Shown: positions 1 through 64,000 of the stretch, piece after piece
Numbering within the stretch: position 1 is the stretch's first letter
Layout of the letters: the number at the start of each line of letters is the position of its first letter
Program-made: the position numbers and the translations under genes
Assembly (NCBI GenBank): GCA_964016885.1
Contig: OZ024745.1
Span: forward strand, 112,468,001-112,532,000
Direction: 5' to 3'
Source: Eledone cirrhosa
Lineage: Eukaryota
DNA length: 64,000 nucleotides
The notes under the pieces: model-generated
What the model saw: the letters and a program-made list of their open reading frames with translations, nothing else
Told to the model about the DNA's origin: nothing
Databases searched by the model: none

Positions 1-37
1 TTTATATAATTTTTATATAATTTATATAATTTATATA

Positions 38-86
<49 letters not shown>

Positions 87-87
<1 letters not shown>

Positions 88-274
88 CGAAGGAAATGTG
101 GTAAGGAACCAGGTGGACCATAACGCACCAAAGTACTCAATACTTAGGGTAGTAGAGTGGGTAATAGGAACCAGTAAGACCCCGACGGCAGAGCTCAAGC
201 CGTTTCGACGGCTAATTCAGTCCAGAATTAGCCGTCGAAACGGCTTGAGCTCAGCCGTCGGGGTCTTACTCGTT

Positions 275-279
<5 letters not shown>
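87..279 (-). mobile_element. PLE-like terminal-repeat fragment (family A) with fold-back palindrome, inside a (TA)n tract
   Basis: Same sequence recurs at 11620, 21474 and 45630. Arms 164-218 and 225-279 are near-perfect inverted repeats. Contains GTC-GAAA-CGG, resembling an HHR 3' half. Flanked by (TA)n on both sides. Confidence 0.6.
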
Positions 280-350
<71 letters not shown>

Positions 351-953
351 AGTATGTATATATATATATATATATGTATATGTGTATATATATATATATT
401 AGAGAATTATGTACGTATGCATGCATACATATATGTACACGCATATATATATGTGTATGTATGAGAGAATATTCATACGTATAGATATATGCATAACAAT
501 TCACATATGAAAAATATGCATGCAATTATGTATGCATATCTACATCCCCCCCTCTCTCTCTCTCTTTCTCCACACACACACATAGACATACTCAAGAACA
601 CACACACATATATATACATACACATACATACATACATACGCACAAGCACACACACATATATATACATACACATAAATACATACGCACATGCACACACACA
701 TGTGTATATATATATATATACAGTAGGAAAATATATATGTATGTGGCTTTGTGTATTCCATAGTAAAAGTCGGGTGCAGACATAATGATGAAATAGATAA
801 GATGGCAGAATGTAGGGTGAATAACAAGATACTTAACTCTACTTTCTTAGTAAAAAAAAAACAAAAAAACCGGTGCCAGATGTATTATGCGACCACAGTA
901 ATACGTCCATCTTCACATACATAAAATATTCATGCTTGGAAAAACGCGCGCAC

Positions 954-1014
<61 letters not shown>

Positions 1015-1312
1015 ATATATAGAAAGAGATACTGGAAAAAATAGAAATATTAGGAAGTTTCGCAGGATTTATAATCTAACATGGATTATTCGAGAAAGCT
1101 GTTAATTTCTTATGGAAGGAAGCAAATGAAATTGATTTTCATTTCTCGTTTCGAGTAACACATATATTTTTTTATGTCTATCGACGTCCGCATATTTCAT
1201 CTAAGATGTTGCAGATATCAGCCTTACAGTATTATAACATGCCCATTGAATATTGTAAATATCTATCGCTGCTGCTGTTGTTGTTGTTGTTATTTAGCTT
1301 CATGGCATTAAT

Positions 1313-1500
1313 AACGATTTCTAGTGTAGGCACAAGGCCAGCAATTACCCAGTACATTGCTGGTACTTTATTTTATCGACCCCGTAAGGATGAAAGGCAA
1401 AGTTAACCTCGGCGGGATTTGAACTCAGTCCGTAAAGGGACGTAACTGTGGTGCAAAGCATGGCGTCCGACCCTCTACCGATACTGCCAATACACCACCA
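1313..1500 (-). mobile_element. tRNA-derived SINE, family 1 (short form)
   Basis: On the minus strand: A-box-like TGGCAGTATCGGT, B-box GAGTTCAAATCC, body TTGCCTTTCATCCTTACGGGGTCGATAAAATAAAGTACCAG, ATT-rich tail. More than 25 copies in the window. Confidence 0.85.
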
Positions 1501-1502
1501 AA

Positions 1503-1703
1503 TGATTTCTAGTATAGGCACAAGGGGAGGGGGGAGTCGATTAAATCGACCCCAGTACGTTACTGGTGCTATATTTTATCGACCTCGTAAGGATGAAAGG
1601 CAAAGTTAACCTCGGCGGGATTTGAACCCAGACCGTAAAGGGACGTAACTCTATGCTGCAAAGCAGGGTGTCCAACTCTCTACCTATACTGCCAATCCAC
1701 CAT
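1503..1703 (-). mobile_element. SINE family 1 (long form with GTCGATTTAATCGAC insert)
   Basis: Same head and body plus an extra hairpin/C-rich segment. Lies head-to-tail with the previous copy. Confidence 0.85.
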
Positions 1704-1844
1704 ACTTTTCTTCATGGCATTAATAATGGAAAAGACATCCATGAGCAAAGTCATTCTAGCCGTGACCATCTCGTCGTTTCAGATGTAATTTATCTCGTAC
1801 TACATAAACCAATAACCGCTACTTTATTATTTTCCAGAGAGATC

Positions 1845-2034
1845 GGGGGATTGGCAGTATCGGTAGAGGGTCGGACGCCATACTTTGCAGCCAAGAGTTA
1901 CGGCCCTTGCCATTCTGAGTTCAAATCCCACCGAGGTTAACTTTGCCTTTCATCCTTACGGAGGTCGATAAAATAAAGTACCAGTAATACACTGGGATAA
2001 TTGCTGGCCTTCTGCCAAAAGTAAAAACAATTAT
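1845..2034 (+). mobile_element. SINE family 1 (short form)
   Basis: Full head, body and CAATTATT tail. Confidence 0.85.
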
Positions 2035-2299
2035 TTTCCAGAGAGATTATGGTGTGATTTAAGAGCGAAATGGAAGGGCAGACCTTACTGCTATTTCTCA
2101 CAGGTCGTGAGAACGCAGTCAAGAATATTGGTTAATGTCTGAAATAAGGTCACACATTTCTATTTAAAATGAATTCGTTAATTAATAACAGATTGCTGGT
2201 TCCACATTGAAATAAACGAGACAAAATTGGGTGTTAGTCATTTCGTAACAGATTTTAATTACTAATTATCTCATTTACGCGATGTTGGTGTCACACATG

Positions 2300-2477
2300 G
2301 ACGTTGTTCACACACACAGACACACACACACACAGATACCGACACACACACAGACATACACACACAGACACACACACACTAACACACACACACACACACA
2401 CACACAGACATACACACACACACTGACACACACACATACACAGACATACACACTGATACACATACACTGACGTTGTT

Positions 2478-2508
<31 letters not shown>

Positions 2509-3410
2509 TGACACACACACACACACAGACATACACACTGATACACATACACTGACGTTGTTCACACACACATTCACACAGACAGACATACACACACACA
2601 CAGACATACACACTGATATACATACACTGACGCACACATTTACACACACAGACACACACAGACACACACACACAAACACATACAGTATACACACACACAA
2701 ACACATACATACAGTATACACACACTGACAAACACATACATACTGTATACACACACACACAAACACATACATACAGTATACACACACACACAAACACATA
2801 CATACAGTATATACACACACACACAAACACATACATACAGTATACACACACAAAAAAACACATACATACAGTATACACACACACACAAACACATACATAC
2901 AGTATACACACACACACACAAACATACAGTATACACACACACACAAACACATACATACAGCACACACACAAACACATACATACAGTATACACACAGACAA
3001 ATAGATACATACAGTATACACACACATACACAAACACATACATACAGTATACACACACACAAACACATACATACAGCACACACACACACAAACACATACA
3101 TACAGTATACACACACACAAACACATACATACAGTATACACACACACACAAACACATACATACAGTATACACACACACAAACGCATACATACAGTATACA
3201 CACACACAAACACATACATACAGTATACACATACACACAAACACATACATACAGCACACACACACACAAACACATACATACAGTATACACACACACAGAC
3301 ACATACATACAGTATACACACATACATACAGTATACACATACACACAAACACATACATACAGTATACACACACACAACCACATACATACAGTATACACAC
3401 ACACAACAAA
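2300..3410. repeat. CA-rich compound minisatellite (~26-32 bp unit CACACACAAACACATACATACAGTATA)
   Basis: Tandem repeats seen directly. They explain the long Cys/Val/Tyr ORFs. Confidence 0.95.
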
Positions 3411-3794
3411 CAACAGACGTATATATTTTTTACACACGTTAAACTGGAGTTATATACCTTTTTATACTTCACAAAATATAAAGCATTCAGCCAGCACTTG
3501 AGTCGATAAAAAACAATTATAAGTGCCCACGTATACACATACACACACACACGCACGATCACACACACACACGCACAAGCACACACACGCACAAGCACAC
3601 ACACACACACGCACACACACGCACACACGCACACACACACAGACACACACACACACACACGCACGCACGCACACACAAACATATACATGCTTAAATGTAT
3701 ATACATACATGTGCAACTTCTGCCACACGTACAAGTGAAGTAAACAAAACGCGGTTCGATCTCGATTTTCTGAACGAGAAGAGCAGGGAAGCAT

Positions 3795-4468
3795 TTTATT
3801 CGGATAACTGATCGTTTATATAACTGATTTTATCGTAAACAAAGAAAAGACACATTGTACACCACAACGTAAAAGATCATGATTAAGGGGTTTTTATATC
3901 GTTTATTCGATAAATAGATATATTCTAGTGGAATAGGAGATGCCCTTTCACCATTATGCAGATGGTTTGTAATCTCGGTTTTCTGTTCAATCATAAATGG
4001 TGTTCATTTTCTCTCTATAAACATGGTGACACCATCAAACTCGATGATATAATCAGCGAATTACATATTCACAACAAAATGGTAGAATGAATGAAGACAC
4101 AACTAGTCTTGTAATGTTTTTTTTGCATATCAGTTATGTTTATGTTTTAAAATTAGTTTTGCTCCGTTTAAAGTTACCGACACAGATCAAACTAGAGGAG
4201 CGATCGATACATGATACTCTTAATAGCTGCAATTAAACGACATGATCGTGGCATTTGCAGTGTCCGTACTATCTCTTTGATGTAATATTTTTGCATGTCC
4301 TTCAGTAATTCGAATGCACTTTTAATCATTTTAAATGAAAGACGAAATAACAGCATCAGTATTATTTTCGAGTTCGGGTTATGCCATAGTATGGCTAATT
4401 TTATATTCACGGGACCTTAAGATCTAGTTTGAATAATAAAAAATTTCGGATAATCGAGGCCTGACTGC
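3795..4468. mobile_element. Decayed pogo/Tigger-like DNA transposon remnant
   Basis: Right end TTCGGATAATCGAGGCCTGACTG (reverse complement CAGTCAGGCCTCGATTATCCG) resembles Tigger-type termini. A related CGGATAAC motif occurs near 3800. No transposase recognised. Confidence 0.35.
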
Positions 4469-4861
4469 ATACTACTATGATAGCAGAAACAATGAAATAT
4501 GCAATTACTTTGAACGCACTGAACCATATTTAACCTATAACTTCTATACAAATTGATCGAACTCTCAACCACAGAACCACACATCTATTTCCCTCTCCGC
4601 CACCACTATATTGGTTGCTCTTTAGAATGTTTAATCAATTATATTTCAGAACTTCACTTGTTCGATTTCATTCTTGCTTTTATTTGCTGCTGCTATATAG
4701 TCTGGTGGAATAAATCTTCATTCTAATTCAGTTGAATGAGATCAGTACCATCAAATAAAAGATAAGTTTCCGACAAAATAAGTGATCGATGTGGTTTCTA
4801 TTTCCTGTTGAAGCTATATCACCTCACTATTCCTACGTCATAGTCGAATGGTTGACGACTA

Positions 4862-5082
4862 AACTGGTGAGGAGGGTAGGTGGAACCCCAGCAGCATAAA
4901 AACAAGAGCTGTTAAAAGAGCAGATGAACTCTGGGTTAAATAGCCTCACCAACCCACAATTGACCAAGCGTGATGAGTATGGCTACACCCTTGACATGAC
5001 CAAAGCCAAACAGAAAGCAGAGGAGGACAGCCAGAGAGGGGTTCCTCCAGCAAGAGTGAGAAATCCCTGGATTGAGTTGGAT
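4862..5082 (+). repeat. Dispersed repeat (second copy at about 49505-49760)
   Basis: Clear nucleotide similarity. ORFs 4924..5142 and 49569..49760 translate to similar peptides (GLNS.TNPQL..R.EYGYT.DMTK.KQKA). Confidence 0.75.
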
Positions 5083-5339
5083 ACCAGCGCAATTATTATG
5101 AGAATGGATGTGGGAGAGGGTAGCACTCATGTGGATATGTGATAAATATGACAATTGAATGAGGTGATGGTGATGTTGTGATCTAGTCGAGGTGGTGTTG
5201 TTGTTGTGATGTAGTTGTTGTGACATTGATGTAGTGTGGTGGTGATGTTGTGATGATGTTTTGGTGACGTGATGGTGATGTTGTAATGTGGTGATCTAGT
5301 TGTGGTAGTTTTTCTTTCACCCCCTAACTGTAAATCGAT

Positions 5340-5640
5340 CTTCGCCGGCTTCGACAACGTGCATTCAGTTGTTTGATCAAATGAACTATCTGCTCATTGA
5401 ATCAACGTATAATGGGCTGAGTATTCCATAGAAAAATGTATCCTTATCGTAATTCCTCGGGCTGGATCAGCTTGACAGGGTGTGACAAGGTTGGACCTTT
5501 GAATTATATTTGCTATCAATTCAACGGTCTTCGCACTGTGTCTGTTAAACCAACATGGATAGACCCGAATCTATGATAGAATATAATTATCCAGTGGCAT
5601 CGATCTCAAGATCTCATGATTACGAAGCGAACACATTTAT
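5340..5640 (-). mobile_element. Old SINE-like repeat, family 3 (related copies near 41790-42080 and 43220-43420)
   Basis: Shared GGCTGAGTATTCCA...GTGTGACAAG...TTGAATTA motifs between loci. Strand is tentative. Confidence 0.45.
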
Positions 5641-5869
5641 TATTCGGCTACGTTGCATCCATAACCCCACACTTTAAACTACAAAATAAATATTTTCTCA
5701 AGCTATCCTCGTAAATATAATCCCCTCTTATTACTCATGCCACCACATAACAAGGCATTAAAGCAACTCAAGGTTATATGTTACATGACAGGATGAACTG
5801 GGAAAATGAATCTTGAGGAGAAATGGAAGTGTGATTGCTATAAGCGCGAATATGACGAATGAACTGGTA

Positions 5870-6030
5870 GTGGGGATAAAGGTATGGCATGGAGAGGTAC
5901 ATATTGACCCTTTAAAAAAAACATCAATGTTGCTGCCACAAGGAAAGAAATCGTTTGGCAGTTTGTTCCATTGAGATGCGGTTCTGGGAATGAAACTGTT
6001 TCCATGAAATGTATAATTAGTCCAAGCCAA
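5870..6030 (-). mobile_element. 3' remnant of a CR1/L2/Jockey-group LINE
   Basis: Translates NSFIPRTASQWNKLPNDFFP...DVFFK, matching the typical SF.PRT...WN.LP C-terminal motif of these RT ORFs. Confidence 0.6.
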
Positions 6031-6472
6031 CTATGTGGTAAGTGAGAAGCCTTGATGTACCCTTTTACTTACTCTCATACAATATGTCCCAAAGCTAGCT
6101 AATGTAATCACAAAAACTCTTTAATCTTTCTCTGCCGTATCTACCCGAATCACTAGATAAACCTAACATTGTCAAAGAGGTTACCTTGCCAGAGATGATG
6201 ACATCTTGACCACATTTACTAAAGTGTTATCAGTCTCACGCCGAGCATCCTAACTAACAATGTTATCATTTTGAATCTCTATCCCTTGTTGGTGGCAAAT
6301 AATACACTTTCCAAAAAATCACACATGTACGATGTCTCTCTCAGTGATTATTCACCGTTGAGGATTTCGACGAAAGCTATTAAAATCAGTGAAACCAGCT
6401 GGTAAATTAAGACCGTCTTGAGATGAGCGAACACCAATAAGACTATCTGAGTCTGGCGTTATTTACTATAGA

Positions 6473-6647
6473 CGGTGGATTGGCAGTATCGGTAGAGGGT
6501 TGGACGCCATGTTTTCCAGCATAGTTACGTCCCTTTACGATCTGAGTTCAAATCCCGCCGAGGTTGACTTTGCCTTTCATCCTTACGGGGTCGATAAAAT
6601 AAAAGTACCAGTAATGCACTGGTTAATTGCTGGCCTTGTGCCTAAAG
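6473..6647 (+). mobile_element. SINE family 1
   Basis: Head, body and 3' segment match the family consensus. Confidence 0.85.
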
Positions 6648-6717
6648 ACAAAAGGAACGATCGACTTTCGTCAAATCGGACCGAAGGAACAATGTTTCCG
6701 TTGGTCTTTCCAATTGC

Positions 6718-6872
6718 TAATACTATCTATCGGTCGCAACTCCAGGTAGAAGGAGCAACGTGAAATAAAGTGTCTTGCTGAAGGACATAACGCATCGCCT
6801 GGTCCAGGAATCGAACTCACAACCTTACGATTGCGAATCCAATTCTCTAACCACTCCGCCACACGCCTTCAC
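6718..6872 (-). mobile_element. tRNA-derived SINE, family 2
   Basis: Minus strand reads GTGGCGGAGTGGTTAGAG...GAGTTCGATTCC then GTCCTT.AGCAAGACACTTTATTTCACGTTGCTC. Matches 50879-51032. Confidence 0.8.
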
Positions 6873-7002
6873 ACTATAGACAAAAAGGCGTATTACATAG
6901 CATGATCATAGATAGGAAAGGAATGATAGTGCAGTCATGTGAATGTGTTTTGTTAGACATGCAGATGTTTAAAGATGTGCCTGGGATGTTCTGAGATGTA
7001 GT

Positions 7003-8500
7003 GAGAATGGATGTCGGAAAGGATAGCACTCATGTGGATATGTGATAAATATGACGTTTGAATGAGATGATGGTGATGTTGTGATCTAGTTGAGGTGGTG
7101 TTGTTGTTGTGATGTAGTTGTGATGTAGTTGTTGTGATGTTGTTGTAGCGTGGTGGGGATGTTTTGGTTACGTGATGGTGATGTAGTTGTTGTGATGAAG
7201 TTGTGATGTAGTTGTGATGTAGTTGTGATGTAGTTGTTGTGATGTTGTTGTAGTGTGGTGGGGATGTTTTGGTTACGTGATGGTGATGTAGTTGTTGTGA
7301 TGTAGTTGTGATGTAGTTGTGATGTAGTTGTTGTGGTGTTGTTGTAGTGTAGTGGTGATGATTTGGTTACGTGATGGTGATGTAGTTGTTGTGATGTAGT
7401 TGTGATGTTGTGGTGATGTTGTTGTGGTGATGTTGTTGTAGTGTAGTGGTGATGTTTTGGTTACGTGATGGTGATGTAGTTGTGATGTAGTTGTTGTGAT
7501 GTTGTTGTAGTGTGGTGGTGATGATTTGGTTACGTGATGGTGATGTAGTTGTTGTGATGTAGTTGTGATGTTGTGGTGATGTTGTTGTGGTGATGTTGTT
7601 GTAGTGTAGTGGTGATGTTTTGGTTACGTGATGGTGATGTAGTTGTGATGTAGTTGTTGTGATGTAGTTGTTGTGATGTTGTAGTGTGGTGGTGATGTTT
7701 TGATTACGTTATGATGATGTTGTTGTTGTGATGTAGTTGTGATGTAGTTGTTGTGATGTTGTTGTAGTGTGATGGGGATATTTTGGTTACATGATGGTGA
7801 TGTAGTTGTGATGTAGTTGTTGTGGTGTTGTTGTAGTGTGGTGGTGATGTTTTGATTACGTTATGATGATGTTGTTGTTGTGATGTAGTTGTGATGTAGT
7901 TGTTGTGATGTTGTTGTAGTGTGATGGGGATATTTTGGTTACATGATGGTGATGTAGTTGTTATGATGTAGTTGTGATGTAGTTGTTGTGGTGTTGTTGT
8001 AGTGTGATGGGGATGTTTTGGTTACATGATGGTGATGTAGTTGTTATGATGTAGTTGTGATGTAGTTGTTGTGGTGTTGTTGTAGTGTGATGGGGATGTT
8101 TTGGTTACATGATGGTGATGTAGTTGTTATGATGTAGTTGTGATGTAGTTGTTGTGGTGTTGTTGTAGTGTGATGGGGATGTTTTGGTTACATGATGGTG
8201 ATGTAGTTGTTATGATGTAGTTGTGATGTAGTTGTTGTGATGTTGTTGTAGTGTGATAGGGATGTTTTGGTTACATGATGGTGATGTAGTTGTTATGATG
8301 TAGTTGTGATGTAGTTGTTGTGGTGTTGTTGTAGTGTGATGGGGATGTTTTGGTTACATGATGGTGATGTAGTTGTTATGATGTAGTTGTGATGTAGTTG
8401 TTGTGATGTTGTTGTAGTGTGATGGGGATATTTTGGTTACATGATGGTGATGTAGTTGTTATGATGTAGTTGTAGTGTGGTGATGATGTAGTGAAGTGGT
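7003..8500. repeat. G/T-rich minisatellite, 83-bp period in its distal part, grown from a duplicate of 5100-5300
   Basis: The GTGAT.GGGAT.TTTTGGTTACATG anchor recurs at about 7921, 8004, 8087, 8170, 8253, 8336 and 8419. The leader 7003-7120 matches 5100-5220. Confidence 0.9.
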
Positions 8501-8823
8501 AATGATGATCTCACAAGGATGAGTGATGACCTTGACGTATATGATGGCTACTATGTGAATGAAAGATAACCTTTCTTTTCATGAAAGCGAAGGATCTGAC
8601 ATTTAATCTTGGATACTGAAAACTTAACAAAACTGCTATCACTTCACTGAGGAATAATAAGGTTTCGGGCGAATGTCATTTAGAATATTTGAAATTATTT
8701 TCCTTTCGAAAACCGAAGAATGAAACCTGGTGTGGAATTTGCAATCAATTCTGACAAAGTAAATAGATTGAAGCATCTTTAGGTGATCATTCTTCTCTAT
8801 CTCCACCTCCTTGTTTTTGTTTT

Positions 8824-9000
8824 TCTTCTTCTCCTCCTCACCCTTCTTCTTCTTCTTCTTCTTCTTCTTCTTCTTCTTCTTCTTCTTCTTCTTCTTCTCC
8901 TCCTCCTCACCCTTCTTCTTCTTCTTCTTCTTCTTCTTCTTCTTCTCCTTCTTCTTCTCCTTCTCCTCCCACCTCCTCCTCCTCCTCCTCCTCCTCCCCT
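8824..9000. repeat. (CTT)n/(CCT)n microsatellite
   Basis: Seen directly. Another (CTT)n lies at 48454-48524. Confidence 0.95.
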
Positions 9001-9256
9001 TCTACCCCCTCCTTCTTCGTCCTGTCTTAAATGTTATTGATGTATGTTTGATGGAATGCCCCTCGCTGCTATTTATATGCAATAAATCATTTATATAAAA
9101 TATATCTAGCTGTATATACACAAACATACACGTATAGTCATATAGACACACACACACACATTCACACCCAGGAACAAACACACACAAACAGACAGAGTGC
9201 ATATATGACTGAATTTGGTGAAAAGGAATGCAACAGCAACAACAACAACACACACG

Positions 9257-9289
<33 letters not shown>

Positions 9290-9348
9290 ATCTGTATATA
9301 TACATATATATATATATATCTGTATATATACATATATATATATATATC

Positions 9349-9453
<105 letters not shown>

Positions 9454-9454
9454 C

Positions 9455-9505
<51 letters not shown>

Positions 9506-9665
9506 CTGTATATATACATATATATGTATATATATGTATATATATATATATATCTGTGTATATACATATATATATATATATATGTAATATATTATAAATA
9601 TAGTTATATATATATATATGTATATGTATATATGTATATATATGTATATATATAAGTATAATATA

Positions 9666-9800
9666 AGATCAAAAGATGGTTAAAAGAGTTCCATGTATTT
9701 TATTATGCGCATTTCAAAAACAAATATCATCCCATGATGATATTTGTTTTTGAAATGCGCATAATAAAATACATGGAACTCTTTTAACCATCTTTTGATC

Positions 9801-9801
<1 letters not shown>
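9666..9801. repeat. Perfect 66-bp-arm palindrome derived from the PLE 3' end at 9978-10047
   Basis: Arms 9666-9731 and 9736-9801 with a 4-nt loop CCAT, identical to the HHR helix II loop. Confidence 0.95.
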
Positions 9802-9897
<96 letters not shown>

Positions 9898-10007
9898 GTA
9901 TATATATAAATATATAGTTATATATATATATGTATATGTATATATGTATATATATGTATATATATAAGTATAATATAAGATCAAAAGATGGTTAAAAGAG
10001 TTCCATG

Positions 10008-10078
10008 TATTTTATTATGCGCATTTCAAAAACAAATATCATCATGGGATGATATTTGCGTTCTCATCAGATAAAATA
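10008..10078 (-). ncRNA. Type I hammerhead ribozyme
   Basis: TATTTTAT-CTGATGA-GAACGCAAATATCATC(CCAT)GATGATATTTGTTTTT-GAAA-TGCGCA-TA-ATAAAATA. Perfect 8-bp helix I, long helix II, palindromic minimal helix III. Confidence 0.9.
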
Positions 10079-11018
10079 GGGAGACATGATATGAAGCTTA
10101 AAAACACTTGCGAGCAGTGAAGTGTTAAATCCACATATGAAAAATAAAATAAGATGGATATATCAGATTGGGGAAAAAAAAAAAAAGAAGGAAGGGGGAA
10201 GGAAAACGTAAGGAAGAGGAAGAAAGAAAATAAAGGATGACGGGGGAGGAGGAGTATAAGAAGGAAGGATTAGAGAGGAGGAGAAATGAGTGAGAGAGAG
10301 AGAGATACTGTCTCACAGAGAAAAATAAAAAAAAACCGTTGTAAGATAATACATAATTTTTTTTTAAATTTTGAAATTAAAAGTTAATGAGGTTTATGAA
10401 TGGTGATGTTTATGATTAAAGGAATTAAGAATAGTATTTATTTAAGGTTTATATATTGAAGGGTTTAATAATATGTGCGAAAAGGAATTTATTAATATGT
10501 ATTATTAAAATTAAAATATTAAGGAGATAAGGTGAATGAAGAAGAGATTAAATGAATTATGAACTTAGAGCAATTAGTTAGGGTCTAAGTTTGTTTCTAT
10601 GTATTGTAATATGAAAAAGTAAATAATAGGTTTAATACGAGCACGGAAGGAGAGAAGAAAGAAGAAAATTTAAGGAAGAAAAAATATATAACGTAAAAAA
10701 AAAAATATGTTGACAAAATTTACTAATGGTAATATTAGTATATATTAAAAATATAGTTTGTATGGCCAAGAATATAAGGAAAATGCTAATAATATGAATT
10801 AAGAAGTAATTGAGAAGTAAAAGTTACAGATTAAAGATTAGAAATTAAAAAAGAAAAAAGGAAAATAAGAAAAAAGGATGAAAAAGAAGAAAAATAGGGG
10901 ACCGCTAACGACATAGAATGAGTAAATTGTATAATATAATATACTGAAATAAGGTAGAAAGATGGGTATATTTGTAAAAGATATAAAAGCGTTTGAGAAA
11001 AAGAATATTTAAAACTAA

Positions 11019-11600
11019 TTAGGTAGTGAGATAATAGCTGTATACTTTATGGAAAGTTCTATGGGATTTATGCAAGCAGAGCGAAAATAAATCCGTACGT
11101 CTATTTATTATAGAATTAAAATTAGAGATAATGGTAAATTTCTCGGCTAGGCAGAGATTACATGTTCTGGATAGGGAAGAATTCTGGTAAGGAGAGGCGT
11201 TGCAAACCTTCCTCCAAGAAATGTTGTAGTTAATATTTTTGTTTTTTAAGGACCATATGAGTTCTGAGAGTGCCGTGTTAGTTCTTGTAAGTTGGTATTT
11301 AAAAGACGAATTGTGATTATAAAATCTTGCTTTAAAGGAAGTTGAAGTGGAACAAAAATAGGTAAAAGAATTAGTACCAGTTATAACCTTACATTCATAC
11401 ACTAAATTTTTATCAAGACATTGGTTATTAAGAGGACATTTAGTTCTAACAGGGCAATTACAATTACGATTAGAGAAATTACCAGAGTTATTAACAAGTG
11501 ACCTAGTATTATTTATAGAAGGAATTGGATTGGAGAAGTTATTTACGATAGGTGCTAAAGTTTCCTGATTTACATTGGTGTTATGAACATTTGACAAAGT
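11019..11600 (-). pseudogene. PLE GIY-YIG endonuclease fragment (CNC..CPL..C linker, possibly Naiad-like)
   Basis: CNCPVRTKCPLNNQCLDKNLVY...TYFCST...FKARFYNH...LSELIWSLK...CNLCLAEK. The YIG motif is decayed to YFC. Confidence 0.8.
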
Positions 11601-11619
11601 TAATATATATATATTTATA

Positions 11620-11757
11620 ACGAAGGAGGTGTGGTAAGAAACCAGATGGACCATAACGCACCAGAGTACTCAATACTTAGGGTAGTATAGTGGGTAATAG
11701 TCCAGAAATAGCCGTCGAAAAGGTTTGAGCTCTGCCGTCGAGGTTAAACATTTCCCT
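11620..11757. mobile_element. PLE-like terminal repeat family A: inverted tail plus one palindrome arm
   Basis: Matches 87-166, then jumps to the loop and right arm (GTCCAGAA.TAGCCGTCGAAA) of the 164-279 palindrome. Confidence 0.65.
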
Positions 11758-11789
11758 ATATATATGTATATATATATATATATATATAT

Positions 11790-12335
11790 GTCTCTGGACT
11801 CGGCATTTAATGCAGCAAATTAGATTTCTGCTTTTGCAGTTCATATTTGCATTTGGGAATATTTTTCCAGTTTTTGTGTTCATATATTGACCAGTATGTA
11901 TGAACTGACATGTGCCACATCGACTACCATTGCATTTAGATACAGTGAATGATTGGTCTTTGTTGTTAAGGTAACATTTTGCCTTTGTTAGTAATTGCTT
12001 CAAACGGTCTGTGATTAAACCTTTTAATTCATTATTTTGTGCAATGATCGATAGGTTTGCTTTGGCAGTGTTGAAGATATTCTGGTGACATGGGTTGTGT
12101 GTCATTATAAATGGTATGACCAGTTCTTGGTTTCTTCTTCCTTGGGTCATCCTAAGTTGTTGTATAGGTATTTTTATAGCCCGCTGTATGCCATTTTCTA
12201 TAAGTAGAGATGGTTTTTTTGTTTGAGCAAAAATTCTTGTTTGAGCAAAATTTCTCTCAGTTCTGTTAGGCGTTTGTTTCTGGTATTTGTATCTTCTACA
12301 ATGGTACAAATTCTTCTGGCTAGGCAGTATGGGAT
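11790..12335 (-). pseudogene. Second PLE fragment: linker and start of GIY-YIG
   Basis: IPFIMTHNP...KCNGSRCGTCQFI...MNCKSRNLICCIKC, typical of the PLE zinc-finger linker preceding GIY. Bounded by (TA)n. Confidence 0.75.
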
Positions 12336-12366
12336 GTTATATGTATATATATATATATGTTATATA

Positions 12367-12408
<42 letters not shown>

Positions 12409-12414
12409 TATATT

Positions 12415-12502
<88 letters not shown>

Positions 12503-12508
12503 TATATT

Positions 12509-12548
<40 letters not shown>

Positions 12549-12642
12549 TATATTTATGTGTACATATATATATATATTTATATATACATATATATATATA
12601 TATATATGCACATATATTTATGTGTACATATATATATATATT

Positions 12643-12679
<37 letters not shown>

Positions 12680-12922
12680 ATATATATGTACATATATATA
12701 TATATCTACATATATATATGTACATATATACATATATGTACATATATATATATGTACATATATACATATATGTACATATATATATACATACATATACACA
12801 TATACGTACATATATATATGTACATACATATATATATATGAATATATATATATATTTATATATAGAGAATGAGAGAGAGAGATATGTATATATAAATATA
12901 TGTATATATATATATACTTACG

Positions 12923-12953
<31 letters not shown>

Positions 12954-12982
12954 GTATATATATATATAATATATATATACAG

Positions 12983-13042
<60 letters not shown>

Positions 13043-13173
13043 ATATATATATATATACAGTATATATCTTATATTATGCATACTCCAGTCCCACAAACTG
13101 TAGAGTGCTTCTTATCCGATATCTGCATTGCTTTATTGTACTACAATAAAACTCACCTCCTACATATATACAG

Positions 13174-13208
<35 letters not shown>

Positions 13209-13237
13209 GTATATATATGTTTATATATACGTATATA

Positions 13238-13340
<103 letters not shown>

Positions 13341-13484
13341 ATATATTATCATAAACATTATTATTTTTACCCATATGTATGTTTGTAAATTATGTTTCCT
13401 ATATAACATGATTTGTACAGTTTCTTTATTTCCTAATCTCAGTTTTTCCGAATTATAAAAATATATATACATATGCATGTGTAT

Positions 13485-13541
<57 letters not shown>

Positions 13542-13556
13542 AGAGAGTGTGTGTGT

Positions 13557-13668
<112 letters not shown>

Positions 13669-14894
13669 GCGTGGTGTTTGTGTGTGTGTGCGCATATAAT
13701 GGGTTCAAATCTAGTGATCTTAGTAGTTCAGAAAGAAGGAAGAGCTCGTAAGTTATAATAGAGTTAAGATATATTTACTCGCATAGTATATATATTCATT
13801 TCCTTACAACGCAGCGACGAAGTTTAGTGAACACTTGCTTTACTGAAACTCTCGCCAATTATTAGAGGTTGAGGATGTTTGTCCAGTAGATTTAACTTTT
13901 TATAGATACGTATGTGATGTATATAAGCTAATAAAGAATTCAATATTCCACTCGTATACCGGTCATTTTTTTCCCCACACGTTAGACGGGGCACTGTGTT
14001 AGTTGCCCCAGGCCATTTTCTGCGCTCACGTTTACATAGAGCTCTCCGTTAGTTCTGTGTCAAAATGTTGGCGTTCGTTGTAAATAATCTGTCTTTTCTT
14101 ACGTTCGTTATTTGACAACGATTCCCACTATTACATGTTGGTGCCACAGTTTTTCAAATTTCTTTTAACTTCACCTTCAAACAATTTCCTTTGTCCAAAT
14201 CATGTGCGCCTCCTTTCATTTAGATATGAGTAAAACAGTTGTTTGTGTAACCAACGGCCAAGGATTCGCATGACATGGTCAGCTCCTAGAAGCTGATGTC
14301 ACACAATCATGTTTTCAATGTAAAACATATAAGCTTACTAGGGCATGCTGATATCCTTTGTCTGTTTTACCACTTAATGTACATGATGTTTTTGAAAAAT
14401 ATCTTCGGCTACAATTTATCCAGCTTCCATAGCCATATAGGTGAGTGACCTAACCATATAGGTGAGGTAAATGCCTTAGATACACCATAAATTTGGTTAT
14501 TTGTCTCAGCATTGGCTAGAGCGGTAGTCAGTGGGGCTGAATAACAAAGTCGACATCTGTGGAATTTGATCGCAGATCGTAAAGTAACGTTACTATACTA
14601 AGTACCACAAAACGCTTCTCAAGCCAATTCTTCCACTGACCGCTATTAAGAAAGCAAATGAAGAATAAAAACGAAAAAAAATCTCAATAAGTCAATGGCC
14701 AAATATGATAAATGTAAAGAAAGGTCTGACAAATGGAACATTCTAGGAGAAGGGAAAAATAGGCAGTCTTTAGTATTTCTTTTGAAAGCGGTAAAGTATG
14801 ATCTGTGCGATTATAGAAAAAAGGATAAATATAATCTCTAAAGTGTTTTCTTTGAGGAGAAGACTATGTAAAGTGTGAAGTAATTTATTTTCTT

Positions 14895-14949
<55 letters not shown>

Positions 14950-15804
14950 GCGTGTGTGTGTTTGCGGATGAAGAGAATGGATTAAATTTAGCTTTTACAA
15001 AGCCAAAAGTACATTTGATGTTTCGTGTGTCAGTTTCTAATGGAAATTGTAATGTAAATTAAGCATGTTGAAACAAGACAGACATTTAAGAGAAACTTTT
15101 TCTACTGACAGTGGATATTAAACAATTTCTTCTCACTTATTCACATTGTTAAGTATTTTTGTACTCTTCTAATGAGATATCCGGTTGTAACAGGAAGCAG
15201 GTAGCTATATATAAGTGAGTGAATGACAGCTGTGGCAGTGCTATGTTCGTGTTCCGGCGACGCTATTTCGGTTGAAAATATGTCATTTATGTAAATATGC
15301 ATACACACATATATATATACACACACAGATACATATGTACGTATGGGTTATATCGAATATTAATGATAATATTCGATTCGTTTGTAAACAAACGGCCCAA
15401 TTAAAGCTGAGTCGTGCCGATGACAAATCGTCATCCATTTGTTCAACACTGGCATTGAGGAACAATCAACATGTTTCTGGGTCATTAGCCTTCCACTTTA
15501 ACCGCTAATGTCATTTCAAAACGTAAGAGCGTCGCAATATTCCTTCTACTTGTTCATTCATAAATGATTTTTATTTTACTTTAGGGCACAGCCACATTAT
15601 TTTTTTCATTATGATAAACACACAAGCACGTACACACACACACACATTACAACCAGCCGACATATTACAGGTTCACGTCTTAATTAATTAAAATAGATGA
15701 AAATAAGCAAACTCAGATGTATCGTGACACGTATAAACAACTATATAATAATATTATAAAGTTGTTTTGGCCTTAACACAAAATAAACGGAAATGAGTTT
15801 ACGG

Positions 15805-15925
15805 TCTTGTCTGCGGGGCATACCCCAACACCGCCGCGCCCTAGGTCTAGAACCCATCACCCCTTTCCCCTTCCCCTCCCATTCTTCTGTGACCCTAGAG
15901 CCCTTGCCTTTCCCTTCATTTTCTG
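15805..15925 (+). mobile_element. 3' remnant homologous to the CRE-like fragment at 38540-38670
   Basis: GCCCTAGG.C.A.A.CCCAT.CACC..TT.CCC...TTCTG.GAC.C.AGAGC shared with the reverse complement of 38540-38670. Confidence 0.5.
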
Positions 15926-16107
15926 TTTTTAAATATTTTATTTTTAATGTTGTTGTTATTTGAAATAAATTTTTTTAATGATTTTAAAACATTTTTCATT
16001 AATAAAACATTCTTTGCTTTAGTAAACTATAAAAAAAAAAAAAGGAAAATAATATTTTAAACACATTTCGGGATTTCCAAGAAAAGAACATCCGGTGAGG
16101 GCATATG

Positions 16108-16147
<40 letters not shown>

Positions 16148-16749
16148 ATTAGCTATTAAGGAATATTTCTGGAGAGAGAAAAGATCAAGTCTAATAAACC
16201 ATGTTTATGAATATTAAAGAAAATTATTATATTATTTAGCTTAGATTCATTTAAAAAATAAATTTAATTAACCAGACCTGTTCGACGGGGGGGGGGGGGG
16301 GGGGGGGGGAGATCTACCACTTACTTTCGGGTGGGTGAGAGATGTCTTCTCTTGTAAAAATAGGTATAATTTTCATTATGGAAAATCTCCGCATTTTACC
16401 TCATTTCTCCCCGTTTTGGGGCCCTTTATTCATGGTACACCCCCGTTTGGGTTTTTAGAGGTTGGCAGGTCTTGATTAACACTCTCGACATCACAGTCAC
16501 TTTCAGCGCACGTTTATTCGCATACAACAATATACAGACATATTAGCTGTACTCGACTATTAGATAATACCATATTCAGTACTTACCCTCCGTGAAACTA
16601 AAATTTCAAGAGAATATCTCGCTGAAAAGGTTACATGTAATCATTTCCAAAGTTCAAAGCTGCACTGAGAGAAAGGGAGTTAATCATTTCAATCTTTAAA
16701 TCATTATTCAGACCTAATCACATTCTGATTCGCTATTGGATCTACATTA

Positions 16750-17240
16750 GCGGAATTTGAACTCAGAATGTAAAGTTATGTCACTAAACACCACAAAGCT
16801 TTTGCCGGTTGTTCTACCGAATTTTATTAATAATAGTTTCTGTTTTAGGCACAAGGCCAACATTATTTTGGCGAGGAGAAAGTCAATTAAGTTGACCCCA
16901 GTGCGTGACTGGTACTTTATTTTATCGACTCCGTAAGGATGAAAGGTAAAGCTGACCTCGACGGGATTTGAACTCAGAATGTAAAGTTATGTAACTAAAC
17001 ACCACAAACCTTTCGCCTGTTCCTCTACCAAATGTTATTAATAATAATTTCTGCCTTAGGCACAAGGCCAGCAATTTTTTTTTTGGGGGGGGGAGGTAAT
17101 TAAATCACTGATGCGTGACTGGTACTTTATTTTATCGATTCTGTAAGGATGAAAGACAAAGCTAACCTCGACGGGATTTGAACTCAGAATGTAACTAAAC
17201 ACCACAATATTTTTACCGGTTGTTTTACTGAATTTTATTA
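16750..17240 (-). mobile_element. Three tandem SINE family 1 copies/fragments
   Basis: Repeated GGATTTGAACTCAGAATGTAA heads and CACAAGGCCA tails. Confidence 0.8.
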
Positions 17241-17261
17241 ATAATAGAAACAGTAGACAGT

Positions 17262-17530
17262 AAAATGCTGGACTTGAACGTCGGATAGAATACTTTGTGG
17301 TATTCATTCCAGCTCTCTGCACTCACTGAGTTCACATCCCTACGAGGTCAACTTTGCCTTTCATCCTTACGGGGTCGATAAAAAAGTACTAGTCAAGTCC
17401 ACTACTAGGGTTGATTCTTCCTCTATATCTCTTTCTCACTTCTCCTTTTTAAATATCTCTTGCTATCTCTGGAAGAAATCGTCTGTGTTCCGACCAGGAG
17501 AAGAGATTGGCTTCGCTAGGTTTAACGAGT
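17262..17530 (+). mobile_element. SINE family 1 variant with alternative 3' tail (also 63712-63970)
   Basis: Family 1 head and body followed by GATTCTTCCTCTATATC...GAGATTGGCT, shared with the 63.7 kb copy. Confidence 0.65.
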
Positions 17531-18771
17531 GATCATTGCGCTCATATGATTCCACCAGAAGCTACAAATCGATATATACAAGACCAACACTTTACCAGTT
17601 TGTAGAACATTAACCTTTCATAAAATAAAAGGGGACACGTATTTTTTATAGAATTGAAAAGAAATCTAGAAATTGTTTAGAAAAATTCTCATTGCTAATA
17701 TAGAGCTCTAAATGTATTATCTATTGAAGTTAGTTCTTCAAGCTTTATTTCAGTAATACAGCTCATTACTACAATAGTTCATACTTATTTGAATTGCCTG
17801 GTCCCAATTGCCTGTCTTTTTCAATAATCTCCCAGCCCATCCACATTTGCAGTTCTTTCCCCCTTGAATAAACCACTGAATAAACCACTCATCGACGAGA
17901 GTAGTATACATGGATAGAATTGTTAATCTTATAATTTATTTTATCTAAATCGATATATTTTCGAATCTAATAGTCTTCGCGAGATTTCTCTTTGCACACA
18001 TGTACACGCACGTACACAGACACACAACAGGCATACACACGCACACACATACACACACTCTTTTTGTCGCTCTCTCTCTTTCTTTCTTTCTCTCTATTTC
18101 TCTCTCTTTCTTTCTCTCCCTCTCTGTTTCTCTCTGTTTGTCTCTCTCTCACATACTCAAGTACACACACACATACATACTCTCTCGCTCTTTCTCTCTT
18201 TTTCTCTCTCCCTCTCTTTCTCTCTCTTTCGCTCTTTCTCTCTCTCACTTTGTCTCTCTTTCTCTCACTCTCTCCCACACATACACACACAAGTACACAT
18301 ACACACATACACATATAGACATAGAATATATAAAATAGTCAAGTTATATAACAGAATACAGTCAACCCTATTGGAATATCGAGTTTCAATGTTTCCTTTC
18401 TGTATCACGATTCCGAAAACGACCGAAAAATAATCCGATTCAAATGTACTGTTGATAAAAACTCAGACAATTATATTAGTAATCCAACTGATATAAATTA
18501 TTCCATTGATAATTAATCTCAGAAATATACACAATAAACCTTCTAAATATAAGGAATAAAAAATAATTGCATAATTTCTTTTTCTTTCCAGTTGCCATGG
18601 CATGGAAGCTTAAATCGTTGGAGCGCTGTACTGATATACAGTGTGTGTTGTGAATTTAAACTTGGCGGAACATATCCCCCTCAACAACAGATTTTTTTTT
18701 CCAGAGAGAGAGGGGGGCGTATGGAGAGAAAAAAATCGACTTCAGTACTTTTTCCTGTTACTCAACCTATA

Positions 18772-18876
<105 letters not shown>

Positions 18877-19511
18877 GTGTGTGTGTATATATGTGCGTGT
18901 GTATATGTGTGTATGTGTGTGTGTGTATGTGTGTGTGTGTATGTGTGTGTGTGTATATATATGTGTGTGTGTGTATATGTGTGTATGTGTGTGTGTATAT
19001 ATAAAGGTGTGTGTGTATATATATATATATTCAGTTGCTTAGTAATAGTAATTATTAGAGGTGATACCCTTTTCAGCACTCAAAGCTTTTTACGTGAATT
19101 GGATATTCAGCATTAAAAGTGGGTATTAATACCCCTTTCTGCTTGTTGTTAGCGTAAGATGCAGATTGTGTATATATATATACATTCTTTGCCTGCAATT
19201 GCTTTTATTTTTGAGTCTTCATTCGAACCCCCTTACTATATAACAATAATATGATGTACAACTCTCACTTTCCATCTCCCCCTCTCTCTCTCTCTCTCTC
19301 ACACAAATTCTAAAAATGTTGATATTGAATAGATATTTATAGATGCATGTTTGAGCGTACGCGTATGTGTACGTAAATGTGTGTGTGTGTGTGAGAGAGA
19401 GAAATAGAAAGAAAGAGAGAGAAAGAGAAAGGATAATAGGAGAGAATAATGGAAGAGAGCCGTGATTGAGAGAAAGAGAAAGGAGAAAAAATGAATGGGA
19501 GCACGGGAGAG

Positions 19512-19546
<35 letters not shown>

Positions 19547-20632
19547 GGAGAGAGAGATTAATTGAAGAAGTTGAAATCCATCGACATCGTGCAATGTTGT
19601 CTTTATATGTCTCCCTCTTAACAAAAGTGAAGAAGACCAATAACAAGTATCAATCCGTGAAATAATCACCATCTACATCACAATCATCAACATCATCATC
19701 AGTAATAATAACAGCAGCACCCCAACACCACCACAACAACAACAACTACCACTACCACCAGCAATATCACCACAAGATTGTTGGTTGCGAGGCGCCAATG
19801 CTGAATAAGTATTAGAATGTGATCCTAAATTTCGCATGTGCACTTGAAGCTAGTGAAACCCACTTATTGATATTATATTGCTGCCGTTGATGTGATTTAC
19901 TTTTATCACTGTGGTATCTAGTTACAGCTAAGTAGACTGGGTCATTTGAGGGTATCTTTACCTCTAACACAGCGTAGTGAAGTTGGTAGGAGTACGAACC
20001 ATCGACCGCTGGATGGTTCTTACTTATAAACCCTGTGATAAAAATGATATCCGCAAGCCAATTATACGTTCTATTCTAAAATAGTTGTCTAGAATAAGAA
20101 ACAAACAAACAAGACAAACACATTTGTTAAAGACACAGAGACATATGTTGGTAGCTTACAGAAGAGAAACAAGTTTACACATGCGGGTGGATGCTATATA
20201 AAAATATAAAAACACAACATAATTTTTATAAGAAACTTTGAATATTCTTTCAATCTTTTTTTATCGATTAGAGTTCAGGAAAGCAGATCCCCTGTATTTT
20301 CTCGGGACCTTTGAAATCGGTGAGTTGGGGCAAGTATAATCAAGCCGATGGCTTAGATCGAATGATTGTAACAGAATGAAGACCAATAAAATTAGCCAAA
20401 GGCCATGTGGTTGTGTTAAACTGGATGACAAATTAAGCAAACCACGAGAAGATTTTTACTCAGAATACAATGAACCGGAACAAATACAAGTCCATCGATT
20501 GTAATTCTTCTTCTTCTGGAAACGATGCACCGGTGACCGTGTAGCTTGTCGCCTCGCTGTCAGAAAGAGCACATAGACAGCAGAGCAGACATAGAACAAA
20601 AACCTTGCTGAGAAGGAAGGATGTGTGTGTAT

Positions 20633-21451
20633 GTAGGTGGTCCGTCGAAAAAGTATATCTGACTTTATTTTTTACCTTTGGAAAGTAATGAATTTAGAGT
20701 GGCGGTGATTACATTCAAGTGGGTGCAAGGATTTTGGTAAAATCGTTGGATGCATCAGTCACTGTTAGGCAGTACGATACTGCCAACAAAGATCCAGAAT
20801 ATCTGAATACCGAATAACTGGCGATGAGACTTGGGTGTATAGATACGACACCAAAACCAAAACTCAGTGGAAGCATCAAATATCACCAAGGGCCAAAAAA
20901 CAGGTTAGGTGCAGAGTAAAAGGATTGTGGTCCTGTCTGTTTCCTTTGACTACCGAGTGAGGCGTCATTCAACATGCATGCACACCAAAATGATAAGCAA
21001 TTACAAAGGAAAACTATCAGGAGGACATAAAACGTCTTCGCGATGTAATTCGGCGCTAGAGACCGAAATTGTGGGCCTCGCTAAATTGGTAGGTGCATCG
21101 TCAGAACTCATCGGCTCATTCGTAATAGTAAATCCGTGGTTTCTTGGGAAAGAAAGGCATTTTGTTCATTTGACAGCCTCCCAGCTCTCCAGAAGGGGCT
21201 TCGTTTGACCTTTGTCTGGTCCCCCAAGGGAAGATTTCACTGAAAGGTTCCCGCTTTGAGGATAGAGAGAACATCATGCGGACTACAATGGAAGAAGTGA
21301 GAGGTGTTCCGGAAACATTCCAGACGTGCCTTAAACTGGAGGTGTTCAGTCAACACGGTGTTTACTTCGAAGAGGATTAGAAAATGAACTCCACGATGTA
21401 CGTAATTTTTCCTCCACCCGAAGGTCGGATACGTTTTCGTGAAACCTCGTG
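20633..21451 (+). mobile_element. Decayed, internally deleted mariner transposon
   Basis: From 20814 translates ITGDETWVYRYDTKTKTQ.WKH..SPRAKK..QSKRIVVLSVSFD (first D of the DD34D triad). Degenerate inverted ends GAAAA.GTAT.C.GAC.TT. Confidence 0.8.
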
Positions 21452-21473
21452 TGTGTATATATATATATATATA

Positions 21474-21666
21474 ACGAAGGAAATGTGGTAAGGAACCAGG
21501 TGGACCATAACGCACCAAAGTACTCAATACTTGAGGTAGTAGAGTGGGTAATAGGAACTAGTAAGACCCGACAGCTGAGCTCAAGCCGTTTCGACGGCTA
21601 ATTCTCATATTCTATAGAATTAGCCGTCGAAACGGCTTGAGCTCAGCTGTCGGGGTCTTACTAGTT

Positions 21667-21671
<5 letters not shown>
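21474..21671 (-). mobile_element. PLE-like terminal repeat family A with fold-back palindrome
   Basis: Arms 21551-21605 and 21616-21671 with a 10-nt loop. Flanked by (TA)n. Confidence 0.65.
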
Positions 21672-21706
<35 letters not shown>

Positions 21707-21785
21707 TCCCAGGTTCAATGGGTGGTAACCACAGTAAGTAAGGTACTCAATACATTAGTAGAGTGTAAACAACAAATTCAATATA

Positions 21786-21842
21786 GAAAGTTTTCCTGAT
21801 GATTTCCTTCGAATGAAACAATCCTAGTCATGTAGCTATTTC
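21786..21842 (+). ncRNA. Type I hammerhead motif (intact core, weak helix I)
   Basis: CTGATGA-TTTC(CTTC)GAAT-GAAA-CA(ATCCTAGTCA)TG-TA. Preceded by an inverted copy of its own tail (21704-21789). Related to 33752. Confidence 0.6.
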
Positions 21843-21855
21843 TATATTAAATTTG

Positions 21856-21905
<50 letters not shown>

Positions 21906-21959
21906 GGAAAAAATGAAACGAAATTTCATTTCTCACTCTTAGTACGGCTGTTACTTAAA

Positions 21960-22235
21960 TATAAGTATGTATACGTACATACACATATGTATACAGACGT
22001 ACAGTAGTATGCATATATATATATACATACATGCACACATATATATATATGGGTTGAACAAATGAGCAACAATGGTTGCTAGACACTGTACGGCTTAATT
22101 CGGGATGTTTGTTTACAAACACACAGTCCATACGTACATATATATATATATGTGTGCATGTATGTATATATATATATATATGCATACTACTGTACGTCTG
22201 TATACATATATGTATGTACGTATACATACTTATAT
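21960..22235. repeat. Inverted repeat with ~90-bp TA-rich arms around a ~90-bp spacer
   Basis: TAAGTATGTATACGTACATAC...CAGACGTACAGTAGTATGCA mirrored by TGCATACTACTGTACGTCTG...GTATGTACGTATACATACTTA. Confidence 0.85.
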
Positions 22236-22356
22236 ATATATATATATATATATATAGCGAAAGAATGAAGATTAACACGGATAAGCAATCCCCCACGGTA
22301 TAGATAACTCGTAACATCTCCTTAGATAACCTTAAATGATAACTCGTTTACTCCGA

Positions 22357-22421
<65 letters not shown>

Positions 22422-22425
<4 letters not shown>

Positions 22426-22580
22426 ATAAAAATAAATTAGAAGACTAAAATCCAAAGAGGGCTCGATAAGGATAAATATATATCAAATAGATATGAACCA
22501 TAGAGTTTCAGAATATCCCGATCCCGTTAAGGGTGAAAGCAGCGATTCTTTGCTTAAACTTTAATCTGTTATGTTAATAA

Positions 22581-22582
<2 letters not shown>
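22422..22582 (+). mobile_element. PLE-like terminal repeat family B: inverted tail plus variant HHR (22504-22560)
   Basis: Matches 32152-32313, 32740-32830, 33062-33152 and 62087-62345. Lies inside (TA)n. Confidence 0.65.
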
Positions 22583-22655
<73 letters not shown>

Positions 22656-22927
22656 TATATATATATACACACACACATATATATATTTTACCATCAGTCC
22701 AGGGTCCGGGAAAGTCTCAACACATATATTTTTATTGTTTGACCCGAATTACTTGGTCGTTTTGTTTTGGCTGTGCGGATGATATGTTTAACCATCATCT
22801 CAGTGTGTTTGGCCCTTAACGTATGTTGTAGCTCTGATTCATATGATTCATCGAGCGCTTGCCACACATATCGGACGTTGATTTTCGTTAATTCCTGAGC
22901 TGAAAACGATTCTCGCTAATTTATATT

Positions 22928-22990
<63 letters not shown>

Positions 22991-23389
22991 CTGTGGGCAG
23001 TGACATTATGTAACACAGTAACATATAGCAACGTATTACTGAGAGGTTTTCATGTGAACGTTAAAAAAAAAAAGGAACATTAACTGTCAATTTAGGTTTC
23101 AAATATCTGTGGTTTCATGATGGGAAGTCGTAATGAAGGACAGATCATACAATGGATTAGGCAACAAAGTTATATTTCAAGATTGAATATCGATGTAAAT
23201 AAATCAATATTATAATGTGAAATTTTACCATTGCAATCATCTGGAAGAAAAAGAACAAAAAAAAAAAAAGCAAACAAAAAAAAAAACACCTTTATATCTG
23301 TTTTCGATGTTTTGGTAACACACGCAGATAACACACTATATCTATCCAGATATCTATCTATATATCTACTCTCCTCCTCTCTCTCTATC

Positions 23390-24167
<778 letters not shown>

Positions 24168-25064
24168 CCAATAGGAAATATGCATACAATTATATTTATA
24201 TGCCTGCCAGTATCAACATACCTACACTTCTATATACTTTCACATATATGAATATAAGAAGAATGCAAGATTGTGTATAGACACACACACACATTCACCT
24301 CTCTATCACACACACTCTTTCTCTCTTTCTCTCCCTCACTCTCTAGTACGCACGCACACGTACATACACTCACGTACACGCACGCTTTCCTACTTACATA
24401 TACAATTCCATAGGAGAAATACAACAGACGCTGAAACTTAACTGCCATCAATATTCAGCTTTCTCATCAGTCAAATGCAGTGAAATACAGTGAGTTGATA
24501 TAAATACGGTCAGCGATCTATTATGATATATTGTAGATATATTGTAGATATATTGTAGATATAAATATTTCCATTGAGATTTAGGTAGTCATATCAATGT
24601 TAAATATGACTGCGTTGCAATATAATACCGTATAATATTATAGTATCTATAAAATATATGTATATTTAATTATTTAATTATTTGAATTCTTGCTATAAAG
24701 ATGTGATGGGTTTTGGATAACAGCTACAAAAAAATAAAGAAAAAGAAAAAAAAAATTGAACTTTAGAAATATCTTGCGTATATGTGTCTTTCCACTTACA
24801 AAATGTATTAGCAAAATGCGTGATAGTCAGGCTTTTAATTTACTTATAAGCTACAGCTCTTCGAGATTGCTTCTTAGAAATGTACTAATATAGCAATGTG
24901 CACTAATAATCATAAACATAAATATGCATTTACAATGTGTAGACTTCTCGCTGATTTTTAAAGACATGTTCACAGCAGCATGTCAGCTGACCTGTATAAC
25001 GGACAGAAGTATTTTCAATATTTATCTGTAAGCACTCTTTCCTGCTGACGATCATGACGTATTA

Positions 25065-25412
25065 GAAGGTAGTACAATAATTGTTTCTACTTTTGGCACA
25101 AGGCCAGCAATTAACCAGTCCATTACTGGTACTTTATTTTATCGACCCCGTAAGGATGAAAGGCAAAGTCAACCTCGGCGAAGGTAGTACAATAATGATT
25201 TCTACTTATAGGCACAAGGCCAGCAATTTTGGGGGAGGGGAAAGTTGACTAAAATGACCTCCGTGTGTGACTGGTATTTTAATTAAATCAAACCTGTAAG
25301 GATGAAAGGCAAAGTTAACTTCGGTGGGATTTGAACTTAGAACGTAAAGGGCCATAACTGTATGCTGCAAAGCATGGTGTCAGACGCTCTACTGATACTG
25401 CCAACCCACCAC
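25065..25412 (-). mobile_element. 5'-truncated short SINE inserted in the tail of an older long SINE
   Basis: 17-bp TSD GAAGGTAGTACAATAAT at 25065-25081 and 25180-25196. Confidence 0.85.
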
Positions 25413-25439
25413 CTTAGAAAGCACACACACACACACACG

Positions 25440-26044
<605 letters not shown>

Positions 26045-26389
26045 TATACGTACCGTTTTTAAATTAGAAACCTTAGCTTTCAACTATCCCTCCGTACATG
26101 GAAACATATCGAAAATGCACTCATAAGAATAATCTCTATTGTGTTATGTACAGAGGAGAAGTTGAACATTTTTACACTTCAAGTTCATTCTTATATCAGC
26201 TAAGACTTCTAATTAAAGACACTAGTTATATCTAACTTAAGTTTGCTCTAGAAATAAAGTTTGTTTATTCATTCAACGCTGATGTTTATCTTGTCTCGAC
26301 TCCTTTTTTTCTCTTTTATATATAAACAAACAGCTAATATTTTGAATCACGATAACCTCGTACACTTCATACTCAATATCAACTGGCAT

Positions 26390-26563
26390 AATAATTGTTT
26401 CTACTTTTGGCACAAGGCCAGTAATTACCCAGTGTATTACTGGTACTTTATTTTATCGACCCCGTAAGGATGAAAGGCAAAGTTAACCTCGGCGGGATTT
26501 GAACTCAGATCATAATGGGAGGTAACTCTATGCTTCAAAGCATGGCGTCCGACCCTCTACCAA
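26390..26563 (-). mobile_element. SINE family 1
   Basis: Matches the family consensus. Confidence 0.85.
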
Positions 26564-26911
26564 TGCTCTATGTGTGTGTGTTTGCATATTTAATTATATG
26601 TATAACTGTTTGAAATTATTTAAAATTTACACACAATGTGTTTCTTATCTCAGTCATTTTGCTACAATAAGATGTTCGCTTTCTAATCACAAGGTTATGG
26701 GTCTTAACATTACATTTCTTCATGTAAATTTTCATTTCTCCAAACTTACTCATATATTTAATACTGAGTTTCATTTGTAGATATATGCTGAACATTTATG
26801 TAATTATATCTTATAAATAAATCCTTAAAATATCCTTCTTATGCTTAAACACTTCCACGTCTAAATGATCAACATAAACCATAGGGTTTCTCTTATGCAA
26901 ACCATTATTTA

Positions 26912-26991
26912 TCAAAACGCAAATTTCCCAGTTTGTGTGATTGTTCGTATATCCGGTAATCCTAGTGTATATGGAACACGAATCCTGGAAT
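26912..26991 (-). CDS. Candidate terminal coding exon of an unidentified host gene
   Basis: Acceptor atttaatttttag, then a phase-1 frame SRIRVPYTLGLPDIRTITQTGKFAF-stop. No homology recognised. Confidence 0.25.
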
Positions 26992-27159
26992 CTAAAAATT
27001 AAATACATTCAACACTATTACTGTCATTATTGACGGCATAGATCCACTTGTATATGATAACATCTTTTGTGCGGCTGTTTGTTGAGAATTTATTTTATGC
27101 CTATTGCTTACACGAAGTATTTACTCACAGCATGTGACACACGCACACACACACACACG

Positions 27160-27191
<32 letters not shown>

Positions 27192-28889
27192 ATACATACA
27201 GAGAGAGATGGAGAGAGGGTGGGAAGTGAAAGTGAGACAGTAAAATAGAGAGAGTGGGGGGAGGATAAAGGGAGGAGAGAGAGAGAGAGAGAAGAGGGTG
27301 ATATGGGTTTAGTGAGGCTGTCCTGCTATAGAACACAACATGCAGGGAGACAAAGTCTTGATTCAATATGTTGTCCTCATGACCCAATAGTTAATGGGTC
27401 ACACAATGAAAACATAATGAAAGACAAACGTGCACTAAACGTACATAGAGAAGCGGTTCGAATTACACGTGCATTATATTTTTAATATAAATGTCAGGTT
27501 GTCTTTTATACGAACGAATATAAACGCCCATTTAGCAATAGTAAAAAGAAACTGTCTTTGTTACAAAATGTAGTTACCTTGCCCCTTTTGTACTTTCTTT
27601 TATACTTCCAACCATTCATTTCCTCGCAAATGTTCCTCTTTCTCTACTCCCCTTACTCAGTTGTTTGAATAAAACTATTTATTTATTTATTTTATTTATT
27701 TATATTCATTCCTTTATTTAATACTTGTGTCTTTATTAATGGTAGGGTATGATAAAATCGCTAGAATGCTCAACTTTATGCCATGCAGTATCTAGTTATG
27801 TTATTTTAGGTTCTGAGTTCAAATCCCGCTGTCGTTGGCTCTTGCCATCTTTCGTTTATTTCACCTTTTATTTTTCCGGGGTTAATAAAACAAAAACAAA
27901 TAAACGTCTGATATCAATATAATAGATTCTTCCTTCTCAAAATGTCTGGCACTCTTTTTACGTTAGAAACCATAATTTGTTTGTATAATATTAGGGGCAT
28001 TGATTTGCAGAATTGTTTGTGTGTCGAACGAATGCTTTGCGGTATTTAGTTACGGTTTTTACACACTGACTCCAGCTTTACCTTTCGTCCTTCCTGGGTC
28101 GATAAAATTAGTAAAAGTTAAATACCAAGTCGATATAAATCCTCTTTTTTCCTCCACTCGCTCAGATTTCTGATCGTGTGTCTACTATAAAAACTATTAA
28201 TTGGAGCGGTTTATAGCAAAATCGGTAGAGGGAAGTAGTTGAATGATGTCAGTTTATTACAAAGGTTATTAATGTCGAGTATAGCTGTAGCACAAAGACA
28301 TCATACACCTGGATTTTGACTCCAATCTTTCAATTATATACTGACTATTGATACATATAATCACTCATCTACTGTTTAAACATACGCTCACTCATCTACT
28401 GGTTGTTGATACACATTCATTCATCTATTCACTGTTGATTTACACAGGGTCACTCTTAATGACTGCTGATACTGTCACACATCTACTGGCCGAGTGTACA
28501 GTCACGCCCCTATTCCCTGGCGAAACATTTAGTTTCACCCATCAATTGACTGTTGATATATACAGTCTCACCTAAATTTTCCTCTAAAACAATCTGAACC
28601 CCGTTTGAAAGGCTGAACCCCGTTTGAAAGGCACTATATTTCACTTGAGTGGTCACCAGCGATAATGATGTTATGGCATCTGTGTTTAGTTACTCTATAA
28701 CCAAGCTAGATCCCAGTTTACTGGTAGACTGTGAAAAATATATTGAGTGAAAGAAATGATCACTAATAATAAACAGTTTTGTCTTATCTTTTATTTTCGG
28801 ATACTATCATTAATTTAAAATAGCAATCTTTACAGGGGATTTTAAAGAATTTTAAACATTGATAGATTGACAAGTTGAACAAACTGAAT

Positions 28890-29485
28890 TGAGTTACCTT
28901 AACGTTCTGAGTTCAAATCCCACCAAGGTTAGCTTTGCCTTTCATCCTTACGGATTTGTTAAAATAAGGCACCAGTAAGTACTGAGGTCGATTTAATACA
29001 CCCTCCCCCTTCTCTTCAAATTGCTGGCCTTGTGCCTAAAGTAGAAACTATTATTATTATTATTGTTAGGGCGGTGAATTGGCAGTATCGGTAGAGGGTC
29101 GGACACCCTGCTTTTCAGCATAGTTACATCCCTTTACGATCTGAGTTCAAATCCTGCCGAGGTTGATTTTGCCTTTCATCCTTACGGGGTCGATAAAATA
29201 AAGTACCAGTAATGCACTGGGTAATTGCTGGCCTTGTGCCTAAAGTAGAAACAATTATTATTGTTAGGGGGGGTGGATTGGCAGTATCGGTAGAGCGTCG
29301 AGCAACATGCTTTGTGGCATCGAGTTACGGCCCTTTACGTTCTGTGTTCAAATCCCGACATGGTTACCTTTGCTTTTCATCCTTACAGGGTTGACAAAAC
29401 AAAGCACCAGTAATGCACTACGGTCAATTTAATAGTCTTTCCCCCTCCCCTTCAAATTGCTAGCCTTGTGCCTAAAGTAGAAATA
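28890..29485 (+). mobile_element. Three tandem SINE family 1 copies (long-short-long)
   Basis: The middle copy (about 29069-29262) is flanked by the duplication ATTATTATTGTTAGG. Confidence 0.85.
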
Positions 29486-29767
29486 CCAACAGAATTATTA
29501 TTGCTGTTGTAGCTCTTGTTGTTAATATTGTTATTCCTCCACAAATAAAATACACTATAGTTACTATTAAAAGGGATAGAATATAGTAGTGTTCGTGATA
29601 TCCGTTGAATATTTAGGACCAATCTAGGATTGAATGAAGAATATATAACTCATCAATGTTTATTTTCTTCTTTTCCTATGTTAAGTATGGATGGGAATAC
29701 AACTAAATTAAAACAAATCAGAGCAAACAGTTATTTTAGTCCTGATAATGCAGTTCTACTTCGATAT

Positions 29768-29969
29768 ATTGTTTTCCTATCCGCTCTCTTGCTCTGGAAC
29801 CCTGACTCCAGCCTGACTAGGAGTAGGAAGCTGTCATTCCCTGACGTTATCTCTAGGGATACCGGAATCAGCAGACAGGACCTGGGGGCAGCGATGGGGG
29901 ACAGGGGATTCTGGGGCATGAGAGTGAGATCCATCATCTCGACAGTAGTCGACGAGTGATGATGATGTG
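29768..29969 (+). mobile_element. 3' end of an RTE-group LINE
   Basis: LLLWNPD...RKLSFPDVISRDTG...L..AMGDRGFW...V-stop followed by a (TGA)n tail, typical of RTE C-termini. Confidence 0.7.
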
Positions 29970-30013
29970 ATATTGTTTTCTTTTTCTGTGATGTATTGAT
30001 ATCCTGCTAAACG

Positions 30014-30230
30014 AATAAAGCAATAATTGTTTCTACTTTTGGCACAAGGCCAGCAATTATCCCAGTGTATTACTAGTACTTTATTTTATCGACCCCGTAA
30101 GGATGAAAGGCAAAGTTAACCTCGGCGGGATTTGAACTCAGAATGGCAAGGGCCGTATCTCTATGCGTCAAAGCATGGCGTCTGACCCTCTACTGATACT
30201 GCCAATCCACCACCCAAATAAAGCAATAAT
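30014..30230 (-). mobile_element. Full-length SINE family 1 with TSD
   Basis: TSD AATAAAGCAATAAT on both sides. Confidence 0.9.
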
Positions 30231-30368
30231 AAAATTAATACCAATGACATATCAGTGCTGTTGCATCCACATTTTTTATATTGTTATAATATATAATATA
30301 TATACAATCTGTTGCTTTCCGTTTACTTTTCGCGCGCACGCACACACAGACACATATATATATATATA

Positions 30369-30430
30369 ATATCGGTTTCAACACACGATTTCAGATAAAG
30401 AATCTTGCTAAACAAATTCAGAAACGAAAT
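30369..30430 (+). mobile_element. Terminal ~60 nt of the PLE found at 39394-40465
   Basis: Near-identical to the reverse complement of 39394-39456. Both copies end at the same base against (TA)n. Confidence 0.75.
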
Positions 30431-30478
30431 ATACATATATATATATATATATCCTGTGTGAGTGCGTGTGCGTGTGCA

Positions 30479-30622
<144 letters not shown>

Positions 30623-31363
30623 CCACCGTTGGATTCGGAGACATAGGCCGCGAAACACGATCATCACTAACAACGAACTGGCAGAGAGAATCCCTTATGG
30701 TTGATTCCCAACCTGCTAGAAATAGCAGTCAGGTTGGTTAGCATACGTGGTATGTCTTTCTTCTTCTTTGGTGTTATAAAATTAGTATCAATAAACTTTC
30801 TTGGATATACTCTTATCCCAATCCTGTACAAACTTTCCGATTGTCACTTCGTTTTTTTCGTGTGATACGCGAAGGAACCAACCAACAAACATCTCTCTTT
30901 TATATCTCTTTTATTTGTTCATTCAAAATATTTTTCAGCTAATACTGTCGTACAATATACACCAGCAATCGTTATCTAATGTTTAAAACATATGAATAGC
31001 TGTGATATATGCACCATATCAATCAAAAACGATATGAGAATTGAATACCATACTAAAGCGCCAGTAATCTTGCTAAGAACCTGCAGAGAGAAATGTTAAT
31101 AAATACAACATTTGGCTTGGGTAAACTTTAAGATGTTCTTTCATTGTAGGTTTCTTTTCTTCTTCTCTCCTTCCTCTCCTCTTCCTTAGCTCACCCTAGA
31201 GCATCCTACATACAATTGACCATGGTTTTCCCAGATGAAGGCCAGCCACTTTTAGGGTTTGACCCTGAGCTTTGTTGATTGTAATCGCGAAGCTTAGTCT
31301 CTCTGTTGCTTACAGAGCTTAGTTTTGTTTACAAACAGCGAAGAATTTGAAAATTATATATAT

Positions 31364-31463
<100 letters not shown>

Positions 31464-31761
31464 CCATATTTCTTCTTAGCTTCGTACGGACCTATGATAA
31501 CACACACACACACACACACACACAACCACATGCTTACGCACGTACTCAATTATAGCTCTTTTTACAAAACGTTTTTTTTTCATTTCAGATAGACGCGCTC
31601 CATCATCCACTTTTCTAAAAAATAAATCATACACAAAACGCCATCGCCAACAGTTTTGCAAGAGATGTCAACATGAATGGACCTGTTATTTATATCTAAA
31701 GACATTTTTTTCCAATTCCATCCGGTCCGTTCCCTCAATCTATCTTATTTCTCATTCTTTC

Positions 31762-31793
31762 TTCTGCTGAAGGACTAGCGTCCGAAACGTTAA
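31762..31793 (+). ncRNA. Decayed minimal hammerhead (core CTGCTGA)
   Basis: CTGCTGA-AGGAC(TAGC)GTCC-GAAA-CG-TT. One core substitution. The downstream tail is shared with 39285-39322. Confidence 0.4.
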
Positions 31794-31876
31794 CACCCTC
31801 TTTCTGCTATATCAAGCGTTAACCTAATATATAACTTCCATATACTGTACCGATTGTGTTGTTATTTCTGTTTACC

Positions 31877-31962
<86 letters not shown>

Positions 31963-32021
31963 CAAGGCTCTGGTACCATCAACACCATAAACACAGAGCT
32001 GGCATATCTAAGAACTGACTA

Positions 32022-32077
32022 ACTGCCTGATGAGGTCATAGCCATTCAATGGCTATCATCGAAATATATATAGCAGT
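32022..32077 (+). ncRNA. Type I hammerhead ribozyme
   Basis: ACTGC-CTGATGA-GGTCATAGCCAT(TCA)ATGGCTATCATC-GAAA-TATATA-TA-GCAGT. Lies in a ~165-bp island between TA tracts. Confidence 0.9.
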
Positions 32078-32262
32078 AGATAAAGGATTATGAGTTCATG
32101 CAATTGACTTATGTTTCGTCACTATATATATACATTTATATATATATATATAGTAATAATAATAAATTTGAAGACTAAAATCCAAAGAGGGCTCGATAAG
32201 GATAAATATATATCAAATATATAAGAACCGTAGAGCAAATATTTATTAAAATAACAGATTAA

Positions 32263-32313
32263 AGTTTAAGCAAAGAATCGCTGCTTTCACCCTTAACGGG
32301 ATCTTCTGAAACT
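32263..32313 (-). ncRNA. Hammerhead-like motif with variant core CAGAAGA (U4A)
   Basis: AGTTT-CAGAAGA-TCCC(GTTAA)GGGT-GAAA-GCAG(CGATTCT)TTGC-TT-AAACT. All three helices form. Confidence 0.65.
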
Positions 32314-32755
32314 AACAAAGTCAATCTGTAAACGCAGAAGTGGATATTTCAAAAAACGTTGCAACCGGAGGAAGACAGGAAGACGATACTTTGGTTCGTG
32401 GAAACGTTCGGTGGCGAAGAACGGGAAAAAACGAATATAATACGTCATTAATAGGAGCGGTGAAAAACAATTACGCGCAAAGACTTCTGTTATAAAAGAG
32501 GTCGTAGACTAATGTTCTCTTAGGTGGTTCATAGAGACGTTCTCTGGCAATGAACGAAAAAAACGAAGATAATACGTCATATGTGGTTCTGTCTTTGCGC
32601 GTAATTGTTTTTCACCGCTCCTGACGTATTATATTCGTTTTTTCCCGTTCTTTGCCAGGGAACGTTTCCACGAACCAAAGTATCGTCTTCCTGTCTTCCT
32701 CCGGTTGCAACGTTTTTTGAAATATTTACTTCTGCGTTTACAGATTGACTTTGTT

Positions 32756-32806
32756 AGTTTCAGAAGATCCCGTTAAGGGTGAAAACAGCGATTCTTTGCT
32801 TAAACT
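32756..32806 (+). ncRNA. Inverted twin of the CAGAAGA hammerhead-like motif
   Basis: Same as 32263-32313 with one helix III mismatch. Confidence 0.55.
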
Positions 32807-32822
32807 TTAATCTGTTATTTTA

Positions 32823-32889
<67 letters not shown>

Positions 32890-32941
32890 ATACAGGGCTT
32901 AGCTTTGTTTATAAACAGCGGAGAATTTGAAAATTATATAT

Positions 32942-33068
<127 letters not shown>

Positions 33069-33265
33069 CTCTACGGTTCTTATATATTTGATATATATTT
33101 ATCCTTATCGAGCCCTCTTTGGATTTTAGTCTTCAAATTTATTATTATTACTATATATATATATATAAATATATACACACACGCTTAGTATTGAGGGTCA
33201 GGAGAATTGAGTACGAATTGCTATAGTAACGATTAATATATTCTTTATTAAGGTAAAGTTATATA

Positions 33266-33356
33266 TAATTATTTAATATAGAAACAGGGCTAGAACTGTT
33301 TCTTTCATACGAAGCACTTCCAGTCCTGTAGAAGCCATTTCTATATTAAATAATTG
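33266..33356. repeat. Imperfect fold-back of two HHR 3' halves (family of 33752)
   Basis: AATTATTTAATATAGAAA / TTTCTATATTAAATAATT arms enclosing an inverted GAAACAGTTCTAGCCCTG and CAGTCCTGTAG. Confidence 0.55.
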
Positions 33357-33482
33357 TTTCTAATTTAGGCACAAGGCCAGCAATTACACAGTGCATTACT
33401 GGTACTTTATTTTATCGATCCCGTAAGGATGAAAGGCAAAGTCAACCTCGGCGGGATTTGAACTCAGATCGTAAAGGGACGT
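33350..33482 (-). mobile_element. 5'-truncated SINE family 1
   Basis: Matches the family consensus. Confidence 0.85.
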
Positions 33483-33523
33483 ATAATGATGTTTACAATC
33501 TGCTAATGTATTGAGTAGCTTTT

Positions 33524-33581
<58 letters not shown>

Positions 33582-33649
33582 CATATATGAATGTGTGTGT
33601 GTAGATCGCGAGTATAATCGGATGTAAACACAGTTTAAAAAGCTACTCA

Positions 33650-33689
<40 letters not shown>

Positions 33690-33751
33690 ATACACATAAT
33701 GAATATTTGGTACAAAAGAGTTGTACAAGACTAGAATTGTTTCATTCGTTT

Positions 33752-33806
33752 GAAATAATCCTGATGAGTTCAAAAGAACGAAACAGTTCTAGTCCTGTAG
33801 AATTTC
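33752..33806 (+). ncRNA. Type I hammerhead ribozyme
   Basis: GAAATAATC-CTGATGA-GTTC(AAAA)GAAC-GAAA-CAG(TTCTAGTC)CTG-TA-GAATTTC. Helix I is bulged. An inverted HHR half lies immediately upstream (33724-33747). Confidence 0.75.
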
Positions 33807-33913
33807 TATATGAAATAAATTTGTACCATCCATGCTAATATACTGGGTACCTTATTTAATGTACTTCGTACATTCTAAGCTAATTTACTAGGTACTTTAT
33901 GAGGTTCTCTTAC

Positions 33914-33940
33914 GCTCCTCTTCCGAAAACCATTTCTTAT
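33914..33940 (-). CDS. Candidate 27-nt micro-exon
   Basis: ttcccttgtacag/ATAAGAAATGGTTTTCGGAAGAGGAGC/gtaaga. Phase-1 reading KKWFSEEE is compatible with the 26991 exon. Confidence 0.2.
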
Positions 33941-34454
33941 CTGTACAAGGGAATAGCAAAGTCTGATACAGCTTGGCAATAGTGTCATTTAGACTCATTT
34001 TTATAAGCTGAGTGGATTAAAGAAACATAAAATAAAATATCTGGCTCAAGAACACAACATGCTGCTTGATCTGGAAATCAAACTCTTGACCTTACAATTG
34101 AGAGCCGAATACTTTTACCACTTGACCATGCACCTTTAAGTCTAGTTTATCATCACAATTCTGAATTGAAGTCCTACAGGTGGTTACAACATTTTAATGC
34201 ATTTCTTATCTGTATGTACTCACGCGCGTACACACATATGTATTTGTATATATACATATCTATAGAATATAAAAGTTTGGTAGATATGTAAGAAATAAAA
34301 AGATAAAAAAATAAAGCTAAAAATATGAAATGTTGGTAACTTTGGGAAATATAGAATCTTGAACTGTTTGCTTGGTGTTACAGTATCAGAATTTCGTCGC
34401 CACTTCTATCAGAGATTTTCTGCGAATTGTGTTGTCGGTATTTTCAGCCTTTCA

Positions 34455-34717
34455 AATAATTGTTTCTACTTTAGGCACAATGCCAGCAATTAACCAGTGC
34501 ATTACTGGTACTTTATTTTATCGACCCCGTAAGGATGAAAGGCAAAGTTAACCTCGGCGGGATTTGAACTCAAATAATTGTTTCTACTTTTTGGCACAAG
34601 GCCAGCAATTACTCCGTGCATTACTGGTACTTTATTTTATCGACCCCGTAAGGATGAAAGGCAAAGTTAACCTCGGCGGGATTTGAACTCAGAATGGCAA
34701 GGACCGTAACTCTTTGC
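34455..34717 (-). mobile_element. Two tandem 5'-truncated SINE family 1 copies
   Basis: Both begin at TCAAATAATTGTTTCTAC on the plus strand. Confidence 0.85.
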
Positions 34718-34879
34718 TAATAAAAAAAAAATAGTAACGGTGATTCTACAATTAAAGCCGCAAAGTATATCAAATTATTGGCAAAACATGAAGGCCAACA
34801 GTGACTGCGCACTGTATAGGAACAAAAACCATTGTATGTGTAGTATATTCTTCGGAGTAAAGAACCTGATGTAGATAAA

Positions 34880-35720
34880 GCTCTCACCAATCAGTGGTTG
34901 TGGGGTTCTGGGCTAAAAGCAGAGAGTCAGGGCTTCATTTTGGCTGCACAAGACTAGTGTCTCCCAAATGCATAACTTTGAAGCAAATGTGTTCAGAAAT
35001 GGAATTGGCCGAAAGTCTCGATTCTGTGATGATCGTGTTGAGACCATTGACCACCTGCCTGCAAAGTATTAGCTGGCCAGGAATATAAAACGAGGCATGA
35101 TTGAGTGGGGCAACACTTACAATGGGTAATGTGCAAATTTTATGGTCTGAAAACGGAGGGAAAAGGTACAACTATCATCCAGATGCAGTAACAGGAGGTT
35201 AGAACGTAACAATCCTCTGGGATTTCCCTGTAAATACTGACAGAACAATCAAAGCCAGCTGACATGTTTCTTAATTGACATAAACATTCCATCAGATCGT
35301 AACATCTCCTCGAAAGAATTCAGAAAGCTCAGTAAGTATAAAAAGCTATCAATTGAAATTGAAATTGAGAAAATGTGGCATCATAAGGCCTATACAAACC
35401 AGTGATAGTCGGCGCAGATGGAATGATAAAAAAGGGTACTGAAAAATATTTGGACCGGATACCTGGAAAGCCATCTCTACAAGGGATACAGAAAATAGTG
35501 CTGACTGGTACTGTCCATGTCCTGAGAAGAGCATTATCAATTTAAATACCTTGCAAAGACATTTACTGTTGTTTGTACCCCTGTGGCATCAATTGCATGA
35601 CAATTGATTGTAAAATGTGTGTATTATCAAACTTTGCCTCAGGCGCCATGTTGACACTGGGGATGATTTGGGAAAGAAGCAGAACTCAAAGGAAGTTTCA
35701 AATTATCATAATAATAATAA
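34880..35720 (+). mobile_element. Decayed 3' part of an R4/Dong-like non-LTR retrotransposon (REL endonuclease region) with (ATA)n tail
   Basis: Frameshifted motifs WLWGSGLKAESQGFILAAQD, ETIDHL, EYKTRHD, ILWDFPVNTDRTIKA, LIDINIP, IQKIVLTGTVHVLRRAL. Confidence 0.8.
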
Positions 35721-36113
35721 TAATTGTTTCTACTTTTGGCACAAGGCCAGCAATTACCCAGTACATTACTGCTACTTTATTTTATCGACCCCGTAAGGAT
35801 GAAAGGCAAAGTTAACCTCGGCGGGATTTGAACTCAGAATGGCAAGGGCAGTAACTCTATGCGTCAAAGCATGGTGTCCGATCCTCTACCGATACTGCCA
35901 ATCCACCGTATCATAATAATAATAATGCCTTCTAGTATAGGCACCAGGCCAGTAATTTCGTGGGAGGGGAAAGTTGATTACATCGGCCCGAGTGTATTTT
36001 AATGAACTCGTAAGGATGAAAGGGGAGATTTGAACTCGGAACGCAAAAGGCCATTACTCTATGCCGCAAAGTATGTTGTCCAATTCTCTACCGATTCTGC
36101 CAATCCATCGCCT
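35704..36113 (-). mobile_element. Young short SINE (TSD TATCATAATAATAATAAT) next to an older long SINE
   Basis: TSD at about 35704-35721 and 35909-35926. Confidence 0.85.
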
Positions 36114-36651
36114 TCACTATCATAATAATAATCTTTTTGTACCATCATAAAATTGCATATAACAATAAATATATATATCATATGAATGGATTGGAAGAGA
36201 GGAAGAGATCCGCTTTGGCAGAGCGTTTAAAAAATGAATCTGGAACACAGCATCTTTAGAATAGAACAAAGCAGAATGATTAAAGAAAGAAAAATCATAT
36301 CACGGGAAATGAATTTATGGCAATTCCTATCTTTTATCGCTCGACATATATCGCTGACATAAGCCGACCCGATATAAATTAAAATGTTCATTTAATTTTC
36401 TCTTAAATCCTTCTTATCCGGCTTCAGTTGGCAAGTTTTTCCTGAATTCTATTTCAAATCCTTAACAATATGACATACGTGCTATTTATTTTTTTACGTT
36501 GAAATCAGTTTCCTAGAACCATTTTAATTGATGCTGCCAGCTTTTATTCTATGTTTGTTTCATATTACATTTTCACTGTGTTTTCAAATACCCAAAGGCA
36601 CATTAATTCTGAATCTGAGCCCATTGCTGTGCCTCTTCCTCCTTGGCAACT

Positions 36652-36711
<60 letters not shown>

Positions 36712-36715
36712 CACA

Positions 36716-36793
<78 letters not shown>

Positions 36794-37057
36794 ATATCTC
36801 TCTCTCTTTCTCTATATCTCTCTCTCACACACACACACTCACTCTGTCTCTTTCTCTCTCTCTCTCTCTCTCATACGCACACACTCACATAAACACACAC
36901 ACACACACACACTCTCTTTCTCTCTCTCTCTCTCTCTTTCTCTATATCTCTCTCACACACACACACACTCACTCTGTCTCTTTCTCTCTATCTCTCTCTC
37001 TCTCTCTCATACGCACACACTCACATAAACACACACACACCCTCTCTCTTTCTCTCC

Positions 37058-37094
<37 letters not shown>

Positions 37095-37305
37095 TCACTC
37101 TCTTTCTCTCTCTCACACACTCATACAAACACACTCACACAAACACACACACACACAAACTCACACACAGAAACACGCACACACTCACGTCCATATATCC
37201 GCGCACACACACACAGGCTCGCACGACTATCCACATACACACACGCACGTATTCACATACACATGCACATACGCAGACACATACACACGCATGCATGCAC
37301 ACACG

Positions 37306-37341
<36 letters not shown>

Positions 37342-37563
37342 CATGCATATCAGCACGTACACGCACACATATGCACACGTATCAGCACTTACACACGTAA
37401 ATGCATACCCATTGTTCTTTTTTTCTGTCTTTCTTTCACCAGCACGCTTCCAAGTATGATGATGTCATCAAGATGTCGTCTGATTGTGCAGGACAATATT
37501 ATTGAAACAGAAATATAAGCTTTAGGATGAAAAACAACAACAAAAACAGACTAATAAATAAAT

Positions 37564-38366
37564 AAATAAATGTTACAATAATAATTGTTTCTACTTTAGG
37601 CACATGGCCAGCAATTATCCCAGTGTATTACTGGTACTTTATTTTATGTTACAATAATAATAATAATTGTTTCTACTTTTGGCACAAGGCCAGCAATTAT
37701 CCCAGTACATTACTGGTACTTTATTTTATGTTACAATGATAATAATAATTGTTTCTACTTTTGGCACAAGGCCAGCAATTATCCCAGTGTATTACTGGTA
37801 CTTTATTTTATGTTACAACAATAATAATAATTGTTTCTACTTTAGGCAGAAGGCCAGCAATTATCCCAGTGTATTACTGGTACTTTATTTTATGTTACAA
37901 TAATAATAATAATTGTTTCTACTTTAGGCAGAAGGCCAGCAATTATCCCAGTGTATTACTGGTACTTTATTTTATGTTACAATGATAATAATAATTGTTT
38001 CTACTTTAGGCACAAGGCCAGCAATTACCCAGTACATTACTGGTACTTTATTTTATGTTACAATGATAATAATAATTGTTTCTACTTTTGGCACAAGGCC
38101 AGCAATTATCCCAGTGTATTACTGGTACTTTATTTTATGTTACAACAATAATAATAATTGTTTCTACTTTAGGCACAAGGCCAGCAACTATCCCAGTGTA
38201 TTACTGGTACTTTATTTTATCGACCCCCGTAAGGATGAAAGGCAAAGTTAACCTCGGCGGGATTTGAACTCAGACCGTAAAGAGGCGTAACTCTATGCTG
38301 CAAAGCATTGCGTTCGACCCTCTACCGATACTGCTAATCCACCTAAATAAATGTTACAATAATAAT
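37564..38366 (-). repeat. Tandem array of seven ~82-bp SINE-3'-end/target-site units followed by a full SINE
   Basis: GTTACAA anchors at 37572, 37648, 37730, 37812, 37894, 37976, 38057 and 38139. TSD AAATAAATGTTACAATAATAAT on both sides. Confidence 0.9.
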
Positions 38367-38539
38367 AATAATAATGATTTCATTTATTAGCCACAAGGGC
38401 CGACATGTAGGGGACAATAATAATAATAATAATAGTGACAATCATAATAACGGCAATAATAATAATAAAAAAAAGGAAACAAAGGGAAAGAAAGAATAGG
38501 GAAATATAGAGAAGAAAGAGAAAAAAGAAAGAAGAAAAA

Positions 38540-38790
38540 GAACGGGAAGGGGAGGGCATTGCAAGAGCTCTGGTGTCGCAGAAGAGAGGGGATAGGTGAA
38601 GGGGGAAGGTGAATGGGCTTTGGGCCTAGGGCAAGTGGGAAGAAGTGCTGCACCCCGCGGACAATACACTCGCTGCAACAGCCACCCAACCTCGTGCGGC
38701 TCCCTCCTCAGACGGGCCGCCGACGTGACGACCTTGCGGAGGAACCCGGCAGTACGGGGTCCAAGTACTCCTGAGGTCTCGACGGTGACA
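38540..38790 (-). mobile_element. 3' fragment of a CRE-like non-LTR retrotransposon
   Basis: VTVETSGVLGPRTAGFLRKV...REPHEVGWLLQRV matches the AVET.G..GP REL C-terminal motif also seen at 52.1 kb. Confidence 0.65.
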
Positions 38791-39319
38791 ATAAATAAAT
38801 ACATAAATAAATACATAAATAAATAAACGAATAAATACATAAATAACTTCCTACCAACGAAATTATAGACTATAAATACTATACATATCGTTAACTGGAG
38901 ATGTCCGACTGTCAAGGAAAGATGGCTGCTGCTTTGAAACCCGATCTTGTTCTTGTAGATTCTGCAGTCTTATTCTATATTTACCGTCGTTTCTCTACCT
39001 TCATATTGTATTAGTTGTTGTTGTGATTGTTTTACCTTGCACATCACTTTACTTTTCCTTTCCCTTATAATCTACTCGCCTTATTTTCTTTGTTATCACA
39101 CGTTTATGAAACAAACACTGAATCAAGGAACAAACGTTAACACATACAACGAAGCTATATTTAAAAGCGACTTCCAACGACATATTTATGAATTCAGTGA
39201 AGATTATGTGCATCACAAAGAATATATTTTATTGAAGTATATTTTAACGAAAAGCAATGCAGTATATCGTATATATATAACATGTGAAACGTTAAGAACC
39301 TGCTATATCAAGCGTTAAA

Positions 39320-39396
<77 letters not shown>

Positions 39397-39608
39397 CGTT
39401 TCTGAATTTGTTTAGCAAGATCCTTTATCTGAAATCGTGTGTTGAAACCGATATTGGTATACTTTGGGAGGGTCATGTTGCTAATAAGAAACACACGCAC
39501 CAGTTGCTTTCACTTCAATTTATTATATATTTATAAATTTATAAATTTATAAATCTATACATTTCTGGTTGGTTGGTTGCTTCCACAACCAGATAGTTGT
39601 TTATATAT

Positions 39609-39653
39609 AGTCATAGTTCTTTCGTCACACACTCTGTGACCTCTTCAGTGACT
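39609..39653 (-). ncRNA. Minimal type I hammerhead ribozyme
   Basis: AGTCA-CTGAAGA-GGTCACA(GAGTG)TGTGAC-GAAA-GAAC-TA-TGACT. Confidence 0.9.
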
Positions 39654-39853
39654 GGGGATTCCTTTCTTTGTTTCTGTGCCTCTCCTTTGTTCTGTCCTAC
39701 GCCATTTTGTTTCTGTGTGTGTGTTGTGTGCTCAGTCTGCGCATGCGCCACATCCGGGTGTCTGTGTGTGTTTATGTTCATTTATTTGTTTGTTTATTTA
39801 CATGTTACTGGTTGGTTGTTTGTTCTATGTGTGTGTGTGTTTTCATTTTGTCC

Positions 39854-40440
39854 TTAATTGTAAGTTGTGATGTTGCTGTTCCACTCATATTTTCTATTTA
39901 ATTTTGGTTGTAATTCTTTTATGTTTATTGCCTCTGTAATTTGTCTAAACATTGCGTCTTTTCTGTGTGTAGATTCTATTTTTATTTCTATGTTCTCTAA
40001 TTTACCCTTGTGTTCTATCTTAGCATGTTGGTAGAGTACAGATGATTCTTTATTATCTTGAAGGTCTCGCCAGTGTTCATTTATCCGTTCCCCTACACTA
40101 CGAGCTGTCTCACCTATGTACACTATATTTTTGTCTCTACATTGTCCTTCAGTACATCTTATGCTATACACTACATTTCTAGTTTTACAGTTAATATGGG
40201 GGCTTATTTTACAGGTTATACATTTCTTATCTATACATGAGGGTCTTTGAAAAGGGTATGTCTTGCTAATAAGTGTTTTTACGGAGGTACCTGGTCTTTC
40301 TACTATCTTAATATTGAGTTTATGTTTATTTAGGGCCCTTCTAAATTTGTAAGCTAATTCACCTCTAGGGGTTGTATTGATGAACATTACACTCTGGTAT
40401 TTATTGCTATCATACCATGAGTTTATTCTATTAGCCTTGT
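39854..40440 (-). pseudogene. PLE linker plus GIY-YIG endonuclease (possibly Nematis-like), 5'-truncated
   Basis: C..KKC..C...NCKTRNVVYSIRC...C...YIGETARSVGERINEH...LYQHAKIEH...RQITEA...PKLN, with the canonical VVY/YIG, R, H, E and N residues. Confidence 0.9.
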
Positions 40441-40479
40441 TCCTAGTTCTTTCTATTCTATTCTGGAATAGAATAGAAA

Positions 40480-40722
40480 CGATCGTTTCATTATAAGTTT
40501 TCTACAAGCTGGGAAAATAATGTCCAGATTATGTAGAAGCCTACACATAGTCTATAGGAATATATGCAGGTGGGCACTTATAAATTATCAGTAGATGCCC
40601 AACAATATCGATATAAAAAAAACCCTACCGATATTAACATTCAGCGATGGTACCCGTCAGTGTTAGAGTGACCGCCAAATTTGAAATTCCAGCAGTCACA
40701 CAAAGAGAAATCTCACACCGTA
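40480..40722 (-). mobile_element. Family C repeat with inactivated branched hammerhead (core CTGATAA, helix I 3' strand lost)
   Basis: Homologous to 45231-45470. Confidence 0.7.
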
Positions 40723-40727
40723 TATAC

Positions 40728-40842
<115 letters not shown>

Positions 40843-40865
40843 TATATACATATATATATATACAC

Positions 40866-40982
<117 letters not shown>

Positions 40983-40997
40983 TATATATATACATAT

Positions 40998-41081
<84 letters not shown>

Positions 41082-41232
41082 AGGTGCATTATTGGTCCAA
41101 TAACCTTATGTTAGCAATATTAAGTTCTCCACGCTTTTGTATATCTCCAATTCCATTCAAGGGAACAGCTAGATGATGTAAAACGGAGTATAAGTATCAA
41201 AATGAAAATCCGAAGGCAAGGTAAAATTCCAA

Positions 41233-41320
41233 TCATTTAATCACGACACATGTTTCAATAAGAGATAGATCGATTGTGAAGCCATGATCGATTATCACTG
41301 ATCTCATCAGGTGAAAATGA
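41233..41320 (-). ncRNA. Type I hammerhead ribozyme with long helix II
   Basis: TCATTTTCAC-CTGATGA-GATCAGTGATAATCGATCATG(GCTT)CACAATCGATCTATCTCTTATT-GAAA-CATGTG-TC-GTGATTAAATGA. GUC cleavage triplet. The tail runs into (TA)n at 41078. Confidence 0.88.
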
Positions 41321-41468
41321 ATTGTCTTCAAATTCTTGATATGAGGGAGAAAAAAAACGATGTTCTCTCACAGAATTCATTCCCTCATATCATATATATA
41401 TATATATATATCCCTCATATATATATCCCTCATATATATATCCCTCTAATTTTTTTTTACTAACCTCG

Positions 41469-41496
<28 letters not shown>

Positions 41497-41499
<3 letters not shown>

Positions 41500-41779
41500 G
41501 AGGTTAGTAAAAAGAAATTACCCCCACTTTTGCCATAACCTTACTTTAGGTTTGTCACACTACTTTCTGCTCAAGCGTGCTTATAGTTGGTACTATTGAG
41601 GTCTGGTGATCGAAGCTGGAGCTTGATCGCGCCAGTTTTCTTACTATTGTTACAGTGTGAATTTGGTCGCTCTGCTAGCAATTAATTCTACCAACTATAA
41701 GCATGAGCAGAAAGCAGCGTGGCAAACCTAAAGATATGTTATGGCGAAAGTGCGGATAATTTGTGACTTACCATCGTAT
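41497..41779. mobile_element. Mariner-like MITE with ~95-bp imperfect TIRs
   Basis: ACGAGGTTAGT...CACTTTTGCCATAAC...CTTTAGGTTTG...CTTATAGTTGGTA mirrored at 41689-41779. ACGA-type termini lie in TA context. Confidence 0.75.
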
Positions 41780-43631
41780 ATGAGAGGTTTATGTGTAATC
41801 ACATAATGTCGAGTTAGATCCCACCGTATGGAAAATTGAGTAAAAGTATTTTACAAATGCCTCGGGTCGATTGTGATTGAGATTGAATGAACAAAAAGTA
41901 TGTGGAAGTTCGTCTGATTGACTGAACTTGTCATCCAAGTTTGTCACATACTGTGTCATGCTGATTAGGCTTGATAATTATATTTAAGGTTAAACGTGTT
42001 TGTAGAATACTTGGCCACTTGGACACTAATTTAATGAATAGGTAGTGGAGTTAATCAAACATGTGATCACGCATAATCGAAACTGCCGGAGATTAATTTA
42101 AAACTCTTAATTTAAAGGAGAATTTGTTGAGTATCTATAAGTTCTGTTGCTGTTCGGAGTAAGGACAAAATGACGCCCGTCTGCAATTTAACCTATTGAT
42201 ACTCAACGAACTCACTTTGGGATTTACTATTACTACAGCTGCAATGCAGACCCTCACTGGTTTATTACCCCTACAAATTTTAGTGAGTCAATTGTTTTGC
42301 TTTTGCACCTGTTCCACGAAGCCTGGAATTTATCTTGTTTTCTTGGACGTTTGGTAACTGAGAGTACTAGACCCTTCCTTCGGTGGGACGTTAATGCCGC
42401 TGGAGCTTATTTTTAGTTGAGTAAACTATACTAATGTGAAACGAAGGGCTTTGTTCAAGAGCACAACGTATCATTTGGTCTAGGAATCGAACCTTATGAT
42501 GTTGGGCCCAACACCCTAACCACAATGCCACGCGATTTCACACTTTGTGTTCACTTTGCTCTATAATCATTAAGTTTAGAAGCAAAATAATAGAGAATCA
42601 TCTTGTGAAGTTCTAAAATTACAAAACCAAACCATAAGAAGGTACAAACATCGATTATTGAAATTCTCTGAATTCAATAAATGAGTGGTGCAAGAAAGAG
42701 TTAAACAATGCAGAACAGCAAAACGTTCTGTATATGACTGAAGTTTTTGTAGTTTTAAATAACTTCAAAAGCGTTTTGTCTGTTAGAAACTGGTTTTTGT
42801 TCTGTTGATTGAAGCTGGACAAAATAAAGACGTTAAATATATATGCAAACAGATACTTAAATAGATAGAAAAATAGATATGTTTCTTTATTAGCCACAGG
42901 GACACAAAAGAAGGGGACAAATACAAATAGATAGATAAATAGATAGATAGATAGATAGATAGACAAACAAACAGATAGAGAGACAGACTGGAAGAGAGAG
43001 AGATAGATAGACGGATAGGAAGACAAACAGAGAGAGAGGGAGAGTGAGAAAGAGAGGGGAGGAGAGAGATAAGTAGATTCACACGCACACATATGTATGC
43101 ATATTGATACGCATACAATTATATGCATACAAAACGTACAGAAGCGCTGGTCAACCCCACAAACACACACATATACAAATCGTTACACATGTATGCGAAA
43201 GTAAAGGGATAGTCATAGGCTTCGATAAGTATTCCAATTTATCGTTCAACTAAAATATAGTGCAATTGGCTGAGTATTCCACGGACATGTATCATCTTAT
43301 GGTAATTTTCAGATAGAATCAACGTTACACAATCTAACCAATTGAATTACATGTACAGTCCATCTAACGGAATTTCTTAGTTTCTGCCTACCCACAAGAT
43401 CGACCAGGGACTATATAAAATATATTTGCCTATCATTATACGATCTAACACAGTTTCTACATCTCAAATGAGATGTAGAAAAATAAGTGTTGAGGTAAGT
43501 GTTGAGTTTTATGCTTGGATCCTAGAATATGAATTTATTTCTATAAACCGGAATCCTACTTAACTGAAAAGCTTGCATCAGCCATACTTTACGCACTTCA
43601 TTTGTTGACACATGAGTAATATATATAAAAA

Positions 43632-43780
43632 TATCTTCCAGTTCCGTGGTGGTAGACCCTACATCTGGGATGTTACATATCCAGACAGATTCTCCAGTGG
43701 AAATCTGGTGCATTCGGCAACTGATCCAGGCTTCGCTGCTCCTCAGGCAGAAGAGGGCAAACTGTTCAAATATTGGTAGC
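43632..43780 (+). mobile_element. CRE-like REL endonuclease fragment
   Basis: IFQFRGGRPYIWDVTYPDRFSSGNLVHSATDPGFAAPQAEEGKLFKY aligns with the 52087..52596 ORF. Confidence 0.75.
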
Positions 43781-43805
43781 AACACACACACACACACACA
43801 CACAC

Positions 43806-43857
<52 letters not shown>

Positions 43858-43864
<7 letters not shown>

Positions 43865-44032
43865 TCTACTTTTGGCACAAGGCCAGCAATTACCCAGTAC
43901 ATTACTGGTACTTTATTTTATCGACCACGTAAGGATGAAAGGCAAAGAAGTTGACCTCGGCGGGATTTGAACTCAGAATGGAAAGGGCGTCAAAGCATGA
44001 CGTCCGACCCTCTACCGATACTGCCAATCCAC
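43858..44032 (-). mobile_element. SINE family 1
   Basis: Matches the family consensus with a small internal deletion. Confidence 0.85.
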
Positions 44033-44085
44033 CTGGTTATATATCGAAGTTGTAGCTGCAATACAGCAGGTACTAACTGAATTGT

Positions 44086-44117
<32 letters not shown>

Positions 44118-44142
44118 TAGATAGAGAGAGAGAGAGAGAGAG

Positions 44143-44178
<36 letters not shown>

Positions 44179-45224
44179 GAGGTGTTAGAAATATGAAACA
44201 TGAATTATAGATAAAGACTAGGTAAATTAGAAACACAGTTATGATGTAGTTTACGGAAGACCCAGATGTTATACAAGTAGACCCTAAAAAGGAGCATTAA
44301 CATTAAGAAAGGCATGAACGAAACCAGATCTTTTGGGATTTCGATTTTGAAAGTAGGTTTATAAGTATTAAATTACATAAGTCCATTGTAGTTCGATTGG
44401 TGGCCGAGTGGGGTGGATTAGAGTTGGTGGAGATCCTGGTCTGAGGTTCGATCTTAGTCAGGCGATACCGGTAGGTTGTCTATGAAACATTTTAATTTTC
44501 CTTTTACAAATCTTAGAAAACCTGGCAAAAGTTTAGTGAGCACCCAATGTGGATTTTATATTTTATTTCATTTCATATTTCATATTTTGTGTTTAAATTT
44601 GATATTCTAATAGTTTATTATTGACATACCATTCTGTAGGTGTCCTGGTGGCTTAGTTACAGCTGATATGGTGTAGTTACAGGTTCAATATTTAGCTGAG
44701 ATTGTAGATTTCCTTTTATTTATTATTTTAACAAATGATATATATAACGTCAGTCATTGTAAGTTCTAATCTGACATACAGTCACATATATATGAATATG
44801 AGAAGACCAAATGATAGTTAATTCAAATATCACATACGCAGAGAGAGAGGGGGGAGGTGAGAGACAGAGAGAAATGAGGTGTTAGAAATATGAAGCATGA
44901 ATTATAAATTCAAATAAAGACTAGGAAAATTAAAAACAAAGTGAGGATGTATTTAGGTAGTGGGTGAGGTTTGGGTTTTCGTTTACTATTATTCTGTTGT
45001 TGAGTAGAGTTGTGAGAAAATAGACACACACACACACATACACTCACACACACACACACACAGACTCACATATATAAAGAGATACATGTACTCACGCGCA
45101 AACACACTACACTTAGGAAATATCTGAGTAAATTCCCAATTAATCGTTTGGGGTGCTAACTATATTGTATTGTGTGGATAATTGGCTGTATTATTTCATA
45201 TGAGATATATCAAATATATCATTT

Positions 45225-45347
45225 CCCAGACGACTCGTTTCATTATAAGATTTCTACAAGTTGGGTGAAATTTTACCAAGTTATGTAGAAGCTTGTATAA
45301 GATCAACAGATACTTATTCAAGTGGGCTCTTATAAATCTTCAGTGGG
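45225..45347 (-). ncRNA. Type I hammerhead ribozyme with ~95-nt branched helix II domain
   Basis: CCCA-CTGAAGA-TTTATAAGA[two hairpins]TCTTATAAT-GAAA-CGAGTCG-TC-TGGG. Compensatory changes relative to 40480-40601. Confidence 0.85.
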
Positions 45348-45629
45348 TGCCCAATAATACTAATATTGATAACTAAATCAACATCAATATTTAGCGATAA
45401 TAACCATCAGTGCTTGAGGGAACTGCTAGGTTGTTAGTCCAACAGTTCTAAAGAAAATCTCACACTGTCCCGAAAATGGGAGGAAGGAGGCAACCGCCAA
45501 AAACAATACATGCGCAGGTCAAGAATTCAAGCCACGTGCTAAGAACTCAATTGGATATGAAAAAATAACCATATGTGCGCATTGTTTTAGGACACATAGA
45601 TATTTTCTCGGGCAATATATATATATATA

Positions 45630-45903
<274 letters not shown>

Positions 45904-46048
45904 AGGATGTAGTTACGGAAGACCCAGACGATATAGAAGTAAACCCTAACAAGGAGCATTAACATTAAGAAAGGCATGAACGAAACCAGATCTTTTGGGA
46001 TTTCAACTTTCCTATAACCATATATAAATATATATTTATAAAACTTTG

Positions 46049-46109
46049 TATTTTATCTGATGAAAGCGTACCAAAGTTTTGGTACCCTTGAAATATATAT
46101 AATAGAATA
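46049..46109 (+). ncRNA. Type I hammerhead ribozyme
   Basis: TATTTTAT-CTGATGA-AAGCGTACCAAAGTTTTGGTACCCTT-GAAA-TATATA-TA-ATAGAATA. Helix I 5' strand is identical to that of 10008, but helix II is unrelated. Confidence 0.9.
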
Positions 46110-46130
46110 AATATGGTTATATATATATGG

Positions 46131-46183
<53 letters not shown>

Positions 46184-46516
46184 GTATGTTTTATATATGT
46201 GTGTGTATCTTTTTTTTCATCGTATCGTTTATCCTGAGTTTTACAGTTTGACCCCTCCCTTTTTTATATTGATATTGCTGAAATTACACACACATGGCAC
46301 AGGTCAACTTGAAGCTGCAATAGAAGACACTTGCCCAAGGTCTCACGTTTTGGGACTGAACCTAAAACCGTGTGGCTGCAAAGAGAACCCCTTAACCACA
46401 CAACCATGCTTATATATGCACACACACATACACACACACACACATACACACATAGATATATATATTGGGTATAAATCGAAGTTGTAGCCGCAATATAGCA
46501 GGTAGTAACCGAACTG

Positions 46517-46649
<133 letters not shown>

Positions 46650-48099
46650 AGGATATAGTTCACGGAAGACTCAGATGATATACAAGTAGACTCTAAAAAG
46701 GACCAATAACATTAAGAAAGGCATGAACGAAACCAGATCTTTTTGAATTTCGATTTTGCAAGTAGGTTTATAATTATTAAATTTCATAGGATTAATGTAT
46801 CGGTGTCGATGGCCGAGTGAGAAGTATTAGAGTTTGAAAAGGTCCTGGATTTGAGTTCAATCCTGGTGCTGAGTTACATTTAAGGTGTCTTAATAAACAT
46901 TTTTAATTGTCACATTACATCTCTTAACAAAACTTGGGAAAGTTTAGTGAGAACCCCAATGTGCATTTTATTTAATTTCATATTTTATTTAATATATGCC
47001 CCATCCCCAAATAATTATATTTTTCTCCCTAAACTACCAAAACACACATCTACTTGGATATGCGCTACAATTTATATACATGTCATTTTTATCGCATATC
47101 AAAGTTTTCTGACCATTTTTGAGTGAAAGAGCTAAACTAATCACTTCACCTAAATTGACCAAATTTGCCCCAAATTCAGAGATACTTCCATCGCCCCAGT
47201 TTATTTCATTTAAATTGTTTTCCTGGTGGACAGTCTGTTAAGGGATGTATGGACGAGAGCCGTCGAGTATGATGGTTATGTGCGTAAGGTTTGTTAGTTA
47301 AACGATTAAGTTCTTTTCAGAGAATATGGTGATAATTTAACCTGTAACCACAACCGTTGGCGGAAACTTGACATCTAGAGCGATTGTGGCCTGATGAAGT
47401 TGCCATATATCTATGAGATGTTTTAATTTCTTTTAAATTCATTTGAGAGAGAGAGATGTGAAATAGCAGTTAAAGAGAAAATGAGAATTACACTTGTTTG
47501 GAAAATGAAGGATGGAAATTGAATAAAGGGAATATTTTATTTAATCTTTTACGAGCATAGATAAGTGTTACCAATCATTTGAAACACTCGTTATGTCAGG
47601 CTGTTGGCCAGAATATACGATAAACAGATCTTAAGCGAAGCTCTACAATTAAACTACAAGGCCGATCAATTATTATTTCTAAGCTTACAACATGTTACAT
47701 TATCTAAAAGAGATGGTGCTGATGGTGATGATGGTTGATTGTAGGAATTGTGGTGATGTTTGAGATGGTGTCATTTCGTATTTTATGGGGTATTGCTTCA
47801 ATGATTTTAGTAGTTATGGTCACAGCCGTGGCGGTCATTGAACTAGCTGGTGGTCATTGCGTTGCTTACAGTGGCTTTGTTTGTATAGTAGTGATATGCT
47901 AAATTCGGGAATCCAAGGAAAATGATGATAGTATATGTTGGCCAAACTTGGTGCATAAAATATAATATAGATGAGTGCAATAAGTGTTTGCCACGAGAAG
48001 TGAAGACGTTAATGTTTCGGCTCTTTGGCCCTCGTTTAAGAATAAAAATGAGATATAAAAAATGTGTTGACGTTTTGGTTGTGAGCATATAAATATTAG

Positions 48100-48295
48100 T
48101 TTCGGGCAACAATTTTGAGGTATGGTAAAATCGACTAGATCGCCCCAGTGCGTTACTGGTATTTTATTTTATCGACCATGTTAGGATGAAAGGCAAAACT
48201 AACCACGTCAGGATTAGAATTCAGAACGTAAAGAGCCATAACCAAATACTACGAAGAATTTTGTCCGGCTCTTTAACTATTCTGCCAATCCCCTG
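48100..48295 (-). mobile_element. Old SINE family 1 (long form)
   Basis: Diverged match to the consensus. Confidence 0.75.
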
Positions 48296-48452
48296 GCATA
48301 GAGCTTTCAAAAATTAGAAATAGTCACGGTGGCCTAGATTATACTCGATTTACGGCTTTCTTCTCGTTGAACTATTTGTTGTCTGTCATCGTAATTTAGT
48401 CTCAGGTCAGCTTTATTTCAGTGTACCCAGAAGCATCCCAGCTATTTTGGAA

Positions 48453-48483
<31 letters not shown>

Positions 48484-50249
48484 CTTCTTCTTCTTCTTCT
48501 TCTTCTTCTTCTTCTTCTTCTTCTTTATCCCTTGGAGTGTCTTAGGAGGGTGGTGGAAGCGGACTTTTCAAGCATGCCTTCCAGCGGGTTTTGTCAGAAG
48601 CAACTGTCTTCCATTGATCCGGGTGTATCTCCAAGAAAGACCAGCAGACTGATTCTACACTCACCAGTCTTGATATCACTTTCAACCCGGTTGCGCATGT
48701 CAATCATGTTCATGAAGAATTATTACCTAAGCCGCTCTATTTTACTATATCTAGAATCAGAGGTGTTCTTGTCGGAACTATCTCAACTCTTATTGAAACT
48801 TATTGCATATATTATCCAGTGTGTCCTTTATTTCAAGACGGTGAAATTTGATTCACAGAATATTTGCTTGCTATTTCCAGCGATCACATATGTCTGCTGA
48901 CTGTACAGAAACTTCCTCACTGGGGCGACGATCGGGAGTGTACTGATGATAAAAGTGGGAAAGCATATTTGTAATAATGCTATTTGCGGTGGTCGTAATG
49001 CAAATAATTAATACTGGTCATTGCGGAAGATGCGTCTCATTGTGAAGTGTTTGATTGTTTTTGTTTCATCATATTAGATCTTTGCTATGATATCAAAGTT
49101 TGACAAGAGATTAATTGAAAACGAGACGGAGTGAGATGTGGGTTTCAAATAAAGTTCATTATTATTTACATAAATGAGTTTATCTAAATAACATCTCTTA
49201 TCTTGGTGATTGAAAATTATTTCCGTTTCAATGATTGCACGCTTTTAATCCTTTTTTAAATTAAATGTCTTTCAAATAGGAAATTACAATTGATCACTAG
49301 ATGATCTCTGACAATAACCACTTTCGGTTTAAAACGATGTTAGACAAGTGGTGTAAGAAAATGTAAATTGATTCTTTGGAAATGAAACGAATCTTGGAAA
49401 TTGCTTTAAAGTAGGTTTAAGGCTAGGTTTCTTCTTGTTACCCAGTACAACCTGTTTTATGATTGAGTGGTCGGATATTAAACCGGCTCCCTCACAAGAA
49501 TTTGGTCCGCTGAGGAGAGTAAGTGATATCGCAGCAGCATAAAACGCAAGAACTGTAAATAAAAGTGGATGAACTCCTCGGAGTCAACGGTGATCCACTC
49601 CAACTATGGGTTAAATAGCTCCACTAACCCACAATTGGCCAATCGTGGTGAGTACGGCTACACCCCTGATATGACCAAAACCAAACAGAAAGCGGTAGAG
49701 GTTAACCAAGGCGGGATTCCTCCAAGAGGCATGAAAAGGCCCTGGATTGGATTAGATTGAAGCTTTAAGCCTGGAAGTTCAAGCCCAATGTTATTTGCTA
49801 TAATACTGCATGCATTACGAGCAAAATAATTCAGAACAACTATTTCTACGACTTCATTTTACCTTTGTAATTATTTCAATTCAACTTTTGTGATATTTGT
49901 GGTATTGTGGTTATGTTATTGTAATATGCATGAATGTTCCACAATCTCGTTTATCTTAGCTTATAAATCTGATGACAGCATCTTTGATGAATTTAAATAA
50001 ACTATCCAAGTGAAGAGGAACAATGCATATGATGTTTTCAGGCTCTTTTAAAATCATGATATTGATACAGTTGATGTTCAGCTTGAAGGAACAACTGGTA
50101 CTGTTGAATATTGACTTTAGATGAAGGTACATCTCCAAATGTATTCCAGCCACTTGGAGAATAAAAAAGAATGTTTCATACAAAGACAGAATATTGAGGT
50201 CAATCATGAACATTTAACATATTTAAAAATAACGCAAATATAAATTTGA

Positions 50250-50443
50250 TAATTGTTTCTACTTTTGGCACAAAGCCAGTAATTACCCAGTGAATTAGTG
50301 GTGTTTTATTTTATCGACCTCGTAAGGATAAAAGGCAAAGTTGACCTCGGTGGGATTTGACTCCGTAAAGGGCCATAACTCTATGTTGCAAAGCATGGCA
50401 TTCGATGCTCTACCGATACTCTACCGATACTGCCAATCCATGC
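50250..50443 (-). mobile_element. SINE family 1
   Basis: Matches the family consensus. Confidence 0.8.
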
Positions 50444-50878
50444 CATTCAGTAATGATGAATTAGTAAACAATTAACGATGGTAACGTTTTGAGCCAGTTA
50501 TTAGACTAGTCTAAGTCTAAAGTCGGTGTTAAGTCTTATCTCGGTTTCAAGGCGTGAAGCGACTGAGAGCACAAAACTTCCCCCGCCCCCCTGGACAGGT
50601 CGCTAATCCATTGCAGGGTTAAACCCCCACCTATTGCTGGTACCTCTACAATAATGTTTAATGTTCGCAGTCCATCAATTCAATATAACAAGTGAAAGAT
50701 TAGTTCTAACAACATCAATATCAACAGTGAGTGGCTAGAACTGAAACTTAATTGTATATATACTTATGGACAGAAAAAAACACTTCAGGCAAACAGATAT
50801 GATATGAATAGATAAATATTTTTTTCAGCAACCGGTTGAATCCTTTGTGTTATTTACTATGACTATATTACGAATTCA

Positions 50879-51032
50879 TGAAGGAGCGTGGCTTAGTGGT
50901 TAGAGAGCTGGTTTTGCAATCGTGAGGTTGTGAGTTCAATTCTCGAATCGGGATGCGTTGTGTCCTTGAGCAAGACACTTTATTTCACGTTGCTCTTTCT
51001 GCCAGGAGTCGCGACCGATAGATAGTATCAGC
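50879..51032 (+). mobile_element. tRNA-derived SINE family 2
   Basis: GTGGCTTAGTGGTTAGAG...GAGTTCAATTC, then GTGTCCTTGAGCAAGACACTTTATTTCACGTTGCTC. Confidence 0.8.
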
Positions 51033-51052
51033 ACAAGAGCACAAAATACTAA

Positions 51053-51750
51053 TCTATATATATAAAACTGATGATGTGTGTGTGTGTGTGTGTGTGTCTG
51101 TGAGTTTGAATCCCTAAAATGTGTATTACTTATGTTTCAGGGAGTGTTATGCATATAAAAAATTCAACTTTTTGATCCCCTAGGGCCCGCATTAGGTGAA
51201 AAACTGCGTTTTTTTCCAGCTTTTTAGTAGGGGTTTGAGGCGCTACGTCAGACCGATTTCCTTGAAATTGTAACTATGTATTAGTCAGTCTCTTCTTCAT
51301 ACCGTGAGCAAAGAAAGTCGAACTTTTTTTTATTGTTTTAAATACAGAAAAGCTGTAGACTTAAACATCAAATCCTTTGTTTTCACTTCTAAACATTGAT
51401 CAGAATGCAGGTCAGAGATCAACAAGGAATTCGATTACATAACACTCTATCTCACTGTATTGTTGATATGCACATTATCGATTTCGGGCAAATGAAAAAC
51501 GAAAGCCAGTGTGAAATAGCGTGAACTCATTTTTACAACCTCCTCAAATTGTATCCTATTACCAAGCCACTAACTTTTCTGTAACTCACATCTGAGTTTC
51601 ACACACTACCGTAAAGTGTTTTCTCACATTTCAATTTCTGATAGCTGTTATTACATACGGTTTTATCGCTTAATCAGCTGGAATAGTAGTTAAATGGAAT
51701 TACTCAATCATAAAGTAGTTTGTTTATTATTGATCTGTGTGATTTGCCGA
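51053..51750 (+). mobile_element. Non-autonomous Helitron-like element, 5' part
   Basis: Begins A/TCTATATATATAAAA followed by a GT microsatellite, typical of Helitron 5' ends. The 3' boundary is not identified. Confidence 0.45.
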
Positions 51751-51763
51751 ACAGACACACATA

Positions 51764-51797
<34 letters not shown>

Positions 51798-51929
51798 TAT
51801 AGACACACACATAGAGACATAAAGACACAGATACACACTCACACACACACACACACCCATGTCACATATATATGAATATATATTGAGTTTGGTATTAAAT
51901 CTTTAACTTAAGAGAGGATATTAAATGTT

Positions 51930-52810
51930 TATTTGTTCCATATGTAGTAGTACAACTCAGCATTGTTACAGCAGGGGTGCGGGCGGCTTGGACAGAATGA
52001 GGGAGCCTATGTGTAGATCACCTCGTGGTCGCAGCGGACCGAATGGAGAGAACATTGACCCGGAGGATGGTGAGGGAGGGGAATAGTCATTCTAACTCGC
52101 TGGTATCCAACTCCGCCCCAATCGTAGTAAGTAGGGATGTGGCCAAGGGGCCATGAACACCGGGAGTCTCCACAGCTTCAGGTTCGACCACAAACCCATC
52201 GAAAAGCGACCGATATTTCGATAGTTTGTCCAGTTCGGCCTGACGAGCAGCGAAACCTGAGTTAGTTGCCGAATGCATCAGGTTACTGTTGAAGGTGTCA
52301 CTGCACGTAGCATCCCAGATAAGGGGCCTACCATCGAGGAACCGGAAGATTGTTATGCCATTTGGATTTTTGCCGTCTCCTCGGTCTAGCACTGCTGGCT
52401 GGAGTTGGGCAGGGAAGCCTGTGACATCCAAGTCATGCTTTATGATCTCGTTGAAAGCAGCATGATGTAGGATGCGGCTAACACTATAACTGTATGCTAG
52501 TGAGTGGAGGCCAAAAGAGTCCATAGTGGTTTCATAGCGGCATTTGTGTGGCTCACAAATCTGGAGGTCGAGGCTCTGGGAAACACCAATAGGCAAACAG
52601 TCGTTGTCTAGCTGAGTACCTGTTGAAAGCGAGGTACATCATTAAGTCAGGTGCCAGTGTGGTGTTGGGATGCCGAGCGAAAACATTCCAGACGGTACTG
52701 GTCAAGCTGCCGCACTAGCCAGACCGAGGCCACGGTGAACTAAATAGCGTCCTATTTGCTTTCGGTGGTCTGGACGTCTACAGAGGGGAGAGGAGGAAAC
52801 GGAGCTGGTT
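51930..52810 (-). mobile_element. 3' part of a CRE-clade non-LTR retrotransposon (zinc finger plus REL endonuclease), decayed
   Basis: ICEPHKC...GLHSL...LDRGDGKNPNGITIF..LIWDATCSDT...KLSKY...AVETPGVHGP. Confidence 0.8.
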
Positions 52811-53099
52811 CTAAGTGGTTAACTTTGCCTTTCATCCTTATGTACCAGTAATGCACTGGAGTCAATTTAATAGACTTTCCCTTTCCCCAAAACATATGAT
52901 TATGATGGTGTTGGTGTTGTTTGTTGTTGTTATTGTAGTTGTAGCAGTAGTTGTTGTTTTTGCTATAGCGTAGGTGATGATGATGGTGTTGGTTGTTGTT
53001 GTTGTTGCTATTATAGTATTGGTAGTAGTAGCAGTAATAGTAGTAGCTATTCTTGTTTTTGCTGCAGTGTAGATGATAGTGATTGTGTTGGAGTTGCTT

Positions 53100-53123
53100 G
53101 TAGTAGTAGTAGTAGTAGTAGTT

Positions 53124-53186
<63 letters not shown>
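53100..53186. repeat. (GTA)n microsatellite within a GT-rich low-complexity zone
   Basis: Seen directly. Confidence 0.95.
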
Positions 53187-53860
53187 ATGATAGTTACTGT
53201 AGTAGAAGTAGTAGTAGTTGTTGTTATAGTGTAGGTGATGATGGTGGTGTTGGTGTTCGATTGTTCTTTTTATTGTTAAGAGATCGAAGATATCAGAAGT
53301 GTAAGTCAGACTGGATCTCTTTTGTTGTTTGTTTCATTACATCTAAACTAGTGTGTAAAGACAATTAAACAAATCTCCACTAAACGCCTGTCGTCTGCTC
53401 AACCAATCTTTGAACGTCAGTCGTCTATCGTCTGTCGTCTGTCGTCTGTCGTCTGCTCGTTTGGCTATAATCATCGTTTCTTTTCTCGTTGGTCGCGTAT
53501 TTAAAACCAATCATGTCAAACAACAATGAGAAGACAATTATTTAAACAAGTAGTAGATCGCTAAAAATGTTGAGTAGTTTGAAACACACATACACAGACA
53601 CACACACACACTTACACACACACACACACACACACGCGCGCACTCAAGCACACACACAAACAAACACTCACGCATATATATACATATACACACATTCATA
53701 CACACATATACACACACATATATACACACACTTCTACACAGACACACACACACACGCACTCAAGCACACACACAAACAAACACTCATGCATATATATACA
53801 TATACACACATTCATACACACATATACACACACATATATATACACACACACTTCTACACA

Positions 53861-53934
<74 letters not shown>

Positions 53935-54694
53935 ACATTCATACACACACATAAGCATGCACACACATACATAAACATGCATACACATCTACATACACAC
54001 ACACTTCTACAATCACACACACTTCTACACACACACACATTTCTACGCACACACACACATACACACACACACACACACATATATATACATACATTCATAC
54101 ACACATGCATACATACACATACACACACATACACACACATACATACACATACATACACACACATACATACACACACATACATACACACATACACACACAT
54201 ACACACTCATACATACACACATATACACGCATGCATACACACACATACACACACAAGCATACACACACTTATGTGACATATAAGAGATAGAAATGAATAA
54301 ATGAATAAATATTCTAATCTCTTAATTAACTATTAACTTATTTGAAGTAAACAGAGTGAAGGAGAGTTTCGGCTAAAAGTGTTTTACAAAAGTCGCTTGC
54401 CACAATAAAAATATAATAAATCAAACCAAACGAGTGGATGTTTACGTGGTCGTTTAATCTGCTAGAAACAACGATCCAATCGTCTTTAATGTATAGTGAA
54501 GTTAGTTAAAGTCTGTTCTAAGCCGAAGGCTCATCAGGCCGATGCTTATCCCTGGTTTCCTTGGTGCTAAGCGACTGAGAGTACATACTCTCCCTAGACA
54601 GGATGCTGGTCTGTCGCAGATACCCACTCTCAGGTGAATGTACTGGAGCAACGTGAAATAAAGGGTTTTGCTCAAGAACACAACGTAGTCGAGA

Positions 54695-54957
54695 AAACCA
54701 AGTGCCAGTAACGCACAGGATTCTATTTAATCGACATTCCTCTTCTCTTCAAATTGCTGGCCTTGTGTCAATTGTAGAAACAATTATTAATTGTTTCTAC
54801 TTTAGGCACAAGGCCAGCAATTACCCAGTGCATTACTGGTACTTCATTTTATCGACCCCGTAAGGATGAAAGGCAAAGTCAACCTCGGCGGGATTTGAAC
54901 TCAGATCGTAAAGGGACGTAACTATGCTGGAAAGCATGGCGTCCGACCCTCTACTGA
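54695..54957. mobile_element. Tail-to-tail SINE family 1 pair (+ 54695-54790, - 54788-54957)
   Basis: Convergent GTAGAAACAATTA / TAATTGTTTCTAC junction. Confidence 0.8.
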
Positions 54958-55887
54958 TTATTAATGATAGGTGATGATATAAAAGTAATTTGGCTGCTGT
55001 TGTTAGCAGGCTGAACCACCTCAGAGAGGCTCCTTCATTGGTTCATTTCTTGAAAACAGAAAATATTAGTAAGTATGTGTAACAATCCACATTAAAAAAG
55101 TCTTTCCCGCTTACAATTTGAGTATCGATCACGAGGGAAAAAAATCCTTTGTCTATTGCCATGACAACTATAAAACACATGATAATGTCAATAATCGTAT
55201 TTCAATTTCCTGCTCTTTTCGAACCGCTGAATAATTTCGGATATTATAATATAAAATGAGGATATTTTTTTTGGCTAACAATCAGTTCCTAATTCAACTT
55301 CATTCTTGTCTCTGTCTCTATTGTAGTAATTTAAACACTCTTACATAAAAACACACGTTTAACTTAATTTCTCTTGAACAGTTTTTAACTCTATCTCCAA
55401 CATATATTCAAAACTAAATAACTTCCAGATAATATATATAAAAAAATGAAAAAAATATTCTTATTCTCAATTAAAGAAGAATTGAATGGCTAACCAAATA
55501 GTCACCACAATCTTTTATTTAACAAATACTATTTAACACTCCCGTAGCAATAAAGTCTCATTTTATTGCGAATTTGTATCAGTTTATTAGGAACCCACCA
55601 TATCTTCAACTCAAAGCAATATCATATTCCACAAAAATGATCAATAGGTGTGATAGTTTAAGGTTGATCTGCGTTGGTATGGATCAGATGGAGGGAAAAA
55701 CCAGATGATGCATTGGTGTGCTACAGGAACCTAATACACCTAACTTGGCTGTTGGGTACCTTCAGCGACATTTACTTTGTTGCAAGCACTCGGATCAGAT
55801 TTCCGCCATGAAAAACAGCTTGGTATCTGTGTGTTGCTTTCTGATTTAATAACTCCAGACTCTGAATTTCATCCTCCATTTACTTAC

Positions 55888-55939
55888 CTAGCATCATAGG
55901 CCTCTAAAAAACTCAGGAATGCGGCCCTTCCTCCCTTGA
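55888..55939 (-). CDS. Candidate 52-nt coding exon
   Basis: tttttattgtttag/ ... AG/gtaagt. A single open frame KGGRAAFLSFLEAYDA. Confidence 0.3.
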
Positions 55940-56636
55940 CTAAACAATAAAAATAGACATCACTATTGTTTCAGGTTGACACCTTTGTTATGACTGGGGT
56001 CTCTTGAGGAGAAGAAAACGTTTTATTTTCTCGTTTACTACGGTATCCTACTATAAACTACATTGTAACTTTTTTTTTTAAATTAAAATCTTCCATGGTC
56101 TGACCATAACTTATCCTGCAAGTCAACTGATTTTCCTGAAAAATCTATTTTAACGAATGAAATTCAAGTATCCACACAGTGGGCACTCGACTGTGATTTC
56201 TGTAACGTGAGACATATTCTACTGGATAAGACATTGGACTAGGTGCAGTACCTACACAGAATTACTAAACCACTGCTAGATAGATGTTCAGGACACAGAT
56301 ACATAGATATCAAGACGCATTTTAGAATACTTAATACATTCAGCCATACTCATTCTTGACTAAAGTTAACATTACATTTTCAATAGATTTAGTAGTGCAA
56401 TTATCATCTTTCACATTATATAAAAATGTTTTATAATATTTCTCCAGAGACACGAAAGCAACCGTCCTCTTACAAAGTTTTCTCATTGATGTTTCAAAAT
56501 TAATATCTGCGTATAATCCCTTGATGTGAACATTCTATATATGTTTACAGCTCCTATTTGTCTGAGAACTCCATATTTTGAAGGCGCCTGTTCTTTCTTT
56601 ATTTACACACACACACACACTCATATATATATATGG

Positions 56637-56725
<89 letters not shown>

Positions 56726-56726
56726 T

Positions 56727-56815
<89 letters not shown>

Positions 56816-57176
56816 GCATGTATATTCTAGTTTTATTTCATATATTTTCACCAATATAGAGTCGGTTTTTAACATATAAACAAAACTCTTTCATTGAAAT
56901 TTAGACATCAACTAGGTAATTATATATGCATGGCTGCATGTGTTTGTGTGGGTGCGTGCAGGTTTGCGTGGATCTGTATGTGTTGAATTATATGTGTACA
57001 TGTGCATATGTTTCTGTATCTATATATGTGTAAATGCAGTTATTATATGCTGAATTTCTGAAAGGTTTTATTTACGTTTTATTTACGTTTTATGAAATCG
57101 ATTCTGCAGTAGAATTTTACGAAATACTAAACCGAAAAAGGTCACCGTTTTCTAACAAAAGAAATAAAACCCTTAC

Positions 57177-57346
57177 ATTGCGAACCCCCTGTTCTAATAC
57201 TGGGGTTAGTTATTTCCCCCTCTTCTAATAAACGTTTAATATATAGAGGCCCCTCTTGATGACCAGGGCAATCAAAGTGTAAACTATCATACAAGCCTTC
57301 ATAATCTGCATTTTCAAACTTGCATATCATCAACATTGCTATTTCG
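57177..57346 (-). CDS. Candidate first coding exon
   Basis: ATG at 57336, 53 codons MLMICKFENADYEGLYD...SIRTGGSQ, and a phase-1 donor gtaagg that splices in frame to 55939. Confidence 0.3.
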
Positions 57347-57968
57347 CTGTTAATAAACAACGCTTTTCACGTCGCTCCACTTCTCATTGTACGCCGTCCA
57401 GCCCCAAGTGCATATTTTTATTTTACAAGTACAATCCATTAATGGTACAGTAAAAATATGTAAAACATTCCAAACATTCTTCTTTTCACTAATCCTTGAT
57501 ATTATATTGGCATCTGCTGGGCAGCTAATTTCCACTACTGTCCATGCTTTCTTCTCTCTGTCCCATATCATAATATCTGGTCTGTTATGCCTGCATTTTA
57601 TTGGGGTTTTTACTGGGACATTCCACCAGTACTCTTTCATATCATACATGGATGTCTTCCACATTGCTGTAGCTTTTAATGTGTTTATTATCGGGGCTAT
57701 CTTTTTTACGAACTGCATTGTACAGTGTTTTGGCCACTACATCATACCTCATAGGTAGATAGTACCGCGATGACATCTTTGAACAGCTGCTGATGACATG
57801 GGTGATATCCTCGATGATAGTTCTGCAGAGTCTGCACTTGTTATCACATCTAAGTGTTTTGCCTGCATCCCTATCTTTTTTGTGAATCAGGTATTTCGTG
57901 CTAATCTCCTGTTCTTGGATTGCAAAAGCGTATCCTTCAAAGTGGGAGCCAATATAGCGGTTGTTGGT

Positions 57969-59708
57969 TCAAGATAGACTACTTTCCTTATCTATATTAC
58001 ACTCACTCTGGAGCTTCCTGGCAACATATCCATGCAGGATTTTTTGCTGATAAGCATGCAGTTTTTCATCCATGGATTCACTGCGATACTGCTGAGCGAC
58101 ATCCCTGGGTGTGAGTTTTTGATTATCACACAGGGAATATCTCTCGAAGAGTTCCTTCCCAACTCTAATGATCTTATCTCTTTCATGCTCAAGAAACGGG
58201 CTCCTACGCTTCGAGGTTCGTAGATGTTGTCGGAGAGATATGATGCGACATTCAAATATTGTCTGGACTGATGTTAGGCCTCTGCTTCCCTGCTTACGTT
58301 TCAAATAAAGGCAGTCTATGTCACTGTTCATATGGAAGTTTCCGGTGTTGTTTAGTATTTTTCGAATTCCAACATCAATTGCTCGGATTTCGTCTATCGT
58401 CCAAATGAGTATTCCAAACGTTGGTGTTAGGACAGGCACAGCAAACACATTGTGAGCCACTGTTTTGTTTTGCGCAGAGAGTTCCGATGACCAGATCTTT
58501 CTTAATCGGGTGTAGTATTCCCTGGTTACGCGTTCTTTATTACAGATACCATTATAGGATATGTTCTCATCTATCCCCAGGTATCTGTAGCAGTCCTCAT
58601 CAGATATCGGTGAAACAGTTAGGCCATTGATGACAATGTTGCTAGATTGGGTTGTTGTTTTTCCCCGCTTTACAGTCATGTATGAGCATTTATCTTGGCC
58701 AAACTCCATTCCTATATCCTTTGAGAACGTTGTAACCAGGTCAAGATTTTTCTTCATCTCATCCATGTTCTTGGCATAGAGTTTCAGATCGTCCACAAAG
58801 AAATTATGGGTTAGGTTCGTATTTCTGTCCTCCTGTAAGCCAATGATGTATCCCTCGCATTTCTTGAGCAGAAAAGACAAGGGGTTTAATAACAAGATGA
58901 ATAATATCACAGAGAAACTGTCACCTTGAAATATACCCCTGCAATATTTTATTTTATCAGTGAAAATAGAGTCCTCCCTCTCTGTCTTTAACCTTGGGAT
59001 AGTAGCCCAAGAAGAAGACAGCCTCTCTATGGCTCTGACAATAATGTCTGGGACTTTAGCAAGTTGAAGGGCCTCTATCATCCAAGAGTGGGGAACAGAA
59101 TCGAAAGCTTTCCTGTATTCAAGCCAGACTGTAGCCATATTCCTCCTAAGTTGTTGCACCTCCGACATCGCAGTTTTGTTGATTAGGAGTTGTTCAGCAC
59201 ATCCCAAAACCCCTTTCTTTCCAGCTGCTTGTTCATCTGTGATGATGTTATTATTTTCACAGTGATCTTGGAGGAATAGGTTCAGGCAGGCTGTATACAT
59301 CTTATACATCAGGTTCTGGCATGCAATGGGTCGGTAGTTTTTTGCCAAGTGGGTGTCTTTTTTCTTGGGGACCAGTAATATTTGTGCTAATGTCAACCAT
59401 TCTGGTATAATTGTATCTCCCTTAAGAACTTGTTGGTAGAGGTCAGTAAGATACCGCCGATAGAATATTAGTTTTTTGTACCAGTAGCCGACAATCATGT
59501 CTCTTCCTGGTGTTTTCTTATCTTGGAGTTTTCCTATCACAGTCTCAAGGGTACCTTCACTTATTTCGTATGTTTTTGTTGCAGTGTAGGAGCAATAGTT
59601 CTTTCGGATTTCTCTTAGCCACACTGCATCTTGGTTGAAATTCTTCTTTTCACCCCATATTTTGCTCCAAAAGGAATCTGTCTTTCTGGGATGGGGCCTC
59701 AGTGACAC
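57969..59708 (-). pseudogene. Reverse transcriptase domain of the R4/Dong-like element
   Basis: 579-aa open segment with non-LTR RT motifs, flanked by frameshifts and stops. Confidence 0.92.
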
Positions 59709-60192
59709 TTATCATTTTGCCCTTCATATCTCTATAGACTGATGTTTGGTTTGGTCTGAATCTTTTATTAAGCTCTTTTCTCTCATCTACCTTCTTCAGG
59801 TATCGGCGTTTTTCGGTAACAGCTCTTAATTCTTGTTTGAGGGTGATCAGCTTATATTGGAGAGTTCTGGTTCTACTGTTACCAAACATCGTCTCTATTT
59901 TATTTTTCACTCTTTGTTGGTGAAGAGTGAGGTTTTTTGTGTTTGTTTGCATGTAAGGAGCATTGTCACATATCCTGTTTTTTCGTAGGTCAGCAATCTT
60001 TTTTTCTATTTTAGTTATATATGATGGTATTTTTGGTGGTGTTCTGTTCTTGTTAATATCTCTGCTATCACCAAGATAATGCTTCACTGTCGTTGCTAAG
60101 GCATATAAACAGGCGTTGATTTGCCAAAATGTTGGGGTTTTTATCCGTCGTAAATATTCATCCCCTATTTCGTCAATAACACATAATATTTC

Positions 60193-60387
60193 ATTATTTG
60201 GTCTTATCGGTAGAGGGTCGGACGCCATGCTTTCCAGCATAGTTACGTCCCTTTACGGTCTGAGTTCAAATCCCGCTGAGGTTAACTTTGCCTTTCATCC
60301 TTACGGTGTCAATAAAATAAAGTACCAGTAATACACTGGGATAATTGCTGGCCTTGTGCCAAAAAGTAGAAACAATTATTTGGTCTT
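60193..60387 (+). mobile_element. SINE family 1 inserted into the R4-like ORF
   Basis: 13-bp TSD ATTATTTGGTCTT at 60193-60205 and 60375-60387. The peptide RPNN is duplicated in the flanking ORFs. Confidence 0.92.
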
Positions 60388-61441
60388 TTATTAAACATTG
60401 TCGTTTTAATACGTTCAGCAAGAGAGATATTTATACATGAATTAATTTCTCTCTGGAAGATTTCGTTGAGGGAAAATTTCAATTGTTTATACTTTTGATT
60501 ATTATCATTATCGATAGTATTTTCCACAACAGTCGAGGTAGACTCGGATGGTACACATGGTGTCAAATTTCTTCGATTATTATTATTATTTCTTCGATTA
60601 TTATTATTATCGATAGTGTTTTCCCCAGCATTCGAGGTAGACTTAGATGGTACAGGTGGTGTCAAGTTTCTTACAAGCATAGTTGTTTCAAGGCACTGTT
60701 CGACCTGGCTGCTAGGAAGTCTAGTAGCATGGCGACCTGTAGCACGTGTTGTTGATAACATGTTTGTTGTGGGGACTTACAATTAAAAATATTTATCTTA
60801 TTTTTACGTTCAACAAACATCGCTTGTTGGCGTAATTGTTTCGCTGTGAAATAATTTAGCTCTGGGTGAATTTTGTCCCAGTGTAGCTTCATTCTGTTCA
60901 TATAGCCAATGGAGGGTTTTTTTTTGCCATTTTATAACAATTAAATAAATCATTATTAAGTTCGCAACTCCAAGAGAAATGTGATTTATAATTTCGGTTT
61001 CTTCTGTAGCTACAACTCAATAAAGTTTGTTTACCTTCCTTGCTATTTGTCTTCGGTACTTCCTTAATTTTGTTATTGATGTGTTCAGCCATGCTGTTTG
61101 TAGCAAATCCTTGTAAAATGAATTATGTATTTAGTCGGATATCTCTACGAATTCGAATAAAAGGTGTCTTCAGAAGATATAGTTAAAAGAATAACCAGTT
61201 ATTCAACCTGGCTGTAGTTATGGCATTACTATCGTAGATAGTATTCGTCTTAAATTTAATAAATAGTCTCCCATGCCAAAATATGCGACTGATCACGTTA
61301 TGTATGTATGTATTATGTATGTATTATGTATGTATGTATGTATGTATGTATGTAGTCACTATCGAAATACGAATTTCTCAGACGAATACAAGAGGTAAGG
61401 CGATATTTTATATTTCTTAATTTCCTAATCGACACACACTT

Positions 61442-61559
<118 letters not shown>

Positions 61560-61857
61560 TCATATGTGCGCATCAAAGTTATCAGTTCACTATACGCGGC
61601 GCCTGTCAAGTGAATGACAGTTATTCCCTACTGAAAAGTTTTCGTTATAACAGTAACATAATATAAAAATATACGTAATAGATAAAATTAAATTGCCTTG
61701 TTTTGTATGTAGTATGCCATCTAAACTTTCTCCATTTGGTCATATGATATCAGACCTTCATGTTTAACTGACTCTCTCTTCTCTTTCTCTTCATATCATT
61801 ACTACTAAATTACTTCATTCGATCCCCTCAGTTTTCTGGTATAAATAATTGTATAAA

Positions 61858-62041
61858 ATAATTGTTTCTACTTTTGGCTCAAGGCCAGCAATTACCCCAG
61901 TGCATTACTGGTACTTTATTTTATCGAACTCGTAAGGATGAAAACCAAAATTAACCTCGGCGGGATTTGAACTGAGACCGTAAAGGGGCGTAACTCTTTT
62001 CTGCAAAGCATGACGTCCGATCTTGTACCGATACTGCCAAT
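61858..62041 (-). mobile_element. SINE family 1
   Basis: Matches the family consensus. Confidence 0.85.
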
Positions 62042-62057
62042 AACAATTTAGGATATA

Positions 62058-63195
62058 CTAGCAGAATGGCCCGGCGCTGCTCGGGATTTGCTCTAGGGTT
62101 CTTATATATTTGATATATATTTATCCTTGTCAAGCCTCGTGAAATAAATACGTTTGTTTATATTTTGTTATTGTGTATGCAAAAATATCTGTACACGAAT
62201 ATATAATTATATATATATATATATATATATATTAAAATAACAGATTAAAGTTTAAGCAAAGAATCGCCGCTTTCACTCTTAACGGGATCTTCTGAATCTA
62301 AAAAATTAAATCTGTGAACGCAGAAGTAAATATTTCGAAAAACGTTACACACTATATATATATATACACACACTATATATACATATATATACACACACAC
62401 ACAGCTACCTCATAACGTTGTAATGCAGACAGCCAGGCATACAGACAGATATTATAAGGGCGCAAAGTTATATCTATGTATCTATCTAAAAAGAGAAAGA
62501 CTAAGAATTATAGAGAGAGATCGCTAAATCACCTAATGCGGTCCCTAGGGCATTGAAAATTCGAAATACTTTTTGCTCAAAACACTTACAGGACCATAAG
62601 TATTACATGTGTAAAGTTTGAAAACAATGGGTTGGGTGGTTCTCGAGTTTTAGTCATCGGACAGACAGACAGACATTCTCTGTTTTAGATATATAGACTA
62701 GCAGAAAACCACCCAGTGGGCGGTTTTCTGCTAGCAAATCTAGTGTATATACTGATATTGTTGAGATTTGGATGAGAAATGTTTTCGGCACCACAGGTTC
62801 ACCGTCTCTCGGTGTGTCTTTTATGCATGTATAAATATATATGTTATCTATACGGTGAAATCTTTGAAATAAATATATGTTAAAACGAAAAAGGAGAAAA
62901 AGAGATTAGTGACGGAAATATAAACGTTATGATACATAAACGTTATGATATAACGATGGAAATATGTAAACGTTTACGATAAAACGATGGAAATAGAAAC
63001 GTTTATATATAATGAAATGGCGAAACACTCGTAAGTCGAAACACTCGTAAAGCGAAACGTATAAATAAAGATTAATGTAATGAATTTGAAAAGCATAGAG
63101 ATTTGAAACCGCGTCTATTTGTTTCCTTGACATTTTTTACAGACGGACAGACAGACAAACAAACAGAGAAATGCCCATTATATATTATACGTAGA
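62058..63195 (-). mobile_element. Two head-to-tail non-autonomous Helitron-like units (62058-62697, 62698-63195)
   Basis: Minus strand: 5' TCTA...GTCTGTCTG starts at 62697 and 63195 (a third at 63703). 3' GC-rich hairpin plus CTAG ends at 62058 and 62698. Confidence 0.65.
62249..62299 (-). ncRNA. Fourth copy of the CAGAAGA hammerhead-like motif (family B)
   Basis: AGATT-CAGAAGA-TCCC(GTTAA)GAGT-GAAA-GCGG(CGATTCT)TTGC-TT-AAACT. Confidence 0.5.
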
Positions 63196-63711
63196 TTCAA
63201 TGACAACCTTCTTCAAATGGTCCTTATTATCAGCAGCAACAACCACAAATTCAATGGCAACCTTCTTCAAACCACAAATTCAATGGCAACCTTCTTCAAA
63301 TGGTCCTTGGCATGGTGTCAAGTCAGAACCGCCTCGAACTGGTTACTTCTGGCTTGTGCAAGGTGTCTCTATAGCAACCAGCGATTCCCTCGGCCTCAGT
63401 GACCAAAGTCAGTGGAGAGGGGAAGGTAATGTTTCTATAGCGGCAGTGTTTCTCTTGGTAGTACCAAAGTGGAGAAAGGAAGGGGAAGATAATATTTCTG
63501 TAGCACGTGTTTTAGCGTCTATTTACTCTCTCTCTCTCTCTCCCTCTCTCCCTCCCGCTATCCCCCTCTCGTAGTCTGTCTCTTTCTTTCACTCTCACTC
63601 TCTCTCTCTCTCTACGCGTGTGCAAAAAACATTCGCACGCGCGCACGTGTTTCCACTGTCGGACAGACAGACAGAGAAATTGCTGGTTATATATATAAGT
63701 AGATATATTCA

Positions 63712-63970
63712 AAGGCGGCGAATGGGCTGAGTCGTTAAAACATCGGATAGAATGCTTTGATGCATTCGTTTCGGCTCTCTACTCTCTGAGTTCAAATCCC
63801 GCTGAGGTCAGCTTTATCTTTCACCCTTTCGAGGTCGATAAAAATGTTCTAGTTGAGTACTGGGATCGATTCTTCCTCTATATCTTCTCACTTTCCCCTT
63901 TTCTATCTTTCCCTGAAAGCAATCTGCTGTATTCAGACCTGAAAAGGAGATTGGCTCTGCCAGGTTTTAA
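63712..63970 (+). mobile_element. SINE family 1 variant with alternative tail
   Basis: Matches 17262-17530. Confidence 0.7.
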
Positions 63971-64000
63971 AATGCCCTAATTTTGACGACCAAAAATTTG

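What the first reader, a model, noticed from the sequence alone, without database searches (positions are those of the whole stretch)
9590..10078. Perfect palindrome turns exactly in the loop of hammerhead helix II
Seen: 9666-9801 is a perfect 66-bp-arm palindrome of the PLE 3' end. Its 4-nt loop (CCAT) is the helix II loop of the intact HHR 300 bp away. The CUGAUGA half is replaced by a mirror copy of the GAAA half. The upstream TA-rich flank is also duplicated (9590-9665 versus 9905-9977). Established: PLE insertions often carry inverted terminal segments. Inference: nascent cDNA stalls after copying helix II, snaps back and self-primes, so the ribozyme stem doubles as a DNA primer and sets the inversion point.
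Basis: partly seen in the sequence, partly recalled or inferred. Interest (0 to 1): 0.75.

Follow-up and report, generated by a model that had tools for sequence, protein, structure and literature searches.

The report
Mirror-image stub of a Penelope retroelement
This perfect DNA mirror is two back-to-back copies of the tail end of a very common Penelope-type jumping gene, joined at the hairpin of its hammerhead-like motif; the same joint recurs at 47 places in this genome and likely forms when two DNA copies of the element's RNA pair at that hairpin, a variant of a scar already known for these elements.

Summary
Window 9666-9801 is a perfect palindrome with 66-nt arms and a CCAT centre. Its arms equal the last 66 nt of a Penelope-like element (PLE) whose intact end, with a minimal hammerhead-like motif, lies at 9978-10082 on the minus strand. 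The flank is duplicated too.

It is not a one-off. The same centre occurs at 47 places in the 3-Gb genome, and the opposite mirror (CUGAUGA half) at none. Both arms of a locus share variants, so each palindrome was made anew.

- 43 of 47 palindromes carry the element's ~97-nt "tail" at exactly one end (0 at both).
- The 4-nt loop sides with the tail-less arm in 26 and the tailed arm in 17, which is about random.

I infer two separately primed cDNAs that pair through the self-complementary helix II and leave a mismatched loop.

Helix II is a minor hotspot: a palindrome centred on CATATG about 95 nt further in occurs at 905 places.

Inverted truncated copies, one-sided tails and junction palindromes of PLEs are published. 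This scan reached the same reading on other DNA of this genome (e1-9592274).

The window's copy is atypical: no tail, and a long copy beside it. Its exact origin stays open.

The parts
9540..9665 (.). TA-rich flank, copy 1 (D1). It ends in ...AAGTATAATATA next to the arm.
   Evidence: Aligns with 9850-9977 and differs mainly by TA indels. The 35-nt string spanning the last 22 nt of flank and the first 13 nt of the arm is exact only at these two places in the genome.
9666..9731 (-). Arm a: the last 66 nt (q1-66) of the PLE, element sense on the minus strand. It holds the GAAA half of the hammerhead-like motif and the 3' strand of helix II.
   Evidence: It is 100% identical to 9978-10043.
9732..9735 (+). 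Centre CCAT, the helix II loop in the orientation of arm b.
   Evidence: The intact copy reads ATGG on the + strand at 10044-10047.
9736..9801 (+). Arm b: the same 66 nt, element sense on the plus strand. Its 3' end abuts (TA)n directly, a tail-less 'A-type' end.
   Evidence: Comparable A-type ends without the AATATA motif are seen at other loci.
9802..9849 (.). (TA)n spacer between arm b and the second copy of the flank.
   Evidence: It aligns with any TA tract, so its origin cannot be told.
9850..9977 (.). TA-rich flank, copy 2 (D2).
9978..10082 (-). Intact 3' end with the minimal hammerhead-like motif. Helix I 10071-10078 / 10008-10015; CUGAUGA 10064-10070; helix II 10048-10058 / 10033-10043 with loop 10044-10047; GAAA 10024-10027; U-GCGC-A 10018-10023. 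The predicted cut lies between 10016 and 10015.
   Evidence: Sequence and fold. In 90 distinct copies the core is CTGATGA in 71 and GAAA in 83, with the helices kept. No Rfam hit.
9978..11602 (-). Long 5'-truncated PLE copy c: a 3' UTR of about 1 kb plus the C-terminal part of the ORF (open frame 11019-11669, GIY-YIG-like by eye).
   Evidence: Homology to other copies ends near 11602. The 216-aa frame matches 150 scored places at 85-96% identity, some inside open frames of up to 768 aa. Full units are seen in L117 and L118.

Best explanation
The palindrome is a head-to-head pair of 5'-truncated copies of the 3' end of a very abundant Penelope-like retroelement, and joints of this kind were most likely made during target-primed reverse transcription, when two cDNAs primed from the two strands of a (TA)n target paired with each other through the self-complementary helix II sequence.

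Shown:
- The family has about 23,700 3' ends in the genome.
- About a third of a sample of those ends sit in head-to-head pairs.
- The helix-II-centred joint recurs at 47 places, always mirroring the 3' (GAAA) half.
- The two arms of a locus share variants.
- Exactly one end carries the ~97-nt tail that lies between the element's two insertion end points.
- Loop orientation is about random with respect to that end.

Inferred:
- One cDNA starts at the inner start site and the other at the outer one, perhaps on a single RNA.
- Both are antisense, so they can anneal only at self-complementary stretches. These are the 11+11-nt helix II stem or, far more often, CATATG at the likely RNA 5' end.
- Each cDNA is then extended on the other, which would leave an ATGG/ATGG mismatch that repair or replication settles either way.

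The window's own copy is atypical. It has no tail, a long copy lies 176 bp away, and a flank of at least 125 nt is duplicated. It may instead have arisen by a second insertion beside copy c, or by DNA-level fold-back repair at c's hairpin.
For: - Recurrence and polarity: the centre pattern is found at 47 places (22 exact, 11 with 1 mismatch, 14 with 2; reversed control 0). The mirror of the CUGAUGA half has 0 true cases; all 21 hits have 2 mismatches and read as ordinary unmirrored variants.
- De novo origin: in 36 usable loci, 39 differences from the window arm are shared by both arms and 78 sit in one arm only. No one-arm variant recurs in 3 or more loci. 29 of the 30 palindromes with 1.5-kb flanks stand alone.
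- One-tail rule: 43 of 47 have one tailed and one tail-less end, 4 are tail-less at both ends (the window plus 3 degenerate loci), and 0 are tailed at both. Of 14 other pairs, 12 have one tail, 2 have none and 0 have two. Among 37 ends read by eye, 11 are tailed, so independent choice would give many symmetric pairs.
- Loop orientation: it sides with the tail-less arm in 26 and the tailed arm in 17. Among loci with at least 72 of 74 identical arm positions the split is 7:10.
- The longer arm is tailed in 4 and tail-less in 4 asymmetric pairs.
- Loop positions carry 11 of 39 mismatches (p=0.0018). 6 of the 11 variant loops are mosaics of ATGG and CCAT.
- Published biochemistry: a PLE protein cleaves and extends both target strands and starts at two adjacent internal sites that explain the tail (PMC11167929, main text read).
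Against: - No direct evidence for two cDNAs or for a heteroduplex. Everything is inferred from end products.
- 26:17 is compatible with random but not tightly so.
- The mosaic-loop excess (6 of 11 against about a third expected) is not significant. Loop hypermutability in cruciforms could explain the extra loop changes.
- Why exactly one start site of each kind is used is unexplained.
- The window's own palindrome breaks the one-tail rule and has a duplicated flank, which the model does not predict.
- Target-site duplications cannot be read, because both flanks are (TA)n.
- The sample of junction positions is small: 16 pairs from the first 100 listed ends.
Confidence: 0.5

Rival explanations
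1. Intramolecular snap-back. One nascent cDNA, after copying helix II, would fold back on itself, prime on its own stem and copy itself back to the target.
For: The axis is exactly a natural 11-bp hairpin. Only the 3' half is mirrored. Arms are identical at birth. Short fold-back additions appear at other junctions, for example CAA before CATATG in L101. Self-priming was proposed from junction palindromes in Adineta vaga PLEs (PMC3846280, passages read).
Against: Snap-back predicts symmetric ends, or a loop always on the primary arm if the return strand stops at the inner site. Observed are one tail in 43 of 47, none with two, and loop orientation 26:17. The longer arm is not tied to the tailed end, 4:4.
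Confidence: 0.2
2. DNA-level origin. A break or stalled fork at the helix II hairpin of an existing copy would fold back and prime on itself, followed by a switch in the (TA)n tract (fold-back repair or inverted triplication). This is offered mainly for the window's own copy.
For: In the window the arm is present three times with the middle copy inverted. All three are 100% identical. A flank of at least 125 nt is duplicated with it, and its junction with the arm is exact at no other place in the genome. This layout is unique among the palindromes: 1 of the 30 examined with 1.5-kb flanks. It resembles the inverted triplications ascribed to template switching at short inverted repeats (PMC4689423 and PMC10766183, search listing only).
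Against: For the class: the one-sided tail, arm ends at the element's insertion end points, and 47 against 0 polarity are not expected from DNA breakage at a hairpin. For the window: the palindrome stops exactly at the element's end. The sequence after arm b is not the reverse complement of the flank, and one search is uninformative. Arm b has an ordinary tail-less retro-copy end.
Confidence: 0.2
3. The palindromic unit would itself be a small non-autonomous element that is transcribed and copied as a whole.
For: 47 copies share one layout of about 250 bp, lying in (TA)n.
Against: Variants private to a locus are present in both arms. One-arm variants never recur in 3 or more loci. Both loop orientations occur within each sub-lineage. 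A master copied as a whole would pass on its arm differences and one loop orientation.
Confidence: 0.03
4. Assembly or sequencing artefact, such as a chimeric fold-back read.
For: Palindromes in TA-rich DNA are hard to assemble. No read set bridged the locus.
Against: The same joint is found at 47 places on many contigs, with arms diverged to different degrees and different flanks. A 39-nt unitig from a run labelled as a different organism, from another study, covers 9724-9762 without a difference, but it is too short to count as bridging.
Confidence: 0.02

Closest known systems
Endonuclease-bearing Penelope-like element insertions with an inverted 5'-truncated copy, pseudo-LTR and one-sided 'tail' (Craig et al. 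2021, PMC8557442; Arkhipova et al. 2013, PMC3846280)
   Same: Head-to-head inverted truncated copies, a tail at one end only, a (TA)n target, a hammerhead-like motif in the pLTR, and palindromes at the inverted junction. All were seen here and are described in passages read.
   Different: Here both copies are cut down to 66-74 nt, so the whole insertion is a stub of about 250 bp. The tail is about 97 nt rather than 30-40. The junction palindrome is identified as helix II of the ribozyme motif. I found no paper stating that in two full-text searches.
In vitro behaviour of the Anolis PLE PAc (Frangieh et al. 2024, PMC11167929)
   Same: Both target strands are cleaved and extended, and two adjacent internal RT start sites account for the tail. 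This fits the two end types and the twin-cDNA reading.
   Different: That work did not report head-to-head products or junction positions. The rule of one tailed and one tail-less end and the random loop orientation are genomic inferences made here.
L1 twin priming (5'-inverted L1 insertions)
   Same: The second target strand primes a second cDNA, and the two are joined by microhomology.
   Different: In L1 the second primer anneals far upstream on the RNA, so the two parts are different sequence and no palindrome forms. Here both cDNAs would start at the 3' end and copy the same stretch. The L1 mechanism is recalled; only a search listing was seen.
Palindrome formation from short inverted repeats at breaks or forks (fold-back repair, ODIRA-type inverted triplication)
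   Same: A short natural hairpin becomes the axis of a long palindrome. The window's three-copy layout with the middle copy inverted looks like this.
   Different: Such DNA-level events have no polarity with respect to an RNA 3' end and give no one-sided tail. The class of 47 has both.
Minimal and dimeric hammerheads of metazoan PLEs (Cervera and De la Pena 2014, PMC4209133)
   Same: A type-I layout with a long helix II. Helix III is reduced to one pair capped by a palindromic loop (U-GCGC-A). An extra nucleotide follows CUGAUGA.
   Different: The base of helix II is G.U/A-U rather than the conserved G10.1-C11.1 pair. There is no Rfam hit, and cleavage is untested.

Membership tests
Penelope-like element (EN+) | Single ORF with a reverse transcriptase domain | tested here: inconclusive
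   ORFs of 715 and 760 aa in L118 and L117 have RT-like motifs by eye (FDIASYY, YRDDGL, FLDISL). The local Pfam copy gives no hit and PDB sequences give none. Homologues at E 1e-114 carry PF26215 or PF28514. Atlas neighbours carry HTH_animal, DUF8422, GIY-YIG and RVT_1, which is a lead only.
Penelope-like element (EN+) | C-terminal GIY-YIG endonuclease | tested here: inconclusive
   LVYECK...FTYFGSTS...RFYNH is seen by eye at the C-terminus. Pfam gives no hit. GIY-YIG is carried by 26-50% of members of neighbouring Atlas clusters.
Penelope-like element (EN+) | Partial-tandem layout giving pseudo-LTRs | tested here: met
   In L118 a 3'-end copy (q504 to q1, 1736-2250) is followed by the tail, 5' UTR, ORF and 3' UTR up to a second q1 at 5923. 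The unit is 3,673 bp.
Penelope-like element (EN+) | Inverted 5'-truncated copies, with the optional tail at one end | tested here: met
   16 head-to-head pairs among the first 100 listed ends. One tail only in 43 of 47 and in 12 of 14 pairs.
Penelope-like element (EN+) | AT-rich or (TA)n insertion sites | tested here: met
   Nearly all ends abut (TA)n.
Hammerhead ribozyme (PLE type, small palindromic helix III) | Core CUGAUGA ... GAAA, with a cleavage triplet after helix III | tested here: met
   Sequence at 10008-10078, minus strand. CTGATGA in 71 of 90 and GAAA in 83 of 90 distinct copies.
Hammerhead ribozyme (PLE type, small palindromic helix III) | Helices I and II able to pair; helix III of one pair with a palindromic loop | tested here: met
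   The fold shows helix I (8 bp) and helix II (11 bp plus a weak base). Pairs are kept in 83-90 of 90 copies, but only through one-sided (wobble) changes, so there is no compensatory support. U-GCGC-A is read from the sequence.
Hammerhead ribozyme (PLE type, small palindromic helix III) | Conserved G10.1-C11.1 pair | tested here: not met
   The position next to the core pairs G.U or A-U (57 GT, 25 AT and 5 GC of 90).
Hammerhead ribozyme (PLE type, small palindromic helix III) | Match to a curated hammerhead model | tested here: not met
   No Rfam hammerhead family at gathering score or at E<=10 on 9560-10200.
Hammerhead ribozyme (PLE type, small palindromic helix III) | Self-cleavage | not testable with these tools
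   One 38-nt arm (L007, q3-40) ends near the predicted cut at q38|39. That is a single case, not evidence.

The most novel reading that the evidence does not exclude
These stubs are a fossil record of the still-unknown Penelope integration step. Exactly one tailed and one tail-less end per insertion, together with a loop whose orientation is random (sometimes mosaic), would mean three things. Both target strands prime cDNA on one RNA, using each of its two start sites once. The two same-sense cDNAs are joined wherever the RNA's own structure makes them self-complementary. The joint passes through a mismatched heteroduplex. Ribozyme helix II would then have a second, DNA-level role as a cDNA-cDNA pairing site.
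Probability: 0.35. Interest if true: 0.6.

Novelty: new member of a known kind. Interest (0 to 1): 0.4.

Why it matters
How Penelope-like elements integrate, and why they leave tandem and inverted structures with a one-sided tail, is described as undefined in the literature read here (PMC8557442). With about 23,700 ends in this genome, the family offers hundreds of natural products that can be scored.

The one-tail rule and the random loop orientation argue for two cDNAs rather than one folded cDNA, and that can be tested directly in the published in vitro system. For annotation, these 250-bp perfect hairpins should not be mistaken for miRNA precursors: Rfam miRNA models score up to 77.7 bits on this one (below their gathering scores), a match that reflects only the long hairpin.

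For the specific claim that the ribozyme stem sets the inversion point, the answer is mostly no. Helix II is one self-complementary site among several, and a minor one.

Tried and rejected
- Rfam, whole window at gathering score and 9560-10200 at E<=10: no hammerhead family. The top hits are miRNA models that match only the long hairpin, all below their gathering scores.
- Pfam on the window's two ORFs, on the 760-aa ORF and on four homologues: no family in the local copy. PDB sequence search: nothing.
- Public reads: runs X1-X4 are kept as unitigs of 127 nt or less. None bridges the palindrome or the flank, so the locus could be neither confirmed nor refuted.
- Asking whether the TA tract after arm b is an inverted copy of the flank: TA-rich DNA aligns with everything, so this is uninformative.
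- Target-site duplications: unreadable, because both flanks are (TA)n.
- A full genome-wide map of junction positions was not possible, since only the first 100 places of a pattern search are listed. I used 16 pairs plus 2.
- A search for a source copy carrying the window's flank: the 35-nt flank-and-arm string is exact only at the window's two sites, so 3' transduction from elsewhere is not supported.
- First BLAST of the loci without a low-complexity filter: swamped by TA matches.
- Notes of this scan near this place: none.

Full report
**1. What is in the window**

Window 9666-9801 is a perfect palindrome: two 66-nt arms around CCAT (9732-9735). Complementarity stops at 9665/9802. A 50-nt arm string occurs three times in the window without mismatch (9666+, 9801-, 9978+) and never in 100 shuffles.

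The third copy continues on the + strand as CAAATATCATC ATGG GATGATATTTG CGTTC TCATCAG ATAAAATA GGG. On the minus strand 10082-9978 reads as follows:
- helix I (UAUUUUAU)
- CUGAUGA
- a long helix II (an 11-bp perfect stem with loop CCAU, on a weak G.U/A-U base)
- GAAA
- a one-pair helix III capped by GCGC
- UA|A
- the helix I partner (AUAAAAUA)

The fold agrees, at -18.7 kcal/mol with z = -2.9. In what follows q1 is window 9978, the last base of the shared end. The helix II loop is q67-70 and the predicted cut is q38|39.

The loop in the palindrome has the orientation of the right arm, because the intact copy reads ATGG on the + strand. The flank duplication also runs further than stated, about 9540-9731 against 9850-10043.

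Rfam reports no hammerhead at gathering score or at E<=10. What it does report are miRNA models matching the long hairpin, all below their gathering scores.

**2. What element this is**

The 163 nt from 9978 match 40 scored places at 96-100% identity, out of 232 candidates. A 26-nt end string with up to one mismatch occurs 23,674 times.

Copy c in the window runs to about 11602 and ends in an open frame (11019-11669, minus strand) with a GIY-YIG-like motif by eye. That frame matches 150 scored places, some within open frames of up to 768 aa.

L118 shows a full unit of 3,673 bp: a pLTR copy ending at q1, then about 97 nt, 5' UTR, a 715-aa ORF and a 3' UTR back to q1.

Pfam (local copy) and PDB sequences give no hit. 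Homologues at E 1e-114 carry PF26215 or PF28514. Atlas neighbours carry HTH_animal, DUF8422, GIY-YIG and RVT_1, which is a lead rather than a test.

Together with the pLTR layout, the (TA)n targets, the hammerhead-like motif and the tail, this is a Penelope-like element in all structural respects. The protein domains are not formally confirmed.

**3. Two kinds of 3' end**

Ends are of two kinds:
- A: (TA)n, often AATATA, then q1.
- B: (TA)n, then a fixed stretch of about 97 nt, then q1.

In L118 the 97 nt are simply what follows q1 in the tandem unit. This matches the 'tail' of PLEs. Frangieh et al. (PMC11167929, main text read) explain the tail by two adjacent internal start sites of reverse transcription. 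They also show that the PLE protein cleaves and extends both target strands.

**4. The palindrome recurs**

The 38-nt centre occurs at 47 places (22 exact including the window, 11 with one mismatch, 14 with two; reversed control 0). A pattern mirroring the other (CUGAUGA) half has no true case. Its 21 hits all have two mismatches and read as ordinary unmirrored copies.

Of the 30 palindromes fetched with 1.5-kb flanks, 29 stand alone. Only the window has a long copy nearby.

In 36 usable loci, 39 differences from the window arm are shared by both arms and 78 are in one arm only. No one-arm variant recurs in three or more loci. Seven of these loci have no one-arm difference and others have up to five.

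So these palindromes were made repeatedly over time, each from one template. They were not copied from a palindromic master.

**5. Test of snap-back**

All 47 were classified:
- 43 have one A end and one B end.
- 4 are A/A: the window, plus three degenerate loci with 30-41 of 74 arm positions matching.
- None is B/B.

The loop belongs to the A arm in 26 and to the B arm in 17. Among loci with at least 72 of 74 identical arm positions the split is 7 against 10.

A single cDNA that folds back and copies itself gives symmetric ends. If the return strand stopped at the inner site, the loop would always sit on the tailed arm. Neither is seen.

In 14 other head-to-head pairs, 12 are A/B, 2 are A/A and 0 are B/B. 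Four more pairs, read by eye, are all A/B. In the eight asymmetric A/B pairs the longer arm is A in four and B in four.

Among 37 ends, read by eye, 11 are B. Independent choice of end type would therefore give many A/A and some B/B pairs.

These results fit two separately primed antisense cDNAs, one from each start site. Such cDNAs can pair only at self-complementary sequence, and each is then extended on the other. At helix II this would leave ATGG opposite ATGG, to be settled either way.

Loop positions carry 11 of 39 mismatches against 10.5% expected (p=0.0018). Six of 11 variant loops are ATGG/CCAT mosaics. This is suggestive only: a third would be mosaic-like by chance, and loops of cruciforms may simply mutate more.

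**6. Is helix II the inversion point?**

Among the first 100 listed ends, 32 lie in 16 head-to-head pairs. Mapped arm ends:

| Pair | Arm ends (q) |
|---|---|
| L092 | 161 / 163 |
| L093 | 161 / 162 |
| L094 | 90 / 101 |
| L095 | 110 / 161 |
| L096 | 29 / 95 |
| L097 | 127 / 161 |
| L098 | 172 / 162 |
| L099 | 162 / 162 |
| L100 | 163 / 73 |
| L101 | 68 / 162 |
| L102 | 102 / 92 |
| L103 | 160 / 139 |
| L031 | helix II palindrome |
| L106-L108 | three long pairs |

The dominant end is q161-163, where the sense strand begins CATATG. A natural 34-nt palindrome centred there occurs at 905 places, about 19 times the 47 at helix II.

Long copies read through this point and have a TATA-like ATATATCC about 25 nt upstream. 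So q161-163 is plausibly the start of pLTR transcripts, and the 161-nt arms would be full-length copies of short RNAs. This is inference.

Two further arms end at q68 and q73 without a mirror partner (L101, L100), so some stalling in the hairpin is possible. Helix II is thus a real but secondary junction site. Its use is explained by self-complementarity rather than by anything specific to the ribozyme.

**7. The window's own copy**

It is the only clear A/A case, and the only one of the 30 examined with 1.5-kb flanks that has a long copy beside it. Arms a and b and q1-66 of copy c are identical. At least 125 nt of flank is duplicated with arm a. The 35-nt string across the flank-arm junction is exact at no other place in the genome.

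The palindrome stops exactly at the element's end. Arm b has an ordinary tail-less end of a kind seen elsewhere.

Two readings remain:
- A new tail-less cDNA primed in the (TA)n beside c, joined at c's helix II, with a long duplication of the target.
- DNA-level fold-back at c's hairpin, followed by a switch in the TA tract.

I could not separate them, and read sets do not bridge the locus.

**8. Prior knowledge**

- Craig et al. 2021 (PMC8557442, passages read) describe inverted 5'-truncated copies, the one-sided tail and (TA)n bias, and call the mechanism undefined.
- Arkhipova et al. 2013 (PMC3846280, passages read) report palindromes at inverted pLTR junctions and propose self-priming.
- Cervera and De la Pena 2014 (PMC4209133, passages read) describe PLE hammerheads with a long helix II and a small palindromic helix III.

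Two full-text searches found no paper that names helix II as the junction. Only the held library was searched.

Notes of this scan on other DNA of the same genome (e1-9592274) reached the same reading. I tested it here independently, but it is not independent evidence.

**9. Verdict**

The single-molecule snap-back and the idea that the ribozyme stem sets the inversion point are not supported. This is a new member of a known kind of PLE scar, with some value as a natural record of the integration mechanism.

Noticed in passing
window 10138-10143; L092, L093, L099 and 905 genomic places: Most short copies of the family begin at CATATG (q158-163), about 60 nt upstream of the hammerhead-like motif, with a TATA-like ATATATCC about 25 nt further upstream in long copies. 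A perfect 34-nt palindrome centred on this CATATG occurs at 905 places. It looks like the start of pLTR transcripts and the main inversion point of the family.
   Followed up: partly
the 47 helix-II palindromes (L031-L060, L119-L135): The 4 loop positions carry 11 of 39 mismatches in the 38-nt centre (p=0.0018). Six of 11 variant loops are mosaics of ATGG and CCAT.
   Followed up: partly
L105 (G000:C1:107844560-107845090): A variant palindrome of the same family whose centre is shortened to ...ATCATCATGATGAT..., as if both arms ended inside the loop and overlapped by AT.
   Followed up: no
L017 about 1380-1470; L004 about 1690-1790 (minus strand); window 11616-11757: Other repeat families also occur as short palindromic stubs next to (TA)n. 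One has 28-nt arms around CGAA within ...GCCGTCGAAACGGC.... The window has a related short element between two TA tracts, just beyond the 5' end of copy c.
   Followed up: no
window 11677-12336 (minus strand): A second open frame of 219 aa with a cysteine-rich, GIY-YIG-like look (…CNGSRCGTCQF…) lies directly beside copy c. It is probably the end of a different PLE family. Pfam gave no hit.
   Followed up: partly
L038, L041, L052, L002, L060 flanks: Several insertions sit in the (TA)n end of another repeat ending ...GGACGTAAAATGA(TGA)n(TA)n. In L038 that repeat is present on both sides in inverted orientation, so the stub is nested inside an older inverted pair.
   Followed up: no
L007 109-146: One inverted arm is only 38 nt long (q3-40) and ends within two bases of the predicted ribozyme cut (q38|39). 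This is a single case and could be chance.
   Followed up: no
window 9664-9801: Rfam miRNA models (MIR4371 at 77.7 bits, mir-76, mir-982, mir-90) match the palindrome below their gathering scores. The match is only to a long hairpin, but such stubs could be miscalled as miRNA precursors.
   Followed up: yes
window 9260-9600: The TA tract left of the palindrome is a minisatellite with a CTGTATATATAC motif, mostly every 28 nt, not a pure (TA)n.
   Followed up: no
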